NCBI GenBank assembly: GCA_029838195.1
Contig: JALGVJ010000001.1
Coordinates: 192,001 to 256,000, forward strand
Origin: Promethearchaeota archaeon
Lineage (GTDB): Archaea > Asgardarchaeota > Lokiarchaeia > Sigyniarchaeales > SOKP01
Reading direction: 5' to 3'
DNA length: 64,000 nucleotides
Shown here: positions 1 to 64,000 of the stretch, piece by piece
Layout of the letters: every line of letters begins with the position of its first letter
Position numbering within the stretch: the first letter of the stretch is position 1
The notes under the pieces: model-generated
The model's database searches: none
Told to the model about the DNA's origin: nothing
The model's input: only the letters and a program-made list of their open reading frames with translations
Position numbers and translations under genes: made by a program

Positions 1-47
1 AATATTTTGAAGTAAATTAATAACCATCTTGTTAAAATTTTGATTAA

Positions 48-1448
48 TTATTCATTCCAAATTGATTTTATACTCCAAGCATCTATTTTTTTAAATTTCA
101 TGGCTCCGTTTTTAACTGCTATCATTAATTTGCTTTTTCTCCTAATTTTGAAAAAATACCGGGTGGTCAAACAATAAACATGATTAAAAAAAACTTCTAT
201 TACGGAATTATCGATAAATACGTGTAGCATATTCTCTTCTTTCTTGATATCATGAGGATCAATTGAACATTCATCCTCTCCACATTGAATTTTGTTAGAA
301 GCCAAATCCATGGTTAAAAAAACCTCCCGATTAGAAGTAATCAGTTCTGATAATTTTAATTGAAAACTTTCTTTACGAGGATTCTTAAATTGGATAATAA
401 GTTCAACGCATTTATCTTCTATTCTTTCTATAATAGTAAGGGAATTGGAATCGATCGTGATGTTCTCAAGGTGTACGTGTCGTTCTCTCAATTTTTCAAG
501 TTCCTTAACGGGTCTTATGAGGAGTCGATTATCACTACTTTCTCTCAATTCTCGAGGTAACGTTAAACATCCATTCCATCCCTTGATTTCTCCGCCTCCA
601 AAAATCCACCCCCACATCAATATTCTTCCGCTTGGCTCTTTCATCGTTGCAGGAGCATACATCCACTTACCATGATCTAAAAGGTGCCATTTTCCGTGCT
701 TGAAATCTTGATTTTTCCATGTTCCAATAGTATAAATAACCTTTTTCTTTGGAGATACGGAAACAATTAATACTCGCTTCTCCTTGCCTCCTAAGGAGAA
801 AAAATTCGGGCATTCCCAATTTTTTCCTGTTTCTCGAGAACCATCTCCAAGACAAAGTATTTTAATGAATTTCCAATGTATTAAGTCGGAAGAACTATAT
901 AATAAAACTACGGGCTTTTTTAATCTTTTTTTCTCTCTCACGTGCCCCGATAAAACCATGTACCATTGGTTTCCTTCTTTCCATGCATGAGGATCACGCC
1001 AATCCCAAATTTGTAGATTTCCGTGAATCTTTAACGTCATTGTAGGATTTTTTTCATGTTTGATCCACGACACCATATCATCCGTGCTAAATGCTAACCA
1101 TTGCTCGGCTCCCGTTAATTGGTCTCTCTGGTGTCCTATACTTGTATAAATGATAGTGGGGATATTGTCATTTAGCACGCACGTTCCGGAAAAACAATGT
1201 TCTTCCCCTTTCTTATGCGATGGTTTTAGAGCAATTGGTAAATGTTGCCAAAATACTAAATCTTTACTTTTAGCATGTCCCCAATGGATATTCCCCCATA
1301 TATCTCCTTCTGGATTATGCTGATAAAAAAGATGATATTCCTCTTTATAATAAATTGGACCATTTGGATCGTTGATCCAATTTGCTGGAGGAAGAAAATG
1401 ATATTTTGGACGGTGGGGATCTCTTGATAAAAGCTTGCTAACTTCCAT
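48..1448 (-). CDS. Glycoside hydrolase family 32 (beta-fructofuranosidase/sucrase-like), no signal peptide
   Basis: GH32 catalytic motifs WINDPNG, FSG, RDP and WECP; C-terminal beta-sandwich segment (LHVFIDNSVIEVF). Confidence 0.93.
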   Translation of the reverse strand: MEVSKLLSRDPHRPKYHFLPPANWINDPNGPIYYKEEYHLFYQHNPEGDIWGNIHWGHAKSKDLVFWQHLPIALKPSHKKGEEHCFSGTCVLNDNIPTIIYTSIGHQRDQLTGAEQWLAFSTDDMVSWIKHEKNPTMTLKIHGNLQIWDWRDPHAWKEGNQWYMVLSGHVREKKRLKKPVVLLYSSSDLIHWKFIKILCLGDGSRETGKNWECPNFFSLGGKEKRVLIVSVSPKKKVIYTIGTWKNQDFKHGKWHLLDHGKWMYAPATMKEPSGRILMWGWIFGGGEIKGWNGCLTLPRELRESSDNRLLIRPVKELEKLRERHVHLENITIDSNSLTIIERIEDKCVELIIQFKNPRKESFQLKLSELITSNREVFLTMDLASNKIQCGEDECSIDPHDIKKEENMLHVFIDNSVIEVFFNHVYCLTTRYFFKIRRKSKLMIAVKNGAMKFKKIDAWSIKSIWNE

Positions 1449-1494
1449 TTCTGATTTACCCGCACCTTATTTAACTTTAAAATGTTACCCCTCT

Positions 1495-2169
1495 CTACGA
1501 ATTAAATCCATATTTACCGAGTAAAGGGACAAATCTAACGCCTGTTATGCTTTTTGTTTCAAACTTATTACCTTTCTTTTTAATCACGTATAGATTTTGC
1601 CCAAAAGATTTAGAACCTGCCGGAATGCAAAGAATTCCTCCATCACGTAATTGTTCTTTCAGGGGTTTTGGAATCTTTGAAGGAGAAGCTGCTGTCACGA
1701 GAATTTTATCATATGGTGCTTTTTCTGGATATCCCAATGTACCATCTCCGTGAATGACCGTGATTCTATCCTCATACCCAGCTAATTGAATATTTTTTAT
1801 AGCGGTTTCTGCTAAACTTTTAATACGTTCAACCGAAAAAATATGTCCCCTCTGTTCCGAATTTTCGGGTGCAATGATCTCAGCACATAAGGCCGCATGA
1901 TACCCCGAACCCGTTCCCACTTCTAATAAAATATCTCCGGGCTTTAATTCCAAGTATTCGCACATCATGGCATTCATGTGTGGTGCGCTAATAGTTTGTC
2001 CAGCTCCTATGCTTAATGGAGTATCCATGTATGCGGAAGAACGCGCATCTTCTGGAACAAACAGCTCTCGTGGTATCTTTCGCATGGCATTAATGACAGC
2101 AGGAGTTTTCAAGATTCCCCTTTTGATTAGATTATCCACTAAACGGTTTCTCTTTTCTTCAAAATTCAT
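1495..2169 (-). CDS. pcm: Protein-L-isoaspartate O-methyltransferase
   Basis: GQTISAPHM, LEVGTGSGY, GDGTLGYPEKAPYDKILVTAA, VRFVPL. Confidence 0.96.
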   Translation of the reverse strand: MNFEEKRNRLVDNLIKRGILKTPAVINAMRKIPRELFVPEDARSSAYMDTPLSIGAGQTISAPHMNAMMCEYLELKPGDILLEVGTGSGYHAALCAEIIAPENSEQRGHIFSVERIKSLAETAIKNIQLAGYEDRITVIHGDGTLGYPEKAPYDKILVTAASPSKIPKPLKEQLRDGGILCIPAGSKSFGQNLYVIKKKGNKFETKSITGVRFVPLLGKYGFNS

Positions 2170-2513
2170 GATTAATGGTCGTAAACAAACTATATCGATA
2201 AAACGTATAAAAACATTTTTTCGTGTGTTTATAATTATAAAAACTTTATCGTTATTTAAAAATCGAGCCTTGAGAATTCTTTAAATTCCTTTTAAATAAA
2301 ATCATTAAAAGATATTAAAAGTATAAAGATTAGATATTATTTCTATTGTTTTTAAGAAGCAATTTAAAAAAATCAAAAAAAATATATTTTCAAGAAGCTT
2401 TTTCATGTTCTTTTCTTAATAAAAGAGTATATTAGGAAAAAATTGAAAGAAAAAAGAATAAAGAAAATTCCGTCGAAAAAAGAGCGTCTAAACGAATTCC
2501 AGAAAAAATACTT

Positions 2514-4001
2514 TTATTTAGTAGCTTTCAACTCTTTTAATATTATTCCAAGAGTAATAATGAAAACGGCCATGGTCGATATAATCCAAATCAATTTATA
2601 GGATTCCAAGCGTATGGAGATGATGGGCGTTTCTAATTCGTAAAATTCATGGGGGGCATTTGTCTTAACCCACGTCACTCCTAAGCACCATAATTCGCAG
2701 AATCTCTCTACTGAATCAATCGTGTATACCATGACGGGAAAATCTTGTTGATAAAAAATTCGATATTCCTCATTCGTGTAGGCGTCTCCTGTATTGATGT
2801 ATTCATATCCCGTTAATACATCCATGGCATCTTTATACATGAGCATGTTCATTATTTTTTCGTTTTTAGTTGGAATCATTATCTTACTTAGATTAATTCC
2901 TGAACGAAGGGTAGTGTCCAAAATGATTTCAAAATACTCGTCGTGATAAGGATGGTCGTTGGAGGGAGATTTCATATCAAAATCGAGATAAATATCGTGA
3001 TTTTTCGTAAATTTCAAAACTTCTGCCAAAGTGGGTATTTTTACACCCCTATATGATTCGGCTTGTTCGGGAGATATGATACCAGCGGCAATGACACCGA
3101 AAGGATCTTTATCCACGAACCAAGAACCTGCATCTAATTGCTTGAGTTCCGAAATGGTGAAATTCTCAGCAGGTTCACTAACTCTATCGGGAAAAACATC
3201 CCGAATATTTGTTGTTCTCGTAAGAGTATCATCGTGCATCAAAAAGGGAACGCCATCCTTGCTGATTTGAATATCCACTTCCCAACCCACGATACCGAAT
3301 TGAAGGGCTACTTCCGCCGCGATAAGAGTGTTTTCTGGGCCTAAAGAAGCCCCTCCTCGATGTGCAATTAAATCTGGTTTTGGAGGCAAATCGCCTTCGT
3401 GGACATTTGCCGGGATATAAAAAAAGGGTGTGGCAAAGGCAAATCCATATCCGATTAAAATACACGTGATTATAATAATGCTCTTTCCTTTGGCACGAAT
3501 GATTTTATTCGAGAGATTGGCTTTTAAATGAGGTATATTTTTAAGAAGAGGGTACACCAATAAAATAAGAATTATCTGTATGGTTAGAAAAATAAAAATG
3601 CTATAAAATTCAAAATATTGAGGAATTAATCGAGAATAGCTTCCTAACTCATCAAGGAGAAAAGAGATGAGAATATTAAAAATTAACATCAAGACGAAAG
3701 GAATGAGCTTATACATCCTTGAAAGGATGAGTTCATTTCCCTTTAGTAATTTCTTGAAACTAAAGATTAAAAATATTAAGGAATAGAGCAACGGTATCGT
3801 GAAGAGAAAATATAAAAATAAGATTAGATTAAAATTAAAACCCCACCAATCAGAGACCGTTGTGTTGATTTCTCCCCAATAAGGTCTTAAAATCCATAAA
3901 AATAACAAAAATACGCCAAAATTAATCACACAAGCAAGATAAATGATAATCCATTTTTTTCCTTTTTTATTTTTTAATTTTTCAATCAGCACGATAAACA
4001 C
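2514..4001 (-). CDS. Membrane glycerophosphodiester phosphodiesterase, GDE2/GDE3/GDE6 (GDPD5/GDPD2/GDPD4)-like six-TM architecture
   Basis: AHRG..PENT, EVD, PFLMHD..L.RTTN GDPD motifs; 5 hydrophobic helices before and 1 after the catalytic domain. The GTG at 4001 lies inside a GAGGTG SD, so the true start may be GTG 3992. Confidence 0.88.
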   Translation of the reverse strand: MFIVLIEKLKNKKGKKWIIIYLACVINFGVFLLFLWILRPYWGEINTTVSDWWGFNFNLILFLYFLFTIPLLYSLIFLIFSFKKLLKGNELILSRMYKLIPFVLMLIFNILISFLLDELGSYSRLIPQYFEFYSIFIFLTIQIILILLVYPLLKNIPHLKANLSNKIIRAKGKSIIIITCILIGYGFAFATPFFYIPANVHEGDLPPKPDLIAHRGGASLGPENTLIAAEVALQFGIVGWEVDIQISKDGVPFLMHDDTLTRTTNIRDVFPDRVSEPAENFTISELKQLDAGSWFVDKDPFGVIAAGIISPEQAESYRGVKIPTLAEVLKFTKNHDIYLDFDMKSPSNDHPYHDEYFEIILDTTLRSGINLSKIMIPTKNEKIMNMLMYKDAMDVLTGYEYINTGDAYTNEEYRIFYQQDFPVMVYTIDSVERFCELWCLGVTWVKTNAPHEFYELETPIISIRLESYKLIWIISTMAVFIITLGIILKELKATK

Positions 4002-4026
4002 CTCTATTTTAATTCATGCGTGTTTT

Positions 4027-6072
4027 TTAATTAAATTTTGTAATGACGGCACAATGATCCGAAGCTATAGAACAATAAACGTGACTCGATTTTGCGTTCA
4101 TGTCAGGGGAACATAGAATATAATCGATTCTTTTTCTCGGGATAAAATTCTCATCAAAATGCCCGGTATAGCCCGCATTGCGTGCAGTATCTATAAAATT
4201 CATGGGTGAAGCTTTAATTAATTGATATTCCTCTGAGGTGGGTTCAAAGTTAAAATCTCCTAACCAGATCAGTTTGTTTTTATCTTTTTCTTGCTCGATC
4301 ACGGAAAGGATATAAGGAACTTGCACCAATCGATCTTGATGGTTCGTAGAGAGATGCGTAATGAATAATGTCCAGATTTCATTGCCGATTATGATTTTTG
4401 CTTTTATCATGGATCTAGGCTCTGTAGATTCTTTAGCTTGGGGGAGATGAATGATCTCAGCGGAACTGATGGGATATTTACTCAATAATGCATTACCATA
4501 ATGCTTGTAAAATGTATAACCATAAAAATAATACATGTCAAGATGATGAGCGAAATAGGAGGTTAAATCAACAAAAGATGTTTTCAAGGCTCCTAAATCT
4601 ACTTCATTCAATCCAAGAATGTCCGGATCGTTTTGTTTGATTTCTTCAGCAATTCTTTCCGGATCAAACACATCATCCACTCCAATTGCATTGTGGATGT
4701 TCCATGTCATTACAATTGGGTGCTCTCTTGGTGTGGATTCCGGAATCCTTTGAATGAGAAGACTCCCAAAAGAACCAATTAAGATAATAAAAATTATCAC
4801 GTATAAAACTTTAATGGGCATTTTCCAGTTCCAATTCAATAATTTTCGATTTAAATTTACCCGTAAATTCTTTCCCTCCATTAGGAAAATGAGGAAAGTC
4901 CCAATTAGCGAAAGGATGAATATATTATTTATCAAGAGAGATAGATATTCATACCACAAGAATTGGACTTGTAAAATGATGAAAAAGAAATTCGTAAAGA
5001 AAAAAATGACCAATCCATGATATAACTTTCTTCTATTCTGAAAAGAATAAAAAATAAAACAGTAGAAAAAGTAAATCACGAGCGAAAAAATATTAACAAT
5101 CTCCAAAATCGTTAAATAAAAGGTCGATACTCCAGGAATTGGCTCATTTTCTAAAATAAAAATCGCTAATAGATTTAAAATAAAAGATGCCCCTATAAAT
5201 GTGAATATTAGCTTTTTTAGAAACGATTGGGACTTAGTATTCATTATTTCATGAATAACATAGCTCCCTATAAATATCACGGCCGTAATGAGGAGAATAT
5301 AATATGTAAATCCATAAGAAATCCAATTTAATTTACCATTCGGAAGCAGATTGTTATAACTACGATCCAACACGTCATATGCCGAAATAGCCATGGGATT
5401 AAAAACCCAAGTTAAAATGAGCAGAAATAAAATTCCGAAAATAATGAAATGAACTAGGGAGATTTCTTGCCCTTTCCTTTCTTCCTTCTCAATGCTCTCC
5501 ATCCCTCGCTCTAGATCTTCTAATTTCTTAGGCGAAAACATGCTCCAATTCATGTACAATAAAAAACCTGAGAAAATAATAATTGGCATGATTTTTATGG
5601 AATCGAACGTCAAACTTAAAGATGCGTTTGCCATTAAAAAAACTAATTGAATACTCGCACCCACGCATCCTCCAAAAAGTAATGTTGAAAAGCCTCCCCC
5701 ATTCGCTCCCAATTCCATCAAATACATTAATTCAATGATGACTAATACAGAACTAAAAAATAAGATAAAATTGAAAATCATGAGTAAGGAAGAAATCATG
5801 AGAAATTGGACCACAATTCGAGAAATTACTACAAGATATATCAAAACATGGATTTTTAATCGAAAATTAAAAAAATTTTTGTAAAAAATCACCAGTTCCA
5901 AGATGATGCTAATAACTATAATAATAATCGTGGGTAAAATCGTGCCGATTCTACTTAAATTCATGAAAACATGTGCATTCGTATTTACCATGATATTGCT
6001 AAACGATTCCATGATGAAATAGAAAAGAATCGCTTGAAATAATAAAATCCGCACTTTTTTTTCCACGATCAT
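4027..6072 (-). CDS. Polytopic membrane protein with C-terminal EEP (endonuclease/exonuclease/phosphatase) domain, Cwh43/PGAP2IP-like
   Basis: About 12 hydrophobic helices, then MTWNIH, DILGLNEVD, YGNALLSKYPI, THL, LGDFN, RIDYI, SDH. Confidence 0.85.
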   Translation of the reverse strand: MIVEKKVRILLFQAILFYFIMESFSNIMVNTNAHVFMNLSRIGTILPTIIIIVISIILELVIFYKNFFNFRLKIHVLIYLVVISRIVVQFLMISSLLMIFNFILFFSSVLVIIELMYLMELGANGGGFSTLLFGGCVGASIQLVFLMANASLSLTFDSIKIMPIIIFSGFLLYMNWSMFSPKKLEDLERGMESIEKEERKGQEISLVHFIIFGILFLLILTWVFNPMAISAYDVLDRSYNNLLPNGKLNWISYGFTYYILLITAVIFIGSYVIHEIMNTKSQSFLKKLIFTFIGASFILNLLAIFILENEPIPGVSTFYLTILEIVNIFSLVIYFFYCFIFYSFQNRRKLYHGLVIFFFTNFFFIILQVQFLWYEYLSLLINNIFILSLIGTFLIFLMEGKNLRVNLNRKLLNWNWKMPIKVLYVIIFIILIGSFGSLLIQRIPESTPREHPIVMTWNIHNAIGVDDVFDPERIAEEIKQNDPDILGLNEVDLGALKTSFVDLTSYFAHHLDMYYFYGYTFYKHYGNALLSKYPISSAEIIHLPQAKESTEPRSMIKAKIIIGNEIWTLFITHLSTNHQDRLVQVPYILSVIEQEKDKNKLIWLGDFNFEPTSEEYQLIKASPMNFIDTARNAGYTGHFDENFIPRKRIDYILCSPDMNAKSSHVYCSIASDHCAVITKFN

Positions 6073-6273
6073 TTTTCGTCATTCCATCGCATTATTTTCA
6101 ATAATTATTAATTCGTTAAAGAACTATATAATCCTTTCGTCTCTTCTCTTGATATTGTTAATCTCAAAATACCCAAAGCATTTTCTAATCCTTCCTTTTT
6201 CACGTGAAAAAGATATATGGAATGAATGATTTATAAAAAAAATAAAATAAATTTAAACCCCGTGAGGTGAACC

Positions 6274-6846
6274 ATGATAAAAGTCGTTTTATTTAACGGA
6301 AGCCCAAGAGCTAAAGGAAATACCTTTCAAGCTCTGGAAATCGTACGCAAGGAATTAGAAGCAGAAGGTATTGAATGTGAATACATTTGGCTTGGAAAAG
6401 AACCATTATTGCCCTGTAAGGCTTGTTTTAGATGTGCAGGAAAAAAGAAATGTAGCCAAGAAGATGACAAGTTGAATGAATACGTGAATAAAATAATAGG
6501 AGCGGATGGAATAATTATCGGAAGCCCTACTTATTTTGCCAATGTGTCGTCTACCGTGAAGGCATTTATTGACCGCGCAGGTATGGTTTCCAAAATGAAT
6601 GGAGATCTTTATAAATACAAAGTAGGTGCTGCTGTTGTCGCCGTACGTCGCCAAGGGGCTACCCATGTTTTCTCTAGCATTAATTTTTTCTTCCTAATTG
6701 CCCAAATGGTCGTGGTAGGATCTTCCTATTGGAATTTGGGAATAGGACTTGCGCCGGGAGATATTCAAAAAGATAAGGAAGGTATTGAGACTTTTAAGAA
6801 TCTGGGAGTGAACATGGCATACGTGTTGAAAAAATTGAAGAGTTAA
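6274..6846 (+). CDS. Iron-sulfur flavoprotein (Isf / NADPH-dependent FMN reductase-like family), copy 1
   Basis: GSPR..GNT, Cx2Cx2Cx5C cluster motif, GSPTYF; preceded by SD GAGGTGA. Confidence 0.92.
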   Translation: MIKVVLFNGSPRAKGNTFQALEIVRKELEAEGIECEYIWLGKEPLLPCKACFRCAGKKKCSQEDDKLNEYVNKIIGADGIIIGSPTYFANVSSTVKAFIDRAGMVSKMNGDLYKYKVGAAVVAVRRQGATHVFSSINFFFLIAQMVVVGSSYWNLGIGLAPGDIQKDKEGIETFKNLGVNMAYVLKKLKS

Positions 6847-7023
6847 ATCAAACATCCGCTCTTTCCATTTCTATCTATTTTTTTCCACGTGGAAAAAACC
6901 AAACATTCATTATCTTTTCTTTCCTATCATGTTTATCGGGAAATAGAACTTTATCTTTTCTTGAATTTAATTCTATAATTTATTAGAAAAGTTCTATAAA
7001 AATGAAAAGAAAATATTAATATA

Positions 7024-7599
7024 ATGGCTCTAAAAGTAATCCTTTTTAATGGAAGCTCGAGAAAAGAGGGAAATACCTATTATTGTTTAAAAATCGTGAG
7101 TGACGAATTAGAAGCAGAAGGAATCGAAACGGAGCTTATTTGGTTAGGAGAACAGCCAATTCTTCCTTGTAAGGCGTGTTATAATTGTAAAGGTAAAAAA
7201 AAATGTATTCAAGATGATGACAAGTTAAATGAATACATTAAGAAGATTTTACAAGCTGATGGGGTAATTATTGGAAGTCCGACTTATTTCGCTGATGTTT
7301 CATCTACCGTAAAAGCTTTCATCGACCGAGCAGGATTAGTCTCGAGAATGAATGGAGATCTTTATAAACATAAGGTTGGGGCAGCTGTAATTGCCGTCAG
7401 AAGAGCGGGGGCATTGCATGCTTTTTCTTCTATTAATTTTTTCTTTTTAGTGGCGCAAATGATCGTCGTGGGCTCGTCATACTGGAATTTAGGTATTGGA
7501 AGGAAACCAGGCGAAGTATTGAATGATCAAGAGGGCGTGGACACCTTTAGGACTCTTGGAAAGAATTTTAGTCGAGTTCTCAAGAAATTAAATTCATAA
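7024..7599 (+). CDS. Iron-sulfur flavoprotein (Isf family), copy 2
   Basis: Same motifs as 6274..6846 and visibly high identity to it. Confidence 0.92.
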   Translation: MALKVILFNGSSRKEGNTYYCLKIVSDELEAEGIETELIWLGEQPILPCKACYNCKGKKKCIQDDDKLNEYIKKILQADGVIIGSPTYFADVSSTVKAFIDRAGLVSRMNGDLYKHKVGAAVIAVRRAGALHAFSSINFFFLVAQMIVVGSSYWNLGIGRKPGEVLNDQEGVDTFRTLGKNFSRVLKKLNS

Positions 7600-7674
7600 A
7601 CGATTTTTTTTTCTCTTTTGAATTATTTTTAAAAATAAATAACTAAAGTAAAACAATTATAAAGGAACAAGAAA

Positions 7675-8076
7675 TTGTTCGGTCGACCACGCTCTCTCGT
7701 GCTTTTATTGAAAATAGGAGGGATTGTTGAGATAATAATAGGTGGGTTGTTTCTTTTCTTATATTATTATCTCATTTGGGTTGAATATTCTCTCTTAAAC
7801 ATGATTGTTGTCATCGCTGGTGCGTTTTTATTAGGATACGGCATATTATTAATATATTCCGTGAAAAATATCCAAAAATTAAAGGTTATTCCGATACTTA
7901 ATGTATTTTTAAGAATTCTCGTTATAATTTCGCTCATCGTTCAATTATTTGTTTCTAGTGAGTTTCAAGCTTTTTTTAGTGGAAGCAATATAATTTTTTT
8001 ATTAATTCCCATTCTTTATGATCTTATTTGGTCGTTCTTAGTACTTTATTTCATGAGGAGGGTGGGGTTGCTTTAA
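7675..8076 (+). CDS. Small four-TM membrane protein, function unknown
   Basis: Four hydrophobic segments; fills the gap between neighbouring genes; TTG start uncertain. Confidence 0.65.
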   Translation: MFGRPRSLVLLLKIGGIVEIIIGGLFLFLYYYLIWVEYSLLNMIVVIAGAFLLGYGILLIYSVKNIQKLKVIPILNVFLRILVIISLIVQLFVSSEFQAFFSGSNIIFLLIPILYDLIWSFLVLYFMRRVGLL

Positions 8077-8107
8077 TGCTCTCATGGGGAGGCAACCACT
8101 AGAAAAG

Positions 8108-9355
8108 CTAACTTTTTGACTTAGAATAGAGGATGTCTAATTCTTTTTTAATTTGTTGAGCGATGGCTTTTGCTAAAAGAGGTGGAACTGCATTCCCAAT
8201 TTGTTTTAAGATAGAACTTTTTGTTCCCTTGAAAATAAAAGCATCATCAAAGGATTGGAGGGCTGCTAATTCGCGAGGCGTACATGTACGATCGAATTTA
8301 TAATGAACAAATACACCTCCATGGTTTTCTTTTACGGTTTTAGCCGGTTTAGTCGGGTCAAGCCTGCGCCAAGCATCACTATAATTTTTATAAACAGTTT
8401 CTCCAATAGGCGTTTCATGTAATTTTTGAATAAATTTCTTCGAATGTTTCGTGAATACATGGCTTAATTTTACATTTTCTGGCCACGTTTCATACTTTTT
8501 TAGAACATCTCCTGCAGTTTTCCAAGAATTTGGCGGAATTGAAGATTTCTTGGAAAAAGGAGCTGAATCGCAATCCTCCAAGCCCCTGGGCGGAGAACTT
8601 TCATGATGGGTTGGAGCTGGAAAGTGTATCAGCGTATTTTTATGTCGGGTCCCCAAGAATATTATTCTTTCTCTGGTTTGCGGCACGCCATAATCCGCAG
8701 CATTCAATACTTTCCATTCGACTTTATACTTGATTTCTTTTATTTTTGACAAAATGATATTTAAAAGGGGCATGAGACGTTTATCAATTTCTTGCTTGAG
8801 CTCCTTTACTTGCTTCCTTAAAGAGAAATATTCTTGTTCTTCTGCCGGATCCAATCTTCTTTGGGCTCGATATCTCTTCAAATCTTTAAATCGTTGAAGT
8901 TGTTGACAGTGGATTTTAAATTGTTGTAATTTTGGCCGTGACAGCTTCGGATCCACGTGTTTCATGTGGAGTAAACCTTTAACATTTTCCATGACGAAAA
9001 AATCAGGCTGCAAATGAGCAATAATGTCAAGAAAATCGACGTATAATCGTCCACGAGGATCATCGGGATTTCTATTACCCGAAATCGAATAAGCTTGACA
9101 AGGGGGTCCACCAATTATTACGTGAATCTTTTTATTTTTAACCCGATCGTATAATTCTTGCTTGATTTCAGGTAAGGTGATGTCTCCTTCAATTAATTGA
9201 GTAGTAACATGATTATATTTATAGGTTTCGATAGCAGGCTTCCAAAATTCATTGGCAGCAACAATATCAAAACCTGCCGCTAAAAATCCTTGACTAAACC
9301 CTCCACATCCCGCAAATAAATCGATTACATTATATTTGGTTTCAGAATGGATTAT
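8108..9355 (-). CDS. DNA (cytosine-5)-methyltransferase; extends about 114 codons upstream of the ORF-track start
   Basis: The frame stays open upstream of 9013 through motif IV (GGPPCQ) and motif I (IDLFAGCGG); ENV, QTRER, TPRELAALQSF and QIGNAVPP follow. No ATG/GTG/TTG lies upstream of motif I, so an ATA start at 9355 is proposed. Confidence 0.92.
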   Translation of the reverse strand: MIHSETKYNVIDLFAGCGGFSQGFLAAGFDIVAANEFWKPAIETYKYNHVTTQLIEGDITLPEIKQELYDRVKNKKIHVIIGGPPCQAYSISGNRNPDDPRGRLYVDFLDIIAHLQPDFFVMENVKGLLHMKHVDPKLSRPKLQQFKIHCQQLQRFKDLKRYRAQRRLDPAEEQEYFSLRKQVKELKQEIDKRLMPLLNIILSKIKEIKYKVEWKVLNAADYGVPQTRERIIFLGTRHKNTLIHFPAPTHHESSPPRGLEDCDSAPFSKKSSIPPNSWKTAGDVLKKYETWPENVKLSHVFTKHSKKFIQKLHETPIGETVYKNYSDAWRRLDPTKPAKTVKENHGGVFVHYKFDRTCTPRELAALQSFDDAFIFKGTKSSILKQIGNAVPPLLAKAIAQQIKKELDILYSKSKS

Positions 9356-9392
9356 TCTTCACCCAATTTTTCTCATGAAATTATTATTGGCA

Positions 9393-10052
9393 TTATTTTA
9401 GCACTAAAGTATTTGCATGGTTACAAATTTCGATTAATGGGCATTCCTCACAATGCGGATTTTTAGGAGTACACATGAGTGCTGCAAAATCTAAAAGTGC
9501 TAAATTAAACTCCTTATAGTGTTCTTTAGGTATTAAATGTTCCATGAATTCATTAAGTTTTTTATCCCGAGAAGGTGCTTTTTTTACGGGAAATGAAAAC
9601 ACTCTTTTTATCACGCGTCCCACGTTTGCATCGATAATGGGCACCGGTTCATGAAATGCAAAACAACGGAGGGCATTCGCTATGTATTCTCCAACGCCAG
9701 GCAACTTCATTAGTTCTTTTTTCGTCTTCGGGATCGTTCCTCCTTGTTCTAAAATAAACTTGACCGTTTTTAATAAGTCTCTCGCACGCCTATTGAATAA
9801 TCCTAAGGGCTGTAGGATGTTGGCTAATTGTTCTTGGCTCAATCGATGGAGGCTTTCCAGATCCGGATATTTCTTGATGAATTCAGGAAAGATTTTTTCC
9901 ACTTGATTGGCATTCGTTTTTTGTAACATCAATTCGGCAATTAAAAATTGAAAAGGCGTGAGCTGGTTCTCCCTCCAATAGAAACTACGCTTGTTTTCCT
10001 CGAACCATTGCAGGAGTAAATTAATGAAAAGCTCCTTCTTTTTCTGCTCCAT
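9393..10052 (-). CDS. HhH-GPD Fe-S DNA glycosylase, Mig/TDG-like (T:G mismatch) rather than full-length MutY
   Basis: IAELMLQKT, LGL..RA, HhH LPGVGEYIA, D in IDAN, C-terminal Cx6Cx2Cx5C; no MutT-like C-terminal domain. Confidence 0.8.
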   Translation of the reverse strand: MEQKKKELFINLLLQWFEENKRSFYWRENQLTPFQFLIAELMLQKTNANQVEKIFPEFIKKYPDLESLHRLSQEQLANILQPLGLFNRRARDLLKTVKFILEQGGTIPKTKKELMKLPGVGEYIANALRCFAFHEPVPIIDANVGRVIKRVFSFPVKKAPSRDKKLNEFMEHLIPKEHYKEFNLALLDFAALMCTPKNPHCEECPLIEICNHANTLVLK

Positions 10053-10080
10053 TAAGAATTTTCCCTCTCATGTTAAATAT

Positions 10081-10992
10081 TCATGAATTTACCACTAAAA
10101 TTTCATTAATTTCGCCTCTTTTCGTCCCATCACTATTTATAGCACGCTTTGCTTTTAAAATAATGATTTTATAGTCCTCATATAGCTTTAAAATGAAATC
10201 AGTATAGGAATTGCTTAACATGAGCTTGCAACCCCTCTCATCTAACCTCTCAAAAACTTTCTTAAGCTTGAGCTGATCTTCTATACCAAAATCATGCCTT
10301 GTATAACTCGTAAAATTAGCCGATTCCGAAATGGGAGCATAGGGAGGATCAAAATATACGAAATCATCCTTCTTTGCCAATTCTAAACATGTTTCAAAAC
10401 TCCCGTGAATAAGCTCGACATTCCTTAAAGCCTCATAAACCGCCCATAAATTCTTCTCATCGCAATAATTTGGATTTTTATATCGTCCAAAAGGAACGTT
10501 AAATTCTCCCTTACGATTCACCCGATATAATCCATTATAACAGGTTCTATTAAGAAAAATCGTTCTTGACGCCCGTTCCACCGGGGATAACGCCTTGAAG
10601 GCCTCCGGATTCCGATCCAAATTTCGAATCATGTAGTAATAATCCCGCTCGTTTTTATGCTTTTTCAAGGAACGGATTAATTCCTTCACGTTCTCTTGAA
10701 TTACTTGATATACATTAATTAACTCTTCATTAATATCAATTAAGATCGCCTTTATGGGCATGAGATAAAAAAATATTGCACCCCCGCCCAAAAACGGTTC
10801 TATATACCTGTTAAACTTTCTTGGAAAATATGGTGCCATCTGAGAAATGATTTGCCTCTTACCGCCCGCCCATTTCAAAAAAGGTCTCGGCACATCTACT
10901 ATTCTCTTTTCCCTTTCATTCTTTCTCCGAATCATGTTCTTTACATGATCAATATCCGCTTCCATAAACCGCAATAATGAATTATCAAACAT
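10081..10992 (-). CDS. dam: Dam-family DNA adenine methyltransferase (probably GATC)
   Basis: PFLKWAGGK, EPFLGGGA, GLYRVN..GEFNVPFGRY recognition hairpin, DPPY, SNS. Confidence 0.92.
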   Translation of the reverse strand: MFDNSLLRFMEADIDHVKNMIRRKNEREKRIVDVPRPFLKWAGGKRQIISQMAPYFPRKFNRYIEPFLGGGAIFFYLMPIKAILIDINEELINVYQVIQENVKELIRSLKKHKNERDYYYMIRNLDRNPEAFKALSPVERASRTIFLNRTCYNGLYRVNRKGEFNVPFGRYKNPNYCDEKNLWAVYEALRNVELIHGSFETCLELAKKDDFVYFDPPYAPISESANFTSYTRHDFGIEDQLKLKKVFERLDERGCKLMLSNSYTDFILKLYEDYKIIILKAKRAINSDGTKRGEINEILVVNS

Positions 10993-11378
10993 CTTGCTGA
11001 ACTCACGCTTTCAAAATTCTATTTCAAAACGTGAATACGTTTTTTAAAGCATATTTTTTTTTAACTCAATAAAAGATCGTTCTTACCTTAATAATTCTAT
11101 GAATTTAATCCTTAAAATTCTTTTATTAAACTCAAAATAAGAGATAGCTATAAAATAAACTTTAAAAAAGCTCAAAAAAAAAATGCGAGTTAATTCATGA
11201 TTTTTTATGATCCATGAATCATCATTGGCTTTATTTCATCAAGAATTGCTAAATCGGCCCTTTTTTCCTCTTTCTAAGTTTTAATTCATTAATATTTTCT
11301 TTTTCCTAAAAGTTCATGAGAAATAATTTTACTCTTTTCAATGACGTGTTAAAAAAAGGAAAAAAAAAAAAATCGTAA

Positions 11379-12740
11379 TTACAAAATTTCTTCTTTTGAT
11401 AACTCCCTTAATCTCTCCTTGAATATTCTTTCTGTTTCCTCCATCTCCGGAATAACATTCTTCAGCACGGATATCCAGAAAAGAGGAATTAATATCCAGA
11501 AAAAAATTGAAATCATCATTCCATATACCAGCCCAAATGCATCTGCTACTAAAGAGCCAATCAGAGGACCAATAGCCCGCCCAATTATGTCAAAAAAATT
11601 AGAGGTCGCAAGCACTGTACCTCTATGTTCCGGTAAATTGATGTCAACCACGGTGGCGTACCAAGAGCCATTCACAGCTCCATTCACGAAGAGTCCTATC
11701 ATAAAAAATAAGATCATGATCACTGCACCTGGTATTAGAAAGAGATCTCCAAAACTAGCATTGTCTTGAAGCTCAAAAGGAATAATTAGAGCAATAAAAA
11801 CAAACGGAATGGGCACGAGATTTCCCATCAGAGCTAATAAGACCCGGGCTCTTTTTTTCCCTTTTTTAAATAAATTATCGCCTATAAATCCAAAAATGAC
11901 CGTGCCGATTAATGAGCTAAGAATCACGAAAAACAAGATAATTAGAGAGATTCCTTCGGGAACGTTGTGGTATTCTGACATGTAATAAAAGAGAAGGAAT
12001 GTGATGATGCCTGTAGGAATGGTATCCACGAAATTGACTACGAGCCAAAAATTGCATTTTTTCTTGAATATCATTTTTAAATCGGAGATTCTAATGCGAT
12101 AGGTGTAATCAATCACTTCTTTATCCAATAGATAAGAAAAATCTTTACCGATGCGTGAGGGTTCTTTAAAAAAAAGCAAGATTAAAACAGCATTGAATAA
12201 ACCGGCTAAACCAATAATGAAATAGGACAATCTCCAGTCGATGGGTCCCATTATAGTGGCAATTAATAAGCCGATGATCATTCCAAGAAGAGAAGCTATT
12301 GAAAAAAAGGAGTATCCTTTCGAGCGGTCTTGTTGTTTCACGAGATCTCCGATGAGAGAAAAGATGGAGGGAATAATGGCTCCATAACCCACGCCCACTC
12401 CGCTAGCTAAGAAAAAAAATAAAATGTATCCTACAAAATCGGGGGAAATGAGCATGATAAACATGGAAAAGATGGAATAGAGTAAAGTTCCAGAGACCAA
12501 GATCCACTTGCGAACAACTTTATCAGCGAGATAGCCGAAAATTGCAAGGGAGATGGCAGCAACAAGGGTGAAGGTGAATGTTAGCAAGCCCAGTTGAGCA
12601 GTTTGTCCTTGGAAACCAAAATAATAAGACATTCGTTCTAGATTGGGAGAAATCAAGCTTTGCGTGGAACTAATTAAAGAAACAATGACAACGAAGAGCG
12701 ATAAGGAGAGAAGGGAGGAATCTTTTGTTGTGGATGTCAT
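11379..12740 (-). CDS. MFS transporter
   Basis: 12 TM; MFS motif A GYLADKVVRK and second-half GFIGD. Confidence 0.9.
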   Translation of the reverse strand: MTSTTKDSSLLSLSLFVVIVSLISSTQSLISPNLERMSYYFGFQGQTAQLGLLTFTFTLVAAISLAIFGYLADKVVRKWILVSGTLLYSIFSMFIMLISPDFVGYILFFFLASGVGVGYGAIIPSIFSLIGDLVKQQDRSKGYSFFSIASLLGMIIGLLIATIMGPIDWRLSYFIIGLAGLFNAVLILLFFKEPSRIGKDFSYLLDKEVIDYTYRIRISDLKMIFKKKCNFWLVVNFVDTIPTGIITFLLFYYMSEYHNVPEGISLIILFFVILSSLIGTVIFGFIGDNLFKKGKKRARVLLALMGNLVPIPFVFIALIIPFELQDNASFGDLFLIPGAVIMILFFMIGLFVNGAVNGSWYATVVDINLPEHRGTVLATSNFFDIIGRAIGPLIGSLVADAFGLVYGMMISIFFWILIPLFWISVLKNVIPEMEETERIFKERLRELSKEEIL

Positions 12741-12878
12741 GGAATCACGTTTTTTAAAAATAATTTGCGAGTTTTATTATTAAGAGATGGGGTAAGAAAA
12801 ATTTTATTTATTAATTTTTATATAGAGTTTAGATTAAATATTTTTTATACTAAAAATTAACCATCGAGTATGTGAAAA

Positions 12879-14102
12879 ATGAGTAAAGATATAAAAAATT
12901 TGATCGATAAGGTCGAGGAAGAAACTAATACGAGGATTGAATTGGAGAAAAAAATCGAAGCATTAAATGAGGAGATCGTGCGGTTAAAAAGCATCATAGA
13001 GGAGCAGAATGCGTTGATCGAGCAGCAAGATAAAATGAGCTCGAATATTCCTCCCGATGTAGCAGTACTAAAGGATATGGTTATGAAAAAGAGACAAGAA
13101 TTAGAAGAAAAAGATAAAGAAATTGAAGAGCTTCAAAATGAGCTCCTTACTTTAAAGGAAAAAGGAGCCTCTACAGCGGTATCGGTGAATTCTAAATCGT
13201 TTTCTGAGGAATTAGAAAATGCCAAGCAATTAATTCTTCAATTAACGGAGGAGAATAAGATGTACAAGCTAAATGAAGAGCAATCACAGAAAATTATCAA
13301 GAATTTAATGGATAAAAATGAAGAATACAAGAAAGAGATAGAACTCTTGAAAGCTAAATCTGAAATTCCTGCTCCTGTTCCTACTCCCACTTCCGAGTCG
13401 GAAGAAGTAAAACGATTGAAAGCAGAAAATGCGGATTATAAAAATCAAATTAGTTCTCTCAAGGAACGAATTGAATTACTTGAAACTTCAATCACAAGTT
13501 CCACGGGCGGAGTAGAAGAAGAGTTGAGGCACCAGATTGATAACTTGCGGGAAGAAAATTCAAAATTGAAAAAAGAAATTTTCCTCTTAAAGAAACGATT
13601 AGAAAAGGTGAAAGCTCTTTCAGAAAAACCGGAAGTGATCTCACGCGAACCCATTAAAAAAGAATATGAAGAATTCATTGTAGAATCAGCGCAAGAAAGG
13701 GTCGAAGAAGTGGAAGAGATTACCGTAAAACCCTCAGAAATCTTAGCTAAACAAAGAGCAATGGGGAAAGTTAGTGAGGAAATAGAGCCAATTAAGGAAG
13801 AATCCATGGAATTAATGGCTCGTTCTGAAGAAATGAAAGAAATTTCAACTCCTGCTTCCCCTACAGAGATCGGTCCTGAAATTGAATCAAAATCCATTCC
13901 TTCCTTAGAAACTTCCAAAGAAATATTAGTAGTTTCAGAAATAGAGGGCCATCGCAAATGTCCTAAATGCGGAAATACTAATCGAAATAAGATCCATGAA
14001 GAATTAGACAAATCTAATATCATAATGGCTTATCCTAGAATGTACGGAAAGAAATATCGTTGCGGAGACTGTGGTTGCGAATGGAAGATCCGACAAGAAT
14101 AA
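12879..14102 (+). CDS. Long coiled-coil protein with C-terminal Zn ribbon
   Basis: E/K heptad-rich N-terminal two thirds, Pro/Glu-rich linker, CPKCG...CGDCG. Confidence 0.8.
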   Translation: MSKDIKNLIDKVEEETNTRIELEKKIEALNEEIVRLKSIIEEQNALIEQQDKMSSNIPPDVAVLKDMVMKKRQELEEKDKEIEELQNELLTLKEKGASTAVSVNSKSFSEELENAKQLILQLTEENKMYKLNEEQSQKIIKNLMDKNEEYKKEIELLKAKSEIPAPVPTPTSESEEVKRLKAENADYKNQISSLKERIELLETSITSSTGGVEEELRHQIDNLREENSKLKKEIFLLKKRLEKVKALSEKPEVISREPIKKEYEEFIVESAQERVEEVEEITVKPSEILAKQRAMGKVSEEIEPIKEESMELMARSEEMKEISTPASPTEIGPEIESKSIPSLETSKEILVVSEIEGHRKCPKCGNTNRNKIHEELDKSNIIMAYPRMYGKKYRCGDCGCEWKIRQE

Positions 14103-14301
14103 CCTTTTAGAAAAAAAATGAAAAAACATTTCCATTTTTTGAACCCAATTCGCTATTTTAATTTAATCCTTGAATAGTAAATTTTTACTAATTTTCTTTC
14201 TTGGATTTCTCCCAAGAATTCAATTTATTTTAAATTGTCAAAATAACCTTGAGTTAAAAAATATATTAAAAAAAAGCAAATGTTTAGGCATTAATTTTGC
14301 T

Positions 14302-14799
14302 CTATTCTCGAAGTGAGCGAGTACTTTTTATTTTTTTATTATTGTTTATTAGCTCTTCTAACCTGTTTACGTGGTTTAGCATGGTTTGGTAAAATTCATC
14401 CAAGAGATCTCGTAGACGGTTTTTGATGATGGGAAGGTCCATAATATCATATACATATAAATATCCTCGCTTACCACCAGCATGTTGCATTTTTTTGATA
14501 GTGTTAAATTTTTTAAGTGAAATTCGTGTTCTCTTTATTAAATCCAAGGATAATAATGTTTTCAGCGTTTTTTGAATGGTGCTTCGATCTTTTCCTAGTT
14601 GCCGTTCTAATTCAAGAGTACTGACATGATCGTGTCTTAATATATAACAAAAAATTTCAGTCTCTAATGGATTTAACCCTAATATGCATTTAAAAAGTTC
14701 GTGTTCTTGTGAACATTTTATTGAGGAAGAAGACTTGTCATCATTATTTCCTGCTTTTAAGCCGTTTAACCTTGCCAATTGCTTGTTAATGATTTCCAT
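14302..14799 (-). CDS. Winged-HTH transcriptional regulator (archaeal COG3355/TrmB-like)
   Basis: CILGL..LE..IF, ELERQLGKDRSTIQKTL, GG.RGY.YVY; directly downstream of thioredoxin. Confidence 0.78.
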   Translation of the reverse strand: MEIINKQLARLNGLKAGNNDDKSSSSIKCSQEHELFKCILGLNPLETEIFCYILRHDHVSTLELERQLGKDRSTIQKTLKTLLSLDLIKRTRISLKKFNTIKKMQHAGGKRGYLYVYDIMDLPIIKNRLRDLLDEFYQTMLNHVNRLEELINNNKKIKSTRSLRE

Positions 14800-14851
14800 A
14801 ATTCTAAAACCATTTAATTTTAGAGCCTTGTATACAAATTAATGGCTTGGT

Positions 14852-15262
14852 TCAAGAATCACCGGATTTGAGTTTCATTAGAATATTTTTCATCATGTCA
14901 TAATTCATGGCTCCCACAGCTTTATGGATGACATTTCCATTCTTTATAAAGAGCGTCGTGGGAATTCCCGTAATGCCGTAATAAGCGGCTAATCGTTGCT
15001 GCTCGTCCACGTTTATTTTCGTGAATATAAACTCCTCTTGATATTCTTGATGGAGTTTTTCAAAAACGGGCGCAAATATGCGACATGGAGCACACCACGT
15101 TGCCCAAAAATCGATAATGATGATTTTATCCTTGTATTTATTCAGTAGTTCTCTAAATTGCTCTTCTGCTTGGATGTTAATGATCTCTTTAGGCATAGCT
15201 TGCTGCACCATTAATTTTTTCATTTTTTCTATTCTTATTCGTTCTAATTCATCGTCTGACAT
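14852..15262 (-). CDS. trxA: Thioredoxin (archaeal type with N-terminal helix)
   Basis: DFWATWCAPC, IPT; N-terminal MSDDELERIR extension. Confidence 0.94.
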   Translation of the reverse strand: MSDDELERIRIEKMKKLMVQQAMPKEIINIQAEEQFRELLNKYKDKIIIIDFWATWCAPCRIFAPVFEKLHQEYQEEFIFTKINVDEQQRLAAYYGITGIPTTLFIKNGNVIHKAVGAMNYDMMKNILMKLKSGDS

Positions 15263-15452
15263 TTTTAAAAGGAATGATTTTTTTTTTCACAACTTAAGAA
15301 TTAAAGAAAAAGATCCTTAAAAAGGTTTTTTCCCATGAAATATAAAATTATTAAAAAAGACAAAAATAAAATTTAATTGCGAAAAAAAGACTTAAAAGAT
15401 TAAGTCACTATGTAAAGGGTATATCAACAATAAATCATTCTCAATACCTACT

Positions 15453-16205
15453 ATGAAAATTCATTCCTTATTCATCTTGGATGCCGGAGGCTGTTGCTTT
15501 TATAGCAGGAATTTTACGAATGATTTTAATTTAAATGTTAATTTAATCACGCCGTTTTTTTCCGCCATCATTACCTTTGCAGAAAATGTCATTGCAAGAA
15601 AAATGGAAATTCTGGAAATGGGAGACTTGCGATTTGTATTTAAAAAAAGAAACAAGTTCATTTTTGCAATATTGGCGGATTCTACCGTTAGTATTCTTTT
15701 CATCCACTCGCGATTAGACCGGGTCATGAATGTTTTTTTTGATTTATATTATAAGCCGGAGTACCTTGATTCTTGTAGAGAAATCGAAGATCCGGAACTC
15801 GACAAGATGATTGATTCAATAATCAAGGGAGAAGAAGAAATTCTCAAAAATAAAGAATTTTATCAAAAAGTAATTGATTTATTTAAGGAGCAAATTTCCA
15901 AGAATGAGATAATTGGGGCGTGTTTATTAACCACAAAGGGAAATATCATCTACTCCTCCCTACCAAATCAAATATTGCTTGATTCCCTACATGAATTGGA
16001 AATTCGATTCATGACGGGAGTGGAATCTCTGCCAGAGTTATTCTATCAATTAGAAAATGGACAAAAAGTGTTTTCAAAAATCATTCATGTTGATAAGGAA
16101 GATATCGATTTTTTAATCGTACTTTTATTTGAAACATCCGTCCCTCTCGGAATGGCAGAATTGAACCTCATGAAGGTGGGAAAAATGATAAAAAATCTCG
16201 TCTAA
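15453..16205 (+). CDS. Longin domain fused to a roadblock-like domain
   Basis: N-terminal IHSLFILDAGGCCFYSRNF...FFSAIITF (longin); C-terminal IIGACLLTTKGNIIYSSL (roadblock/profilin-like). Confidence 0.7.
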   Translation: MKIHSLFILDAGGCCFYSRNFTNDFNLNVNLITPFFSAIITFAENVIARKMEILEMGDLRFVFKKRNKFIFAILADSTVSILFIHSRLDRVMNVFFDLYYKPEYLDSCREIEDPELDKMIDSIIKGEEEILKNKEFYQKVIDLFKEQISKNEIIGACLLTTKGNIIYSSLPNQILLDSLHELEIRFMTGVESLPELFYQLENGQKVFSKIIHVDKEDIDFLIVLLFETSVPLGMAELNLMKVGKMIKNLV

Positions 16206-16335
16206 TTCTTTTTTTCCAATTAGCTAAATTTTTATAAAATCATGAACCCATGCGAAATATTTTTAACATACGACTCAAATTTAAGCTTAAGAAATTACTA
16301 TTACAAAAGGAGTTAAAAAACTTACCCTTTCTCAC

Positions 16336-17610
16336 GTGTTCATCATGTATGATGTCGCTATTATAGGTGCGGGTGTAGCGGGGTCGTCATTTGCATTAAA
16401 AATCGTGAACCATGCGAAAACGGTATTAATTGAAGAGCAAGATTTTGATAAAAACATCCCCATTAGAACGAATATATTTGCGGAGCATAATCGACCCTAT
16501 CTTAAAGAAGTGGATTGGAATGATAAAAACATTTTTCCCATTCCTCACTTGCGCTCCAACTACATGGCAGATACCGCTAATGGCGTGATTGATTCTACTA
16601 AATTTGGAATCCCATTAGGAAATATTTGCTATACGGATCGCCTCATCGAATTTTTAATTACTCAATTTAAGGATAAAGGAGGAGAAACCAAATTTGGCGT
16701 GAAAGTGAAAAGAGTAAATCGAAAAGGAGATCATATTGAACTCACATGTGATAACGGAGAAGTCATTTCAACTAAATTTTTAGCAATTGCTACTGGCTCG
16801 CATGATTTCAATTTACAAAAATCTCTTGGTTTTGGTGTTCCCGATCAATACATGGGAATTTGCGTTCACTTACACGGGGAGGAGGCTCAATTGAATGAAA
16901 ACTTGAAGTGGCAGTACGTGTTTCATTTAAATCCTAAAATTAGCACGAATGGTCCATTTTTTATCAATAAAGGCGTCGAAAGAGCATTCGTGGGCTTTCT
17001 TGGAAAAATGCACGATTCTCCTTCGGATTTAAAGGATAAATTAGAGAGAATCTTGCAAAACTATAAGCGAATCCAACCATGCATTAAAAATCTAAAAAAA
17101 GGCTCAGATGTAACTATTGGAAAAATCTCTAAGCATCCCATTAAAGAATTTTCGGGCGATAGAATGTTGATTCTTGGAGAAGCCGCAGGACTGGTAACAT
17201 CTTTTTTTTATGAGGGGATCTTGTGTGGTTTAGTGAGTGCTCAGGTTGGAGCAGATACCATAATTCCCTTGTTAGAAAAAGAAAGCTCTTTTTCAAAGCA
17301 TGAATTGAGAGTTTACGATTCGGAAATCCATCGAATTTTGCTAAAGAATTATTTCAGAAATGGAAATGCGTGTGAATATCTATTTTATACCGATGCCTCC
17401 TACGTGAGGTCCTTGTGGAATCACTATTGTGAGTTAATTGCTACCGATATCACTTCTCAACGCTACATTTATGAAGCGTATATTAATCAAGACCTCGCTA
17501 ATCATGATATCAATAAAGATCGATACGTGGGAGAAAAGCTCTTTGCTAAATTACCTGCCTTGTCCAAAATCACCCTTTCTCCTCGTTTCTTAAGAGCCAT
17601 GATGATTTAA
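16336..17610 (+). CDS. FAD-dependent oxidoreductase, geranylgeranyl-reductase-like family
   Basis: YDVAIIGAGVAG, ATG, LGEAAGLV..F..EGI; probable start ATG 16345. Confidence 0.8.
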   Translation: MFIMYDVAIIGAGVAGSSFALKIVNHAKTVLIEEQDFDKNIPIRTNIFAEHNRPYLKEVDWNDKNIFPIPHLRSNYMADTANGVIDSTKFGIPLGNICYTDRLIEFLITQFKDKGGETKFGVKVKRVNRKGDHIELTCDNGEVISTKFLAIATGSHDFNLQKSLGFGVPDQYMGICVHLHGEEAQLNENLKWQYVFHLNPKISTNGPFFINKGVERAFVGFLGKMHDSPSDLKDKLERILQNYKRIQPCIKNLKKGSDVTIGKISKHPIKEFSGDRMLILGEAAGLVTSFFYEGILCGLVSAQVGADTIIPLLEKESSFSKHELRVYDSEIHRILLKNYFRNGNACEYLFYTDASYVRSLWNHYCELIATDITSQRYIYEAYINQDLANHDINKDRYVGEKLFAKLPALSKITLSPRFLRAMMI

Positions 17611-17843
17611 ACGAAAATAAATGAGCCTTTCTGTCCATAGAAAAAAGGAAATCTTCTGGGGAGGTATTTTTCAAAAACTTTTTTTTATGAGGAGTGTCTA
17701 CCATCATTTCCGCCTTAATTTCATGGGACGTTCGTGTTAGTAGAACAAAAAAAGTGTATTTTAAGGAAATATTTATAAGATTTCTTAGATCTTAAATTCA
17801 TATTTAACGTGACGATGGGTCATTCTTATATTAGGAGGATATC

Positions 17844-18341
17844 ATGTTCTCACAAAAAGCAATTTTATGTAAGTTGGGGGGATACGTGAATGCTAATCCC
17901 GAGATCGTTAGTTCCTTTCCACCATTAGAAGAATCGGAAAAAGATTATCAGGAATTATTACAAAAATGTTTTCCAATAGGGTCAAAACCAGGGACCTTTG
18001 CCATTAATAAATATAAAAAGGATAATTTACTTTCTTTCATTTTTAAAATCAAGAAAGAAGATGGAAGGGATGATTTATTATCTTTTTCTATCCTGATTGA
18101 CAAAAAACTCGAGGCGGAATATTATAAACCCATAGTCGAAGAAATTATTACCTCATTAAATAATGCCGGTATTTTAAACGAAGATACTCTAATTAAATAT
18201 CACCAAGAAATATATGAATCCATCAATCAAGAAAAAGATTTAAAAATAGAATCCCTCTCCATCCCCTTATCAAAACTTTTTAAAACTATCAACGCGAAAA
18301 TTAAAAAAGAAAAACCACAGCTCAAGGGGAGTTTTTTTTAA
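17844..18341 (+). CDS. Small uDENN/longin-like protein
   Basis: PEIVSSFPP...LLQKCFP.G...SFIF pattern resembles the uDENN signature; SD AGGAGG; stop abuts the next ATG. Confidence 0.55.
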   Translation: MFSQKAILCKLGGYVNANPEIVSSFPPLEESEKDYQELLQKCFPIGSKPGTFAINKYKKDNLLSFIFKIKKEDGRDDLLSFSILIDKKLEAEYYKPIVEEIITSLNNAGILNEDTLIKYHQEIYESINQEKDLKIESLSIPLSKLFKTINAKIKKEKPQLKGSFF

Positions 18342-18995
18342 ATGGAAACTGAAGCATTATATATTGCGTTCAAAACGATAGCTAATATTTCTTCGATAAT
18401 TGTTGTACCTATCATGACGAGCATTATTGGACGAAGGTTATGGAACGAATATAAGAATTTTAAAAAAATTAATGTTATAAGGTTGTTAACCTTTTGTATT
18501 TTTCTCTCGTTCTCATGGACCAATCTCTGGGAATTTTTATATGAAACCAGTCCTCTCGCACCGCTATTACCTAGTTATGTTAATTCTCCTAATGCTGTTC
18601 AAGATATCACGTTATATTCCATAGGAATAGGATTCATGGTTACTTTTGCTCTAACATTAACCATTTATGCAAACAAGTTGGAAGCATTTTATCTCGCTCC
18701 GCTTTCCTTTTATCTAGGGATCTTGATATATTATATAGCAACCGGCAATGTGAATTTTCATGCATATTATGTTTACGGTTGTGCAATAGTTGGTTTAATC
18801 TTTTTTTATGTAACGGGATTTCGCCTAAAAGATGATGGGCCTTTAGGTTTAGGAATTCTTTTTACCATTACCTATATTTCTTTAATTTTTTCTGATACAT
18901 TAATCGGAGAGATTTTCTTTTTAGCCTCATTAATATTTGGAGCGTTTTTTAGTTTAGGTTATTTTAATGTTTTTAAAAGCGTGGAGGAAAATTAA
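18342..18995 (+). CDS. Seven-TM membrane protein, paralogue 1
   Basis: Seven hydrophobic segments; TAA-ATG junction with the upstream gene. Confidence 0.75.
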   Translation: METEALYIAFKTIANISSIIVVPIMTSIIGRRLWNEYKNFKKINVIRLLTFCIFLSFSWTNLWEFLYETSPLAPLLPSYVNSPNAVQDITLYSIGIGFMVTFALTLTIYANKLEAFYLAPLSFYLGILIYYIATGNVNFHAYYVYGCAIVGLIFFYVTGFRLKDDGPLGLGILFTITYISLIFSDTLIGEIFFLASLIFGAFFSLGYFNVFKSVEEN

Positions 18996-18996
18996 A

Positions 18997-19656
18997 ATGA
19001 TTCTCATTATAATAATGGCAATATTCAATGTCATGTTTATAGGAATTATTTCAATAATTATTTTCAATGAAATCAAAAAATGGAAAAGCATTCACAATCA
19101 AATTCTCTTATTTATAATTTGTTATTTAATTATTGTTATCGTTCACGCAGTCTGGCAAACATTTTATGAAATTTTCAATTTTCAAGAAATCTTTAAATTA
19201 ATTGACAATTTAACTGTTTTTAATTTCTTTTATTTGCTTTTACTCTTGTTCGCCACAGAAATTGTCTTATATATAAACGGTTGGAAAATGTTATATTCAA
19301 TTCCTCTTATCGCGTGCTTTTTTATCGCTTATGGCATGATCATGAATGAAAGTGTGATTGTAATAGATTATTATTTAGGAATAGTGGTGAGTAATGCGAT
19401 AATTTTGGTTTTAATCTACGAGGGCTATAAAAATGAAAGTGGAACAGTATTTAGCACCGGTATTTTCATGTTCCTTTTTGGACTGGGATTTTATCCCAAT
19501 TTTCTCTTTCCCGGTATATTAATTAAATTTTTAGGAAGCATGGTATTATTATTCGGATCTTTTGGCCTTTTTGAGCGAATGATTTTTATTGACGAAGAAA
19601 GAGAGCAAAAGATAAAGAACACGTGGATTGCGAAAATTGTAGACTTAAAGGAATAA
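18997..19656 (+). CDS. Seven-TM membrane protein, paralogue 2
   Basis: Seven hydrophobic segments that align by eye to 18342..18995; start moved to ATG 18997 after a GGAGG SD. Confidence 0.75.
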   Translation: MILIIIMAIFNVMFIGIISIIIFNEIKKWKSIHNQILLFIICYLIIVIVHAVWQTFYEIFNFQEIFKLIDNLTVFNFFYLLLLLFATEIVLYINGWKMLYSIPLIACFFIAYGMIMNESVIVIDYYLGIVVSNAIILVLIYEGYKNESGTVFSTGIFMFLFGLGFYPNFLFPGILIKFLGSMVLLFGSFGLFERMIFIDEEREQKIKNTWIAKIVDLKE

Positions 19657-19869
19657 AAATTTCAATATTTAAATCGTTTGTTAAGTTAAGTTAAGCATAT
19701 CAATTCTATTTTTTATTATGATTCAGTTTTAAATTCTAATAAAAGGTTTTTCTAATTATATAGCTTTTTTCTCGAAAACAAAATGGTATTAATCTTTACA
19801 CGTGAGGATAGAACAAAAATTCCTCAACTTGTTAATATATTTATCTCTTTAGTCTTTATATTTTTTAAC

Positions 19870-19894
19870 AAGATCTAATCTTCGATTAGATCTT
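19870..19894. promoter_or_regulatory. Perfect 11-bp inverted repeat (operator or hairpin) upstream of the Arf-like GTPase gene
   Basis: AAGATCTAATC-TTC-GATTAGATCTT, just downstream of a TTTATATT TATA-like box. Confidence 0.5.
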
Positions 19895-19921
19895 TTTTAA
19901 ACACTCTCCTATAGGATTATT

Positions 19922-20818
19922 ATGGGGATAAAGGATATTGTAAAGCGCATTTTTGCCAAGAATAAAAAAGTAGTTATATGTGGACTCGATAATGCTGGAA
20001 AATCAACCTTAGTTTCGTTTTTACAAAATGGAACCTTTATAGAGCATGCGCCTACTCTAGGAAAAGAGCAGACGACCCTAGAAGTTCAAGGTGTTCGCAT
20101 GGATCTTATAGATTTAGGAGGCCAAAAAGATTTTCGCTCACTTTGGCTTGGAGAGATGAAAGATGCTGAATGTGTTTTGTTCATGATTGATGCCCATGAT
20201 GTAGAACGTTTTAAGGAGGCAAAGACGGAATTGTGGAAATTATCATCGATATTTGAAACAAAACCTTTGATAATACTGGCAAATAAATATGACCTTGAAC
20301 CTGTCGCAACGGTAAAGGAGATCATCAATGCCTTAGAACTGGATAAGATATCTTCTTTTCAAATCCTGCCTATTTCTTGTAAAACAGGATATGGAATTGT
20401 TAATGCATTTTCAAAAATTTATTATAAATTAACGGGAAAGCAGTTATCCAAAAAAGTTAGTCCAATGGCTTTGACCGTTTTCGATAAAGGCGGGGTTCCT
20501 TTAACCTCCACCTCTAAAGATGATATTTTAAAAGGCGGGTTATTTGCTGCTCTTACCACGTTTGTAAAAGAGTCTTTTAATTCCGAATTAAATCAGCTTA
20601 AGATTGGAGAGCACGTGATTCTTGTGAAGCGTTCCAAGCATTTAATGGGCTCAATCATTTTGAAAGAGGGAGATCATATTGATATTAAGGAAGCGGAAGT
20701 AGGTTTAAATGAATTATTAAGCCATCTAGAACACATGTGTCCGGAGCTTGAGGAGCAAAAATTAGACACGAGTAAGATTGAATATTTAGTGAAACAATAT
20801 TCGACGAATTTATTATAA
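19922..20818 (+). CDS. Arf-family small GTPase with C-terminal longin-like domain
   Basis: MG plus amphipathic helix, GLDNAGKS, PTLG, DLGGQ..R.LW, NKYD, SCK; C-terminal LTVFDKGGVPL...GGLFAALTTF. Confidence 0.88.
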   Translation: MGIKDIVKRIFAKNKKVVICGLDNAGKSTLVSFLQNGTFIEHAPTLGKEQTTLEVQGVRMDLIDLGGQKDFRSLWLGEMKDAECVLFMIDAHDVERFKEAKTELWKLSSIFETKPLIILANKYDLEPVATVKEIINALELDKISSFQILPISCKTGYGIVNAFSKIYYKLTGKQLSKKVSPMALTVFDKGGVPLTSTSKDDILKGGLFAALTTFVKESFNSELNQLKIGEHVILVKRSKHLMGSIILKEGDHIDIKEAEVGLNELLSHLEHMCPELEEQKLDTSKIEYLVKQYSTNLL

Positions 20819-20869
20819 AAATTTTTTTTAACTTTATTTTTTCTCTTATTTACATCTTATCTCTTGTTT

Positions 20870-23266
20870 TTATTCGTGTTCCTTAAGTTTAAAATAAAGT
20901 TGACGATTTATTTTTAAGAATTCAAGTAAATTGATGGCACTTGCTCTTTCATAAAATTTACGTGCCTCATCGATATTTCCTTGGAGTTCATGGATCAGTC
21001 CAAGGGAAGTTAAAGCGTTCAAGTGGTGGGATTTTAAATTAATTACTTTTTCTAAATTTTCAATGGCTTTATTGAAGAGATCTTTAAATAGATAAGCCTG
21101 CGCAAGGTAATAATAGGCATCAGGGAAGGTATCATCAATTTTTATTAATTCGAGTGCTTGATTAATTACTTTCTCGAGGTCATCTTTCTTTAATAATTCT
21201 TGAATTGAGATGACTAAGTAATTTTTTAGTTCATCTTTAATTTTTAAAATCAAATTCTCTTTTAATTTTTCATTCTTGCTTATATTACTAAAAAACAAGG
21301 CCTTATTTAAGATGGCAAAAATCTCATCCCAATTTTTAGTATCATGTAATTTTTGAGATAGAAGAAAAATAGAATGTATTAATTCCTCAAGGAGATTATC
21401 TTTCTCTGCTTTATTCTCCATTTCCTCGATAATTTCATGAGATTTTTCGAGCAATTTTGATAAATTATCAATTTGATTAGCAGCAAGCATTATATTAAAA
21501 AGGTTCAAGAGATTTTTAAAAATATTCTTCAATACTTGTTCCTTATTCTCCTTGAGTTCAAAAGTTTGACTAATAGACAGGGCACGATCAATATTTTCGA
21601 GTGCTTTTTCATGAATTCCTTTCTTGAAATCTTGATTAAAATGTTCTAAAAGCATGTTTATTTTAGAGCCATGAATATCATCAATCAGATTTTTGATTTC
21701 TAGTAATTCTTGCGCTTTTAATTCAGGATCAGTGATATTTTCAGCAGAAGCTAATCTTTTCTTTAATTCTTCATGTTGTTCTGAGAATTCCTTTTCTATT
21801 AATAAATCCTCGCCTTTTGCTATAGTTTCTTTTAATTCCACGCGTTTCATTAATTTATTGATATTATCTATTTCCTCATCCATTTCTTTTGATAGATACA
21901 TTTTATTAGTAATACTGAGCGCATCTTTTAGAATTTTTTTTGCTTCGTTAAAAGATCCCTCGTTTGCTTTATTTCTTGCATTATCCATCAATTCATGTAT
22001 CTGAATGGAATAAATTTCATTAATGAATCGTTTAAGCTCTTGAATGGGTTGATTTTCATCTTCGGCACATGCTAAGTTCTTAGCGATGCTTAAAGCAGAA
22101 TATATCATTCCAATGGCTTCTTCGTATTTCCTTTCTTTTACGAGATGTTTGGCGGTTTCTTTTCGAGCATGAATTCCTTTCGTGCAAGTTTTTTCTAACA
22201 ATTCACTAATCTTGGCTACTTCTTGTTCCTTTTGTTTTGAATTTATCAGTGAATCTGCTATAGTTAAGGCTTTTTTAAGGAGGCTCATGGCATCAGTAAT
22301 TAGTTTTGTAGATTGTTCAAAATTTTCTTCCTGAATTAAAGCTATTGCTTGTTCAAATAAAGAATTTACTTCCTCTTTTAGGTAAGGATCTAAAATTGAG
22401 CTTAATTGCTCAACATGCTGGATTTTTTGGTCGGTTTCTTCCATGGTTTCAATGATTTCCCTTGCTTGCGTGAAAAAAGGGAGAGCATTTTCAAGATTCC
22501 CTTGTTTTAATAAGGATTCTCCTTCCTTAATTAGCGGTTCTACTTTAATTCCATGAATTTCATTTATTTTTTCTTTTAAATTTAAAGTTAAAGGTTCTAA
22601 AATTTCAGAATAAGGAGATTTTTTTAAAAAATTAAGCTTGTCGTGAAGCATGTTTAAAGATTTTTCTAATTCTTTTTGACCAATTAACGCATTTATCTCT
22701 ATTAAGCATTGGTCTACAAGGGAATGATATACTTGTTCCGTTATTTTTTGAATTTGCTCTTCCATCTTACTCTTGGTACTTGAAGAGGGTGCTTCGATTA
22801 CTTGTTTTTGCGCTTTTTTTAATTCACGCATGGCCTCTTCAATGTTATCTTGCTCCATGTATGCCGCAATGGATTCAATAGTATTATTAAACTCATTGAT
22901 CATGAGTATATTTTTAACATGAGCGGTGAGATTTCCTCTAATTTCAAGATTATCAATTTTTTCTGACACGCTCAAGGCTTCTTCTAAAAGTTTTTTAGCG
23001 TCTGCTGATTTTCTCTCCTCCATTAGTTCCTTAGCCTTTAAAATAATGGAATTTATCTTATCCGAATGAATGTTAGTTATTGCATTCTCTATTTTCTCTA
23101 ATTGCTCGTTAACCAGTTCTTCATCTTTAAAACCCGAAGAGATTAATTCCTTTGCTTCTTCGAATTTCAGAATTGCTGAATCAAAATCTTCTCGTGTCTT
23201 GAATTCATTAGCTTCTTTCATTAGTCCTTCGATTTTCTTTAAGAGAGAAGATCTTTTTTTAATCAT
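20870..23266 (-). CDS. Large TPR/alpha-solenoid repeat protein
   Basis: Repeated helical-hairpin pattern; canonical TPRs at the C-terminus (PDAYYYLAQAY, ALTSLGLIHELQG). Confidence 0.8.
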   Translation of the reverse strand: MIKKRSSLLKKIEGLMKEANEFKTREDFDSAILKFEEAKELISSGFKDEELVNEQLEKIENAITNIHSDKINSIILKAKELMEERKSADAKKLLEEALSVSEKIDNLEIRGNLTAHVKNILMINEFNNTIESIAAYMEQDNIEEAMRELKKAQKQVIEAPSSSTKSKMEEQIQKITEQVYHSLVDQCLIEINALIGQKELEKSLNMLHDKLNFLKKSPYSEILEPLTLNLKEKINEIHGIKVEPLIKEGESLLKQGNLENALPFFTQAREIIETMEETDQKIQHVEQLSSILDPYLKEEVNSLFEQAIALIQEENFEQSTKLITDAMSLLKKALTIADSLINSKQKEQEVAKISELLEKTCTKGIHARKETAKHLVKERKYEEAIGMIYSALSIAKNLACAEDENQPIQELKRFINEIYSIQIHELMDNARNKANEGSFNEAKKILKDALSITNKMYLSKEMDEEIDNINKLMKRVELKETIAKGEDLLIEKEFSEQHEELKKRLASAENITDPELKAQELLEIKNLIDDIHGSKINMLLEHFNQDFKKGIHEKALENIDRALSISQTFELKENKEQVLKNIFKNLLNLFNIMLAANQIDNLSKLLEKSHEIIEEMENKAEKDNLLEELIHSIFLLSQKLHDTKNWDEIFAILNKALFFSNISKNEKLKENLILKIKDELKNYLVISIQELLKKDDLEKVINQALELIKIDDTFPDAYYYLAQAYLFKDLFNKAIENLEKVINLKSHHLNALTSLGLIHELQGNIDEARKFYERASAINLLEFLKINRQLYFKLKEHE

Positions 23267-23565
23267 GAGCCCGTTCTAACCTCAGACAAGTTTATACTAA
23301 TTAAATAATAATTCCCTTTAAAAAATATTGCGACCCATGTTTTGATTAATAAAGATGAGCTCTTTTTAATTTTATTTACTTTACTGTAAAAATAACAAGC
23401 TTTATTATTAAATAGATTTTCGAGAAATCATGTTAACGCAATGCTAATTAAGGTAAAAAAGTGAATTTTTAAGATTCTTCCGTGAATAATAGATTTTAAA
23501 ACGAGTGAATGATTAAATAGAATATTTATAGAAGTGAGATATAAAATTTTAAATAGGAAATAAAC

Positions 23566-25179
23566 ATGGCAAGTAAAAAATTATTTCATGGCGGAACCAT
23601 TCTTACCATGAATGATGATTTACCAAGAGTTGAAGCCGTGGGAACAATCGATGAAAAAATTGTTGCAGTCGGAACACTTGAACAAGTCAAGAAAATATTG
23701 GGGGAAGATCATGAATTAATTAATTTAAACGGGGGGAGCCTCCTTCCCGGATTTATCGATTGCCACGTTCATCCTGTTGGCTCTCTCTTTTATTATATTT
23801 ATCCCGAGCTTTCCGAAGTAAAAAGTATTGAAGAAGTAAAGGAAATCCTCAAAAAACATGCTAAAGATAAAAATAATGAGGATTTAATTTTAGGCTTAAA
23901 TTTCAATGAACAAAATTTTGATGAATCTAAATTACCTACTCGTTGGGATCTTGATGATGCTATTCCTGAAAAGCCGTGTGCAATTTTAAGAACAGACGGG
24001 CATCTAATTGTAGCTAATTCAAAAGCTTTAGAATGGGCGGGAATTACAACAGAGACAATCCCTCCGGAAGGGGGAGAAATTCAAAAAGATGATACCGGTA
24101 ATTTAACAGGAATTTTAACGGAAAATGCAACTAATCTCATCATGAACAAATTAACACCTCCAGATGCCGATACAATTAATGAAGCTACGTTAAAATTTTC
24201 CCAAGATCTGGCAAAAAAAGGAATTACTTCGATTCACGGAGTGATTGAATTGGATACGAAAGGCGGTGTAGAAAATTTAGGTGGCGTATCGATTCCCATC
24301 ATGAAATTAATAAAATCCCAATTCTTACAAAATTGCTACTTCCTTGTATATACCCAAACTCCGAAAAAACTTAAGAGAATAAAAAAGCCACCCTTGCATG
24401 AGGACATGGAAGATGGAAAATATAAAATTGGAGGATTAAAATCTTGGTTTGATGGTACATTCGGCTCATCTTCAGCTTTAATGTTCGAAAATTTCGCAGA
24501 TCAGCCGGAGAAAAATGGATTCTTGGTCATCAATGAAAATGTTTTATATGAGCGCATGAAAGCTGCCCACGAGCTTGGATATCAAATTGCAATTCACGCC
24601 ATTGGAGATAAGGCTAATCGCATGATCGTGAACATGTATGAGAAAATTTTGAATGAGTCCCCCCGACCAGATCATCGTCATAGAATAGAACATGCATCCA
24701 TGCTTACTGAGGATGTGATTAACGACATGAAAAAATTAGGTCTAATCGCCAGTTGCCAACCCTCCTTCCTTAATTCTGAATATACATGGTTGGAAAAACG
24801 GCTTGGTAAACAGAGGTGTAAACATGTTTATCCTTATAAATCTCTAATCTCAGCAGGAGTGCTCGTAGCTGCGGGCTCTGATTGTCCCGTTGAAGACCCT
24901 AACCCAATTTTAGGACTACATGCATTAGTAACACGCAATGGATTTATTCCAGAAGAGTGCATTCCTATCGAGGAAGCCCTAAAGTTTTATACGGTTAACG
25001 CGGCCATGGCGAGTTTTCAAGAGCACGTGCGAGGTTCAATTGAAATTGGTAAAATGGCAGATCTCGTCATTCTTGATAAAAATCCATTAAAAGTTCCTCC
25101 AAATGAAATAAAGAACTTGCGTGTTCTTTCCACATTCATTAGAGGCAAGAGAGTATATAAAGCCGATGCGGATTCATGA
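23566..25179 (+). CDS. Amidohydrolase 3 family (YtcJ-like), copy 1
   Basis: PGFIDCHVH, HAIGD, RHRIEH, GSDCP, GSIEIGKMADLVILD. Confidence 0.92.
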   Translation: MASKKLFHGGTILTMNDDLPRVEAVGTIDEKIVAVGTLEQVKKILGEDHELINLNGGSLLPGFIDCHVHPVGSLFYYIYPELSEVKSIEEVKEILKKHAKDKNNEDLILGLNFNEQNFDESKLPTRWDLDDAIPEKPCAILRTDGHLIVANSKALEWAGITTETIPPEGGEIQKDDTGNLTGILTENATNLIMNKLTPPDADTINEATLKFSQDLAKKGITSIHGVIELDTKGGVENLGGVSIPIMKLIKSQFLQNCYFLVYTQTPKKLKRIKKPPLHEDMEDGKYKIGGLKSWFDGTFGSSSALMFENFADQPEKNGFLVINENVLYERMKAAHELGYQIAIHAIGDKANRMIVNMYEKILNESPRPDHRHRIEHASMLTEDVINDMKKLGLIASCQPSFLNSEYTWLEKRLGKQRCKHVYPYKSLISAGVLVAAGSDCPVEDPNPILGLHALVTRNGFIPEECIPIEEALKFYTVNAAMASFQEHVRGSIEIGKMADLVILDKNPLKVPPNEIKNLRVLSTFIRGKRVYKADADS

Positions 25180-25274
25180 ATTTAATATTGCATTACTTCA
25201 AATTTAATAAGTAAATATGTTATGTATTTTCATTCTAAATATATTTTAAAATTAAAATACCAAGAGCATGATAA

Positions 25275-26897
25275 ATGTCTGAAAAGAAAATTTTTCACGG
25301 AGGCCCCATTCTCACCATGAATGATTCCATTCCAATGGTTGAATGCGTGGGGATTGAGGGAGAAAAGATTGTTGCCGTAGGAAAACTTTCGGATGTAAAA
25401 GCTAAAATGGGAGCAAGTGCTAAAATCATTGATTTAAAAGGTAATATAATGGTACCAGGATTTCATGATTGTCATTGCCATCCTATAGGATACATTTTTT
25501 TCCAAATTGTTCTTAATTTACGGGGACTTACGAGTTATGAGAAGTTTTTAACACGTTTGATAGAAGCATGCAAAACAAGAAAGCCGGGTGAATGGATATT
25601 TGGAGTTGCATATGATGAGTTAAAATTTGAAAATCCAGAGGATAGAAAATTACCTAATCGATGGGATCTTGATAAGGCATGCCCAAATAATCCTGTTTTC
25701 ATTTTGCGTTTTGATGGGCATGTTGGAATAGCTAATAGCTTAGCTCTACAAGAAGCAGGGATTGATGAGTCATCAGAACCGCCAGAAGGAAGTGAATATC
25801 GGAAAAACGAAAAAGGAGAATTAACCGGAGTGGTCACGGAACAAGCGGCGAGAATGTTTTTAGGTAAATATGCCATTCCAAGCATGAAACAAGTAAAAGA
25901 AGCGGCCCTTAAAGCTTTTAATGATTTAGCTGCAAGAGGAATTACATCACTTCATGGCATTCTTAGTTTAAGTAGAGGGGGTGAATTTGAAGATATTGGA
26001 GCCATTGAAATTCCGATAATGAAAGCTGTTCAAGATCAAATCCTCCAAAACATGTATGCCATGATTTATTCTAAATCACCAAAAAAGATTAAAAAAATTA
26101 AAAAACCACCGTTGCATGGAGGAGAAAAAGAGAGTCAATTTAAAATAGGCGCTGTAAAATTATTTATTGATGGTTCCTTGGGAGCAAGTACGGCATGGAT
26201 GTTAGAACCGTATACTGACAATCCAACTTCTAATGGATTATGTGTACATGATGATATAGAGGAGCTTTATAAAGAAATGAAAGAAGCACATGAATTAGGA
26301 TATCAATTAGCAATTCATGCAATTGGAGATAAAGGAAATAGAGTCGTGGTTGATTTATATAAAAGATTGCTCCAAGAATCGCCCAAAAAGGACCATCGCC
26401 ATCGAATTGAGCACGTTTCCGTTATAACTCCAGACACAATTAAAGATATGAAAGAACTGGGTTTGATCGCTTCAATTCAGCCTCCTTTTATCACTACGGA
26501 TGCACCGTTAATAAAATACCGTCTTGGTGAAAAAAGAGCCAAATTCACTTATCCTTTTAAATCTCTTGTAGATGCGGGTATTCTTATTGCTTCCGGGTCT
26601 GATATGCCCGTAGAAATACCCGATCCGATATTTGGACTCTATGCGCTTTGCACGAGGGGAGGCTTCGTGCCAGAACAATGCATCTCCATTCATGATGCTT
26701 TAAAATCATATACGATTAATGCTGCTTTTGCTGCATTTGAAGAAGATATAAAAGGAAGCATTGAAGAGGGAAAGTTAGCAGATTTGGTTATTTTAGATAA
26801 AAATCCTATCGAAGTAGCTCGAAAAAATCCAGAAGATTTAAAAGATATTAAGATAGTAGAGACGATTATTCGAGGAAAAAGTGTTTATAAAAGGTGA
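25275..26897 (+). CDS. Amidohydrolase 3 family (YtcJ-like), copy 2
   Basis: PGFHDCHCH, HAIGD, RHRIEH, GSDMP, GKLADLVILD; tandem paralogue. Confidence 0.92.
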   Translation: MSEKKIFHGGPILTMNDSIPMVECVGIEGEKIVAVGKLSDVKAKMGASAKIIDLKGNIMVPGFHDCHCHPIGYIFFQIVLNLRGLTSYEKFLTRLIEACKTRKPGEWIFGVAYDELKFENPEDRKLPNRWDLDKACPNNPVFILRFDGHVGIANSLALQEAGIDESSEPPEGSEYRKNEKGELTGVVTEQAARMFLGKYAIPSMKQVKEAALKAFNDLAARGITSLHGILSLSRGGEFEDIGAIEIPIMKAVQDQILQNMYAMIYSKSPKKIKKIKKPPLHGGEKESQFKIGAVKLFIDGSLGASTAWMLEPYTDNPTSNGLCVHDDIEELYKEMKEAHELGYQLAIHAIGDKGNRVVVDLYKRLLQESPKKDHRHRIEHVSVITPDTIKDMKELGLIASIQPPFITTDAPLIKYRLGEKRAKFTYPFKSLVDAGILIASGSDMPVEIPDPIFGLYALCTRGGFVPEQCISIHDALKSYTINAAFAAFEEDIKGSIEEGKLADLVILDKNPIEVARKNPEDLKDIKIVETIIRGKSVYKR

Positions 26898-26968
26898 TTA
26901 GCGTTCTCGTACCCGTGGATGTGTTTAAATAGTAGAGACGATTATTCGAGGAAAAAGTGTTTATAAAA
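26853..26968 (+). repeat. 40-bp exact direct repeat of the amidohydrolase 3' end with a 36-bp spacer
   Basis: ATAGTAGAGACGATTATTCGAGGAAAAAGTGTTTATAAAA at 26853-26892 and 26929-26968. Confidence 0.92.
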
Positions 26969-27017
26969 AGTAAATCAATTTTTTTATTAAACCTATATTT
27001 CTTCATTTCTTTAAAAA

Positions 27018-27827
27018 ATGAGCAAGCAAAAAGGTCGCTATAAAATAATTCAAGAGAAAGAGTATTTATACATCATTCAAGAAAGCATTAGCGATATCCA
27101 TCCCGTTTATAAAAATAGTCCTTTGAACTTATATTTATTAATTGGCACGTATAAGGCCCTTCTCATTGATACGGGCTGTAGAATCGAACCTTTAAAGCCA
27201 ATAATAGAAGAAATAATTAACGAAAAGGCTCTTATCGTCGTTAATTCTCATTTTCATTGGGATCATGTTTTGGGAAATGGGGATTTTAATGAAGTATATA
27301 TTCACGAAAAAGAAGCAAGTTATATTTCAAGGCCTTATAATATCTCTTTTTTAAAAACATCTCCCCTCGAAACGATTAAAGCATATGAACAGCATGATTT
27401 CATGATTCCTCCTGCAAGGACGATAAAAACATTAACGGACGGAGATAGAATTGAATTAGGCGGCTTAGAGGTTATTATCTTACATGCGCCTGGACATTCT
27501 CCTGGCTCTATTTGTTTTCTTTCTGATAAAAACGAGCTTTTCACGGGAGATGTTGCGTATTATGGAGAACAATTTTTACCTTCTCCGGCAAATTTTCCTA
27601 TCGTATTGAGAAGCTTGGAAAAGTTAATTACCGTTTGTAAGGAAAAGAAATCCATTAAATTATATCCTTCTCATGGAATCACGCCCTGTGATATCACTCT
27701 TTTAATTAAACTTCATGCGGGTATAAAAAACATTAAAAATATCTGGAATTCAAGGAAATTACATTATTTTTTTTCTGCTCATGAGGTTAAAGATGATACC
27801 TTTACCTATTATGTTTCACTTTTTTAA
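27018..27827 (+). CDS. Metallo-beta-lactamase-fold hydrolase
   Basis: LIDTG, SHFHWDH, PGHSPG, FTGD, PSHG. Confidence 0.9.
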   Translation: MSKQKGRYKIIQEKEYLYIIQESISDIHPVYKNSPLNLYLLIGTYKALLIDTGCRIEPLKPIIEEIINEKALIVVNSHFHWDHVLGNGDFNEVYIHEKEASYISRPYNISFLKTSPLETIKAYEQHDFMIPPARTIKTLTDGDRIELGGLEVIILHAPGHSPGSICFLSDKNELFTGDVAYYGEQFLPSPANFPIVLRSLEKLITVCKEKKSIKLYPSHGITPCDITLLIKLHAGIKNIKNIWNSRKLHYFFSAHEVKDDTFTYYVSLF

Positions 27828-27830
27828 ATG

Positions 27831-28970
27831 TTAATCCGTAAAATAGAGATGTTCATCAAATCCCGTGGCTCTGATGAGGTCTTGTCCTAATTTTTGAAGG
27901 GCTTTTTTAGAAGGATTTAACAAAATTTTATTCGAAATATTCACTACTTTTTCTAATTTAGAATCGGAAAAATCTTTAATGATATTGTCATAACGGGAAA
28001 ATTCAATTCCTGCCGTATAAACTCCCGTACTTCCGGGCCTTGCAGAAGAAGAAACTTGCCAATGTTCCACTTTTAATTCGATTTTAGAGAGCAAGAAGCT
28101 ATTGGTAAACCAATCTAATAATAGCGTTAATCTTCGTGAATTTCTTTTGTTATCTCCGAGCATTTTCAGAGCCCTATTCAACCGATCGGGATGCATTTGT
28201 TGAAACACTTTTTCTTGATTTTCACTCATTCGGTCTTTAACAATTCTTTTAATTTTTTCGAGGATCTCTTCTACTTGCTTCCGTCTTTGTTCTCCAATCT
28301 CTTGTTGGATAGATTCAACATGATGGCTTATTATCTCATTCTTCTTTTTTTCATCTATCATTTCTTTTTCTTCAGCTCCCCCCTCTCGTTGCTGGAGTTC
28401 TGGTGGGAGGCTTATTATTTCTTTTGGGGGCAAACAAAATATTGAATCAATTTTCTCCGGATTCTTCTTGATATCATCGATTTTATTTTTAATTTCCTCC
28501 TCCGAATATCCCATTTCCTTTAGATAAAATTCTGCGGAAGCTAATTGATTTTCTAAAGCTTCGTACGAGCTATAAGTTTGCCCTCCAAATTCTTTTTGTA
28601 ATTGTTCATCTCCTAAAAGACTGATCTTATTTTCGGTAAGCTCTTCTTCTGATAATTGCTCTAATTTGCTTAAAACGTATCTGGTCTGATTTTCCGTAAA
28701 ATAACTCAGAGTTCCCGTTGGACCTGTTAATTGCGATAATTTTTCTAATTTTGGAATTATACTTTTAAGGCTTTCAGCCCCACCTTCGGATACTTTTTTT
28801 AAAAAATGTTTCAATATTTCTTTATTAAAGCCCGCAGCAATTTTCAAGGTTGATTCCTCAAGTGCATCCAATAATGGCCTTATTTTGTCTTCATGGAATT
28901 CCGGAATATCATTTAAACCATATATAGAGATGTTTTCCAAGATAAATGCAATATAATCTCTTTTTTCCAT
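27831..28970 (-). CDS. Hypothetical protein (helical, charged)
   Basis: 379-aa ORF with GGAG SD; no recognised motif. Confidence 0.75.
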   Translation of the reverse strand: MEKRDYIAFILENISIYGLNDIPEFHEDKIRPLLDALEESTLKIAAGFNKEILKHFLKKVSEGGAESLKSIIPKLEKLSQLTGPTGTLSYFTENQTRYVLSKLEQLSEEELTENKISLLGDEQLQKEFGGQTYSSYEALENQLASAEFYLKEMGYSEEEIKNKIDDIKKNPEKIDSIFCLPPKEIISLPPELQQREGGAEEKEMIDEKKKNEIISHHVESIQQEIGEQRRKQVEEILEKIKRIVKDRMSENQEKVFQQMHPDRLNRALKMLGDNKRNSRRLTLLLDWFTNSFLLSKIELKVEHWQVSSSARPGSTGVYTAGIEFSRYDNIIKDFSDSKLEKVVNISNKILLNPSKKALQKLGQDLIRATGFDEHLYFTD

Positions 28971-29067
28971 TTTAATCTCCTAATAAGCGAATCAATTAAA
29001 CTTGAAAGTATTAAGATATTAAGACATTTTTTTAATAACAAATGAAAGATTTAACTTTTATTTTTTT

Positions 29068-29550
29068 TCACATGATTTTTTTTACAATACGTCTCGCAAA
29101 TTCCATTTGTTCTCTTGTTTCTAAACTACAAGGCCTTTTTTTTTTAATCCATTTCACGGGATCCATGTTTTTTGGAATATAATTATTCTTTGCAGCCCAT
29201 GCCACGATCATTTGTCCTGTTCGTCCACAACCCGCAACACAATGAGTCACGATAGCTTCTTTCCTTTTTCCATGATAGTCAGTAATCTTTAGAAATCGTT
29301 CAATTTGCTCCTCTGTAGGAATCCCATAATCCGGAATCCTTATATGATAATAGGAATAATTGGAAGGAATATTTCTTTTATTATCGAATTCCGAGCAATT
29401 AATTATTACCTTTATATTTTCTCTCTCGTAAATTTTTAACACCATGTTATCCGGCCACCAACTCGCCGCCATTTTATTTTTAACGATCCAATCGAAAGGA
29501 TTTGCTTTTTCTGGCATCCCGCCGATTGGCCAATACCAAGGTCGATCCAT
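29068..29550 (-). CDS. Dual-specificity / protein-tyrosine phosphatase
   Basis: HCVAGCGRTG P-loop (CX5R), IPD acid loop, RP.SLET.EQ. Confidence 0.92.
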   Translation of the reverse strand: MDRPWYWPIGGMPEKANPFDWIVKNKMAASWWPDNMVLKIYERENIKVIINCSEFDNKRNIPSNYSYYHIRIPDYGIPTEEQIERFLKITDYHGKRKEAIVTHCVAGCGRTGQMIVAWAAKNNYIPKNMDPVKWIKKKRPCSLETREQMEFARRIVKKIM

Positions 29551-29876
29551 TTTTAATCCTTAATCCTTCCTTTATTAAATTCCAAACTCTCATGCATTTC
29601 AACGATCAATAATATCTAACTTTTATTATTTTTCTACGAAGAATAATTAAATCAATGACAAAAGCAGGGAATAGGAAATCCCCTTAGATTTTTTATCCTT
29701 GATAAGTAATTTTAACATCGTGCCCTCTTTATCAGCATTTCATTAAATATAAATTGCCTTTCCTTGCAAAATTCACAATTCTTTATTTATCTAAAATCTT
29801 TTATAACTTGAGTATTACTTCAACCATATAATTTAAATTCCCGAATATTTATTTACTCATTTTCTTGGGAGCATTC

Positions 29877-30347
29877 ATGAAAAAAAGAGAAGATTTATCC
29901 GTATATGACACCCGACATTATCCCGTTCGCCCGCAAGTTGGCGTCGGTATTTTGCTAATCCGAAATGAAAGTTTATTATTAATAAAAAGAAAGTTCAACC
30001 CTGATAAAGGATATTGGTCCATTCCTGGTGGCCACGTGGAACTTGGAGAGAAAGTAAAAGACGCGGCCGAAAGAGAGGGATTCGAAGAAACTGGACTGAA
30101 AGTAAGAGTAACTAAATTAGCTGGAATTATTGATAAAATCATGCGGGATAAAGAGGGAAACATTGAATACCATTATGTATTAATTAATTATTTTGTAGAA
30201 CAAGTAGAAGGTGAGCTCGATCAACCCCCTGTTGCCATGGATGACGCATTAGAAGCTAGGTTTGTTCCCTTTAACGAATTAAAGAAGTATAAATTAACAG
30301 AATCCTTGATCGAATTGTTAAAACAACTGAAAATTGGATTTGAATAA
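29877..30347 (+). CDS. NUDIX hydrolase (ADP-ribose pyrophosphatase-like)
   Basis: Nudix box GGHVELGE....AAEREGFEETGL; ATG start preferred over TTG 29865. Confidence 0.9.
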   Translation: MKKREDLSVYDTRHYPVRPQVGVGILLIRNESLLLIKRKFNPDKGYWSIPGGHVELGEKVKDAAEREGFEETGLKVRVTKLAGIIDKIMRDKEGNIEYHYVLINYFVEQVEGELDQPPVAMDDALEARFVPFNELKKYKLTESLIELLKQLKIGFE

Positions 30348-30405
30348 AAAAAGAATGAAAAGCTTAATTTTAAAAAAAAGCGGTATCAACCAAATTCAAG
30401 GTAAT

Positions 30406-31317
30406 TTACGATTTAAAAAATATACCCCGAACAAACTCCGCAATTTTCTCTATTCCTTCTTGCCCTTCTGGAGCGAAGGCTGCAAAAGCTGGAAATACAT
30501 GAATCATGTCTTCCCATACATCTAAAATAACCTTTACTCCGGCTTTTTTTGCCTTCTCTGCAAAGCGAACGGAATCATCTAATAAAATTTCTCTCGTACC
30601 TACTTGTAGGTATAGAGGAGGTAATCCCTCTAAATTTCCATAAAGAGGGGATGCTAAAGGATTGGTATAATCCTCATCTCCTAAATAAAGCCTCGCATCA
30701 AACATTAATTCATCAGGTGAAATGAAAGGGTCTATTTTCAAGTTCGTTCGAATAGAATCTCCGGTATTTCCTAAATCTGTCCAAGGAGAGAAACAAAATG
30801 CCGCCGCCGGCAAATCAAGATGTTGTTCTTTTAAATTTAATAAAAGAGCCAACGTGAGCCCTCCTCCTGCCGAATCTCCACCAATGATGATCTCATTTGC
30901 CTTGAATTTTTTTATCTCAATTAGCCATTGATAGGCGGATGTTGCATCTTCTAAACCCTCTGGAAAAGGATGTTCGGGTGCTAAACGATAATCGATGGTT
31001 AAAACCTTGGTTTTTGTAAATCTTGCTAACCTTGCCGCAAGTTCTCGATGACTATTAAGAGATCCGCTAATATATCCTCCACCATGAAGATACAAAGTGA
31101 TTTTATTCTCAACGCTTTCTGGAGCCACGATCCATTCCGCCTCCATCTCATTTATTTTGACAAGTTCTACTTTTATATCTTTTGGTATTTTTGCCAATTT
31201 TGATAATTCTTCTAACCCATCTCTTGCTTGTTTTACTCGTTGTTGAATTGCTTGTTGCTTTCGTTCTTTTAAAATTTTAATGACAAATTGCATTCCTTTG
31301 CTTACTATTATAAACAA
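30406..31317 (-). CDS. Alpha/beta hydrolase, hormone-sensitive-lipase-family esterase
   Basis: HGGG, GDSAGG, E in REILLDD, HVF. Confidence 0.92.
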   Translation of the reverse strand: MFIIVSKGMQFVIKILKERKQQAIQQRVKQARDGLEELSKLAKIPKDIKVELVKINEMEAEWIVAPESVENKITLYLHGGGYISGSLNSHRELAARLARFTKTKVLTIDYRLAPEHPFPEGLEDATSAYQWLIEIKKFKANEIIIGGDSAGGGLTLALLLNLKEQHLDLPAAAFCFSPWTDLGNTGDSIRTNLKIDPFISPDELMFDARLYLGDEDYTNPLASPLYGNLEGLPPLYLQVGTREILLDDSVRFAEKAKKAGVKVILDVWEDMIHVFPAFAAFAPEGQEGIEKIAEFVRGIFFKS

Positions 31318-31459
31318 CCTCCAACATGCTACATGCTTTTTTCCATATAAGAATTACGGTTCTTTTATTTAAGGTATTTTAAAATTCCAAATAAAATTTT
31401 TTAATTTATTAACATAAATTTCTTAATTTTTTCTACATTGAGTTTATTGACAGAATTTA

Positions 31460-32179
31460 TTGGGTATTAGAATCATGGAAATTTTATCAAAAGTATCTTG
31501 GAGTGGTCCGGCGTTAAAATTAATTTCTTATGTTCATGAATTAAACCCTTCAAGTTCCGTCTTCATGATCATTCGTCATTCAGCAAGAGAAGAATCGGAA
31601 GATATTCAAAAGATATTAAATGCTCCTTTAACAAAGCAAGGAAAAAAAGCGGCTTTTGAATTCGGACAATCCTTACCATCTCATTTCACGTATCATTTCC
31701 ATCATAGCATCATTGAGCGTTGCAAAGAAACAGCTTTATGTATCGAAAAAGGAGTTCGGTATAATGGAGGCAACACGAGATATCAAGGCAATTTAGAAAC
31801 CTTGACTCATATCAAGGGAAATTCGGAGAAAATTATTGAATTTATTGGAAGAGATCAAGAAAATTTCATGCGTTATTGGATGCAAAATCAGTACCCCCCC
31901 GAATTAATTGAGCCACCTTTAAATTTAGCTAAAAGGACTGCTTCAGAACTCATGAAAATTTTTCAAAATAACCATTCGCCATCTACAATTCATGTATTTG
32001 TCACTCATGATATTCACATTCTTATATATTTATTTTATTGGGCAAAAATTGAAAAATTTGAAGAATGGGTTCAATATCTCGAAGGGTTTATATTACAATT
32101 AAAAGAAAATAAATTGGAAGTTTATCATGAAAGAGGAAAAAAAGAATTAAATTATCCCGAGTGGTGGACTTTTTCCTAA
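31460..32179 (+). CDS. Histidine phosphatase superfamily protein
   Basis: IIRHS, PLT..G, S...RC.ETA, VTHD; start may be ATG 31475. Confidence 0.8.
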   Translation: MGIRIMEILSKVSWSGPALKLISYVHELNPSSSVFMIIRHSAREESEDIQKILNAPLTKQGKKAAFEFGQSLPSHFTYHFHHSIIERCKETALCIEKGVRYNGGNTRYQGNLETLTHIKGNSEKIIEFIGRDQENFMRYWMQNQYPPELIEPPLNLAKRTASELMKIFQNNHSPSTIHVFVTHDIHILIYLFYWAKIEKFEEWVQYLEGFILQLKENKLEVYHERGKKELNYPEWWTFS

Positions 32180-32389
32180 TTCAATTACTTTTCATGAAAA
32201 TCGAAGTAGATTTACCCCTTTACCCCATGACTACCAAAATAAACTAAGAAAAAATAAAAATAAATCCAAATAGCTTTAAGCTTTATTTTTTATTATACAA
32301 AATAATATTAATTTAATACTAATAATTTTAGTGTAATAGATATTTAATTTAATGTAACGTAAAAGATATTGAGAAAAAGGTCGTGAAAC

Positions 32390-33697
32390 TTGACCACGTT
32401 AATGAAACTGGCACGAGAAGGAAAAATTACTCCTGAGATGAAAATTGTTGCTCAACATGAAAAGGTAGATGCCGAATTTATTCGAAGAGGAATTGCAAGC
32501 GGAAGGATCATCATTCCTAAATCAAATCGACGAAACTTAGAGAATCCAATAGGAATTGGGGAAGGATTGTTGGTAAAAATTAATGCGAATGTGGGGTCCA
32601 GTAAAAAAGTATGTGATGTTAATAATGAATTGGAAAAAGCTAAAATCGCAGTGAAATATGGTGCAGATACCGTCATGGATTTAAGTACGGGCATCACGGA
32701 AAGAGATATTATTACCATTAGAAATAACATATTAAGGGAAGTAAACGTTCCTATTGGTACTGTTCCTATTTATCAAACTGCATTGAGAGCAATAGAAAAA
32801 AAAGGAGCAATCGTTCACATGGATGAAGATGATATGTTTAATGTCGTGGAAGAACAAGCAAAAGAAGGCGTTGATTTTTTTACTATCCACGTGGGCGTGA
32901 CCAAAGATTTAGTAAAGTATTTAGTGGACCATCCCCGAACAATGGGTGTAGTTTCTCGCGGAGGCACGTTTTTAGCAGCTTGGATCTTGGAAAATGAAAT
33001 GGAAAATCCTTTCAATAGAAGATATGATTATTTACTAGAATTGGCAAAAGAATATGATTTCACTTTATCATTAGGCGATGGCATGAGGCCGGGAGGAATC
33101 ATGGATTCAACGGATTACGCACAAATTCAAGAACTTTTAGAAATATCCAAATTAGTGAAAAGGGCTTGGAAAGAAAATATTCAAGTCATGGTAGAAGGGC
33201 CGGGGCACATTCCGGCAAATGAAGTGGAAAGAAATATTAATATCCAAAAATCCTTATGTCATGGGGCACCGTTCTATGTTCTGGGCCCCCTCGTTACCGA
33301 CATTGCACCTGGTTATGATGAAATCGTGGCTGCTATTGGAGGTGTATTAGCAGGCTTGGCGGGCGCTGATTTCTTATGTTATCTAACACCCTCCGAACAT
33401 CTTGGCTTACCAAATTTAGAAGAAGTAAAAAGAGGCGTTATAGCATCAAAGATTGCAGCTCATGCTGTCAATATTGCCCGCTACGGTAAAAAAGCCTCGC
33501 AATGGGATGAAAAAATGGACATTGCTCGAAAAAACCTGGATTGGGAAGCAATGATCAAGTTGGCCATCGATCCTGAGTTAGCTCGAAAAATACACTATAG
33601 GGATGAAAGCTCGAAGGATGATAGTGTATGCAGCATGTGTGGTGAATTTTGTGCCATAAAAATGCTAAAAGAAGCGTTGAAGAAAAAACAATGCTAA
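32390..33697 (+). CDS. thiC: Phosphomethylpyrimidine synthase
   Basis: KINANVG, DTVMDLST, SRGG, EGPGH, C-terminal CSMCGEFC; adjacent to thiDN. Confidence 0.95.
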   Translation: MTTLMKLAREGKITPEMKIVAQHEKVDAEFIRRGIASGRIIIPKSNRRNLENPIGIGEGLLVKINANVGSSKKVCDVNNELEKAKIAVKYGADTVMDLSTGITERDIITIRNNILREVNVPIGTVPIYQTALRAIEKKGAIVHMDEDDMFNVVEEQAKEGVDFFTIHVGVTKDLVKYLVDHPRTMGVVSRGGTFLAAWILENEMENPFNRRYDYLLELAKEYDFTLSLGDGMRPGGIMDSTDYAQIQELLEISKLVKRAWKENIQVMVEGPGHIPANEVERNINIQKSLCHGAPFYVLGPLVTDIAPGYDEIVAAIGGVLAGLAGADFLCYLTPSEHLGLPNLEEVKRGVIASKIAAHAVNIARYGKKASQWDEKMDIARKNLDWEAMIKLAIDPELARKIHYRDESSKDDSVCSMCGEFCAIKMLKEALKKKQC

Positions 33698-35130
33698 GCT
33701 CCTCGCATTTCTAAAGTCTTCTCGGCAATTTTTATAATTTTCTCCAGTTTTAAGAGCATTTCTCTCGAACTTTTGCCAAATAATCTCATCATGGGCTCCT
33801 TTCCCATTGCGCCCGTATCCCAAATTATATCTGGAATCGTGCCTGTTTTTCTCATGCTCTCTTTAATTAACCACTGCATGGTAGATTCGTCTTTTTTTCT
33901 TACTTTTTCAGGCTGTTCGCTTCTTTTTATTTCATGCAAAACTAAATCCGATTGCTCTTTTAATAAATCAATTAATTCGGGATAATACTTTAGATTCATG
34001 ACAAAATTGATGGAAGGGTCATGAGATTTTGCGGTTAATAATAAGCGTGCAGTATGATCAGAGGCTCCAAATTTTATTTCTCCACAAGCATGAGGAAAAC
34101 CATTAATTACCGTGACCCTGCCTTCAATTCCTGCCACATCCGATTTAGTTTGCGCATTCGGTAAAGCACCAGAGATATTCATTCTTACTTCAGGAATCAG
34201 CTTGCTAAAACTCCTCTTGCTTGAAATATACGAATATAATTCCTTTATCTGATTCATTAATCGCACATGATCTATTGGAAGCGTTAAATCCAGGGCTTTT
34301 CCTCCTTTAGGATCTTCAATAAATTGTTGAAATCTCTCATCAAAATACAATTCAGCACTCTCAATGGCCACTTTCAAGGAGGAGCCTCTTGCTAAACTCG
34401 CCGCGATGGCAGAAGCGAAGACACATCCCGTACCATGAACGTTTCCCTTTATTTGAATGTATTTTTTTTCATGGAGCTGAAATTCTGTCGTAATCTTATT
34501 TTCCTTTCTCGTTCCAATCATGCTAACATCAAAGACATTGTCTTCTCTTTTTAACGCAGTCTTGATTATTACTGCTTTTTCTCCATTTTGAATCGTTTCT
34601 TCTTCTTTAAATAGAGGCATCATTGCTTGTAGCAGTTCGCTTGTTAACTTTTTAAGATGGTCCATGTTTTTAAAATCCAAATCTCTTGAAATGCCCGAAA
34701 ATTTCCTAGCTTCCTTTAAATTTGGTGTTATTACTCTTACTAACGGAAATAATATTTTTTTCATGGATAATTCTAGATTTTCCGTGGATAATCTCTCTCC
34801 GGCACTCGAAACCGTCACGGGATCTAAAATGGCGTCTAAATTGTACTCCTTAATGTATTTAGCAAGAATATTTAAACATTCTTCATTCGGAATCATCCCT
34901 ATTTTAACATGTTTCACGGGATAATGTTTTAATACGGCATCCAGTTGGCGTGTTAATTGTTCTCTTGTAAGAGGATGATATCCATGAAACACCTTGAACG
35001 TCTGGTAAGTCACGGCTGTAATGATCGAAAAAGGATGAACTCCAAGCCGATCACAAGTTCGAATATCGGCACTTACTCCTGCTCCGGAAGAGGGGTCAAA
35101 TCCACCTATGAGAAGACATGAAGGTTTCAT
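33694..35130 (-). CDS. thiD: HMP/HMP-P kinase fused to ThiN thiamine-phosphate synthase (ThiDN)
   Basis: GFDPSSGAGVSAD, KIGM, ITPN, HGTGC; C-terminal LIPEVRMN, FGASDHTAR, GKEPM. Confidence 0.9.
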   Translation of the reverse strand: MKPSCLLIGGFDPSSGAGVSADIRTCDRLGVHPFSIITAVTYQTFKVFHGYHPLTREQLTRQLDAVLKHYPVKHVKIGMIPNEECLNILAKYIKEYNLDAILDPVTVSSAGERLSTENLELSMKKILFPLVRVITPNLKEARKFSGISRDLDFKNMDHLKKLTSELLQAMMPLFKEEETIQNGEKAVIIKTALKREDNVFDVSMIGTRKENKITTEFQLHEKKYIQIKGNVHGTGCVFASAIAASLARGSSLKVAIESAELYFDERFQQFIEDPKGGKALDLTLPIDHVRLMNQIKELYSYISSKRSFSKLIPEVRMNISGALPNAQTKSDVAGIEGRVTVINGFPHACGEIKFGASDHTARLLLTAKSHDPSINFVMNLKYYPELIDLLKEQSDLVLHEIKRSEQPEKVRKKDESTMQWLIKESMRKTGTIPDIIWDTGAMGKEPMMRLFGKSSREMLLKLEKIIKIAEKTLEMRGA

Positions 35131-35160
35131 AAATAAAAAAGAGAATTACCTCAAAAAAAC

Positions 35161-35736
35161 TTATTTAACCCTATCAAACGCCCATTTCGCCTTATCCACC
35201 AAGCCTAAGGCTTCATAAGATTTTCCTAAATAATAAAAAGCGTCGGGAAAATTAAAATTCTCCTTTACCAGTTTAAATAAAGAGCCTATTGCCAGATCAT
35301 ACCGTCTTCGAAAATAATTAATTTTCCCCCGTAAAAAAAGCAATTTTTGTTTTTGGTCCTTAGATAAGTGGGTTTCATTATAACCATTTAGCATGGCAAG
35401 AGCACTATTATATTGTTTTTTCTCGATCATGAATTCTAAAGCTTCTATAAATTTTAAAAAGCGAATCTTCTCCGTGATTACTTCAATCTTCTTTGCAGCT
35501 TTCTCTTGCGCCACCCGTTTCTCTTCTTCTAATCTCTCTTTTTCAAATTGTTTCAGATAAGTTTCATATTTAGCTAAAACTGATGGGGGATAAGGTTCAT
35601 GACAAACCGGGCAGTTCTTTGAATGTACATACCATTCTTTAAAACAGTGCTCGTGCGCCACATGGCCATTCGGACAAACAACTGCACCATTTAATGAACT
35701 CTCAACCTCTAAATAACAAATTATGCATTTCGGCAT
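35161..35736 (-). CDS. RING-H2 finger + coiled coil + TPR protein (putative E3 ligase)
   Basis: CIIC...CPNGHVAHEHC..W.....CPVC; C-terminal TPR PDAFYYLGKSY. Confidence 0.82.
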   Translation of the reverse strand: MPKCIICYLEVESSLNGAVVCPNGHVAHEHCFKEWYVHSKNCPVCHEPYPPSVLAKYETYLKQFEKERLEEEKRVAQEKAAKKIEVITEKIRFLKFIEALEFMIEKKQYNSALAMLNGYNETHLSKDQKQKLLFLRGKINYFRRRYDLAIGSLFKLVKENFNFPDAFYYLGKSYEALGLVDKAKWAFDRVK

Positions 35737-36008
35737 TAGATAGCTCTCCTTACTCTTCTAATAATATTTTCTCATGCCTATTTATAAACTAATAATAAAA
35801 TTATGGGTTTTTAAGAATTTGCTATTCAACAAGCAGTGACATATCTATTATACTACTAATATTTTTTACCCTCCTTTTCTCCTCGTCCTCATGACCTCTC
35901 ACGAAAAATGATCCTCATTTCTAATTGAATATCATGTCAAAGTTTTTTTACAATAAATTTTATATTCTTCACTAAAAGAATCACGAATTTTATTGTTTGA
36001 ACTTTATC

Positions 36009-37559
36009 ATGGTCTTAAATAGAAATCAAATTTTTTCCACTCTGTTCAATAATTTTCTCTCCGAAAAGAATGAAGTCGTTGCTGTCATTCTCTCTGATGA
36101 CCAAGGGCTCATGCTCGCAGGTGAAAAAAGAAAAGAGCTGGACATGGAAATCATCGCCGTATTAACTAGTATCATTAATCCCATATTACAACGCATCCGA
36201 AATGAATTTGCTTTCCAAAAATTTGGCTCCGCTTCCTTTGATACGAATAAATATCGGTTGCTCTTTATTTCCATTGATGAATTCACCACGCTGAGTCTGG
36301 TCTTAGACACGATGGCTTCAATTGATAAAATTGCGCCTTATGGCTATTTTCTTGCCGAAAAATCAGCTCAAATTCTCGAAGCTACCGATGAGGACATGAT
36401 ACAAGTTTCCATACCGAATTTTGAACATGAAGCGGAAGAAAGTGAAAGGTTAAAAAACCAAATTTATCAATTGCGCTTAGATCATGGAGGAAAATATCGA
36501 TTCAAGTTCATTATAATTGGAGATCATGAGGTTGGAAAGACCTCGCTTATTAAACAATTTGTAGAAAAAAAATTTTCCCATGATTACCGCGCTACAATCG
36601 GAATTAACATAACCACACACTCAATTCAACTATTCGGGAATGAGATTATATTTTCTTTGTGGGATATCGGAGCTCAAGAATATTTTAGACGTTTTCGTCG
36701 AACATATTATAATGGAAGTAAGGCGGCGTTTATTGTATTTAGTTTAACGGATGAAAAATCATTTAAAAACGTGAAAACGTGGTTTGATGAATTAATGGAT
36801 TTTCTTCCCACTAAAGACATTCCCATTATTATAGTTGGGAATAAGATGGATTTGGAAGATCAGCGGGTAGTATCTTATCAAGAGGGTGTGAAATTAGCCG
36901 GTAGTTTGGGAATGAAGAGAATTTCATACATCGAGACATCTGCGCTAACGGGAGCCAATGTAGAAGACGCATTTTCTCTCATTGCCTTTAATTACATTCA
37001 AAAAATTAGAGAAAATGAAGAAATACGGCTTCAAGAAGAGCTTTTAAAAGAATTGGACCTCATTTTAGAGAAGAAAAAACCGCTCATTTTGGTATTCATC
37101 ACGGAATCGGCTTTCTGGAGTCCAGGGCTTCAAATCATGTGTGAAACTATGGGAATGGGTCGGTGCGTATATTCTGAAGATAAAAAAGAATGGAGGATCT
37201 ATGAGTTCTCCAACGGTTTAATTGTAAGAAGTCATTTACCGGCTAACATGAAAGTAGCTGATGCGAATGGCATCTTATGCATTTTTGACGCCCGAGGAAA
37301 AGCCCATGCGGAGCCGCGATGGCGGGAAATAATTATTAGGATCATGGAAGAAGTGGAAGAAAACACCGTGATCTTAGTGGGGATACACGTTAGCAGCGAT
37401 ATTAATTGGTCTCAACTTTTAGAAGAATTGGACGTGAGTGATTATCTCGAAAAAAAGATGGTCTCGGTATTATTTTTTAAAATAGGGTTCGAATATGAAT
37501 TAGAAATTTATGATCAGCTAAAAGTAATGCTTAGCACGATTAATTCACTCATATTTTAA
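36009..37559 (+). CDS. Roadblock + Rab-like GTPase + degenerate GTPase-like domain fusion
   Basis: VVAVILSDDQGLML (roadblock); GDHEVGKTS, ATIG, WDIGAQ, NKMD, ETSA; C-terminal ANGILCIFD...W...VILVG without a P-loop. ATG start preferred over TTG 35997. Confidence 0.82.
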   Translation: MVLNRNQIFSTLFNNFLSEKNEVVAVILSDDQGLMLAGEKRKELDMEIIAVLTSIINPILQRIRNEFAFQKFGSASFDTNKYRLLFISIDEFTTLSLVLDTMASIDKIAPYGYFLAEKSAQILEATDEDMIQVSIPNFEHEAEESERLKNQIYQLRLDHGGKYRFKFIIIGDHEVGKTSLIKQFVEKKFSHDYRATIGINITTHSIQLFGNEIIFSLWDIGAQEYFRRFRRTYYNGSKAAFIVFSLTDEKSFKNVKTWFDELMDFLPTKDIPIIIVGNKMDLEDQRVVSYQEGVKLAGSLGMKRISYIETSALTGANVEDAFSLIAFNYIQKIRENEEIRLQEELLKELDLILEKKKPLILVFITESAFWSPGLQIMCETMGMGRCVYSEDKKEWRIYEFSNGLIVRSHLPANMKVADANGILCIFDARGKAHAEPRWREIIIRIMEEVEENTVILVGIHVSSDINWSQLLEELDVSDYLEKKMVSVLFFKIGFEYELEIYDQLKVMLSTINSLIF

Positions 37560-37591
37560 CGTGTTCAATTCACTCATATTTTAACGTGTTC
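37542..37591 (+). repeat. 25-bp perfect tandem duplication spanning the stop codon
   Basis: AATTCACTCATATTTTAACGTGTTC x2. Confidence 0.92.
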
Positions 37592-37844
37592 AATGAGGGC
37601 GTGAAAGAGAAAAATTATTGGAAAAGCAAGGTTTGGTATAGAAATTAATTTTAAGAAATAACATGTATTTAATTTCAAAGAGCATCAACCACGAGCTTGT
37701 TATACCTTATTCTTTATTCCATTAAAAGGAAATGCTCCTGAAGATAAATACAGAAAAACAAAAGAGAAAAGGAGCAAGAATTCTAAAAAAAATGGAGGTG
37801 AAGAATGCAAAAAAAGTTTAGTTTTTAATGCCCCCCTCGAAAAA

Positions 37845-38786
37845 GTGAGTAACCCTAGTACAAATCATTTAAGTTCAGTCAGGCACTTGCTAAAAAAATC
37901 TTCCACATTTAAGGAGAAAAGTGGCGTAAAAGATAGTATTGGCTCTGAAAATACATTCAAGAAAGAGAAATCAGACTCAGAGTCTTTTGAACATGTTCGG
38001 ATCAAGAAGTTTTTAAGGGATAATCTCCCCTTGCACAATGATATAACTGTAATTGCCGAAGAAAAAGTATTTGGTACGAGACGTGCTGATCTTTATTTAC
38101 TATTAAAAAACAAAAAGAAAATCACAATTGAGATTCAGCATTCTCCCATGACTTCAAGGGAGTTGCTCAAGCGTACTACTGATTATACGGCTCAAGATAT
38201 TCACGTGTTGTGGATTTTTAACGGAACCACTTTCTCAAGATACCCTTTCCTCCAACATGGGATTCAAATGACACGGCTTGAAAAACTCGTCCATCACTTG
38301 TACAATGGAAGGATCTATTACGTGAATGCTTTAGAAGAAGGACTAGCCACTTCCATTTACCCCCTTCACTTTGCTCCTTTTCAAGAAACTCAAAAATTAA
38401 TGCATGGATTAGTATATTTTAAGCGATCTCATCATAAAAAATCGGTAATTCCGGGTAAATTGTCCTCCCTCAAATTACTTACCTTCCGACATGAAAAATT
38501 AAAACTTGCCCGATTTACCGACGAAAATGTGAAAATAACATGCAAAAAAAAGCTCCTTTCTTTTATTAATAACTTCAAACTCGCTGAATTCCAAAAGGTA
38601 CATGAAATTTCACCCTCCTTGACCGATATCGAGAAATTATTGTTCATGATAATGAGAAAATATGAACATGAGTTTGGAATCCATTTAATCTATGATATAT
38701 TAAAACAAATACGCCTCTTGAAGAAAAATGAGTTTTATTTCTTAAAAACCATTTCAAGATATAACCGGAAAAATTTTCAAGGGTGA
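37845..38786 (+). CDS. CoiA-like PD-(D/E)xK nuclease-family protein
   Basis: ES.EH..IK, RRADL, IEIQHS, RT.DY...I.VLWI; start uncertain. Confidence 0.75.
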   Translation: MSNPSTNHLSSVRHLLKKSSTFKEKSGVKDSIGSENTFKKEKSDSESFEHVRIKKFLRDNLPLHNDITVIAEEKVFGTRRADLYLLLKNKKKITIEIQHSPMTSRELLKRTTDYTAQDIHVLWIFNGTTFSRYPFLQHGIQMTRLEKLVHHLYNGRIYYVNALEEGLATSIYPLHFAPFQETQKLMHGLVYFKRSHHKKSVIPGKLSSLKLLTFRHEKLKLARFTDENVKITCKKKLLSFINNFKLAEFQKVHEISPSLTDIEKLLFMIMRKYEHEFGIHLIYDILKQIRLLKKNEFYFLKTISRYNRKNFQG

Positions 38787-38919
38787 ACTTAAATTAAAAA
38801 TTATAAAAAACAATTACATGAGAGCAAAAGAAAAAAAAGAATTTAAAAAAAATTAATAGGATGTAAAAAAAAAATTATTTAAAAATTAAGATTTAAAAAG
38901 TTTCCCTTGAACCACTTCT

Positions 38920-39345
38920 TTATCCTTCTAAATCTTCAAGGAAATCGCCGAACATGGCTAGAATTTCTCCATACGCAATGGCATCTTGTAAATTTCCTTC
39001 AATCTTCAAATCTCCGGACATGTAGGCGCTTGTAGAATCAATTTCCCCGCTTCCAAGTCCGGCCCACGTTGCTGCTGTAGCACTCATTGTCACGGTTGGC
39101 TCCTCTGCTTCTCCTTCTCCATATTCAAACTTCCCTTCTCCTAATTTTATCCAGAACTTGAAATCGGTATCACTATAATTATTTTGAACTACAATCGTGT
39201 CTAAATCTTCCAGTTCCTCCTTAATTTCTTCATCTTCCTGAGCAATTTGCTTGTAGACTTCAAAAAGAGTTAACGCGTCTCTCGGTTCGGCTTGTCCTTT
39301 ATCTCTCATTTCCGCTAATTTTTTTAATAATTCTGCATCCACCAT
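38920..39345 (-). CDS. SCP2 (sterol carrier protein 2) lipid-binding domain protein
   Basis: PTVTMS...W.GL.SGE.D..SAYMSG.LKIEG; SD GAGGTGA. Confidence 0.88.
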   Translation of the reverse strand: MVDAELLKKLAEMRDKGQAEPRDALTLFEVYKQIAQEDEEIKEELEDLDTIVVQNNYSDTDFKFWIKLGEGKFEYGEGEAEEPTVTMSATAATWAGLGSGEIDSTSAYMSGDLKIEGNLQDAIAYGEILAMFGDFLEDLEG

Positions 39346-39498
39346 TTTATTCCCTCACCTCATATGAAAGGATATAAATTTTAACTTTTTAAATAAAATT
39401 TCTGTTAGATGATTAGTATTCTTTTTTTTTAATTAATAAAGATTTTGCCTATCCTTAGGAGGTTCTTTAACCTTCCTTCCTCATGAAAATTATCTTAT

Positions 39499-40566
39499 TT
39501 ATTTCTTTAAGCGCAGTTTTAATTTTTGGGCTATGAGATCGCCCATTTCCACAGTAGACAGCGTTTTCAAAGTGGAATTTTTGATATCCACAGTCCTTCC
39601 TTCTGCTAATGCCTCTTCCACGGCAAACTCGATTTCATTTCCTAATTCGTTTTGAGCAAAACTAATGGATAGCATTAATTTTACGCTTAAAATGGTGCCA
39701 ATGGGATTGGCAATATTCTTCCCTGCGATATCTGGTGCTGAACCATGAATGGGCTCATACATTGACACTTTATTAGGATGAATGTTTCCGCTAGAGGCCA
39801 TTCCAAGGCTTCCAATTAAAAATGCAGCCTCATCACTTGCGATGTCGCCAAACATGTTTCCTAGAACGACTGTTTGAAATTTATAGGGCTCCCGAATTAA
39901 CCATTGGCAAAATGAATCGATATAATAATCTTCTTTTTTCAGTGAAGGATATTTTTCTCCTATTTCATGAAATATGGTCCTCCATAATTGGCTTGTTTTC
40001 AACACGTTCGCCTTGTCAACGGAAGTGATTTTTTGATGGTTCATTTGCTTAGCAAATTCAAACGCATAGGATATTATTCTCTCACATCCTTTTCTCGTGT
40101 ATATCATGAGGTTTTGAGCGACCTCGTTTTTCAAAATACCGCCGATATTTGCATAAAGACCTTCCGTATTTTCCCGCACGAACGTAATGTCGATGCCCGG
40201 ACCAATGTATTCCTCTTTTAGGGGGCATCTATCTCGCAACGTCTCATAAAGCTTGACAGGCCGTAAATTAACGTAAAGATCGAGTCCTTGTCGGATTTTT
40301 AGAATCGCAATTTCTGCCACCCCTTGCGGCAGACCGGGTATACCGATGGCTCCAAAAAGAAGCGCGTCTGAATTCTTTATAGTTTCAAATGACTTGTCGG
40401 GCAAACTTACACCATATTCCTTCCACACACCTCCTCCGGCAGGTGCTTCTCTCAATTCAAACTGTAATTCGGAATAATCCTCTATGACTTTTAATATTTT
40501 AATTCCTTCTCTAATGACTTCTGGTCCTACACCATCTCCTTCGGTTACGGCAATAACTTTTTTCAC
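39499..40566 (-). CDS. leuB: 3-isopropylmalate dehydrogenase
   Basis: GDGVGPEV, NLRP, RENTEG.Y, DKANVL, NMFGDI.SD, YEPIHGSAPDIAG. Confidence 0.85.
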   Translation of the reverse strand: MKKVIAVTEGDGVGPEVIREGIKILKVIEDYSELQFELREAPAGGGVWKEYGVSLPDKSFETIKNSDALLFGAIGIPGLPQGVAEIAILKIRQGLDLYVNLRPVKLYETLRDRCPLKEEYIGPGIDITFVRENTEGLYANIGGILKNEVAQNLMIYTRKGCERIISYAFEFAKQMNHQKITSVDKANVLKTSQLWRTIFHEIGEKYPSLKKEDYYIDSFCQWLIREPYKFQTVVLGNMFGDIASDEAAFLIGSLGMASSGNIHPNKVSMYEPIHGSAPDIAGKNIANPIGTILSVKLMLSISFAQNELGNEIEFAVEEALAEGRTVDIKNSTLKTLSTVEMGDLIAQKLKLRLKK

Positions 40567-41153
40567 GTGAATGCTCGCCTCAAATTCCTATTCTACGTTT
40601 TGTTTCTAAAAATGAACGATTCTTTAATTAATTTTTTGAGAATCATACGTTTTTTGTTAATCGGGCCTTCAAACGAGGTCCAGTGCTAAAGTTAAACAAT
40701 AATGAAAAGCGGAAAGTATAAAATGAAAAAGAAGACATGTCTCTTGTATTTTTAGGTCAGTTTCATCTTATTAATTAACAAAATTAAATTGAGCAAATTA
40801 GAAAGATTGTGCCCTTAACACTCGTGAATCGCATGGATCTATCTTTCCTTTCCAAATTAAAATAAATTTTTTCATTGATTCAAATCGTAAATTATTCATG
40901 TCTGATCTAATAAAAATCTCATTCAATTATTTAGCCAAAATAAGTGAATATTCAAAATTCAATGGCCGTTTATTACTCACATCCCTCATTTTCAAGGTCT
41001 ATCCCTCAACAGGAAAAAAATTTAAAATCATGAAAGATCTCAAGGCTAAAGGCTCAGAACCCCATTTGCCGGTTTTTTGCTTAAACTTCACTTTTTGTCG
41101 AATTGGTTGAAAATATTAACTCAATCATGCAATAGGAACGATCTAACATAACA

Positions 41154-41161
41154 TTTATATA
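41154..41161 (+). promoter_or_regulatory. Probable TATA box of the histone gene
   Basis: TTTATATA about 90 bp upstream of ATG 41253; GGAGGA SD at 41240-41245. Confidence 0.4.
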
Positions 41162-41252
41162 TTTGAATTGAATATTATTATTTAAGAAACTTCTATGTAA
41201 GAATTTTCTCATGTAAAATTTTATCAAGAATAAAAAAGTGGAGGAATAAAAA

Positions 41253-41465
41253 ATGGCTAAAAAAATATTCGCCTGGAGCCCAATTAGAAAATTAATGAAA
41301 GATAATGGCGCAGAAATGGTAGCACGAGATGCCGTGGACGCTTTAATCGATTATTTAGAAGCTTTAGCGAAAAACGTGACCAATAAAGCTCTTGAAATGA
41401 CCCGACACGCTGGACGCAAGAAGCTCGTGCTCGAAGATCTCGAATTGGCGCTCAAGGTTTTATAG
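41253..41465 (+). CDS. Archaeal histone (single histone fold)
   Basis: PIRKLMK..GAEMV..DA, A.EM..HAGRK...ED. Confidence 0.95.
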   Translation: MAKKIFAWSPIRKLMKDNGAEMVARDAVDALIDYLEALAKNVTNKALEMTRHAGRKKLVLEDLELALKVL

Positions 41466-42035
41466 AATTGCAATCTTTAAAGTATCAATTTCCCAATAAC
41501 TAACGTTTTTTTCTTTTTCTATTTATAAAAATTCTCTTTTAAAAGTTAATCGCCCTTCTTAATTGAGCCTATTTTTGACTCTCTAAAATTAATGGAAGTT
41601 TAAACATCGTTTATCAATAACCGACAAAAATTCACTCCATCTCGTCTTAAATCATGACGGATTCATCCGTAAAAATTTCAGCCCACAAAAATGATCATTT
41701 TCATGCAGTTCCTTCCACGTCCATGAAATTTCTGCAAGAACGCTTTAACCCGTTGTAGAACCCGATTGCTCGATTCTTGACAAAATTCACGGGGGTAAAG
41801 ATTTGCTTTTCGTCGGAGCATCTTTAATGATTTTTAAAATTCAGTTAAATATAAAATATTAAAAATGCCCTCCATTTAAATTGGGAGATTAAAAAAAATC
41901 AACGAACAAAACAATATACATCATCCTAAAAAAAAAACAACAAAAATAAAAAAACCAATAAAAATAAAAAAAAACAACGAAAATAAAAAAAAAGTTAACA
42001 TGCTTTTTACAAGCGTTCTGTTTCCTCAAGAATCC

Positions 42036-42326
42036 CTATTCATCTTCTTCCTTGTGAAAATACCACTTGTAGAGCAAACTCATGTTTTTTCTGGGAAATA
42101 ATCCTACTATATCTCCCTCCTTAACGTTCTTATTAATTCCCGCATACCTGTTATTAACAAATATATGCCCAAGTTCAGAAGGCTCAATAGAAAATTTTTC
42201 TATTATGTCTTTAACCTTCCTTACATCTGCCGAGTCTACTTGAATAATACGGGGAAATCCCGTCTCCGTCGTATCTCCCTCTATTTTCTCCTTTAAAAGC
42301 CCAAATAGCTTGACCTTTATGCCCAT
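42036..42326 (-). CDS. MoaD/ThiS-like beta-grasp protein lacking the C-terminal GG
   Basis: IKVKLFG.L, IFVN, KEGDIVGLFP; directly downstream of aor. Confidence 0.8.
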   Translation of the reverse strand: MGIKVKLFGLLKEKIEGDTTETGFPRIIQVDSADVRKVKDIIEKFSIEPSELGHIFVNNRYAGINKNVKEGDIVGLFPRKNMSLLYKWYFHKEEDE

Positions 42327-42344
42327 CTTCTCATTTTGTTGTTC

Positions 42345-44090
42345 CTAAAACACTTTATCAAGTTCTTCCTCTGAAACGTTGAAAACTTCATTCGTGGGTG
42401 GTAAAGGCTCCAAAACCATGAATTCAGGAAGTCTATCATGAGCCTTGGTAAAGCCTGCTGCTTTATTGAAATTTAATTCGGTATCCAGAATCTGTTGTCC
42501 AATTTTTGCAACATCTTCCACCTTAAGATCAGTTCCATATACTCCATTTATTGATTCTACAACGCCTTCTAAACCTGATGGGATATCAAGAATTGCAAAG
42601 GCGATAAACAAACAATAACCTGAAGCATCAACGGCAGCGGTTGCAAGTTGTAGATTACGAGATAAATCTGATTTCTTTACATCCCGGGGATCAGCAGTCC
42701 CTCCCACGCCCATGATTTCAGTGGCTATACAATATCCAGCAGTGTGGTCCGCTCCCATTGGCGTAGTGGCGTAGGTAACACCGATACCTTTAATTGCACG
42801 CGGGTCGTAAGCTGGAATACCTTGTCCTTTGACGGTAGGAACTCTCCAAACACCATAAGCTCGTGCCGTGTATTCTGTACCGTTTGCGATGATTCTCCCT
42901 AAGGGCGTTTTGTTTCGAACTTCTTCTAATAGTTCAATGGCTTTCTGTCCATCTCCAAAATCAAGAACGCCGCCTTCCATGGCAACGGCTATAGTATCCC
43001 CGCATTCAATCGTATCCAGGCCTAAATCATTGCATTGTCGGTTTAGTTCACCTATGATATCTAGGTCATAGATTCCACAATTTGGTCCCAATGCCCAAGT
43101 TGATTCATATTCTAAAACGCCTACGGGGTTTTCTCCGTTAGGGTCCACCCAAACTTCAGAGCATTGGATGACACAGCCCGGATGGCAGGCATGGGGTCTT
43201 TGGCCAGCTCCACCCCTTTTCTTGATTTCTTCAGCTTTTTTCTCACCGGATACCATGGCTGCTTGATCCGATTGACCGGCAGAGAAATTTTTTTGAGGCA
43301 ATCCTCCAGCTTCATTAATGATGTTTATTAAGACATCCGTTCCATAGGAATTTAAAGCACCTCCGGGTTTAGTTACATCATGAGTAGTAAGAGCCTCTCT
43401 AAGTTTTCGAATTCCTTGATTAAATAATTCTTCATTTTTAATTTCCACGCCAGGAGCATCCGTATCATCCACAATGATAAATTTCAAGCCTCTTGAATAC
43501 ATGACAGCACCTAATCCGCCTCTTCCGGCATATCTGGAGGGCAAGCCATCTATATCATTAAAACACAATCCGGAGTTAGCACTTAATAGTTCTGCTGCTA
43601 TTCCTACACCACAGATTCCTACATTCTTGCCAAACTCGTTGTAAAGATCTTTATAGGCCTCGTAAAGTCCTTTTCCGAGCCATTTATTAGCATTTAGTAA
43701 TTCTGCTCCATCCTTGTTAATTTTTAACAGGTATTTATCATTATCCTCTGCCTTACCTTCCACTACGATCGCAGCAATTCGCAAGCGAGCTACTTTTTGA
43801 CCGAAAGACGTTCCTGCGTTGGCTTCTTTAATTCCGCCAGTCAAGGGCGATTTTCCTCCAACAGAAATTCTACCCGAGCTTGGAGCTTTAGTTCCGGTGA
43901 CCAAGCCAGGTGCTAAAACCACTTTATTAGAGGGTCCTAGGGGGTGGCACGTAGGGGGTACCTCTTTGGCAACGATAGTGGAGGTAAGCCCTCTTCCACC
44001 TAAAGCATAGTATTCTTCGGGCAGATCTTCAAATTTGATGGAACGATCTGTCATATTTACTCTTAAAATTTTTCTTGGCAATAATTTCAC
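42345..44090 (-). CDS. aor: Aldehyde:ferredoxin oxidoreductase (W/Mo-pterin)
   Basis: GGRGL, KSPLTGGIKEANAG, GRGGLGAVM, C.PGC.I.C, EYES, GLDTIE, GADH, DRLP; true start probably TTG 44081 after the GGTGA SD. Confidence 0.93.
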   Translation of the reverse strand: MKLLPRKILRVNMTDRSIKFEDLPEEYYALGGRGLTSTIVAKEVPPTCHPLGPSNKVVLAPGLVTGTKAPSSGRISVGGKSPLTGGIKEANAGTSFGQKVARLRIAAIVVEGKAEDNDKYLLKINKDGAELLNANKWLGKGLYEAYKDLYNEFGKNVGICGVGIAAELLSANSGLCFNDIDGLPSRYAGRGGLGAVMYSRGLKFIIVDDTDAPGVEIKNEELFNQGIRKLREALTTHDVTKPGGALNSYGTDVLINIINEAGGLPQKNFSAGQSDQAAMVSGEKKAEEIKKRGGAGQRPHACHPGCVIQCSEVWVDPNGENPVGVLEYESTWALGPNCGIYDLDIIGELNRQCNDLGLDTIECGDTIAVAMEGGVLDFGDGQKAIELLEEVRNKTPLGRIIANGTEYTARAYGVWRVPTVKGQGIPAYDPRAIKGIGVTYATTPMGADHTAGYCIATEIMGVGGTADPRDVKKSDLSRNLQLATAAVDASGYCLFIAFAILDIPSGLEGVVESINGVYGTDLKVEDVAKIGQQILDTELNFNKAAGFTKAHDRLPEFMVLEPLPPTNEVFNVSEEELDKVF

Positions 44091-44146
44091 CTTTTTTTTG
44101 TTGTATTAATAATATTATCAGCGTTTTATTTAAATTTATGTTTTTA

Positions 44147-44172
44147 GCGTCATGTATGCATTGATATAACGC
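44147..44172. promoter_or_regulatory. ModE-like operator upstream of the aor promoter
   Basis: GCGTCATGT-N8-ATATAACGC imperfect palindrome, just upstream of a minus-strand TTTAAATA box (44127-44134). Confidence 0.5.
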
Positions 44173-44384
44173 ATGGAGAAGACGATAGGAATTAGTAAAT
44201 CTCTCTCAATTAAAAAGAAATGGCAAAACTTCATGGTAAAGGATGGTGGAAGCATCTTGAGCTCGTATTGAGAGAAATTTTTCGCTTTTACAAAAATAAT
44301 ATAAATTGTACTTTGATTACATGATACCATGAATCTCTTTTAGGATTTATCCTGCATTATATTCTCGTAGAATATCTATAAGGA

Positions 44385-45572
44385 TCAGCGTTTAAATTTG
44401 AAGAGAATGATGAGAGTGGAAATAATGGGAAAAATGATCATCAAGGAGATGCCAAAATAATAATCTGGGTTAATGGTTAATAACAAGGTAAAGAGCAATC
44501 CCCCTGAAAAACCTCCTAAAAAGAAGCTTGAATTTACATAGCCAATGTATTTTCCCTTGTTTTTAGGCGTGGTATGCTTGGAAATATAAAGATAAATGGC
44601 GGAATAAAACATGCTGTAGCTTAAAGCTATGAGGATTTGAGATATGAAAAAGCCAAAAAAAGTGGTAGAAAAGAAATATCCAATTAATACGAAAATGCTT
44701 AACACGTATCCCACCACCATGAACGCTTTTTCATTCTTGTCATTAATTAGGTTTCCGAAAATAATGATGAGAAAAAACTGTAGTAAAGGATTAATTCCCA
44801 TTAAAAATCCAATTTGGACGTCATTGTTAAGATATAATGCCATGATGATTGCAAGGATGGATAAAACGGGACGGATTCCAAAATGCCGGAAAAAAAGGGA
44901 ATAATATACGGATTTTGAGATATTATTGCCGGAATTTTCATTCATATCCATGATTCCATGATTTTTAGAGTTCTCGCTTGAGTTTTTTGTTTCTTCGATT
45001 CTATTTAAAATAATAAAGCGATTTTCTCGGGCAAAAAACACCAAGATCATGCTGATAATGTTAAAAATCAAAAAAAAATAGAAAACATGTTCTATACCAT
45101 TAATTTCCACGAAAATTCCGCATAATTGAGCTCCTGCAAACCATCCTAATGCTCCTGTTGCATTAAGATAGGAAATCATTTTTTGATCATTTTCTACCAA
45201 TTCTTGAAACAAGACTAAAATTAGGCCAAAACAAGCCGAGAAAAATCCATGGGCAAACAGGGCAATGATAATCATGATTAGCGTTCGATGGAATAACAGC
45301 CATGAAAATAAGATGGTATCGCCAATTGCTCCGAAAATGAAAATATAGTATCGATTTTGAATTTTATCGCTATAATTTCCGACAAGCGGGGGAAAAACAA
45401 AATTAGTAAATGCCATGATAGTTGAAACTAGTTGGATTATTGATTTTTCAATTCCCATGTAATAAAGATATCGTGGAAGATAGGTATAAAGAGCCATTCC
45501 AAGGATGCCAGAAAAAAAAATAGATAAAAAAATGATGAATCCTGATTTTTTTGATAGAATCAATGTCCCCAA
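44385..45572 (-). CDS. MFS transporter
   Basis: 12 TM, GNYSDKIQNR motif-A-like loop. Confidence 0.85.
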   Translation of the reverse strand: MGTLILSKKSGFIIFLSIFFSGILGMALYTYLPRYLYYMGIEKSIIQLVSTIMAFTNFVFPPLVGNYSDKIQNRYYIFIFGAIGDTILFSWLLFHRTLIMIIIALFAHGFFSACFGLILVLFQELVENDQKMISYLNATGALGWFAGAQLCGIFVEINGIEHVFYFFLIFNIISMILVFFARENRFIILNRIEETKNSSENSKNHGIMDMNENSGNNISKSVYYSLFFRHFGIRPVLSILAIIMALYLNNDVQIGFLMGINPLLQFFLIIIFGNLINDKNEKAFMVVGYVLSIFVLIGYFFSTTFFGFFISQILIALSYSMFYSAIYLYISKHTTPKNKGKYIGYVNSSFFLGGFSGGLLFTLLLTINPDYYFGISLMIIFPIISTLIILFKFKR

Positions 45573-45742
45573 ATTTCCGTGATGTAGTAGAGGTCTATTA
45601 AATGTTAAAATCTAATGCCTTGGAGTAAAAAATGATAAAAGCCTCTTAATTTTTATGGAAAAGTACTCTCTTACGTCATGATTAAAATGTCATGAGGATT
45701 ACACGCTAATGATTTTTCATCGGGAATTGATAATTCCTTTTT

Positions 45743-47776
45743 TTATTTATTCGATTTTGAATAAACAGGCATGATCAAGTAGCTGGGGTGATTTTTATCA
45801 TGATAAATCTTTTGGACAGCTTTCATATACTCGAATGGCTTTCCTTTTCCCCCTAAATTTGAATTAATGTCAAATCTAGGAAAATTGCTGGAAGTTATTT
45901 CTAATCGAATTCGATGTCCTTTTCGAAAAAGATTAGAGGTATTACCAAGCTCAATTGTATATTTAATAATCTCGTCGGGATTAATGAGAGAAGGGGCTGA
46001 AATACCGTTTCTAAAGCGAGCTCTAATTCCAGCGTCTAAAATATTATAAGCTTTCCCATTAGGAAATACATCCACTAGTTTCACCATGAAATCCGTGTCT
46101 TGAGCTGAAGAAGCTGCGAACAAGACCATTTTCACGAGCCCAGTGATTTCTATTCCTTTTTGTAAAACATTTGAAGTATACACGAGCACGTCTAAACGCT
46201 GTTCTGCATCTTTTTGGTCATGGCTTCCTTTTAAAATATCTAAATTCCTGCCTCCCCGAGTAATAACGGGGTTCATGGGATCAAATTCATACTGGTCAGG
46301 TGGTTCTTCTTTAGGATATTTAGGACTTAATTTTCCATGGACCTTCATGCTATTAGCATCACCATCGGAATGAAGATATAATTTTCGGTATCTTATTTCT
46401 TTAGGAGGCCAATAATCCGTATATCTCCAGAGATTTCTCCCCATGACCCAATATTTAATTGGAGGTTTATCTATATCGGTAAAAGTGGATCGTTTTTCTT
46501 TCAACCAGTAATCAAACCATTGCTTGTTTAAAAACAGCTTGTAAAACATTAACATTCCCGCATTAAATAACGTGCTTTCTGGGTGTCCGCTTTCAGCATG
46601 AGCCCAAGGGCCTATTACCATTTTAGAGTGTTTTTTTACAAAATCATTTGCATTTTTTTGAAGTTCCAAGAAATCTTTTAATTGATGTTCTAAAAACATG
46701 TCTTGCCAGCCAGCAAGCATGAAAACTGGTTGCTCTACATGTTCAACGGCATAGTCTAATAAGCCTAACATTCGTTCCGTGTCTTTTTCAATTTTCTGAT
46801 GAAATAAGAAATCATTCAAGAATTTAAAAAACAACGAGAAGTTCCGTTTCTTGAAATTAACGTGGTTATTGAGGTAATGTTCCGCTATTTTCCGTTTTAC
46901 TTTATCAAGATTTAAATCTTTAAAATCAGAAAATTTAAGAATGGAAGATTGCTTTTCTAAAGGATCATTATATAGAGCTGTGGTCGGATTCAAATATCTT
47001 TCTTGAATTTCTCTCGGCAAGAGATCTACCGGCGGTTTTTCACGATTTACCGTGATATTTAATAATATCCGATACATTGCTGTTGTTAATGAATGAATGT
47101 TTAATCCTCCAGACGAGTTCCAGAGATTCAATGTAGAGCAAATCGCCGGAGAAATGCAAGTAAGGATTCCCTCATTCTTAAATGAAACACATAACTGAGT
47201 TAATCCGAAATAGCTCCCTCCATTCATTCCTATTTTTCCATTGTACCAAAATTGTTTTTTGATCCACTGAAGAGTTTCTAGTCCATCGCTTCTATCTGCT
47301 AAAAGGTAAAAATTGAACCCTTCAGAATGAGCACATCCTCGAACATCTTGCAATACAACCGCAAACCCGTGGATGGCATAAAAGTGAGCTAAATAACTAA
47401 AAGAATCTTTCCAATACGGTAATCGGATGAGCATGGTTGGACATTTACTTCGTTTTTTGTACACTTTTTTAGGCAAATACACATCTGTTGCTAATTTCGT
47501 GCCATCGCTCATTTCTAACATGTATTCGGGAAAACGTTTTACTCCTTTAAATGAAAATCCAGAATCGAGGATCAAGCTCAAGATTCTTACAAATGGCAGA
47601 ACACCATTTCTCATTATCCGCTCTAGGAGGCGTCGGAAAAAAGGAGGGAGATTATCTCTTTTAGGAATTTGTAAATAAGAAAAACTAGTCACGTAATGAT
47701 CTACATTCATGAAAAATAAAAATTGTTCATCTATAAAAAGGGACATTAAATTTCTAAAAACAAATAATCGTGTCAA
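45743..47776 (-). CDS. CocE/NonD family serine hydrolase
   Basis: MSDGTKLATDVYLP, QDVRG..HSEG, GGSYFG, GWQD, GPWAH, SSNFPRFD; start uncertain. Confidence 0.9.
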   Translation of the reverse strand: MTRLFVFRNLMSLFIDEQFLFFMNVDHYVTSFSYLQIPKRDNLPPFFRRLLERIMRNGVLPFVRILSLILDSGFSFKGVKRFPEYMLEMSDGTKLATDVYLPKKVYKKRSKCPTMLIRLPYWKDSFSYLAHFYAIHGFAVVLQDVRGCAHSEGFNFYLLADRSDGLETLQWIKKQFWYNGKIGMNGGSYFGLTQLCVSFKNEGILTCISPAICSTLNLWNSSGGLNIHSLTTAMYRILLNITVNREKPPVDLLPREIQERYLNPTTALYNDPLEKQSSILKFSDFKDLNLDKVKRKIAEHYLNNHVNFKKRNFSLFFKFLNDFLFHQKIEKDTERMLGLLDYAVEHVEQPVFMLAGWQDMFLEHQLKDFLELQKNANDFVKKHSKMVIGPWAHAESGHPESTLFNAGMLMFYKLFLNKQWFDYWLKEKRSTFTDIDKPPIKYWVMGRNLWRYTDYWPPKEIRYRKLYLHSDGDANSMKVHGKLSPKYPKEEPPDQYEFDPMNPVITRGGRNLDILKGSHDQKDAEQRLDVLVYTSNVLQKGIEITGLVKMVLFAASSAQDTDFMVKLVDVFPNGKAYNILDAGIRARFRNGISAPSLINPDEIIKYTIELGNTSNLFRKGHRIRLEITSSNFPRFDINSNLGGKGKPFEYMKAVQKIYHDKNHPSYLIMPVYSKSNK

Positions 47777-48141
47777 AAAATCTGCTCTACCGCTTCATGC
47801 TTGACTCCTAAATTATAAATAAATTAGAATCGTGATTGAAATCAATACATGAAGATTTTTTAAAAACGATAGAAAGAAGAAATATTGTTTTATAATCTTC
47901 TTAAAAAGAATTTTTATTCATGAGAATTGATAATAATTATCAAAAAGTAACATTTAATTAAACAATATTTAATACAAAAATCAATAAAACATAAAATTAA
48001 ATTATCTTTTTAGAAAAAAATAATCGATTTTCATAATTATTCATTTCAAAATAAGTCATGGTTTTAATAGGAGTAATTCTATTTTTATCATATAATTTTT
48101 TACTCATTGACTTGCGATAGTGAATAAGAATTCCAATTGAT

Positions 48142-48672
48142 TTGTCTTTTAAACTCTGCGTGTTCGGGGCTAAGGGTTCTGGGAAATCGGCGATAATTTA
48201 TAAACTCATATCAGCAAAATTAAAAACACAAATGGAGCTTGGAAGAACATTGGGGGCGGATATTATTTTGAAACAAATCACGCGAGTGGGAAAAAAAATT
48301 CTATTACAAATTTGGGATATTATTGGAGAGAAGCAATTTAGAATGATGCTTCCAATTTATTCGAGGGGAGCGGCAGGAGCTATTTTAGTATTTGATATGA
48401 GTAGAGAAGAAAGTATAGATGAATCTAAAGAATGGCTTGAACTTTTCAAATCAGGTCAGGAAACGATACAACCACGCATTCCTATAATCTTAGCAGGAAA
48501 CAAGGCAGATCTCGTGGAAAATAGAAGCCTGATTTATCAGAGAGCTAAAAAATTAGTTATTGATCATGATCTTATAGAATACATGGAAGTTTCAGCGAAA
48601 ACAGGAGAAAATATTCAAGAATTATTCACTACATTGATTGATACTATTTTAATCGAAAGGGGGTTTTATTAG
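48142..48672 (+). CDS. Rab-like small GTPase
   Basis: GAKGSGKS, TLGAD, LQIWDIIGE, GAILVFD, GNKAD, EVSAKTG; no C-terminal prenylation motif. Confidence 0.9.
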   Translation: MSFKLCVFGAKGSGKSAIIYKLISAKLKTQMELGRTLGADIILKQITRVGKKILLQIWDIIGEKQFRMMLPIYSRGAAGAILVFDMSREESIDESKEWLELFKSGQETIQPRIPIILAGNKADLVENRSLIYQRAKKLVIDHDLIEYMEVSAKTGENIQELFTTLIDTILIERGFY

Positions 48673-49772
48673 AAAAAAATCTCTTCAATTAGATGTTCCA
48701 TGGGGGAGAATGCGTTTAAATTTCCCTTCCAATCCTCTAAAATGGGTGAAAAAAGTTCTTCAATTCTGCTGGTTAATTTATTGAGTAAAATTTGATAATG
48801 TTTTAAAAGCTCATCACAAATTAAAATGGAATATACATGAGTAGATGGCTGTACGATTATTATTTTCCCTTCTTTTTCGATAATTGAAAGTCCTTCAACT
48901 TGGGTGGCTTGTTCTAACATCATTTTTAGCATGATCAAGCTTCCAGAAAAAACATATTCGCCTGCGGATGTATCTATTCTTTTTCTGAAGTTTTTCTTAT
49001 AAATTAATAAACCCGATTTATGAATGATGAAGATACTTTCCAGCTTGTCTTGCCAAGCATATTCTGTTAAAGAAGGAACAGAAATAAAAAACCACGCAAG
49101 CAAGATAAATCCAATTAATTGAATGATATCTCCATAAAAACGGTAAATCACGCCAAATGGGACGATTATATAAGGCGTGGTTAATAGAAAACCGATAATG
49201 ATGATTAAAATTCCTAATGAAAACTTGAAAATCTCAAATTGTAAATTGATAATCCCCTTTTTAACTTGTAGTTTAGACCTCATGCTTATAAAATAGAGGA
49301 TAAAAAAAATGATGAGTATTGACATGTAGAGATAACCGAAGATAAATCCAATGGATATATCTATTAAGATTATTATCATGTAAATAGGAAGAAATATTAA
49401 AGAGATTCTGGTGAATAAATATCTTTTAAAATACACTTTTAGATTTTCCATTATCTTAAAAAATAAAATGATGCTGGCAACTTGAATCGACATCCCGATG
49501 GTAGAAAAAAGGTCATGAAAATAGGAAGATTGAACGTAAAAATCCGCAATAACGAAAAACATCCACATGAACGCATATCCCAAAAATAACCAAAAATACG
49601 CTTTTTCTTCTAACGATTTTAATTTCATTTTGTTTTTACCATGAAATCGTGTCCATAAAAAAAAAGATTGCTCGAAAAAGAGAAAGGTGATTAGATATTC
49701 CAAGATTAAAAGAGGTTCTCTAAACATTCCGGTTATAGGAAAAAAATCTTGTGTGATCACGTGAACACCCAT
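48669..49772 (-). CDS. Seven-TM protein fused to a C-terminal longin-like domain, paralogue A
   Basis: About 7 TM, linker PSLTEYAW, then IFIIHKSGLLIYKKNF...FSGSL longin pattern. Confidence 0.72.
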   Translation of the reverse strand: MGVHVITQDFFPITGMFREPLLILEYLITFLFFEQSFFLWTRFHGKNKMKLKSLEEKAYFWLFLGYAFMWMFFVIADFYVQSSYFHDLFSTIGMSIQVASIILFFKIMENLKVYFKRYLFTRISLIFLPIYMIIILIDISIGFIFGYLYMSILIIFFILYFISMRSKLQVKKGIINLQFEIFKFSLGILIIIIGFLLTTPYIIVPFGVIYRFYGDIIQLIGFILLAWFFISVPSLTEYAWQDKLESIFIIHKSGLLIYKKNFRKRIDTSAGEYVFSGSLIMLKMMLEQATQVEGLSIIEKEGKIIIVQPSTHVYSILICDELLKHYQILLNKLTSRIEELFSPILEDWKGNLNAFSPMEHLIEEIFF

Positions 49773-50927
49773 CTAATAATTGGTCATAATTTTTTGTTTT
49801 ATAACAGTATCGAAACTTGAAAATAGTTTTTGTTTAAATTCTTTTGATTGAGCAATCTTCATTAAAATAGGAGAATATAGCTTGATGAACTCCTCTTTTA
49901 CTTGTTTGATTATATATCTCAAGCTGTTTAACTCTTTTTTAACAAAAAGGTAAAAGATTAAAAAATCAAAAGGCTTTTCAGCATGTTGGATTAAAATCAA
50001 GTATTTTTGGTGAGATATCTTATCTACGTTATCATTTGTAGATTCAGAGATAAAAGAGATGATGCTTTCCATTCCGATTAGTCCTCGTGAAAATAATATA
50101 TTTGATCCCTTCTCTTGTTCTTCCCATTGCTCATGGTTCGAAATAGGAATAAGATTAAAGTGATATTGATATAGAATTTCAAAATTCACCCTATTTACAA
50201 CGTATAAACTGATAATATTCTCCTTCCAATCAAATTCTAAAAACATGGGAAATTTATAGGCGCCCAAGAAAAAAATTAAAAGTCCAATAATAAAAAGGGG
50301 TACGGAAATGATTTGAAGTAAATCAGTATAAGCACTCAATAATACATTGCTCGGCGTATAACCTCCTAAAAAATGAGATACAAATATTAATATGATGGCC
50401 CAAAAAATAAGATTTAACCTTTTTCGAATATCTCCTGTAGTGAGCTGAGCTAACTTATTTTGAAATTTTAAAATAATGGAATAATAAAGTACTAACGTAA
50501 TGCCGGCAATCGTGCTATACAATAAAGTTTCTATGGTCATGATTAGAGAACAAAAAATAGGAATCAATAAAAGGAATGATAATGCACGAATAAAATTAGT
50601 CCTTATAATGGCATTAAATGCTTTAGAAGAAATAATCAGATAAAAAACCATAATCCCCGTATATAATAAAAGATATGTCGTTCGAACTAAGGGAGAAAAT
50701 ATCTTTGGATAATAAATTCTTAAAAAATATAAATTTAGAATACGAATCGTAAAACCTGTTAATGTGATTCCAAATATCAAGCCATACCCTAATAATAAAT
50801 TATTAAATTTAATTTTCTCATTTTTGTATTTGGCATGCAAATATAAGAAATAACCCGAAATCTGATATCCAATTACAATAGCAATGAACATGAGGGGTAA
50901 ATAAAATTCTCTAAAATAATTCGCCAT
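49773..50927 (-). CDS. Seven-TM protein fused to a C-terminal longin-like domain, paralogue B
   Basis: About 7 TM, linker PMFLEFDW, then LYVVNR....ILYQY.F...LFSRGL; stop abuts the ATG of paralogue A. Confidence 0.7.
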   Translation of the reverse strand: MANYFREFYLPLMFIAIVIGYQISGYFLYLHAKYKNEKIKFNNLLLGYGLIFGITLTGFTIRILNLYFLRIYYPKIFSPLVRTTYLLLYTGIMVFYLIISSKAFNAIIRTNFIRALSFLLLIPIFCSLIMTIETLLYSTIAGITLVLYYSIILKFQNKLAQLTTGDIRKRLNLIFWAIILIFVSHFLGGYTPSNVLLSAYTDLLQIISVPLFIIGLLIFFLGAYKFPMFLEFDWKENIISLYVVNRVNFEILYQYHFNLIPISNHEQWEEQEKGSNILFSRGLIGMESIISFISESTNDNVDKISHQKYLILIQHAEKPFDFLIFYLFVKKELNSLRYIIKQVKEEFIKLYSPILMKIAQSKEFKQKLFSSFDTVIKQKIMTNY

Positions 50928-51073
50928 GGAACTCTTGCATTTTAGAGTTTATTTCGATATAAATTTAATTTTTTGTAATAAATAAATTTAAAATAACACG
51001 GCATATAAATTCTTTTTTCAGTGCACATGGAATTCTCCCCCTAAAAAAATTGAATCTTGGGATAATTTCTCTC

Positions 51074-51745
51074 TCATTTTGGTTTTTTTCGAAAAATAGC
51101 AAAAATAAAGCTAAAATTTTCTACAAGTTTCTTATTCTTCGTAAAGATCGGAAAAAATGATGAATAAATTGCAAGTTTGGTAAATCCATTAGAGATGGCT
51201 AATTTTTCAACCTCCTCTACTGACAGAATAGTTACATGGGTAGGATCCCAAGAAAAAAAAAGATTGTAGATAATTCTACTGAATTTATTGCTAATAGTTG
51301 GAATCTCGAAACAGAATAATCCATTATCGTTTAAATGTTCATGTATATTTTTAAGTGCCTTATTCACGTCATGAAGATGCTCTAGCACGGAAATAGCAGT
51401 AATGACATCGAATTTCTTAGAGTATGGAATCCCATTTTCCACGATATCTGCTTGCAAGCAAGCACATTTTACTCTATATTTAGAAACTTTTATTGCATGA
51501 TGAGAAATATCCATTCCGTGAACGTTAAAATCATTTTTAAGGATGTTCAAAAAATGCCCATAACCACATCCAATATCCAATAACGTTCTCTGACCCGATT
51601 CCACGTGCCGCAAGATGAATTTTCTATATTTTTCCGTACGCCAAGAATTAAGTCTGGTAAGCAAATCGTACCCACCAAATTGGGAAAAATGCGAATCTTC
51701 AAAATATTCTCGTTCAAATACCTCTCTTGAATTCACCTTGCTCAC
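51074..51745 (-). CDS. Class I SAM-dependent methyltransferase
   Basis: LLDIGCGYG, GMDIS, FDVIT..SVLEH. Confidence 0.9.
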   Translation of the reverse strand: MSKVNSREVFEREYFEDSHFSQFGGYDLLTRLNSWRTEKYRKFILRHVESGQRTLLDIGCGYGHFLNILKNDFNVHGMDISHHAIKVSKYRVKCACLQADIVENGIPYSKKFDVITAISVLEHLHDVNKALKNIHEHLNDNGLFCFEIPTISNKFSRIIYNLFFSWDPTHVTILSVEEVEKLAISNGFTKLAIYSSFFPIFTKNKKLVENFSFIFAIFRKKPK

Positions 51746-51930
51746 ACGTATTTTAAACCGTTAATGAATTAAAATTTTCACATTAATGCATCCTTAATTG
51801 AAGTAGATAATACTTCATGATTTTAAAAGAGAGGAGATATCAAATTAAAATTTCTCTTACATATTTTAATCCTCTTAGAAAAATTAAGAAATCCTCAAAA
51901 CCATCAATTTTAAAAAAGAACTGTGAGAAG

Positions 51931-52024
51931 CAGGCTCGGAGGGATTTGAACCCTCGATCTTCAGCTCGCTCCACGTTAAAAAGTTTAGGAGGCTGCCGCC
52001 TTATCCAGACTGGGCCACGAGCCT
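51931..52024 (-). tRNA. tRNA-Arg(CCT) with a 19-nt canonical 37/38 intron (51967-51985)
   Basis: Acceptor AGGCTCG/CGAGCCT, D arm GCC..GGC, anticodon loop CT-CCT-A^A, T arm GAGGG-TTCAAAT-CCCTC. The intron forms a BHB: CUCC:GGAG helix with UA^A and CG^A bulges. Confidence 0.95.
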
Positions 52025-52095
52025 TTTCAAAATCAAATTTTCTTGATCATTTTAACGTTTTATTGTTTAAAAATTTTAATATCTATACATGACCA

Positions 52096-52245
52096 TTAGA
52101 TATTTAACATGCTGCGATAAAAGGCCACGCCACATGGTTTACAATAATACGAAGTGCCAATTTTGATTGCATCCTCAAGTTTTATCGTTTTTTGACAATT
52201 TTTAATGCTACATTTAGTGATATTTTTTTCTCTCATAGCTTTCAT
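52096..52245 (-). CDS. Small Zn-finger protein (49 aa), missing from the ORF track
   Basis: MKAMREKNITKCSIKNCQKTIKLEDAIKIGTSYYCKPCGVAFYRSMLNI; Cx4C...CxxC. Confidence 0.72.
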   Translation of the reverse strand: MKAMREKNITKCSIKNCQKTIKLEDAIKIGTSYYCKPCGVAFYRSMLNI

Positions 52246-52420
52246 GATCAATTGTATAAAATCCTTGATCCTTAATAATTAGAATTGTTAATTAGAAATG
52301 ATTAGGAAATAAATATTTTTTTATAAAAGGATAAGGTTTTAATTTAGAGCATTTTTTTTACTAGTTGTTAATAAATACTTTTAAAGATTTTTTTTTAATA
52401 ATTAAAGTGAGCATGTTAGA

Positions 52421-52699
52421 ATGGAAAGGAAGATATACCAGCAAAGACCTCAGAGACCAATTGATTATCTTAAAGATAGCATGAATAAAATAATCCTCAT
52501 TAAAGTAAAACGTAACCGACTATTCAAGGGCAAACTTTTAAGTTTCGACGATCACCTGAACCTTTACCTAGAAGGCGCGAGTCAAATTTTCGAATACCAG
52601 GATGAGGATGGAAGCATTCGAGAAGAGCATGAAGAATTGGGGTCAATCGTGATAAGGGGGGATAACGTGATCTTCGTTTCGCTTACCAATACTGATTAG
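52421..52699 (+). CDS. Sm-like (Lsm/SmAP) RNA-binding protein
   Basis: RP.D.L, GKLLSFDDHLNLYL (Sm1), LGSIVIRGDNV (Sm2). Confidence 0.95.
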   Translation: MERKIYQQRPQRPIDYLKDSMNKIILIKVKRNRLFKGKLLSFDDHLNLYLEGASQIFEYQDEDGSIREEHEELGSIVIRGDNVIFVSLTNTD

Positions 52700-52790
52700 A
52701 TACAAGTTTACAGGAAAAAGAGACAATTTTTCAGGAAATAGATTAAGCATTTTCTTTCTGGTAATAAAAAGCGTTAATTTCCTCAAAGGA

Positions 52791-52893
52791 ATGCTTCGCC
52801 GCAAAAATAGGTGTAAACTTTTTTTCGAGAGCGAACAAAAAGACGATTCGATAATTTTTGTTAGTCTAACAAATACGGATTAAAGACAAGTTT
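52791..52893 (+). pseudogene. Remnant or recoded duplicate of the Lsm gene 3' end (30-codon mini-ORF ending IFVSLTNTD*)
   Basis: 52854-52883 encodes the same last 9 residues plus stop as Lsm using different synonymous codons, followed by a shared A.ACAAGTTT. Confidence 0.7.
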
Positions 52894-53187
52894 CCATGAA
52901 TCATTCGCGGGGAAAATGTTAAATATAAAATAAAAAGCGCTCTTTTAGTATATTTTCTCCTCGAATGGAACCCCTATTATATATCTTCTCAAAATAGTAA
53001 TAGATTGTTTTTTGTTCTCATGAAAGAGTCGGGATTATTAGGTAAATGTTCTCGAACTCAATGGGGACTTCATGAGTTTTTTTTGGATTCATTCATTTTA
53101 ATGTTAAGAATTATTTTTATTTGGCTTTTATCTTTTTCATACATAAAAATTGTAAGATCAATCAAGAACGTGTCAATTAATTAAACC

Positions 53188-55323
53188 ATGATCCCAAAAT
53201 CTCTTTTCTTCCCGCGAGCCGAGCAGTCCAAAAATATCTGGTTGATTAATCCTAATTTAGGGCATCCCTTGTTCTTGAATACCGACCCCGATTTAAAAAA
53301 AAGAGAATTTGAGGCAGATTTTTTATTCATGAGCAACATTGACGACGAAAAGGAGGTTGAGCGCATCCTTACTAGAGAGATTCAGTTGATTCCGATTCTC
53401 GAATACAAGTGGAAAATTAAAAAAATTATAGAATCAAAGAAAAGGGAAATAGAAGAAAGGTTAACATTAGAGAAAAAAGAAAAAAGAGGGTTATTTTCTC
53501 GCTTGAAAAGGAAATTCTCCATGAAAAAAAAAAAGACCAAGGAAACAGAGAAAGCGGAATCCCAATTCATGCAAACGATTACTTCGGGTATCGAATCTCT
53601 TAAAGAGTTTGCTGAAGAGAAATTTGAAAAACTTAGTCCTCGGGCAATGAGGGGAGATTCGATACCTACGGCAGTCTTGCGGGTTGAGAGAGTGGGCATC
53701 AAGACATTAAGAGATGCAGATTACATAAAAAACGAGACGTGTACGCCCCTTCCTCATTTTACTAAATTTAACTCTCTGAGACCCGACTTGAATCAGTTTT
53801 ACAAAGTTTCCATTAATTTTGACATTACTCAAGAGGTTTTTGAATATTTAGAAGATCATGGCTTTATCATGTTTGACGTGGAATGTTTTCGCAAGCGCAT
53901 TAATTACCATGCTCTTGTCATTTCTAAGAAAGATTGGCAAAAATTTACGTTTGTACAAGCCACGGATCTTCATTTGGCCGAAAGAAATGATAGAATTTAC
54001 GAAATCGTGAAGAGATGGACCCGGACTTCCGTAAAGCGTAATGTTGATGCATTTCTTAAGGGTGTCATGAAAAAATTAAAAATTAAAAAAGATGAAGTAT
54101 TCACGGAAGAATTCAAGGCGCCTCTCAGAAAACGCTTCATTAACCCTAATAATCAATTTAGAAAATTCATAAAATTAATGAACAGGAAGGTCCTAAATAA
54201 TGAATTGGATTTCATTGTACTTACCGGCGATTTGATTGATTTTACTCTCCTAAGTAAACTTTTCAAATCCTTAAAAAAGATAACCAGCTTTAAATTTAAG
54301 CATACTAACTGGAAAATTTTTAAAGATATCATTTTAAATTCGCCTCATCAAAGAAGATATCGAGGCATGATTCGTGGAGAAGAATTACTCTGCCCCATTT
54401 TCACGATTTTAGGCAATCACGATTATCGAGCGTATCATTATGACCTTACATGGGCGGGTCTTTATAGAAAAATGGGATTAAATGCATCAGAAGCTGTTGC
54501 CTTGAACGAGTTTTTTTCGGCCTCTCCCATTACGGCTATCATCTCCTCAGAAATGGTGCTTCGAGGATATTTTACGGAAATCAACCCATTATTCGATTAT
54601 TCATTAATATTAGGAAAGAATCTCTTCATCTTTTTAAACAGCGGCTCGGATTCATTCCTAAACTTTCGGGATTTGATAGCGGGCCATCCTTCCGTTACAG
54701 GTCTTACTAAGAATCAAATATCATATCTCGAAAATTTAATAAAAACCACGATTAAGAAAGGAATGAACGTCTTTTTTTTTGTTCACGGACCTCCCATAAA
54801 TACAGCCCCCAAACCGTATCTACTCAAAAGAAATAGTAATAGATCTATTGAAGTGTCGGGAAAAACTATTGAGGATTTTAAAGAATCTACATTATTAAAT
54901 AGTGGTTTTACCCTCCAAGATGCTCGAATCGATGACGTGTTTAATGTAAAATTCGGCACCATTGCTTCTAATTGGGAAAAAGTAATTGCTTTTTGTAAGG
55001 ATTATTGTACTTTAACATTGGCCGGACATACTCATTCTTTAAGAGAATATCGTCTAGCTGATCCATCATTTAAAACAAAAATTTTTGATTCTCCTCCGTT
55101 CAAATTGAAACGCCTAGAAATTCCAGCGGCTATTTATTATGACCTTTACTCCGAATTGTATCAAAGCCCAGAAGAAATAAAACAAAATGGACCGTTTGTT
55201 GTTCAAACTCCCGCCTTAGGCATGGGCGGATATAAAAATCCTTCAATTGTAGGTGCCTATAGAGAAATTGTCATTAAAAATGGAATGATTAACTCGTTTA
55301 AGGTAAAATATATTAATCGATAA
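53188..55323 (+). CDS. Large calcineurin-like metallophosphoesterase
   Basis: TDLH, TGDLID, GNHD, VHGP, GHTH motifs with long insertions. Confidence 0.85.
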   Translation: MIPKSLFFPRAEQSKNIWLINPNLGHPLFLNTDPDLKKREFEADFLFMSNIDDEKEVERILTREIQLIPILEYKWKIKKIIESKKREIEERLTLEKKEKRGLFSRLKRKFSMKKKKTKETEKAESQFMQTITSGIESLKEFAEEKFEKLSPRAMRGDSIPTAVLRVERVGIKTLRDADYIKNETCTPLPHFTKFNSLRPDLNQFYKVSINFDITQEVFEYLEDHGFIMFDVECFRKRINYHALVISKKDWQKFTFVQATDLHLAERNDRIYEIVKRWTRTSVKRNVDAFLKGVMKKLKIKKDEVFTEEFKAPLRKRFINPNNQFRKFIKLMNRKVLNNELDFIVLTGDLIDFTLLSKLFKSLKKITSFKFKHTNWKIFKDIILNSPHQRRYRGMIRGEELLCPIFTILGNHDYRAYHYDLTWAGLYRKMGLNASEAVALNEFFSASPITAIISSEMVLRGYFTEINPLFDYSLILGKNLFIFLNSGSDSFLNFRDLIAGHPSVTGLTKNQISYLENLIKTTIKKGMNVFFFVHGPPINTAPKPYLLKRNSNRSIEVSGKTIEDFKESTLLNSGFTLQDARIDDVFNVKFGTIASNWEKVIAFCKDYCTLTLAGHTHSLREYRLADPSFKTKIFDSPPFKLKRLEIPAAIYYDLYSELYQSPEEIKQNGPFVVQTPALGMGGYKNPSIVGAYREIVIKNGMINSFKVKYINR

Positions 55324-55460
55324 GGCGAGATATCTTCCTTCAATTTATCATTCCTTCTATCTTTAATAAATTACCATCTCTCCAAAACGAAAATATATAT
55401 AAATAAGTTCAACTCTTATCTAAAAATAAAACCCAATTAAATAATAAAATAAGAAGAATT

Positions 55461-56420
55461 ATGTCTGAAGAAATAAAAGAAGAACTTATTTCAAAAAAAG
55501 AGTTGCGATTCATTGCCATTAACGCAGCTGTCGTGTTTGTCGTGGGCCTCATCTTATTATTACTTGGATATAACATTTATTTTAATGAATTGTTCTATTA
55601 TAATGAGCAAATGTATGCGATTTTCTCCGTGATTACGAATCTGGGAGATTTAATTGTTTATATCATAATCATCACGGTTGCTTGGTATGCTTATGATAAA
55701 AAAGTGGCAAAAAATTTAGCATTCTCTCTCTTATTGGGAGGTGCTTACGCGAATGCCCTTCTAAAAGATATCTGGAAAGATCCGAGACCATGGACCAGAA
55801 GAGAAGTGACGGGCTATGGCTTTCCTTCAGGCCACTCACAATCATCCGTGACCGTTTATGGATATCTTGCTCATGATGTAAGGGAAAAAAATAGAGGTAT
55901 AGCAATAATATTTGTAATTCTATTTTACGTGATAGCCATTTCCCGGGTTATTATCGGCGTTCACGACATCCAGGACATCTGGGGAGGGCTATTGTTTGGC
56001 ATGCTTTTTCTCACGCTTTTTATCATCTTAGAACCACGAGCCTCGGCAAAAATTAATGCTTTAACCCTACCCCTTAAAATCCTCCTAGTAATTATCATTC
56101 CCTTGATCCTGTTCATTGTTGCAGTCCTTATCTTTCCACCGATGGAACAAGGCTATGGGATGCACGCGGGAGCAATGATTGGCTTAGGCCTTGGATATAT
56201 CATTGAATGCGAGAAAATAGGTTATGATCCTACCATCCTCTCGACAAAACAGCGCTTATTGAACATGATTATAGGATTATTAGTAGTGTTCGCGTTGTAT
56301 TTTCTTTTGAACTTTATTCCCTTAGAATCCGTGATCTGGGAGCTTATTGAATTTTTCATATTATCCTTTCTTCTGACGACTCTAAATCCTTGGATTTTCA
56401 ATAAAATACAAAAAAAGTAA
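55461..56420 (+). CDS. PAP2-family membrane (lipid) phosphatase
   Basis: K......RP, FPSGH, SRVIIGVH...D. Confidence 0.92.
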   Translation: MSEEIKEELISKKELRFIAINAAVVFVVGLILLLLGYNIYFNELFYYNEQMYAIFSVITNLGDLIVYIIIITVAWYAYDKKVAKNLAFSLLLGGAYANALLKDIWKDPRPWTRREVTGYGFPSGHSQSSVTVYGYLAHDVREKNRGIAIIFVILFYVIAISRVIIGVHDIQDIWGGLLFGMLFLTLFIILEPRASAKINALTLPLKILLVIIIPLILFIVAVLIFPPMEQGYGMHAGAMIGLGLGYIIECEKIGYDPTILSTKQRLLNMIIGLLVVFALYFLLNFIPLESVIWELIEFFILSFLLTTLNPWIFNKIQKK

Positions 56421-56538
56421 ATTAATATTTTTTTCCTTATTTTGATTTTAATTTATATTTTAATTCGTAAATGTTTCAAGTTAATGGGCGGTTTGCTGAA
56501 TATAAATTATCATAAAAAGCAAAAAAAACTATGGGTTC

Positions 56539-57195
56539 TTAAATCAATTGATATCCCATTTCTAACGCTTGAATATTAGGAGAATGCTCTCCGAAATATT
56601 TTTTTAGAATTTCCATGATAACCTCCTTTCGAAAAACTTCCCTGAATTCTTTTACAGCCACTCCTAAAATGATGCTATTTGCGAAGATCGCCTCTCCAAG
56701 AGTCTCTTGCGACAATTCGCTGAAATCCATGGAAACGATTTTTCGGGCAAATTGATCAAGTATTTCTAATATTTTAGCATTGGAAGGGTAAGCTTTTCCC
56801 GATGAACTCCCTCCTAATAATGTTTTTTTAGGAAAATTATTGCGGGTGTTCATTATGATGACGGTCTTCTCTGAAATATACCGGAGATTTCTGATTGTTT
56901 CTAATGGTTCTAACCCCAAAACTAAATGAGCATCGTTCATTAGGATGATAGGTGAGATGAGATCTTCGGGGGCACGGTATTGGTCAAGAGAATATATCCT
57001 ACTTTCAATGAGATATCGAATGGTAGAAATTACAGAGCCTTCTCTTTGGGAAACTCCTCGACTTTCCGTCCCTACCACGTTCTTTATTAACGGCGTTCGT
57101 AATCCAAATTCTCTCAATAAATTTCCCATTAAGATAACACCTTGGCCTCCTACACCCGCAATTAGAACATTAAATATATCTGCCATTAAACTCAT
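56539..57195 (-). CDS. iorB: Indolepyruvate:ferredoxin oxidoreductase subunit beta
   Basis: AGVGGQG, GVSQREGSV, LGLEPLE.IR; downstream of iorA. Confidence 0.88.
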   Translation of the reverse strand: MSLMADIFNVLIAGVGGQGVILMGNLLREFGLRTPLIKNVVGTESRGVSQREGSVISTIRYLIESRIYSLDQYRAPEDLISPIILMNDAHLVLGLEPLETIRNLRYISEKTVIIMNTRNNFPKKTLLGGSSSGKAYPSNAKILEILDQFARKIVSMDFSELSQETLGEAIFANSIILGVAVKEFREVFRKEVIMEILKKYFGEHSPNIQALEMGYQLI

Positions 57196-57219
57196 TCCTC
57201 TGTAATTTTATTTGAATTT

Positions 57220-59274
57220 CTATTTTTCCTTCCTTGAAATAATTGTTTTTTTTATAGCGTCATTTTTACATGTGGATCTACACGTTCCCGGGCACACGTT
57301 AGCTATGCATTTTGATTCATCGATGTAATAAATTAAATTTTTCTTTTTAGTAGTAGGTTCCATTCCGGTTCTATTTACAAGCTCATGAAACGTGGCATTA
57401 ATGGCCGGACATCCAAAATATTCAATACATTCATTGCATTGCACGCACGTGTCTAATATGGTATAATATTCTTCCCTCTCGCCGTGGGGTTTTTTATTTA
57501 ATCTTCTTTTCTTTTCAAGAGCACATTCCTCCTTGATTACTATAACTTTCAACCCTTTCTTTAGAAGCGTACCCTTAAACAGCCGTTCTAATTTTTCTAT
57601 ATTATAAGCATTAGTAATAACAAGGTGTTCAATACCCAAGCTCTCTAATAATTTTTCCAAGTCAATCTCTCTTAAATCTGTTTTGCGATAATTACCTGAA
57701 TAGGAAATTACTTCGTGAGGAGTGGAAACATGAGCTTGGTGACCGGTCATGGCCGTGTAAAAATTATAAAATATGATGATAGTAAAATCCAAATCATTTT
57801 TAATAGCGTTTAATATGGGTGGGAGGCCCGAATGGAACAAAGTAGAATCTCCAATGTATGCAATGAGTTTTTGCTTTTCGGAATCTAAAGCATGAAACAT
57901 ACCATCGGCAATTCCGACCCCAGCCCCCATGCATACGACCCAATCCAATAATTGATAAGGATATGCCTCAGCAAGCGTGTAACATCCAATATCTCCCGCG
58001 TGAATGAATTCTAAATCGTGTTCTTTTTCTAATTGCTGTAGTACTTTTTTTAATGCATAGAAGACTGGACGATATTGGCAACCAGGACAAAAAGTGGGTT
58101 CCCGGCGGGGAAGTAAGGGTAAAATTTCTTTTAAAACTTGTTCTTTTTTAGTAATTTCCTCAATTATGGAATTATTTTTTACGAAAAAATAGTGGAGGAA
58201 AAAATGCATGATAGTTTCAACGTTTAATTCGCCCGTTCGGGGGAGAAAATCTTTTCCGTGTATTGAAATATCAGTTGATAATTTCATTTTCCAGCATTTT
58301 AATTCTATTAAAGACTGAAGAAAGGGTTCTAATTCTTCGACAATAAATAGCTTCTGTAAGTGGAATTTCTCAATAAAATCAAGGATAATCTCACTATTAA
58401 GGGGATATATCAAGCCTAACTTTAAAATAGGAGGTGTTATTCCTAACTTGTAGCAAACATCAAGCACGTATCCATAGCTTGCGCCACTGGTAATGATACC
58501 AATAGATTCATCTTGGTGGGGACTTGAATTTTTTAGTTCGGGAGGGAAATCTTTAATGAAATTTAATTTTTGGTGAATATTTTTGTCTTTCTCGAGACGA
58601 GAGATGATATTAAAATAGTTCTCTTGGTTGGCTAAAGCTCTTCCGAGAGTATTGATGAAACGATCGGGATTTTTTTTAAAAAATCCGGTTGCGTTGGGGG
58701 ATTCAATCTTTCCTAACTTTACAATTCCGTGTCCATGACATATCCGTGGAGTGGTATTAATCATGACGGGTATTTTGAATTTTTCCGAAAGGTGAATTCC
58801 TTCAATAATAAAATTCTTGCATTCTTGAATGGTCGACGGTTCTAAAATGGGAATATGGGTATGTAGGGAATAAAATCGATTATCTTGAGCATTGGTGGAA
58901 GATAAAATGCCGGGATCTCCTCCATTTAATATAACCATGCCGCCATTAACTCCTGAATAAGGAAAAGAATGAAGTGGATCTGCTGCAACGTTCATTCCCA
59001 AATGCTTGAACATTGCAATGGCTCTTAACCCTGCCCAACTCACGCCAATGCATGACTCTAAGGCTACTTTTTCATTAACAGAATAATCAAAAATAAAATC
59101 TTTAGATGTTTCAGACAAATAATGCAAGTAATCTCCTACTTCAGAAACGGGCGTACCGGGGTAATTTGCTGCAAAAGTAATGCCCGCTTCGAACACGCCC
59201 CTAGCGAACGCTTCGTTTCCTGACATTAGCACTTTTTTATTTGGAGAATCTTCAAAAAGTTCAGAAAGGTTCAA
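57220..59274 (-). CDS. iorA: Indolepyruvate:ferredoxin oxidoreductase subunit alpha
   Basis: GNEAFARG, YPGTP, NEKVALE, KHLG.NVAAD, FCPGC, GDIGCY, IGDST..HSG, TAMTGHQ, C-terminal ferredoxin Cys. Confidence 0.93.
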   Translation of the reverse strand: MNLSELFEDSPNKKVLMSGNEAFARGVFEAGITFAANYPGTPVSEVGDYLHYLSETSKDFIFDYSVNEKVALESCIGVSWAGLRAIAMFKHLGMNVAADPLHSFPYSGVNGGMVILNGGDPGILSSTNAQDNRFYSLHTHIPILEPSTIQECKNFIIEGIHLSEKFKIPVMINTTPRICHGHGIVKLGKIESPNATGFFKKNPDRFINTLGRALANQENYFNIISRLEKDKNIHQKLNFIKDFPPELKNSSPHQDESIGIITSGASYGYVLDVCYKLGITPPILKLGLIYPLNSEIILDFIEKFHLQKLFIVEELEPFLQSLIELKCWKMKLSTDISIHGKDFLPRTGELNVETIMHFFLHYFFVKNNSIIEEITKKEQVLKEILPLLPRREPTFCPGCQYRPVFYALKKVLQQLEKEHDLEFIHAGDIGCYTLAEAYPYQLLDWVVCMGAGVGIADGMFHALDSEKQKLIAYIGDSTLFHSGLPPILNAIKNDLDFTIIIFYNFYTAMTGHQAHVSTPHEVISYSGNYRKTDLREIDLEKLLESLGIEHLVITNAYNIEKLERLFKGTLLKKGLKVIVIKEECALEKKRRLNKKPHGEREEYYTILDTCVQCNECIEYFGCPAINATFHELVNRTGMEPTTKKKNLIYYIDESKCIANVCPGTCRSTCKNDAIKKTIISRKEK

Positions 59275-59467
59275 GCGAAAAACCGAGACCTATAAATAAT
59301 TATAATGCAATTTAATACCAAGAAATAAATTCATTCATGTTCAAAAAATCTTCCCGTAATACTTAAAAAAAGAAGGATTTAATAAACAAGAATTGGACTC
59401 CCAATTTTTTTTTATTTACCATTCAGATTTAATTATTAATAGGAAATAAAAGGTAAAGAGTATCGGA

Positions 59468-59608
59468 ATGCAGTTTAAAAAAAATAAAAAAGATGAAGAA
59501 GAGCAGTTAATAATAGAACGGGAATATTGGGAACGCTTTAGAAATGTGGAGAAAAAGAAGAAAATCCATGAACGGTATCAAGAATTAGAAAAATTAATAA
59601 ATTCTTAA
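59468..59608 (+). CDS. Possible small charged helical protein (46 aa), missing from the ORF track
   Basis: MQFKKNKKDEEEQLIIEREYWERFRNVEKKKKIHERYQELEKLINS; purine-rich coding-like composition in an otherwise empty gap. Confidence 0.5.
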   Translation: MQFKKNKKDEEEQLIIEREYWERFRNVEKKKKIHERYQELEKLINS

Positions 59609-59655
59609 ATTGTCTTAAACCAGACTTTTAGTTCGCATTTCTGATTTTTAATCTT

Positions 59656-60279
59656 TTATAGGTTAATGTATTTTATTTTAAACCACGGAGTATTTTTAAC
59701 ATCAAAATTTACAAGTATTTTTGTGATAGAACCCGGGTCGATTTCTAAAGTAAAACTATTTTTTAAGGGAATTTCTAACACGCGTGTTAGAATAGAACGG
59801 ATAACCCCTCCATGGGTAATGATAAGTACGTGCTCGTGTTCTTGCTTTTTTATCAACTTCAAGAAGAAATCAGAAACGCGCTCATGAAGCTCGAGATAGG
59901 ATTCTCCATTTGGGGGGGAGATACTAACAAAATCCTCCATCCATTTATTTACTTCTTCAGCGTCCAATTCATCCCAGTTTTTCAATTCCCATTTTCCAAA
60001 ATTAAGCTCTATTAAACGAGGATCTTCGATTGGTTCGCTACGTGAAAGAGCTCTCGCAAGCACCCGACATCTTTTTAAGGGACTTGAATATATAGCAGTG
60101 TTCTTAGTTATTTTTACCTGTTTATTAATTTTTTTAACTATTTTTTTATAATCGTCTGAAGGTTCTACATCAGATTGGCCATGAATAATGCCTTGTTCAA
60201 TTTTAACAGTTCCGTGTCTTACTAAGTAGATTTCTATACTCATGTTCGACTTTTCCCTAGGGTATTCATGTTCTTTCAT
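59656..60279 (-). CDS. cobC: Alpha-ribazole phosphatase (histidine phosphatase type)
   Basis: YLVRHG, SSPLKRC, ELNFGKWE, PPNGES, THGGVIR; last gene of the cob operon; start probably ATG 60243. Confidence 0.85.
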   Translation of the reverse strand: MKEHEYPREKSNMSIEIYLVRHGTVKIEQGIIHGQSDVEPSDDYKKIVKKINKQVKITKNTAIYSSPLKRCRVLARALSRSEPIEDPRLIELNFGKWELKNWDELDAEEVNKWMEDFVSISPPNGESYLELHERVSDFFLKLIKKQEHEHVLIITHGGVIRSILTRVLEIPLKNSFTLEIDPGSITKILVNFDVKNTPWFKIKYINL

Positions 60280-60323
60280 GGCAATGATTTAAAATAAATT
60301 TCATTTTCAGGTATTCTTTTTTC

Positions 60324-61451
60324 TTAATCTTTTTTTTTCTCGAGATCCTTAACCACGAGAGAGACGAGATAAGATTTTAAAAAAGACAAAATTTCCTCGA
60401 TTACCTCCTTTTTTCTAACCTTATTCGAATGTAAATTGAAATCCGCCCCGATGAAATTAAATAGAAATCTTATTTTTGAAAATAGTTGCTCTCTCGATAA
60501 AATATTCCATTGATACTCGTCTAACAAGTAAGGGAGTAATGAAAGGGAAGCATTGATACCTTGATATTTTTGCAAAATAGAATTTAAGATTTTTTCAAAT
60601 TGCTTTTCAGAAATTTCCTTATTTTCATTTAAGGTATTATAATATTCATGTACAACTTGAGGTGTAAGCTTATATCGTTCTAATTTTGAAAATAAATTAT
60701 TTTGCGTGCTTGAAGTTAAATTTTCTTGGAATGCAATAGCTCTTTTTACGCCTTTAATTATCACGCGTCCGATCAATTCTCCTAATTTCGAATGCTTTCC
60801 AGCATTCGTGAGAGTAATGGAAGAATCCATGTTTCCTATCAATATACATCCATCCGTGCCCGTTCCCGTTGCAATTCCCGTCGAATATTTGCTTCCGATC
60901 AGTAATTCTTGTAAAGCAACGGATTTTGCTTCCGTACAAGTAATTAATGCCCTGGTCAATGTACCGGGAGATAAACGGGCATTAATTTGTACTAACATGT
61001 TAATAGTGCCGGATATTTTTTTGCTCTCAGATAATTTTCGTTCATCAAAAGAACTTGGGTCTCCTGCTCGTGCCGCATTTCCTTTTGTCCCAGCTGTAAT
61101 AATTGCGCATGCGGAAAGCCCCTCATGACTCATGATGGTCAAAGATGCATTTTTCATGTCCGCCGTTGTACTAATGCCGGTAGTGTGGCTAGGGGAAAGC
61201 CCTAGATTTTTAGCTACTTGAATCAAGTGTTGTTCATAGGTTAGTCCTTCTAAATCATATTCGTTGTAAGTTCCCTTTTTCCCATCATAATTGTACACGT
61301 ATTTTAAATGTTCGGCATATCCGCCATTAAATATTGAAGTACTTACGACATTCCGCTTTCCGTTAAATTTTATGACAATGGCTTTAGGATAAAGATAAGG
61401 ATAAAGATAAACATCATCTCCCAGCGGCGTTTTTAAGCATCTTAGGCTCAT
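60324..61451 (-). CDS. cbiZ: Adenosylcobinamide amidohydrolase
   Basis: STS..NGG, TAG..GNA, GTIN, TEAK, ATGTGTD, GKHSKLGELIG. Confidence 0.92.
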   Translation of the reverse strand: MSLRCLKTPLGDDVYLYPYLYPKAIVIKFNGKRNVVSTSIFNGGYAEHLKYVYNYDGKKGTYNEYDLEGLTYEQHLIQVAKNLGLSPSHTTGISTTADMKNASLTIMSHEGLSACAIITAGTKGNAARAGDPSSFDERKLSESKKISGTINMLVQINARLSPGTLTRALITCTEAKSVALQELLIGSKYSTGIATGTGTDGCILIGNMDSSITLTNAGKHSKLGELIGRVIIKGVKRAIAFQENLTSSTQNNLFSKLERYKLTPQVVHEYYNTLNENKEISEKQFEKILNSILQKYQGINASLSLLPYLLDEYQWNILSREQLFSKIRFLFNFIGADFNLHSNKVRKKEVIEEILSFLKSYLVSLVVKDLEKKKD

Positions 61452-61455
61452 GGTT

Positions 61456-62115
61456 TCACTCCTTTTTTATTTTTTTCATGGCATTCATGTAATCTTTAAT
61501 CGTGTTAATATTATATAATAAATCTCTCTCTTCATTCAAATAAATTGCTTGTTCAATAGAGGGTAAACCTATATAATTTCCATCCAATAAATTAATTCCT
61601 ATGGGATATAATGAGCACGATTTACCTTCAAGTTCCATATCAATCGTGCTATAACCCGTAATTCCTTCTTTTTTTAATAAACTTTCATGAGACATGACAC
61701 TCATGGCAGGTTTATTTTTTAAAAAATATTGTTCGATGATGCGTTCTAAATATTTTGGCTTAATTAAGGGAAGATCAGCCGTGATTGTAATAATCCTTTT
61801 CAAATGTAATTTTTGCACTACATGCTTTAAATCATGATGATATCCCTTGCCGGGCGTTCGAATTATTTCAATAGGATGTCCTAAAGATATAAGAAAGGAT
61901 TCTGTTTTAGGAACATGAGGTGAAGTAGCAATAATGACCCGATTAATTGATTTCACGTTTAATACTGCTTCCATGACTCGTTCGATTAAAGTTTTTTCTC
62001 CAAATTTTAAAAGGGTTTTTTCATGATGTTCAAGCTTTAATTTTTCAAAATCAAATCTAGAACTTTTTCCACCAGCCATTATTACACCCGTGATTTCAAT
62101 CAATTTCTTCACCAT
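61456..62115 (-). CDS. cobY: Adenosylcobinamide-phosphate guanylyltransferase (archaeal type)
   Basis: MAGGKSSR, EK.LL, TPGKGY..DL, ADLP, NINT..D; operon context. Confidence 0.88.
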   Translation of the reverse strand: MVKKLIEITGVIMAGGKSSRFDFEKLKLEHHEKTLLKFGEKTLIERVMEAVLNVKSINRVIIATSPHVPKTESFLISLGHPIEIIRTPGKGYHHDLKHVVQKLHLKRIITITADLPLIKPKYLERIIEQYFLKNKPAMSVMSHESLLKKEGITGYSTIDMELEGKSCSLYPIGINLLDGNYIGLPSIEQAIYLNEERDLLYNINTIKDYMNAMKKIKKE

Positions 62116-62129
62116 GTAAGTTCACTGAA

Positions 62130-62990
62130 TTATATTAAATTTAGAGAATAAAAAATTATAATGAAGATCAAGCAAAAAAGACGCGTACATTCATTTAATG
62201 CTCCCATGCAATCTCCCGTGAAGCCCTTGAAGTTCTTGTAAGCAATTCTCATGATTAATAATAATGATAAGAAAGTACTAATGAAGGCAATGAAGAATAC
62301 GCTAAAAATAGAATAATAATTAAAAATTGAAAAGGCTTCAATTGAAATTAAAAAATTTGGTAGAACCAAAATGGTATTTGTCATGAAAGAATAGATCGAA
62401 TTCAAGATAATAGTAAGATAAATGAGCACGCATGTAAGAATGAGGGAATAAATAAATTGCATTACCGAATTTTTCTCCATGAAAGGTCGCACTATTTCTG
62501 TATCAGCAGATTTACCTAAAGAGCAAGCAGCTACCATTGAAAATTTAGCGCAGACTTCTGCTATCAATAAAGATATAATGATATGAGATTTAGAAAATGC
62601 AATAGAAAAACCAGTTAAACTCATGATGATGAATCCTAATGAAAAACCGCCGGCTCCAATCGAGACATCGTGCATTATTTTGATTTTATGTTCGGCTGTT
62701 CCCCTTGCCATGATACCGTCACCAAAATCAATCAGTCCATCCAGATGATGAGCGCCCGTGAGATAAATGAGAATCCCCAATATAATAAAGCCAACTATTG
62801 TGGCGGGTAAAAATTTAAATAGAATCAGAGCAATTATACTTCCTATTAAAGCTAGAACCCATCCAACTAGAGGAGAGAGCCAAAAAACAGCGGCAACATC
62901 TTCATAGTTATTTAATTCGACCTTCACGGGAATTCTTGTCAAAAAAAACAAATTATACTTAATTTTTTTCATTATATTGATTTTCTTCAT
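62130..62990 (-). CDS. cobS: Cobamide (adenosylcobinamide-GDP ribazoletransferase) synthase
   Basis: FLTRIP, PLVG, H.DGL.DF.DG, IM.D..IGA.G, GFTGDC.GA..E. Confidence 0.93.
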   Translation of the reverse strand: MKKINIMKKIKYNLFFLTRIPVKVELNNYEDVAAVFWLSPLVGWVLALIGSIIALILFKFLPATIVGFIILGILIYLTGAHHLDGLIDFGDGIMARGTAEHKIKIMHDVSIGAGGFSLGFIIMSLTGFSIAFSKSHIIISLLIAEVCAKFSMVAACSLGKSADTEIVRPFMEKNSVMQFIYSLILTCVLIYLTIILNSIYSFMTNTILVLPNFLISIEAFSIFNYYSIFSVFFIAFISTFLSLLLIMRIAYKNFKGFTGDCMGALNECTRLFCLIFIIIFYSLNLI

Positions 62991-62991
62991 C

Positions 62992-63999
62992 TTAGAACCC
63001 CCTGATTAAATATAAAACAAAATAACAGACTATGGTTAAAAAAAGAATGAACATGTAACTCGTGAGTTTTATTATTTTATAAGATTCTTCAATGTCAGAA
63101 ATTTCTAAAGATTTTTTTGGAGTACCAAGAACATACTTTCCAATTTTTTCTAACTGAACGCCTAATAGGCCCGCCATCGCTCCCATTGTCCAACCCGCAT
63201 TCACGCTTTCTAACGAATTACGCTCATTTTTCAACACGCGAAGGGCATTTTTTATATCTTTTCTCAATAAGAAGCCGGCACATAAAATAAAAAAGGCAGT
63301 AAGCCGAGCAGGAATGTAATTTGCGATATCATCCATTCGAGCAGAAAACCATCCAATATTGCGAAATTTTGGATTTTTATATCCTACAATGCTATCAGCG
63401 GTGTTTATCATTCGATACATGTAAGCAAGGGGAAGTCCCAATAATAATAACCATGCACTTGATACATGGAATATTTTAACCATGAGTGCAGCAAAAATGT
63501 TTCCAATAAGGTAAAACCAAAAAACACTAGTAATACTATCTGTTGAGCTCTCAGCAATGCATTCAACGGTTGCGGAAATGATATGAACTTTATCAAGAGA
63601 TGTGGTATCTCTTCTCACGATAAAAGATAAATGATGACGAGCAGAGGGTAAATCTTCATTTTTTATCCCTTGAATAATGGGTTTGGACACGTCTCCCAAG
63701 TTTTTAAGCGCAAAACTCCATTTAAAAACAAATGCACTAATTAATGAATAAATTATAATGTTGTATAAAGTATACTCCTTCCATGAAAGGAAAAAATTAT
63801 TATTAACGATCCACCAAGAACCAATCTGGATTAAAAAAAGAGGAATCCAAACAATTGCGATTGAAATTATTAAAATTACGCTTCCAAATAACTTTTGTAA
63901 CAATGGATTTTGGACCTTCATTACTAAATTTTTAAACAAGATGAAAAGATTGCCCATTAGATTAACAGGATGGTATTTTACATGAGGATCTCCAATTAT
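62992..63999 (-). CDS. cbiB: Adenosylcobinamide-phosphate synthase; 5' end runs off the window
   Basis: IV.RDT, E..AES..D, YR.INTADS.VGY, ARMDD.AN.IPARL, S.NAG; frame continues upstream as IIGDPHVKYHPV. Confidence 0.93.
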   Translation of the reverse strand: MIGDPHVKYHPVNLMGNLFILFKNLVMKVQNPLLQKLFGSVILIISIAIVWIPLFLIQIGSWWIVNNNFFLSWKEYTLYNIIIYSLISAFVFKWSFALKNLGDVSKPIIQGIKNEDLPSARHHLSFIVRRDTTSLDKVHIISATVECIAESSTDSITSVFWFYLIGNIFAALMVKIFHVSSAWLLLLGLPLAYMYRMINTADSIVGYKNPKFRNIGWFSARMDDIANYIPARLTAFFILCAGFLLRKDIKNALRVLKNERNSLESVNAGWTMGAMAGLLGVQLEKIGKYVLGTPKKSLEISDIEESYKIIKLTSYMFILFLTIVCYFVLYLIRGF

Positions 64000-64000
64000 T

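Follow-up and report, generated by a model that had tools for sequence, protein, structure and literature searches.

In eukaryotes, Cwh43/PGAP2IP acts in GPI lipid remodelling, in which diacylglycerol or phosphatidic acid is swapped for ceramide or ceramide-phosphate (PMC4962981). Mammalian PGAP2IP (gene CWH43), like the C-terminal two-thirds of yeast Cwh43, is described in Pfam by PF23022 (6TM_1st), PF23021 (6TM_2nd) and PF23226 (EEP). PGAP2IP/Cwh43 falls into one EEP cluster with an uncharacterised Asgard/Chloroflexus group and the GlcNAc-phosphodiesterases, which act on glycans and take phosphocholine or phosphoethanolamine off GlcNAc-6-phosphate (PMC10704324). GPI anchors are cleaved in animals by the ecto-phosphodiesterases GDE2, GDE3 and GDE6 (GDPD5, GDPD2 and GDPD4, respectively), whose defining features are six transmembrane helices, with a GDPD ectodomain inserted between the fifth and the sixth, and two termini that lie in the cytoplasm (PMC7033719). 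In addition, components of GPI synthesis and of the transamidase have been reported to be Asgard-derived (PMC12872458). A preliminary description of the locus analyzed here, which comes from an Asgard archaeon, proposed a pairing of Cwh43-like and GDE2/GDE3-like genes; were such a module conserved, one could test how GPI-anchor turnover originated in the archaea most closely related to eukaryotes.

The window, i.e., the whole stretch of 64,000 nucleotides under analysis, does contain the two co-oriented membrane phosphodiesterase genes that had been proposed, and both open reading frames combine a catalytic domain (EEP in gene A, GDPD in gene B) with long hydrophobic regions. The features of the locus are as follows.

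4027-6072, minus strand: gene A (P0001), an ORF of 681 aa encoding a polytopic membrane EEP phosphodiesterase
4849-6072, minus strand: gene A residues 1-408, 12-helix (6+6) MFS-fold membrane domain (AF2 model, VIA-align)
4741-4833, minus strand: gene A residues 414-444, 13th membrane helix (AF2 and hydropathy)
4030-4728, minus strand: gene A residues 449-681, EEP catalytic domain, predicted to be extracytoplasmic (VIA-align, invariant residues)
3993-4026, minus strand: A-B spacer with the Shine-Dalgarno sequence GAGGTG at 3999-4004 (sequence reading)
2514-3992, minus strand: gene B (P0002), encoding a six-helix ecto-GDPD phosphodiesterase of 492 aa when read from the probable GTG
2514-4001, minus strand: longer ORF reading of gene B, 495 aa from the first GTG (4001-3999)
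3414-3959, minus strand: gene B residues 15-196, five N-terminal membrane helices (AF2, hydropathy)
2616-3389, minus strand: gene B residues 205-462, GDPD TIM barrel, predicted to face outward (VIA-align, invariant residues)
2520-2609, minus strand: gene B residues 465-494, C-terminal sixth membrane helix (AF2, hydropathy)
2435-2510, minus strand: T-rich tracts 3' of gene B, where an archaeal terminator probably lies (sequence reading)

The first GTG of gene B falls within the Shine-Dalgarno sequence, and the likely start is the GTG at 3992-3990, which matches the 89%-identical orthologue, where GGAGGAGG is followed by 8 nt and a GTG and the product is 492 aa long. The ribosome-binding site reported before gene B was confirmed, but with this start the spacer is 34 nt long rather than the 25 bp originally given. 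GGAGG-type sites are present in the orthologous spacers of the loci L037 and L036 as well. A T-tract is absent from the A-B spacer on sequence reading, and several T5-T6 runs lie downstream of the TAA stop of gene B (2514-2516), which together make co-transcription of the two genes plausible. As structural matches indicated that the EEP and GDPD folds are unrelated, the pair did not arise by tandem duplication, in agreement with the preliminary description.

The EEP domain of gene A matched PF03372 with 83.4 bits and PF23226 (Exo_endo_phos_PGAP2IP) with 61.3 bits (cut-off 27), and PF23226 was matched by all 30 gene A family members. Forty full-length homologues of ~680 aa were found, all given source names being Asgard labels. 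In the AF2 model (mean pLDDT 80), the best VIA-align match of residues 1-408 was SotB (6kki; Z 20.4, rmsd 3.7 Å over 324 residues), and 17 further chains, almost all of them MFS transporters, matched residues 1 to ~410 with Z 16.9-19.2. The central loop of this domain (residues 173-200) is rich in lysine and arginine. Sequence comparisons of the membrane domain were negative in Pfam, both for P0001 and for the 30 family members (E<=10), and a profile search against PDB sequences gave nothing meaningful; an HMMER profile of the domain recovered 18 representatives in 1.84 billion proteins, all from its own family. Such an MFS fold could mean transport rather than lipid presentation. Over its whole length, gene A has its nearest structural neighbour in a Chloroflexota-dominated cluster (TM 0.76 over 626 residues).

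Behind the 12-helix domain, AF2 places a 13th helix at residues 419-440 (hydropathy segment 414-444), and the loop before it carries four K/R and zero D/E; from this helix and the positive-inside pattern, the EEP domain is predicted to face the outside of the cell. The EEP structure aligned with 4ruw and 3g6s at Z 26.5 and with neutral sphingomyelinases at Z 24.5 (human, 8j2f) and 20.5 (VIA-align). The catalytic set is intact, with N458, E490, H573, D606, N608, D650, D672 and H673 invariant in the family.

The claim that gene A is Cwh43-like held for the EEP subfamily and for the layout of 12 helices followed by an outward EEP domain, but not for homology of the membrane domain. Neither PF23022 nor PF23021 was matched at E<=10 by P0001 or any of the 30 family members; PF23022 was detected with 42 bits in P0180, a protein from another Asgard genome. 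In hhalign, the gene A membrane profile (A2) reached a probability of 2.3% against the PF23021-bearing Asgard family A5, whereas the membrane part of P0198, a paralogue from the same genome that served as a positive control, reached 89% (E 2e-6). Alignment of gene A with the Asgard family of PGAP2IP architecture was limited to the last helix and the EEP domain, which align together. The order of the EEP scores differs as well: the generic PF03372 outscores PF23226 in gene A (83 vs 61 bits), and this order is reversed in P0180 (109 bits for PF23226 vs 69). Since other Asgard proteins, including the paralogue P0198, share homology with PGAP2IP in the membrane region, gene A is, as judged from these sequences, a distant relative of PGAP2IP and not the closest Asgard one.

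For gene B, the GDPD domain matched PF03009 with 89 bits, and 597 homologues were found; among the 120 listed, every source name was Asgard or generic. The AF2 model is confident for both the membrane bundle and the catalytic domain (pLDDT 93). Hydropathy segments lie at residues 15-41, 54-86, 90-121, 128-159, 172-196 and 467-492, the loops 1-14 and 160-171 are rich in K/R, and the ectodomain is acidic (44 D/E vs 22 K/R), so that helices and positive-inside charge together predict an inside N-terminus and an outside GDPD domain. The barrel superimposes on 2pz0 (Z 25.0) and on Bacillus subtilis GlpQ (5t91; Z 23.9) in VIA-align, and all 36 sequences compared share the catalytic residues H214, R215, E241, D243, H256 and D342. 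The bundle may be more than an anchor, as suggested by the high AF2 confidence and by two membrane residues, W17 and N46, that at least 90% of sequences conserve.

The proposed likeness of gene B to GDE2/GDE3 was borne out in the predicted topology. Kinship specifically to the animal enzymes is indicated solely by language-model features and source names: chordate GDPD5 clusters are among the nearest ESM-feature neighbours (0.90 and 0.88), ranking behind one Asgard-dominated and one Chloroflexota-dominated (0.95) cluster, and five family members carry the JGI automatic name "glycerophosphoinositol inositolphosphodiesterase". In both sequence and structure, the GDPD domain is nearest to bacterial GlpQ-type enzymes, in a PDB comparison set that holds no six-TM GDE.

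The suggestion that the pairing constitutes a new system was not supported by synteny across Asgard genomes. In none of 25 Asgard loci (22 informative), which also shared no other conserved neighbour, did a GDPD gene lie 8 kb or less from the EEP gene, and an EEP neighbour was found in none of four GDPD-centred loci; in the loci examined, neither gene has a conserved neighbour in any direction. Among 121 genomes of the same GTDB family (f1), the gene A family occurs in 25, the gene B family in 29 and both in 12. Only in the window's own genus (g1; two genomes, G000 and G154) are the two genes adjacent; the other ten genomes carry them on separate contigs, including one genome of 10 contigs. 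Just two further adjacent cases were observed, at 89% (L037) and 62% (L036) identity, and these also share the flanking FMN-reductase, PCMT and GH32 genes, i.e., the adjacency is the ordinary synteny of close relatives. It was kept at 62% identity despite the insertion of four genes beside the pair. The 12 genomes with both families compare with six expected (hypergeometric P = 0.003, relatedness ignored), and some functional link between A and B inside this lineage is conceivable. Elsewhere, the families part: genus g6 has the gene A family in 4/7 genomes and the gene B family in 0/7, and in genus g2 no genome carries both. Both distributions are patchy, with the gene A family found in one GTDB family only and the gene B family in three of 27 families sampled. 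The more PGAP2IP-like proteins (P0198 in this genome, the P0180 family elsewhere) show no linkage to GDPD genes. Because both genes occur and move independently elsewhere, this arrangement is specific to the lineage, seen only in one genus and in organisms closely related to it, and does not amount to a conserved two-enzyme or GPI-type system.

Inositol-lipid and GPI genes were searched for across the host genome. The host encodes two inositol-1-phosphate synthases and four CDP-alcohol phosphatidyltransferases, which makes inositol lipids plausible. Neither the PIG-A-specific domain (PF08288) nor Gpi8 (PF01650) was found in this 96.6%-complete genome, and PIG-M (PF05007) gave no match there, its positive control being equally silent. 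Eight copies of the PIG-L/LmbE family (PF02585), a broad family, and one Frag1 match of 32.8 bits are present.

Shown here are the domains and folds of A and B, their intact active sites and predicted topology, and their phyletic and synteny pattern. These probably reflect two independent phosphodiesterases, putatively facing outward and directed at surface-lipid or glycan head groups, whose co-transcription would be limited to this lineage. Both would be separate, membrane-embedded, metal-dependent enzymes of a Lokiarchaeia-type Asgard archaeon. In gene A, the 13th helix links the MFS-fold 12-helix domain to an EEP domain from the PGAP2IP/Cwh43 and GlcNAc-phosphodiesterase subgroup. On the outer face of the membrane, each enzyme most likely cleaves head groups attached through a phosphodiester, candidate substrates being polar archaeal lipids and glycoconjugates that are lipid-linked or part of the cell surface. 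The mode of action would resemble that of a phospholipase C, a sphingomyelinase or a sugar phosphodiesterase for gene A and that of a phospholipase D or C for gene B, with the membrane domain of each protein positioning or presenting the lipid substrate. In this genus, the two genes, 34 nt apart, are probably read as one transcript.

The preliminary description had instead interpreted the pair as a coupled module for remodelling or cleaving inositol-phosphate glycolipid anchors, with Cwh43-like lipid exchange and GDE2/3-like anchor cleavage, and possibly as a prokaryotic forerunner of eukaryotic GPI turnover. The PGAP2IP-type EEP domain of gene A, the GDE2/3/6 topology and chordate GDPD5 language-model neighbours of gene B, the inositolphosphodiesterase names of five of its relatives, the plausible inositol lipids of the host, the Asgard-derived GPI synthesis and transamidase components (PMC12872458) and the tight spacing with a ribosome-binding site all agree with this interpretation. 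It is very unlikely, however, given a pairing that is missing outside one genus and its close relatives, a gene A membrane domain devoid of PGAP2IP sequence homology while the proteins with that homology (P0198, P0180) stand apart from GDPD genes, two families that are patchy and narrow among Asgards, and a genome in which the PIG-A-specific domain, Gpi8 and PIG-M (with its silent control) were not found. Two of the observations that the preliminary description itself had listed as counting against its interpretation, an unconserved pairing and missing membrane-region homology (here for gene A), were thus made. In this genus, A and B might form a co-transcribed unit that acts sequentially, one enzyme PLC-style and the other PLD-style, on a single outer-leaflet archaeal lipid, or lipid-anchored surface protein, linked through inositol phosphate or sugar phosphate, as a prokaryotic analogue, possibly a relative, of GPI-anchor remodelling and shedding; we consider this scarcely probable.

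In Escherichia coli, the MFS transporter gene glpT and the GDPD gene glpQ form an operon. On this precedent, A and B could be a nutrient-scavenging unit, in which the ecto-phosphodiesterases degrade environmental phosphodiesters and the MFS-fold domain of gene A imports the product; glycerophosphodiesters or phosphorylated glycans would be example substrates, and glycerol-3-phosphate, phosphocholine or inositol phosphate the imports. Residues 1-408 of gene A do match working MFS transporters over all 12 helices (Z 16.9-20.4), the GDPD domain of gene B is nearest to scavenging enzymes of the bacterial GlpQ type, and a GH32 beta-fructosidase gene lies nearby. Scavenging is nevertheless unlikely: gene A has no MFS sequence family match even at E<=10, GDPDs with this role are as a rule soluble proteins or held by one anchor, a conserved six-helix frame round the barrel is typical of the lipid-directed GDE2/3/6 (PMC7033719), the pairing is unconserved, and Pfam analysis of the neighbourhood revealed no phosphate-starvation or uptake genes. 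Alternatively, genes of unrelated roles may have become neighbours by chance in this genus, with read-through of no functional meaning. Separate contigs in all ten other genomes carrying both families, the distributions in g6 (4/7 vs 0/7) and g2 (non-overlapping carriers), and the lack of a conserved neighbour for either gene are consistent with neutral adjacency, which we give a slim chance, considering the 34-nt spacer with its own ribosome-binding site and no terminator-like T-tract, the retention at 62% identity despite the four-gene insertion alongside, and a co-occurrence somewhat above expectation.

This evidence removes the coupled module and leaves a smaller but useful result. Membrane phosphodiesterases that are predicted to face outward and have eukaryote-like layouts occur in Asgard archaea as several distinct families; the membrane domain of gene A has a transporter fold, and a separate Asgard family has the PGAP2IP Pfam architecture in full. 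All of them are candidates for the biochemistry of archaeal surface-lipid turnover and for phylogenies of PGAP2IP and of GDE2/3/6. Studies of PGAP2IP evolution should turn to the paralogue P0198 or to proteins of the P0180 type and not to gene A.

Compared with known systems, gene A differs from PGAP2IP/Cwh43 in its extra 13th helix, in having no Frag1/PGAP2-like N-terminal domain, and in a genome where no GPI pathway was seen; like PGAP2IP, it has ~12 membrane helices followed by a C-terminal, putatively non-cytoplasmic EEP domain with the catalytic residues kept, and its length is similar (~680 aa vs 626-630 aa in Asgard proteins with the full PGAP2IP architecture). The characterised GlcNAc-phosphodiesterases are small secreted proteins of 219-357 aa without membrane segments, whereas gene A is polytopic. 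With MFS transporters such as SotB (6kki), gene A shares the 6+6 helices across residues 1-408 and the charged, putatively cytoplasmic central loop, but it lacks an MFS sequence signature or Pfam match, and its domain is fused to an enzyme. As in glpT-glpQ of E. coli, the gene for an MFS-fold protein adjoins that for a GDPD acting, by prediction, outside the cytoplasm; here, however, the MFS-fold protein has its own EEP domain, the GDPD crosses the membrane several times and the pairing is unconserved. Gene B, in turn, has no long cytoplasmic tails and belongs to an archaeon, which makes ether lipids, unlike animal GDE2/GDE3/GDE6, with which it shares intact GDPD catalytic residues and, according to the AF2 model, hydropathy and charge, the layout of five helices, an outward GDPD barrel and one final helix.

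The two phosphodiesterase genes are arranged in the window as follows.

4027-6072, minus strand: gene A (P0001, 681 aa), an ORF within the first 12 kb of the window
2514-4001, minus strand: gene B (P0002, 495 aa from the first GTG), an ORF co-oriented with gene A

According to Pfam, the pair is flanked downstream by GH32 and PCMT genes and upstream by two divergent FMN-reductase genes. The latter are tandem paralogues of the NADPH-dependent type, transcribed divergently from gene A (6274-6846 and 7024-7599, plus strand), and one copy is retained beside the gene A orthologues in L036 and L037, the loci of two close relatives. The window sequence has a GAGGTG ribosome-binding site in the spacer between genes A and B. 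As the first GTG of gene B lies inside this site, the next GTG, at 3992, is the likely start, and the spacer is therefore 34 nt rather than 25; the 89%-identical orthologue of gene B has the same start arrangement and a 492-aa product. The spacer contains no T-tract, T-rich runs are found 3' of gene B, and co-transcription of the two genes is plausible. In the 62%-identical gene B orthologue (L036:10085-10205, plus strand), a GGAGGG site is followed by ATT ATT TTA GAA..., the coding sequence of the conserved N-terminus. No ATG, GTG or TTG is present at this point, and the start was called 39 codons further on; either a non-canonical ATT start or an error of assembly could account for this.

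The C-terminal EEP domain of gene A matches PF03372 (83 bits) and also, at 61 bits where the cut-off is 27, PF23226, the model of the nuclease-like domain at the C-terminus of PGAP2IP. In the AlphaFold2 model (pLDDT 80), 6+6 membrane helices with a charged central loop precede a 13th helix, to which the EEP domain is joined, and the charge distribution suggests that the N-terminus and central loop are inside the cell and the EEP domain outside. Exhaustive structural comparison of the model revealed that residues 1-408 resemble MFS transporters (SotB, Z 20.4, rmsd 3.7 A over 324 residues), with 17 further chains, almost all MFS transporters, at Z 16.9-19.2. The EEP domain reached Z 26.5 against solved EEP enzymes and 24.5 against human neutral sphingomyelinase, and none of its canonical catalytic residues varies within the family. 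A HMMER profile search of 1.84 billion representatives for relatives of the membrane domain returned 18 matches, all from its own family, and PDB sequences searched by profile yielded chance matches only. No Pfam model was matched at E<=10 on the membrane regions of gene A (30 family members) or gene B, and Foldseek comparison of both models with the PDB, which contains no six-TM GDE or PGAP2IP, recovered soluble EEP and GlpQ-type chains only. The gene A family is narrow: of the 151 Asgard genomes sampled, 7 have it, and these belong to a single GTDB family. In an ESM Atlas fold search, which yielded no eukaryotic cluster, its closest full-length structural neighbour was a Chloroflexota-dominated cluster (TM 0.76 over 626 residues); this fits the uncharacterised 'Asgard/Chloroflexus group' placed in one EEP cluster with Cwh43, PGAP2IP and GlcNAc-phosphodiesterases (PMC10704324).

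Other Asgard membrane EEP proteins provide a measure of how PGAP2IP-like gene A is. One of them, P0180, came from a search of the 151 Asgard genomes with PF23021, and another, P0198, is the second fused membrane EEP protein of the window's genome (G000); in addition, split arrangements were observed.

L040:949-2841 (G111:C285), plus strand: P0180, 630 aa, full PGAP2IP Pfam architecture; nine relatives, P0181-P0189
L038:150-2213 (G000, contig C92), minus strand: P0198, 687 aa, PF23226 57 bits
L039:939-3006 (G000, contig C9), plus strand: split arrangement, P0197 (421-aa polytopic membrane protein) and a 273-aa EEP gene, overlapping by 20 nt
L041:530-2574 (G131:C22, a different Asgard genome), minus strand: split form, 399-aa membrane protein (PF23021, 27.1 bits) abutting a 281-aa EEP (PF23226, 79 bits)

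P0180 carries the first and second PGAP2IP membrane domains (PF23022, 42 bits; PF23021, 83 bits) and the PGAP2IP-type EEP domain (PF23226, 109 bits). Its family spans 550-630 aa, most members having 623-630, and the source names on four relatives are Promethearchaeota, Hodarchaeota and Kariarchaeaceae; the neighbouring genes vary, with an alpha/beta-hydrolase at one locus and methyltransferases at two. In a profile-profile comparison of this family with that of gene A, the last helix and the EEP domain aligned (E 4e-30) and the 12-helix region did not (probability 2.3%), so that the Cwh43/PGAP2IP likeness proposed in the preliminary description holds for the EEP domain and, at the sequence level, fails for the membrane region. 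The membrane region of P0198 does align to the PGAP2IP-architecture family (hhalign probability 89%, E 2e-6, 316 columns). That of gene A does not, so that, of the two fused membrane EEP proteins encoded in the genome, gene A resembles PGAP2IP less and P0198, judged by sequence, is the closer relative. ESM features related the membrane part of gene A to a cluster with PF23021 in 18% of its members (0.81), a low similarity that serves as a lead only, and our literature search found no paper linking CWH43 to the MFS fold. At the split locus L039, P0197 has no Pfam match and showed no relation by hhalign to the profile of either fused family; its EEP partner matches PF23226 (64 bits), and an MFS_2 sugar transporter gene comes after it.

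Gene B encodes a GDPD domain (89 bits, Pfam). By the AlphaFold2 model (pLDDT 93) and hydropathy, it has five helices ahead of the GDPD barrel (residues 205-462) and a sixth after it; both termini are predicted to be cytoplasmic, and the ectodomain is acidic. At the level of topology, the GDE2/GDE3-like reading is supported by this helix and barrel layout, which is the one that defines GDE2/3/6 (PMC7033719), and specific kinship to the animal enzymes is a lead, drawn from language-model neighbours and JGI names. The nearest language-model clusters are Asgard-dominated (0.98) and Chloroflexota-dominated (0.95), followed by chordate GDPD5 (0.90 and 0.88), and five family members were named 'glycerophosphoinositol inositolphosphodiesterase' by JGI. 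The catalytic residues are invariant, the barrel reached Z 25 against solved GDPDs, and the list of VIA-align matches was taken up entirely by the barrel. The family is larger than that of gene A, with 597 matches (source names among the 120 listed all Asgard or generic), and patchy, being present in 16 of the 151 sampled Asgard genomes, in three GTDB families. At least two genomes from the GTDB family of the window's genome carry the six-helix GDPD gene as a tandem duplicate (G071:C42:26525-29720 and G190:C45:3-3034, both minus strand).

Synteny analysis across Asgard genomes did not support a conserved EEP-GDPD pairing. Searches by tblastn with P0002 detected no GDPD, even at E<=10, at any of 25 Asgard loci of the gene A family, 22 of which have usable flank on the downstream side; the window control worked. 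ORF clustering found no conserved neighbour of any kind at the gene A-family loci, no EEP neighbour occurs at four GDPD-centred loci (40-59% identity), and no GDPD neighbour occurs at P0198 or at three P0180-family loci. Just two loci showed a GDPD neighbour, L037 (89% identity) and L036 (62% identity). Both also have the FMN-reductase, PCMT and GH32 flanks in common with the window, and this adjacency is ordinary synteny between close relatives. The gene A family is present in 25, the gene B family in 29 and both in 12 of 121 genomes from the GTDB family of the window's genome; of these 12, only two, both of genus g1, to which the window's genome belongs, have them adjacent, and the other ten have them on different contigs, one of these assemblies having just 10 contigs. 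Co-occurrence exceeds expectation (12 against 6 expected, P = 0.003, not adjusted for relatedness) and is uneven between genera, genus g6 having the gene A family in 4/7 genomes and the gene B family in 0/7. The pairing is thus lineage-specific.

The genome, which is 96.6% complete, has two inositol-1-phosphate synthase genes and four CDP-alcohol phosphatidyltransferases; therefore, inositol phosphates are made, and probably inositol lipids as well. At G000:C23:22379-23874 (minus strand), one synthase gene adjoins a 452-aa ORF that contains a CDP-alcohol phosphatidyltransferase domain. The size of this ORF points to a bifunctional enzyme, perhaps similar to di-myo-inositol-phosphate synthases, and such an enzyme would suit DNA that comes from vent and sediment. 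The broad PIG-L/LmbE family has eight members in the genome; the PIG-A-specific domain and Gpi8 were not found, and PIG-M (PF05007) had no match in the genome and none in the controls either, so that this search is silent on absence. A 259-aa ORF (G000:C89:84165-84650, minus strand) weakly matches Frag1/DRAM/Sfk1 (PF10277, 32.8 bits against a cut-off of 30.3), a family that includes PGAP2 and the N-terminal part of Cwh43; the model matched none of the 14 control genomes.

On balance, we favour two independent outward-facing phosphodiesterases for phosphodiester-linked head groups, probably co-transcribed, in this genus only; gene A and gene B would each act separately, on surface lipids or glycoconjugates that carry such groups. 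A glpT-glpQ-like scavenging unit, in which the MFS domain would serve uptake, appears rather unlikely. The coupled GPI-like module and candidate precursor of eukaryotic GPI turnover envisaged in the preliminary description could draw on inositol-phosphate synthesis, but nothing in the genome points to assembly of a GPI core or its attachment to proteins, and the pairing is confined to genus g1 and close relatives; we regard it as improbable, and give equally little credence to an adjacency without functional meaning.

With regard to known systems, an Asgard origin of the GPI pathway has already been proposed (PMC12872458), and the existence of an Asgard EEP group has been noted without study of it (PMC10704324); our literature search found no paper on the Asgard six-helix GDPDs. 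Relative to these reports, the new element is the pairing of gene A with gene B, limited to one lineage.

What the first reader, a model, noticed from the sequence alone, without database searches (positions are those of the whole stretch)
2514..4001. Six-TM GDPD with the architecture and motifs of animal GDE2/GDE3/GDE6
Seen: 5 TM + GDPD + 1 TM. The resemblance to human GDPD5, as I recall it, extends beyond the generic GDPD core. Examples are P......DLPPKPDLIAHRG after TM5, RTTNI..VFP, AGSWF...DPF, P..HPY, and the C-terminal YT......F..LWC.GV..V.T...H......P.......Y.L.W running into TM6. Typical prokaryotic GlpQ/UgpQ proteins lack this layout. Inference: a candidate eukaryotic signature protein with an extracellular active site.
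Basis: partly seen in the sequence, partly recalled or inferred. Interest (0 to 1): 0.78.

Follow-up and report, generated by a model that had tools for sequence, protein, structure and literature searches.

The report
Asgard six-helix GDE2-like membrane phosphodiesterase
This Asgard archaeon carries an intact full-length relative of the animal membrane enzymes GDE2, GDE3 and GDE6, but some bacteria (Anaerolineae) carry it too and the trees cannot show that eukaryotes inherited it from Asgard archaea.

Summary
Window 2514-4001 (-) is an intact 495-aa gene with five TM helices, a GDPD catalytic domain predicted to face outward, and one C-terminal TM helix.

It is homologous to animal GDPD5/GDPD2-like proteins over its whole length:
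- phmmer gives E 1e-41 to 1e-49 at 27-31% identity.
- The five-helix part alone gives HHalign probability 97%.
- The AlphaFold model matches a chordate cluster at TM 0.82 over 470 residues.

All GDPD catalytic and metal-binding residues are kept. In trees the six-TM proteins form one group apart from soluble GDPDs. That group splits into three clans: Asgard, bacterial Anaerolineae and eukaryotes (animals, an ichthyosporean, Archamoebae and a few unnamed protist contigs).

The root among the three clans is unresolved (AU p 0.53). Only 64 of 400 Asgard genomes hold the gene. Recent transfer and contamination are excluded. "Eukaryotic signature protein" is only partly supported.

I found no canonical GPI machinery in this genome. 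The likely role is an ecto-phosphodiesterase acting on membrane-proximal inositol or glycerol phosphodiesters, but the substrate is unknown.

This scan had already reached the same reading on other Asgard genomes. No paper in the library mentions it.

The parts
2514..4001 (-). Gene for the six-TM GDPD protein (495 aa, GTG start, stop included)
   Evidence: ORF list and translation. Full-length homologues occur in Asgard genomes.
3423..3953 (-). N-terminal five-helix membrane bundle (residues 17-193)
   Evidence: Hydropathy peaks and model helices. HHalign of this part alone against the animal N-terminal part gives probability 97.1%, E 7e-11, 174 collinear columns.
2595..3422 (-). GDPD catalytic domain predicted to be extracellular (residues 194-469)
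   Evidence: Pfam PF03009 at E 5e-25. Foldseek matches to solved GlpQ/GDPD structures at E 1e-12. Positive-inside rule.
3354..3362 (-). H214-R215-G216: first catalytic His and the phosphate-binding Arg
   Evidence: H214 and R215 are invariant and G216 is at least 90% conserved in the 40-sequence Asgard alignment. All three are conserved in all three clans. Coordinates checked.
3273..3281 (-). E241-x-D243: metal ligands
   Evidence: Invariant and conserved in all clans. Coordinates checked.
3231..3236 (-). H256-D257: second catalytic His
   Evidence: Invariant and conserved in all clans.
2976..2978 (-). D342: third metal-ligand position. It is Asp in all six-TM clans where soluble GDPDs have Glu.
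   Evidence: Alignment with outgroups. Invariant in the Asgard alignment.
2685..2693 (-). L437-W438-C439: the family-specific 'LWC' motif shared with animal proteins
   Evidence: Alignment. W438 is conserved in all clans.
2538..2594 (-). Sixth TM helix (residues 470-488), followed by a short basic tail
   Evidence: Hydropathy. Model helix 465-494.
4027..6072 (-). Upstream co-directional neighbour, 25 nt away: about 12 TM helices plus an EEP phosphodiesterase domain of the Cwh43/PGAP2IP type. It is context only; a functional link is not shown.
   Evidence: Pfam PF03372 and PF23226. ESM Atlas features. Adjacency is kept only within the genus.

Best explanation
The gene encodes a polytopic membrane phosphodiesterase of the six-TM GDE2/GDE3/GDE6 type. 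Five helices and a sixth C-terminal helix hold a metal-dependent GDPD (TIM-barrel) domain on the outer face of the archaeal membrane, with both termini in the cytoplasm. It keeps the two catalytic histidines, the Arg and the three acidic metal ligands, so it most likely hydrolyses a phosphodiester bond. By analogy with its animal relatives, which cleave GPI anchors and glycerophosphoinositol or lyso-PI, the most likely substrates are phosphodiesters at the membrane surface. These would be head groups of inositol- or glycerol-phospholipids, or of lipid-linked surface molecules, cut in a phospholipase C/D-like manner. Shown here: architecture, predicted topology, homology, fold and conserved catalytic residues. 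Inferred: enzymatic activity and a lipid-proximal substrate. In evolutionary terms it belongs to an old Asgard clan of a family shared with Anaerolineae and some eukaryotes. Which lineage gave the gene to which is open.
For: Architecture and topology. Full-length phmmer matches to named animal GDPD5/GDPD2-like proteins (Littorina, Acanthaster, Anneissia, Priapulus, Owenia) at E 1e-41 to 1e-49. Homology of the N-terminal bundle alone: HHalign 97.1%, E 7e-11. Whole-model fold match to a chordate GP-PDE cluster: TM 0.82 over residues 7-489, against 0.51 for the Bacillota GPDPase_memb type. Catalytic residues invariant. Six-TM family monophyletic against 21 soluble GDPDs: 100% SH-aLRT, stem length 0.74. 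The genome also holds four ordinary soluble GDPD paralogues, so this copy is an additional, specialised form. Two inositol-1-phosphate synthase genes are present, so inositol compounds are made. Activities of the animal enzymes come from the abstracts of PMC7033719 and PMC5576486.
Against: No biochemical data exist for any prokaryotic member. PIG-A, the GPI8-type C13 peptidase, PIG-M and archaeosortase were not found in this 96.6%-complete genome, so canonical GPI-anchored or PGF-CTERM lipid-anchored proteins are unlikely substrates. The PIG-M search also rang in no control genome, so that one is uninformative. Sequence conservation of the membrane bundle across the three clans is low: only P192, Y468 and W472 are shared. 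The sequence therefore gives little evidence that the bundle presents a lipid substrate. I could not check from coordinates whether the active site faces the membrane.
Confidence: 0.6

Rival explanations
1. It is a membrane-tethered scavenging enzyme. It works like GlpQ and hydrolyses soluble environmental glycerophosphodiesters (glycerophosphoinositol, glycerophosphocholine and the like) outside the cell, to feed phosphate, glycerol phosphate or inositol phosphate to uptake systems. The helices would serve only as an anchor.
For: The closest solved structures are soluble GlpQ-type enzymes that bind glycerol-3-phosphate. Animal GDE3 is named glycerophosphoinositol inositolphosphodiesterase, and JGI gives that name to some Asgard members. 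The membrane bundle is weakly conserved in sequence between clans. A glycoside hydrolase (GH32-like) gene lies nearby.
Against: A single helix or a lipobox would be enough for tethering, yet the 5+1 helix bundle and its fold are kept across three domains of life. The genome already has four soluble GDPDs. No transporter gene lies next to this gene.
Confidence: 0.28
2. Evolutionary reading A, the reader's: the gene is a eukaryotic signature protein, inherited vertically by eukaryotes from their Asgard ancestor and later lost from most eukaryotic lineages.
For: The Asgard clan is deep and diverse. Eukaryotic members occur in both Holozoa and Amoebozoa. A clade of Asgard plus eukaryotes is not rejected (AU p 0.53).
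Against: Eukaryotes are not nested within Asgard or next to the sequences labelled Heimdall or Hod, which sit among Loki-type sequences. The outgroup-rooted tree joins eukaryotes with Anaerolineae (98% SH-aLRT, quick tree). The gene is present in only 64 of 400 Asgard genomes. No named eukaryote outside Amorphea was seen.
Confidence: 0.3
3. Evolutionary reading B: ancient horizontal transfers spread the gene among Asgard archaea, Anaerolineae living in the same sediments, and a few eukaryotic lineages. It says nothing about eukaryogenesis.
For: The distribution is patchy in all three groups. The neighbouring EEP gene family has the same Asgard plus Chloroflexota plus eukaryote range. Within Asgard the gene tree does not follow the taxon labels. 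Mastigamoeba carries three tandem copies on a long branch.
Against: Each clan is monophyletic with a long stem, so any transfers were few and old. The direction cannot be read from the trees.
Confidence: 0.5
4. It is contamination, or a recent eukaryote-to-archaeon transfer.
For: None was found. One locus labelled Nanopelagicaceae is nearly identical to a Promethearchaeia sequence, which shows that mis-binning does occur in public MAGs.
Against: Identity to eukaryotes is about 30%. The gene lies on a contig of about 291 kb. GC content matches its surroundings. Full-length orthologues occur in 22 of 85 Asgard genera. The Asgard clan has 99/95 support.
Confidence: 0.01

Closest known systems
Animal GDE2 (GDPD5), GDE3 (GDPD2) and GDE6 (GDPD4): six-TM ecto-glycerophosphodiesterases that cleave GPI anchors (GDE2 in a PLD-like way, GDE3 in a PLC-like way)
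   Same: Both have 5 TM + ecto-GDPD + 1 TM with cytoplasmic termini. Homology covers the full length. The whole-protein fold matches at TM 0.82. The catalytic H/R/E/D/H/D set is the same, including Asp at the third metal site. The motifs LP.KP..AHRG, HPY, S..WC.GV..VTTN and P.W......Y...W are shared.
   Different: Identity is about 30%. The protein is shorter (495 aa against about 540-620) because it lacks the long cytoplasmic N- and C-terminal tails of the animal proteins. The Cys of the eukaryotic 'SPC' motif after TM5 is absent. It forms a separate Asgard clan and is not an orthologue of any one animal paralogue. The host genome lacks detectable GPI-anchor machinery, so the substrate must differ.
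Six-TM GDPD proteins of Anaerolineae (Chloroflexota), uncharacterised
   Same: Same architecture and motifs. They are also prokaryotic and also of unknown function.
   Different: They form a separate clan with 100/100 support. The 'WC' motif reads 'WL' in most of them.
Soluble or periplasmic GlpQ/UgpQ glycerophosphodiesterases (for example B. subtilis GlpQ, PDB 5t91)
   Same: Same TIM-barrel catalytic fold and residues.
   Different: They have no membrane bundle and no TM6. They lack the family-specific motifs and have Glu at the third metal site. NCBIfam equivalog cut-offs are missed by a wide margin.
Bacillota membrane GDPDs with the GPDPase_memb domain (PF10110)
   Same: They are also polytopic membrane proteins with a GDPD domain.
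   Different: Their membrane domain is different and placed differently. There is no PF10110 hit and the TM-score is only 0.49-0.51.

Membership tests
Six-TM GDE2/GDE3/GDE6-type GDPD family (broad sense) | Five N-terminal TM helices, a GDPD domain, one C-terminal TM helix | tested here: met
   Hydropathy. AlphaFold2 helices, pLDDT 93.
Six-TM GDE2/GDE3/GDE6-type GDPD family (broad sense) | Catalytic domain on the extracellular face, both termini cytoplasmic | tested here: met
   Prediction only. The positive-inside rule gives K+R counts of 6/1/5/1/5/-/3 in alternating loops. There is no experimental topology.
Six-TM GDE2/GDE3/GDE6-type GDPD family (broad sense) | Sequence homology to animal members over the full length, including the membrane bundle | tested here: met
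   phmmer envelopes such as 20-488 against 51-521 of the 605-aa Anneissia GDPD5-like protein. BLASTP covers residues 197-492 at E 1e-52. HHalign of the N-terminal part alone gives 97.1%, E 7e-11.
Six-TM GDE2/GDE3/GDE6-type GDPD family (broad sense) | Whole-protein fold match | tested here: met
   TM 0.82 over residues 7-489 to a chordate GP-PDE cluster in the ESM Atlas. No six-TM GDE structure turned up in the PDB searches.
Six-TM GDE2/GDE3/GDE6-type GDPD family (broad sense) | Forms one group with animal members, excluding soluble GDPDs | tested here: met
   100% SH-aLRT and stem length 0.74, with 21 soluble outgroups, in a quick IQ-TREE run.
Six-TM GDE2/GDE3/GDE6-type GDPD family (broad sense) | Intact GDPD catalytic and metal-binding residues | tested here: met
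   H214, R215, E241, D243, H256, D257 and D342 are invariant.
Six-TM GDE2/GDE3/GDE6-type GDPD family (broad sense) | GPI-anchor or glycerophosphoinositol phosphodiesterase activity | not testable with these tools
   This needs an enzyme assay. Genome context gives no sign of GPI machinery.
Orthologue of one particular animal paralogue (GDE2, GDE3 or GDE6) | Nested within the metazoan clade | tested here: not met
   The Asgard sequences form their own clan (99/95) outside the eukaryote clan (92/86).
Bacterial GlpQ/UgpQ equivalogs | Score above the NCBIfam equivalog cut-off, and a soluble or periplasmic layout | tested here: not met
   PRK09454 scores 91 bits against a cut-off of 264, and PRK11143 scores 38 against 254. 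The protein has six TM helices.
Eukaryotic signature protein (ESP) | Found in eukaryotes and Asgard archaea but otherwise absent from prokaryotes, with a phylogeny compatible with vertical descent | tested here: inconclusive
   Full-length members exist in Anaerolineae. The root among the three clans is unresolved. The gene is patchy in Asgard genomes, 64 of 400.

The most novel reading that the evidence does not exclude
The six-TM GDPD and the adjacent Cwh43/PGAP2IP-like 12-TM EEP enzyme are archaeal forerunners of the eukaryotic enzymes that process GPI anchors. They would have worked on inositol-phospholipid or lipid-linked surface molecules of Asgard cells before GPI anchoring existed. Eukaryotes would have inherited both from their Asgard ancestor, and Anaerolineae would have acquired them secondarily.
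Probability: 0.15. Interest if true: 0.8.

Novelty: new member of a known kind. Interest (0 to 1): 0.5.

Why it matters
GDE2, GDE3 and GDE6 are studied as animal regulators that act at the cell surface, in neuronal differentiation, GPI-anchor shedding and vesicle release. The literature retrieved here treats them only in animal systems. This gene shows that the complete 5+1-helix enzyme, with its fold and catalytic residues, exists in Asgard archaea and in Anaerolineae. That gives simple prokaryotic models for the structure and chemistry of the family, for which the PDB searches here returned no solved structure. It also adds a candidate, though not a clean one, to the list of membrane-biology genes shared by Asgard archaea and eukaryotes. 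If the substrate turns out to be an inositol lipid or a lipid-anchored surface molecule, the enzyme would bear on how lipid-anchor processing arose.

Tried and rejected
- Literature. Six full-text searches pairing Asgard, Lokiarchaeota or archaea with GDE2/3/6, GDPD5, GDPD, glycerophosphodiester phosphodiesterase or GPI anchor found no paper. One search returned only the animal GDE literature.
- Protist range. I searched for more protist members with a profile of six non-animal eukaryotic sequences. It returned only 5 hits, because candidate selection by shared words was swamped. The eukaryotic range therefore remains poorly known.
- Two-gene unit with the Cwh43-like neighbour. Adjacency occurs only in this genome and one of the same genus. 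It is absent from the Anaerolineae and other Asgard loci I fetched. The two genes lie on different contigs in G021, G013, G005 and G010. At least 12 genomes have the EEP gene without a six-TM GDPD match at the threshold used. I therefore rejected the idea of a conserved operon.
- PGAP2IP membrane domains in the neighbour. The Pfam models PF23021 and PF23022 gave no hit in any of 20 family members, even at E up to 10.
- Relabelled sequences. The first tree put the soluble GDPDs inside the Asgard clade. With better outgroups and alignment they fell outside the six-TM family. I had first labelled P0259 and P0237 bacterial. I relabelled them eukaryotic because a tubulin gene lies next to P0259 and both fall in the eukaryote clan. 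That relabelling rests on thin evidence. I treated L026 ('Nanopelagicaceae') as a mis-binned Asgard contig because it is nearly identical to a Promethearchaeia sequence.
- Model geometry. The model coordinates are not exposed to scripts, so I could not measure how the active site sits relative to the membrane.

Full report
**What is there.** Window 2514-4001 (-) is an uninterrupted ORF of 495 codons with a GTG start. The window is G000:C1:192001-256000 of a 4.5-Mb, 96.6%-complete genome. Its close protein relatives are named Promethearchaeota, Lokiarchaeota, Helarchaeota or Hodarchaeota by NCBI, so the host is an Asgard archaeon of the Lokiarchaeia type. GC content is even across the region, 0.33-0.36.

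**Architecture.**
- Hydropathy gives five TM helices (17-35, 59-77, 99-117, 135-153, 175-193), a 276-residue hydrophilic domain, and a sixth helix (470-488).
- Lys+Arg counts in successive loops are 6/1/5/1/5/large domain/3. This is a clean positive-inside pattern and predicts N-terminus in, GDPD domain out, C-terminus in.
- An AlphaFold2 model built on a 40-sequence alignment has mean pLDDT 93.1 and pTM 0.89, with the same helices.
- Pfam finds only GDPD (PF03009, residues 214-387, E 5e-25).
- NCBIfam equivalogs for UgpQ and GlpQ are far below their cut-offs, 91 against 264 bits and 38 against 254.

**Relation to animal GDE2/3/6.**
- Sequence search: an exhaustive phmmer search of 1.84 billion cluster representatives gave 145 hits below 1e-30. 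After the Asgard hits come proteins of 520-650 aa that align over almost the whole query, for example residues 20-488 against 51-521. Look-up by exact sequence identified them as GDPD5-like or GDPD2-like proteins of Littorina, Acanthaster, Anneissia, Priapulus, Apostichopus, Ciona and trout (GDPD4a), plus an unnamed protein of Owenia.
- Pairwise comparison: BLASTP against the Anneissia protein gives 31% identity over residues 197-492 at E 1e-52.
- Membrane bundle alone: the five-helix part is not picked up by BLASTP, so I tested it separately. HHalign of the Asgard N-terminal profile against the eukaryotic one gives probability 97.1%, E 7e-11, over 174 collinear columns. Asgard against Anaerolineae gives 96.7%.
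- Fold: the whole model matches an ESM Atlas cluster of chordate GP-PDE proteins at TM 0.82 over residues 7-489. The next kind, Bacillota GPDPase_memb+GDPD, reaches only 0.51.
- Solved structures: the PDB searches returned only soluble GDPDs.
- Protein-language features also place chordate GDPD5 among the nearest clusters.

**Motifs and catalytic residues.** I aligned 37 Asgard, 23 eukaryotic, 13 Anaerolineae and 21 soluble sequences.
- RTTNV..VFP.R and AGSWF...DPF are also present in a 'near' subgroup of soluble prokaryotic GDPDs, for example from an Acetothermia MAG.
- H214, R215, E241, D243, H256 and D257 are invariant. The third metal site is Asp (D342) in all six-TM clans and Glu in soluble enzymes.
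- The enzyme therefore looks catalytically competent.

**Who else has it.**
- Prokaryotic species genomes: a scan of 185,579 genomes with a profile of the non-Asgard prokaryote-like clade returned full-length matches only in Anaerolineae (Anaerolineaceae, Brevefilum and others) and in Asgard MAGs, including one labelled Heimdallarchaeota. Everything else matched the catalytic domain only.
- Bacterial context: two metagenomic members sit among typical bacterial genes such as MutM, TadE, a cold-shock protein and Nuo subunits.
- Asgard genomes: 64 of 400, in 22 of 85 genera, have a full-length match at E below 1e-40. They are concentrated in the window's own class, with scattered families elsewhere. 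Only three candidates per genome were scored, so this is a lower bound.
- Eukaryotes besides animals: Chromosphaera perkinsii (Ichthyosporea), Mastigamoeba balamuthi (three tandem gene models), Pelomyxa schiedti, one contig with clearly eukaryotic neighbours (RabGAP-TBC, RanBP1, BRF1, SYS1), and one next to a tubulin gene.

**Trees.**
- Full-length tree: a careful IQ-TREE analysis (LG+C20+F+G4 PMSF, 73 six-TM proteins, 504 columns) gives three clans. Support is 99/95 for Asgard, 100/100 for Anaerolineae and 92/86 for eukaryotes. The sequences labelled Hodarchaeota and Heimdallarchaeota sit among Loki-type sequences, not next to eukaryotes.
- Outgroup-rooted tree: a domain-only tree with 21 soluble outgroups (quick search) recovers the six-TM family with 100% SH-aLRT on a stem of 0.74. 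It puts the root between Asgard (87) and eukaryotes plus Anaerolineae (98).
- Test of the alternative: an AU test does not reject Asgard plus eukaryotes as a clade (p 0.53). The constrained tree was even slightly better in likelihood.
- Reading: the gene is old in all three groups, recent transfer and contamination are excluded, and the direction of descent or transfer cannot be read.

**Context and likely function.**
- The genome has four ordinary soluble GDPD genes, so the six-TM form is an extra, specialised copy.
- Two inositol-1-phosphate synthase genes are present.
- PIG-A, the GPI8-type C13 peptidase, PIG-M and exosortase/archaeosortase were not found. The PIG-M search rang in no control genome and so says little.
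- Animal relatives cut GPI anchors, GDE2 in a PLD-like and GDE3 in a PLC-like way (abstracts of PMC7033719 and PMC5576486).
- The best reading is an ecto-phosphodiesterase acting on membrane-proximal phosphodiesters, meaning inositol or glycerol phospholipid head groups or lipid-linked surface molecules. A canonical GPI-anchor sheddase is unlikely. A membrane-tethered scavenger of soluble diesters is the main functional rival.

**The neighbour.**
- Position and layout: the gene 25 nt upstream on the same strand (4027-6072) encodes about 12 TM helices plus an EEP domain. The loop charges predict that this domain also faces outward.
- Pfam: every one of 20 family members scanned hits PF23226, the C-terminal nuclease-like domain of PGAP2IP/Cwh43. 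None hits the Pfam models for the PGAP2IP membrane domains.
- Relatives: the nearest ESM Atlas clusters are Chloroflexota proteins and fungal PGAP2IP/Cwh43. A 2023 paper (PMC10704324) already shows an 'Asgardarchaeota and Chloroflexota' subcluster within the EEP group that contains Cwh43p and PGAP2IP.
- Pairing with the GDPD gene: the two neighbours thus share the same odd range. However, the adjacency is kept only in the same genus. Elsewhere the two genes lie apart or occur without each other. A conserved two-gene unit is not supported.

**Prior knowledge.** No paper in the searchable library links GDE2/3/6 or GDPD with Asgard archaea. Some public JGI annotations already name Asgard members 'glycerophosphoinositol inositolphosphodiesterase'. 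Earlier reports of this scan on other Asgard genomes reached the same verdict: observation confirmed, ESP reading partly supported, bacteria carry the gene too. My results agree and were obtained independently.

**Verdict.** This is a real, intact and well-supported member, in the broad sense, of the six-TM GDE2/3/6 family in an Asgard archaeon. It is interesting as a prokaryotic model and as a possible but unproven link to eukaryotes. The claim that it is a eukaryotic signature protein is only partly supported.

Noticed in passing
window 4027-6072 (-): A 681-aa protein with about 12 TM helices and a C-terminal EEP phosphodiesterase domain of the Cwh43/PGAP2IP type (PF23226, E 1e-16). Its nearest relatives are in Asgard archaea, Chloroflexota and eukaryotes, the same range as the GDPD gene. 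PMC10704324 has already noted an Asgard plus Chloroflexota EEP subcluster. Adjacency to the GDPD gene is kept only within the genus.
   Followed up: partly
L026 (MAG labelled Candidatus Nanopelagicaceae, DATKTW010000045.1): Its six-TM GDPD fragment is nearly identical to that of a Promethearchaeia MAG (L024), with branch lengths of 0.07 in the tree. The contig is probably mis-binned into an actinobacterial MAG.
   Followed up: partly
P0131, P0220, P0265 (Mastigamoeba balamuthi, EukProt): Three near-identical six-TM GDPD gene models lie within about 70 kb of one scaffold. Two appear fused to other sequence: one is 886 aa, and one is 1122 aa and annotated as a pumilio-family protein. This looks like a tandem expansion with doubtful gene models.
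   Followed up: no
G021:C42:26525-29720: Two full-length six-TM GDPD paralogues lie in tandem in a genome of the same family (E 1e-221 and 1e-235 to the family profile). This shows lineage-specific duplication.
   Followed up: no
window 6274-6846 (+) and 7024-7599 (+): Two tandem paralogous genes of about 190 aa. From the sequence they look like flavodoxin-like or NADPH-dependent FMN reductases with a conserved CxxC...C pattern. I did not search them against any library.
   Followed up: no
window 48-1448 (-): A 466-aa ORF with the WINDPNG motif typical of GH32 beta-fructosidases. This identification is from the sequence motif only and was not searched.
   Followed up: no
window 3996-4030: The called GTG start of the GDPD gene lies inside a GAGGTG string that could itself be a ribosome-binding site. 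The true start may differ by a few codons. Homologues align from residues 3-11 onward.
   Followed up: partly
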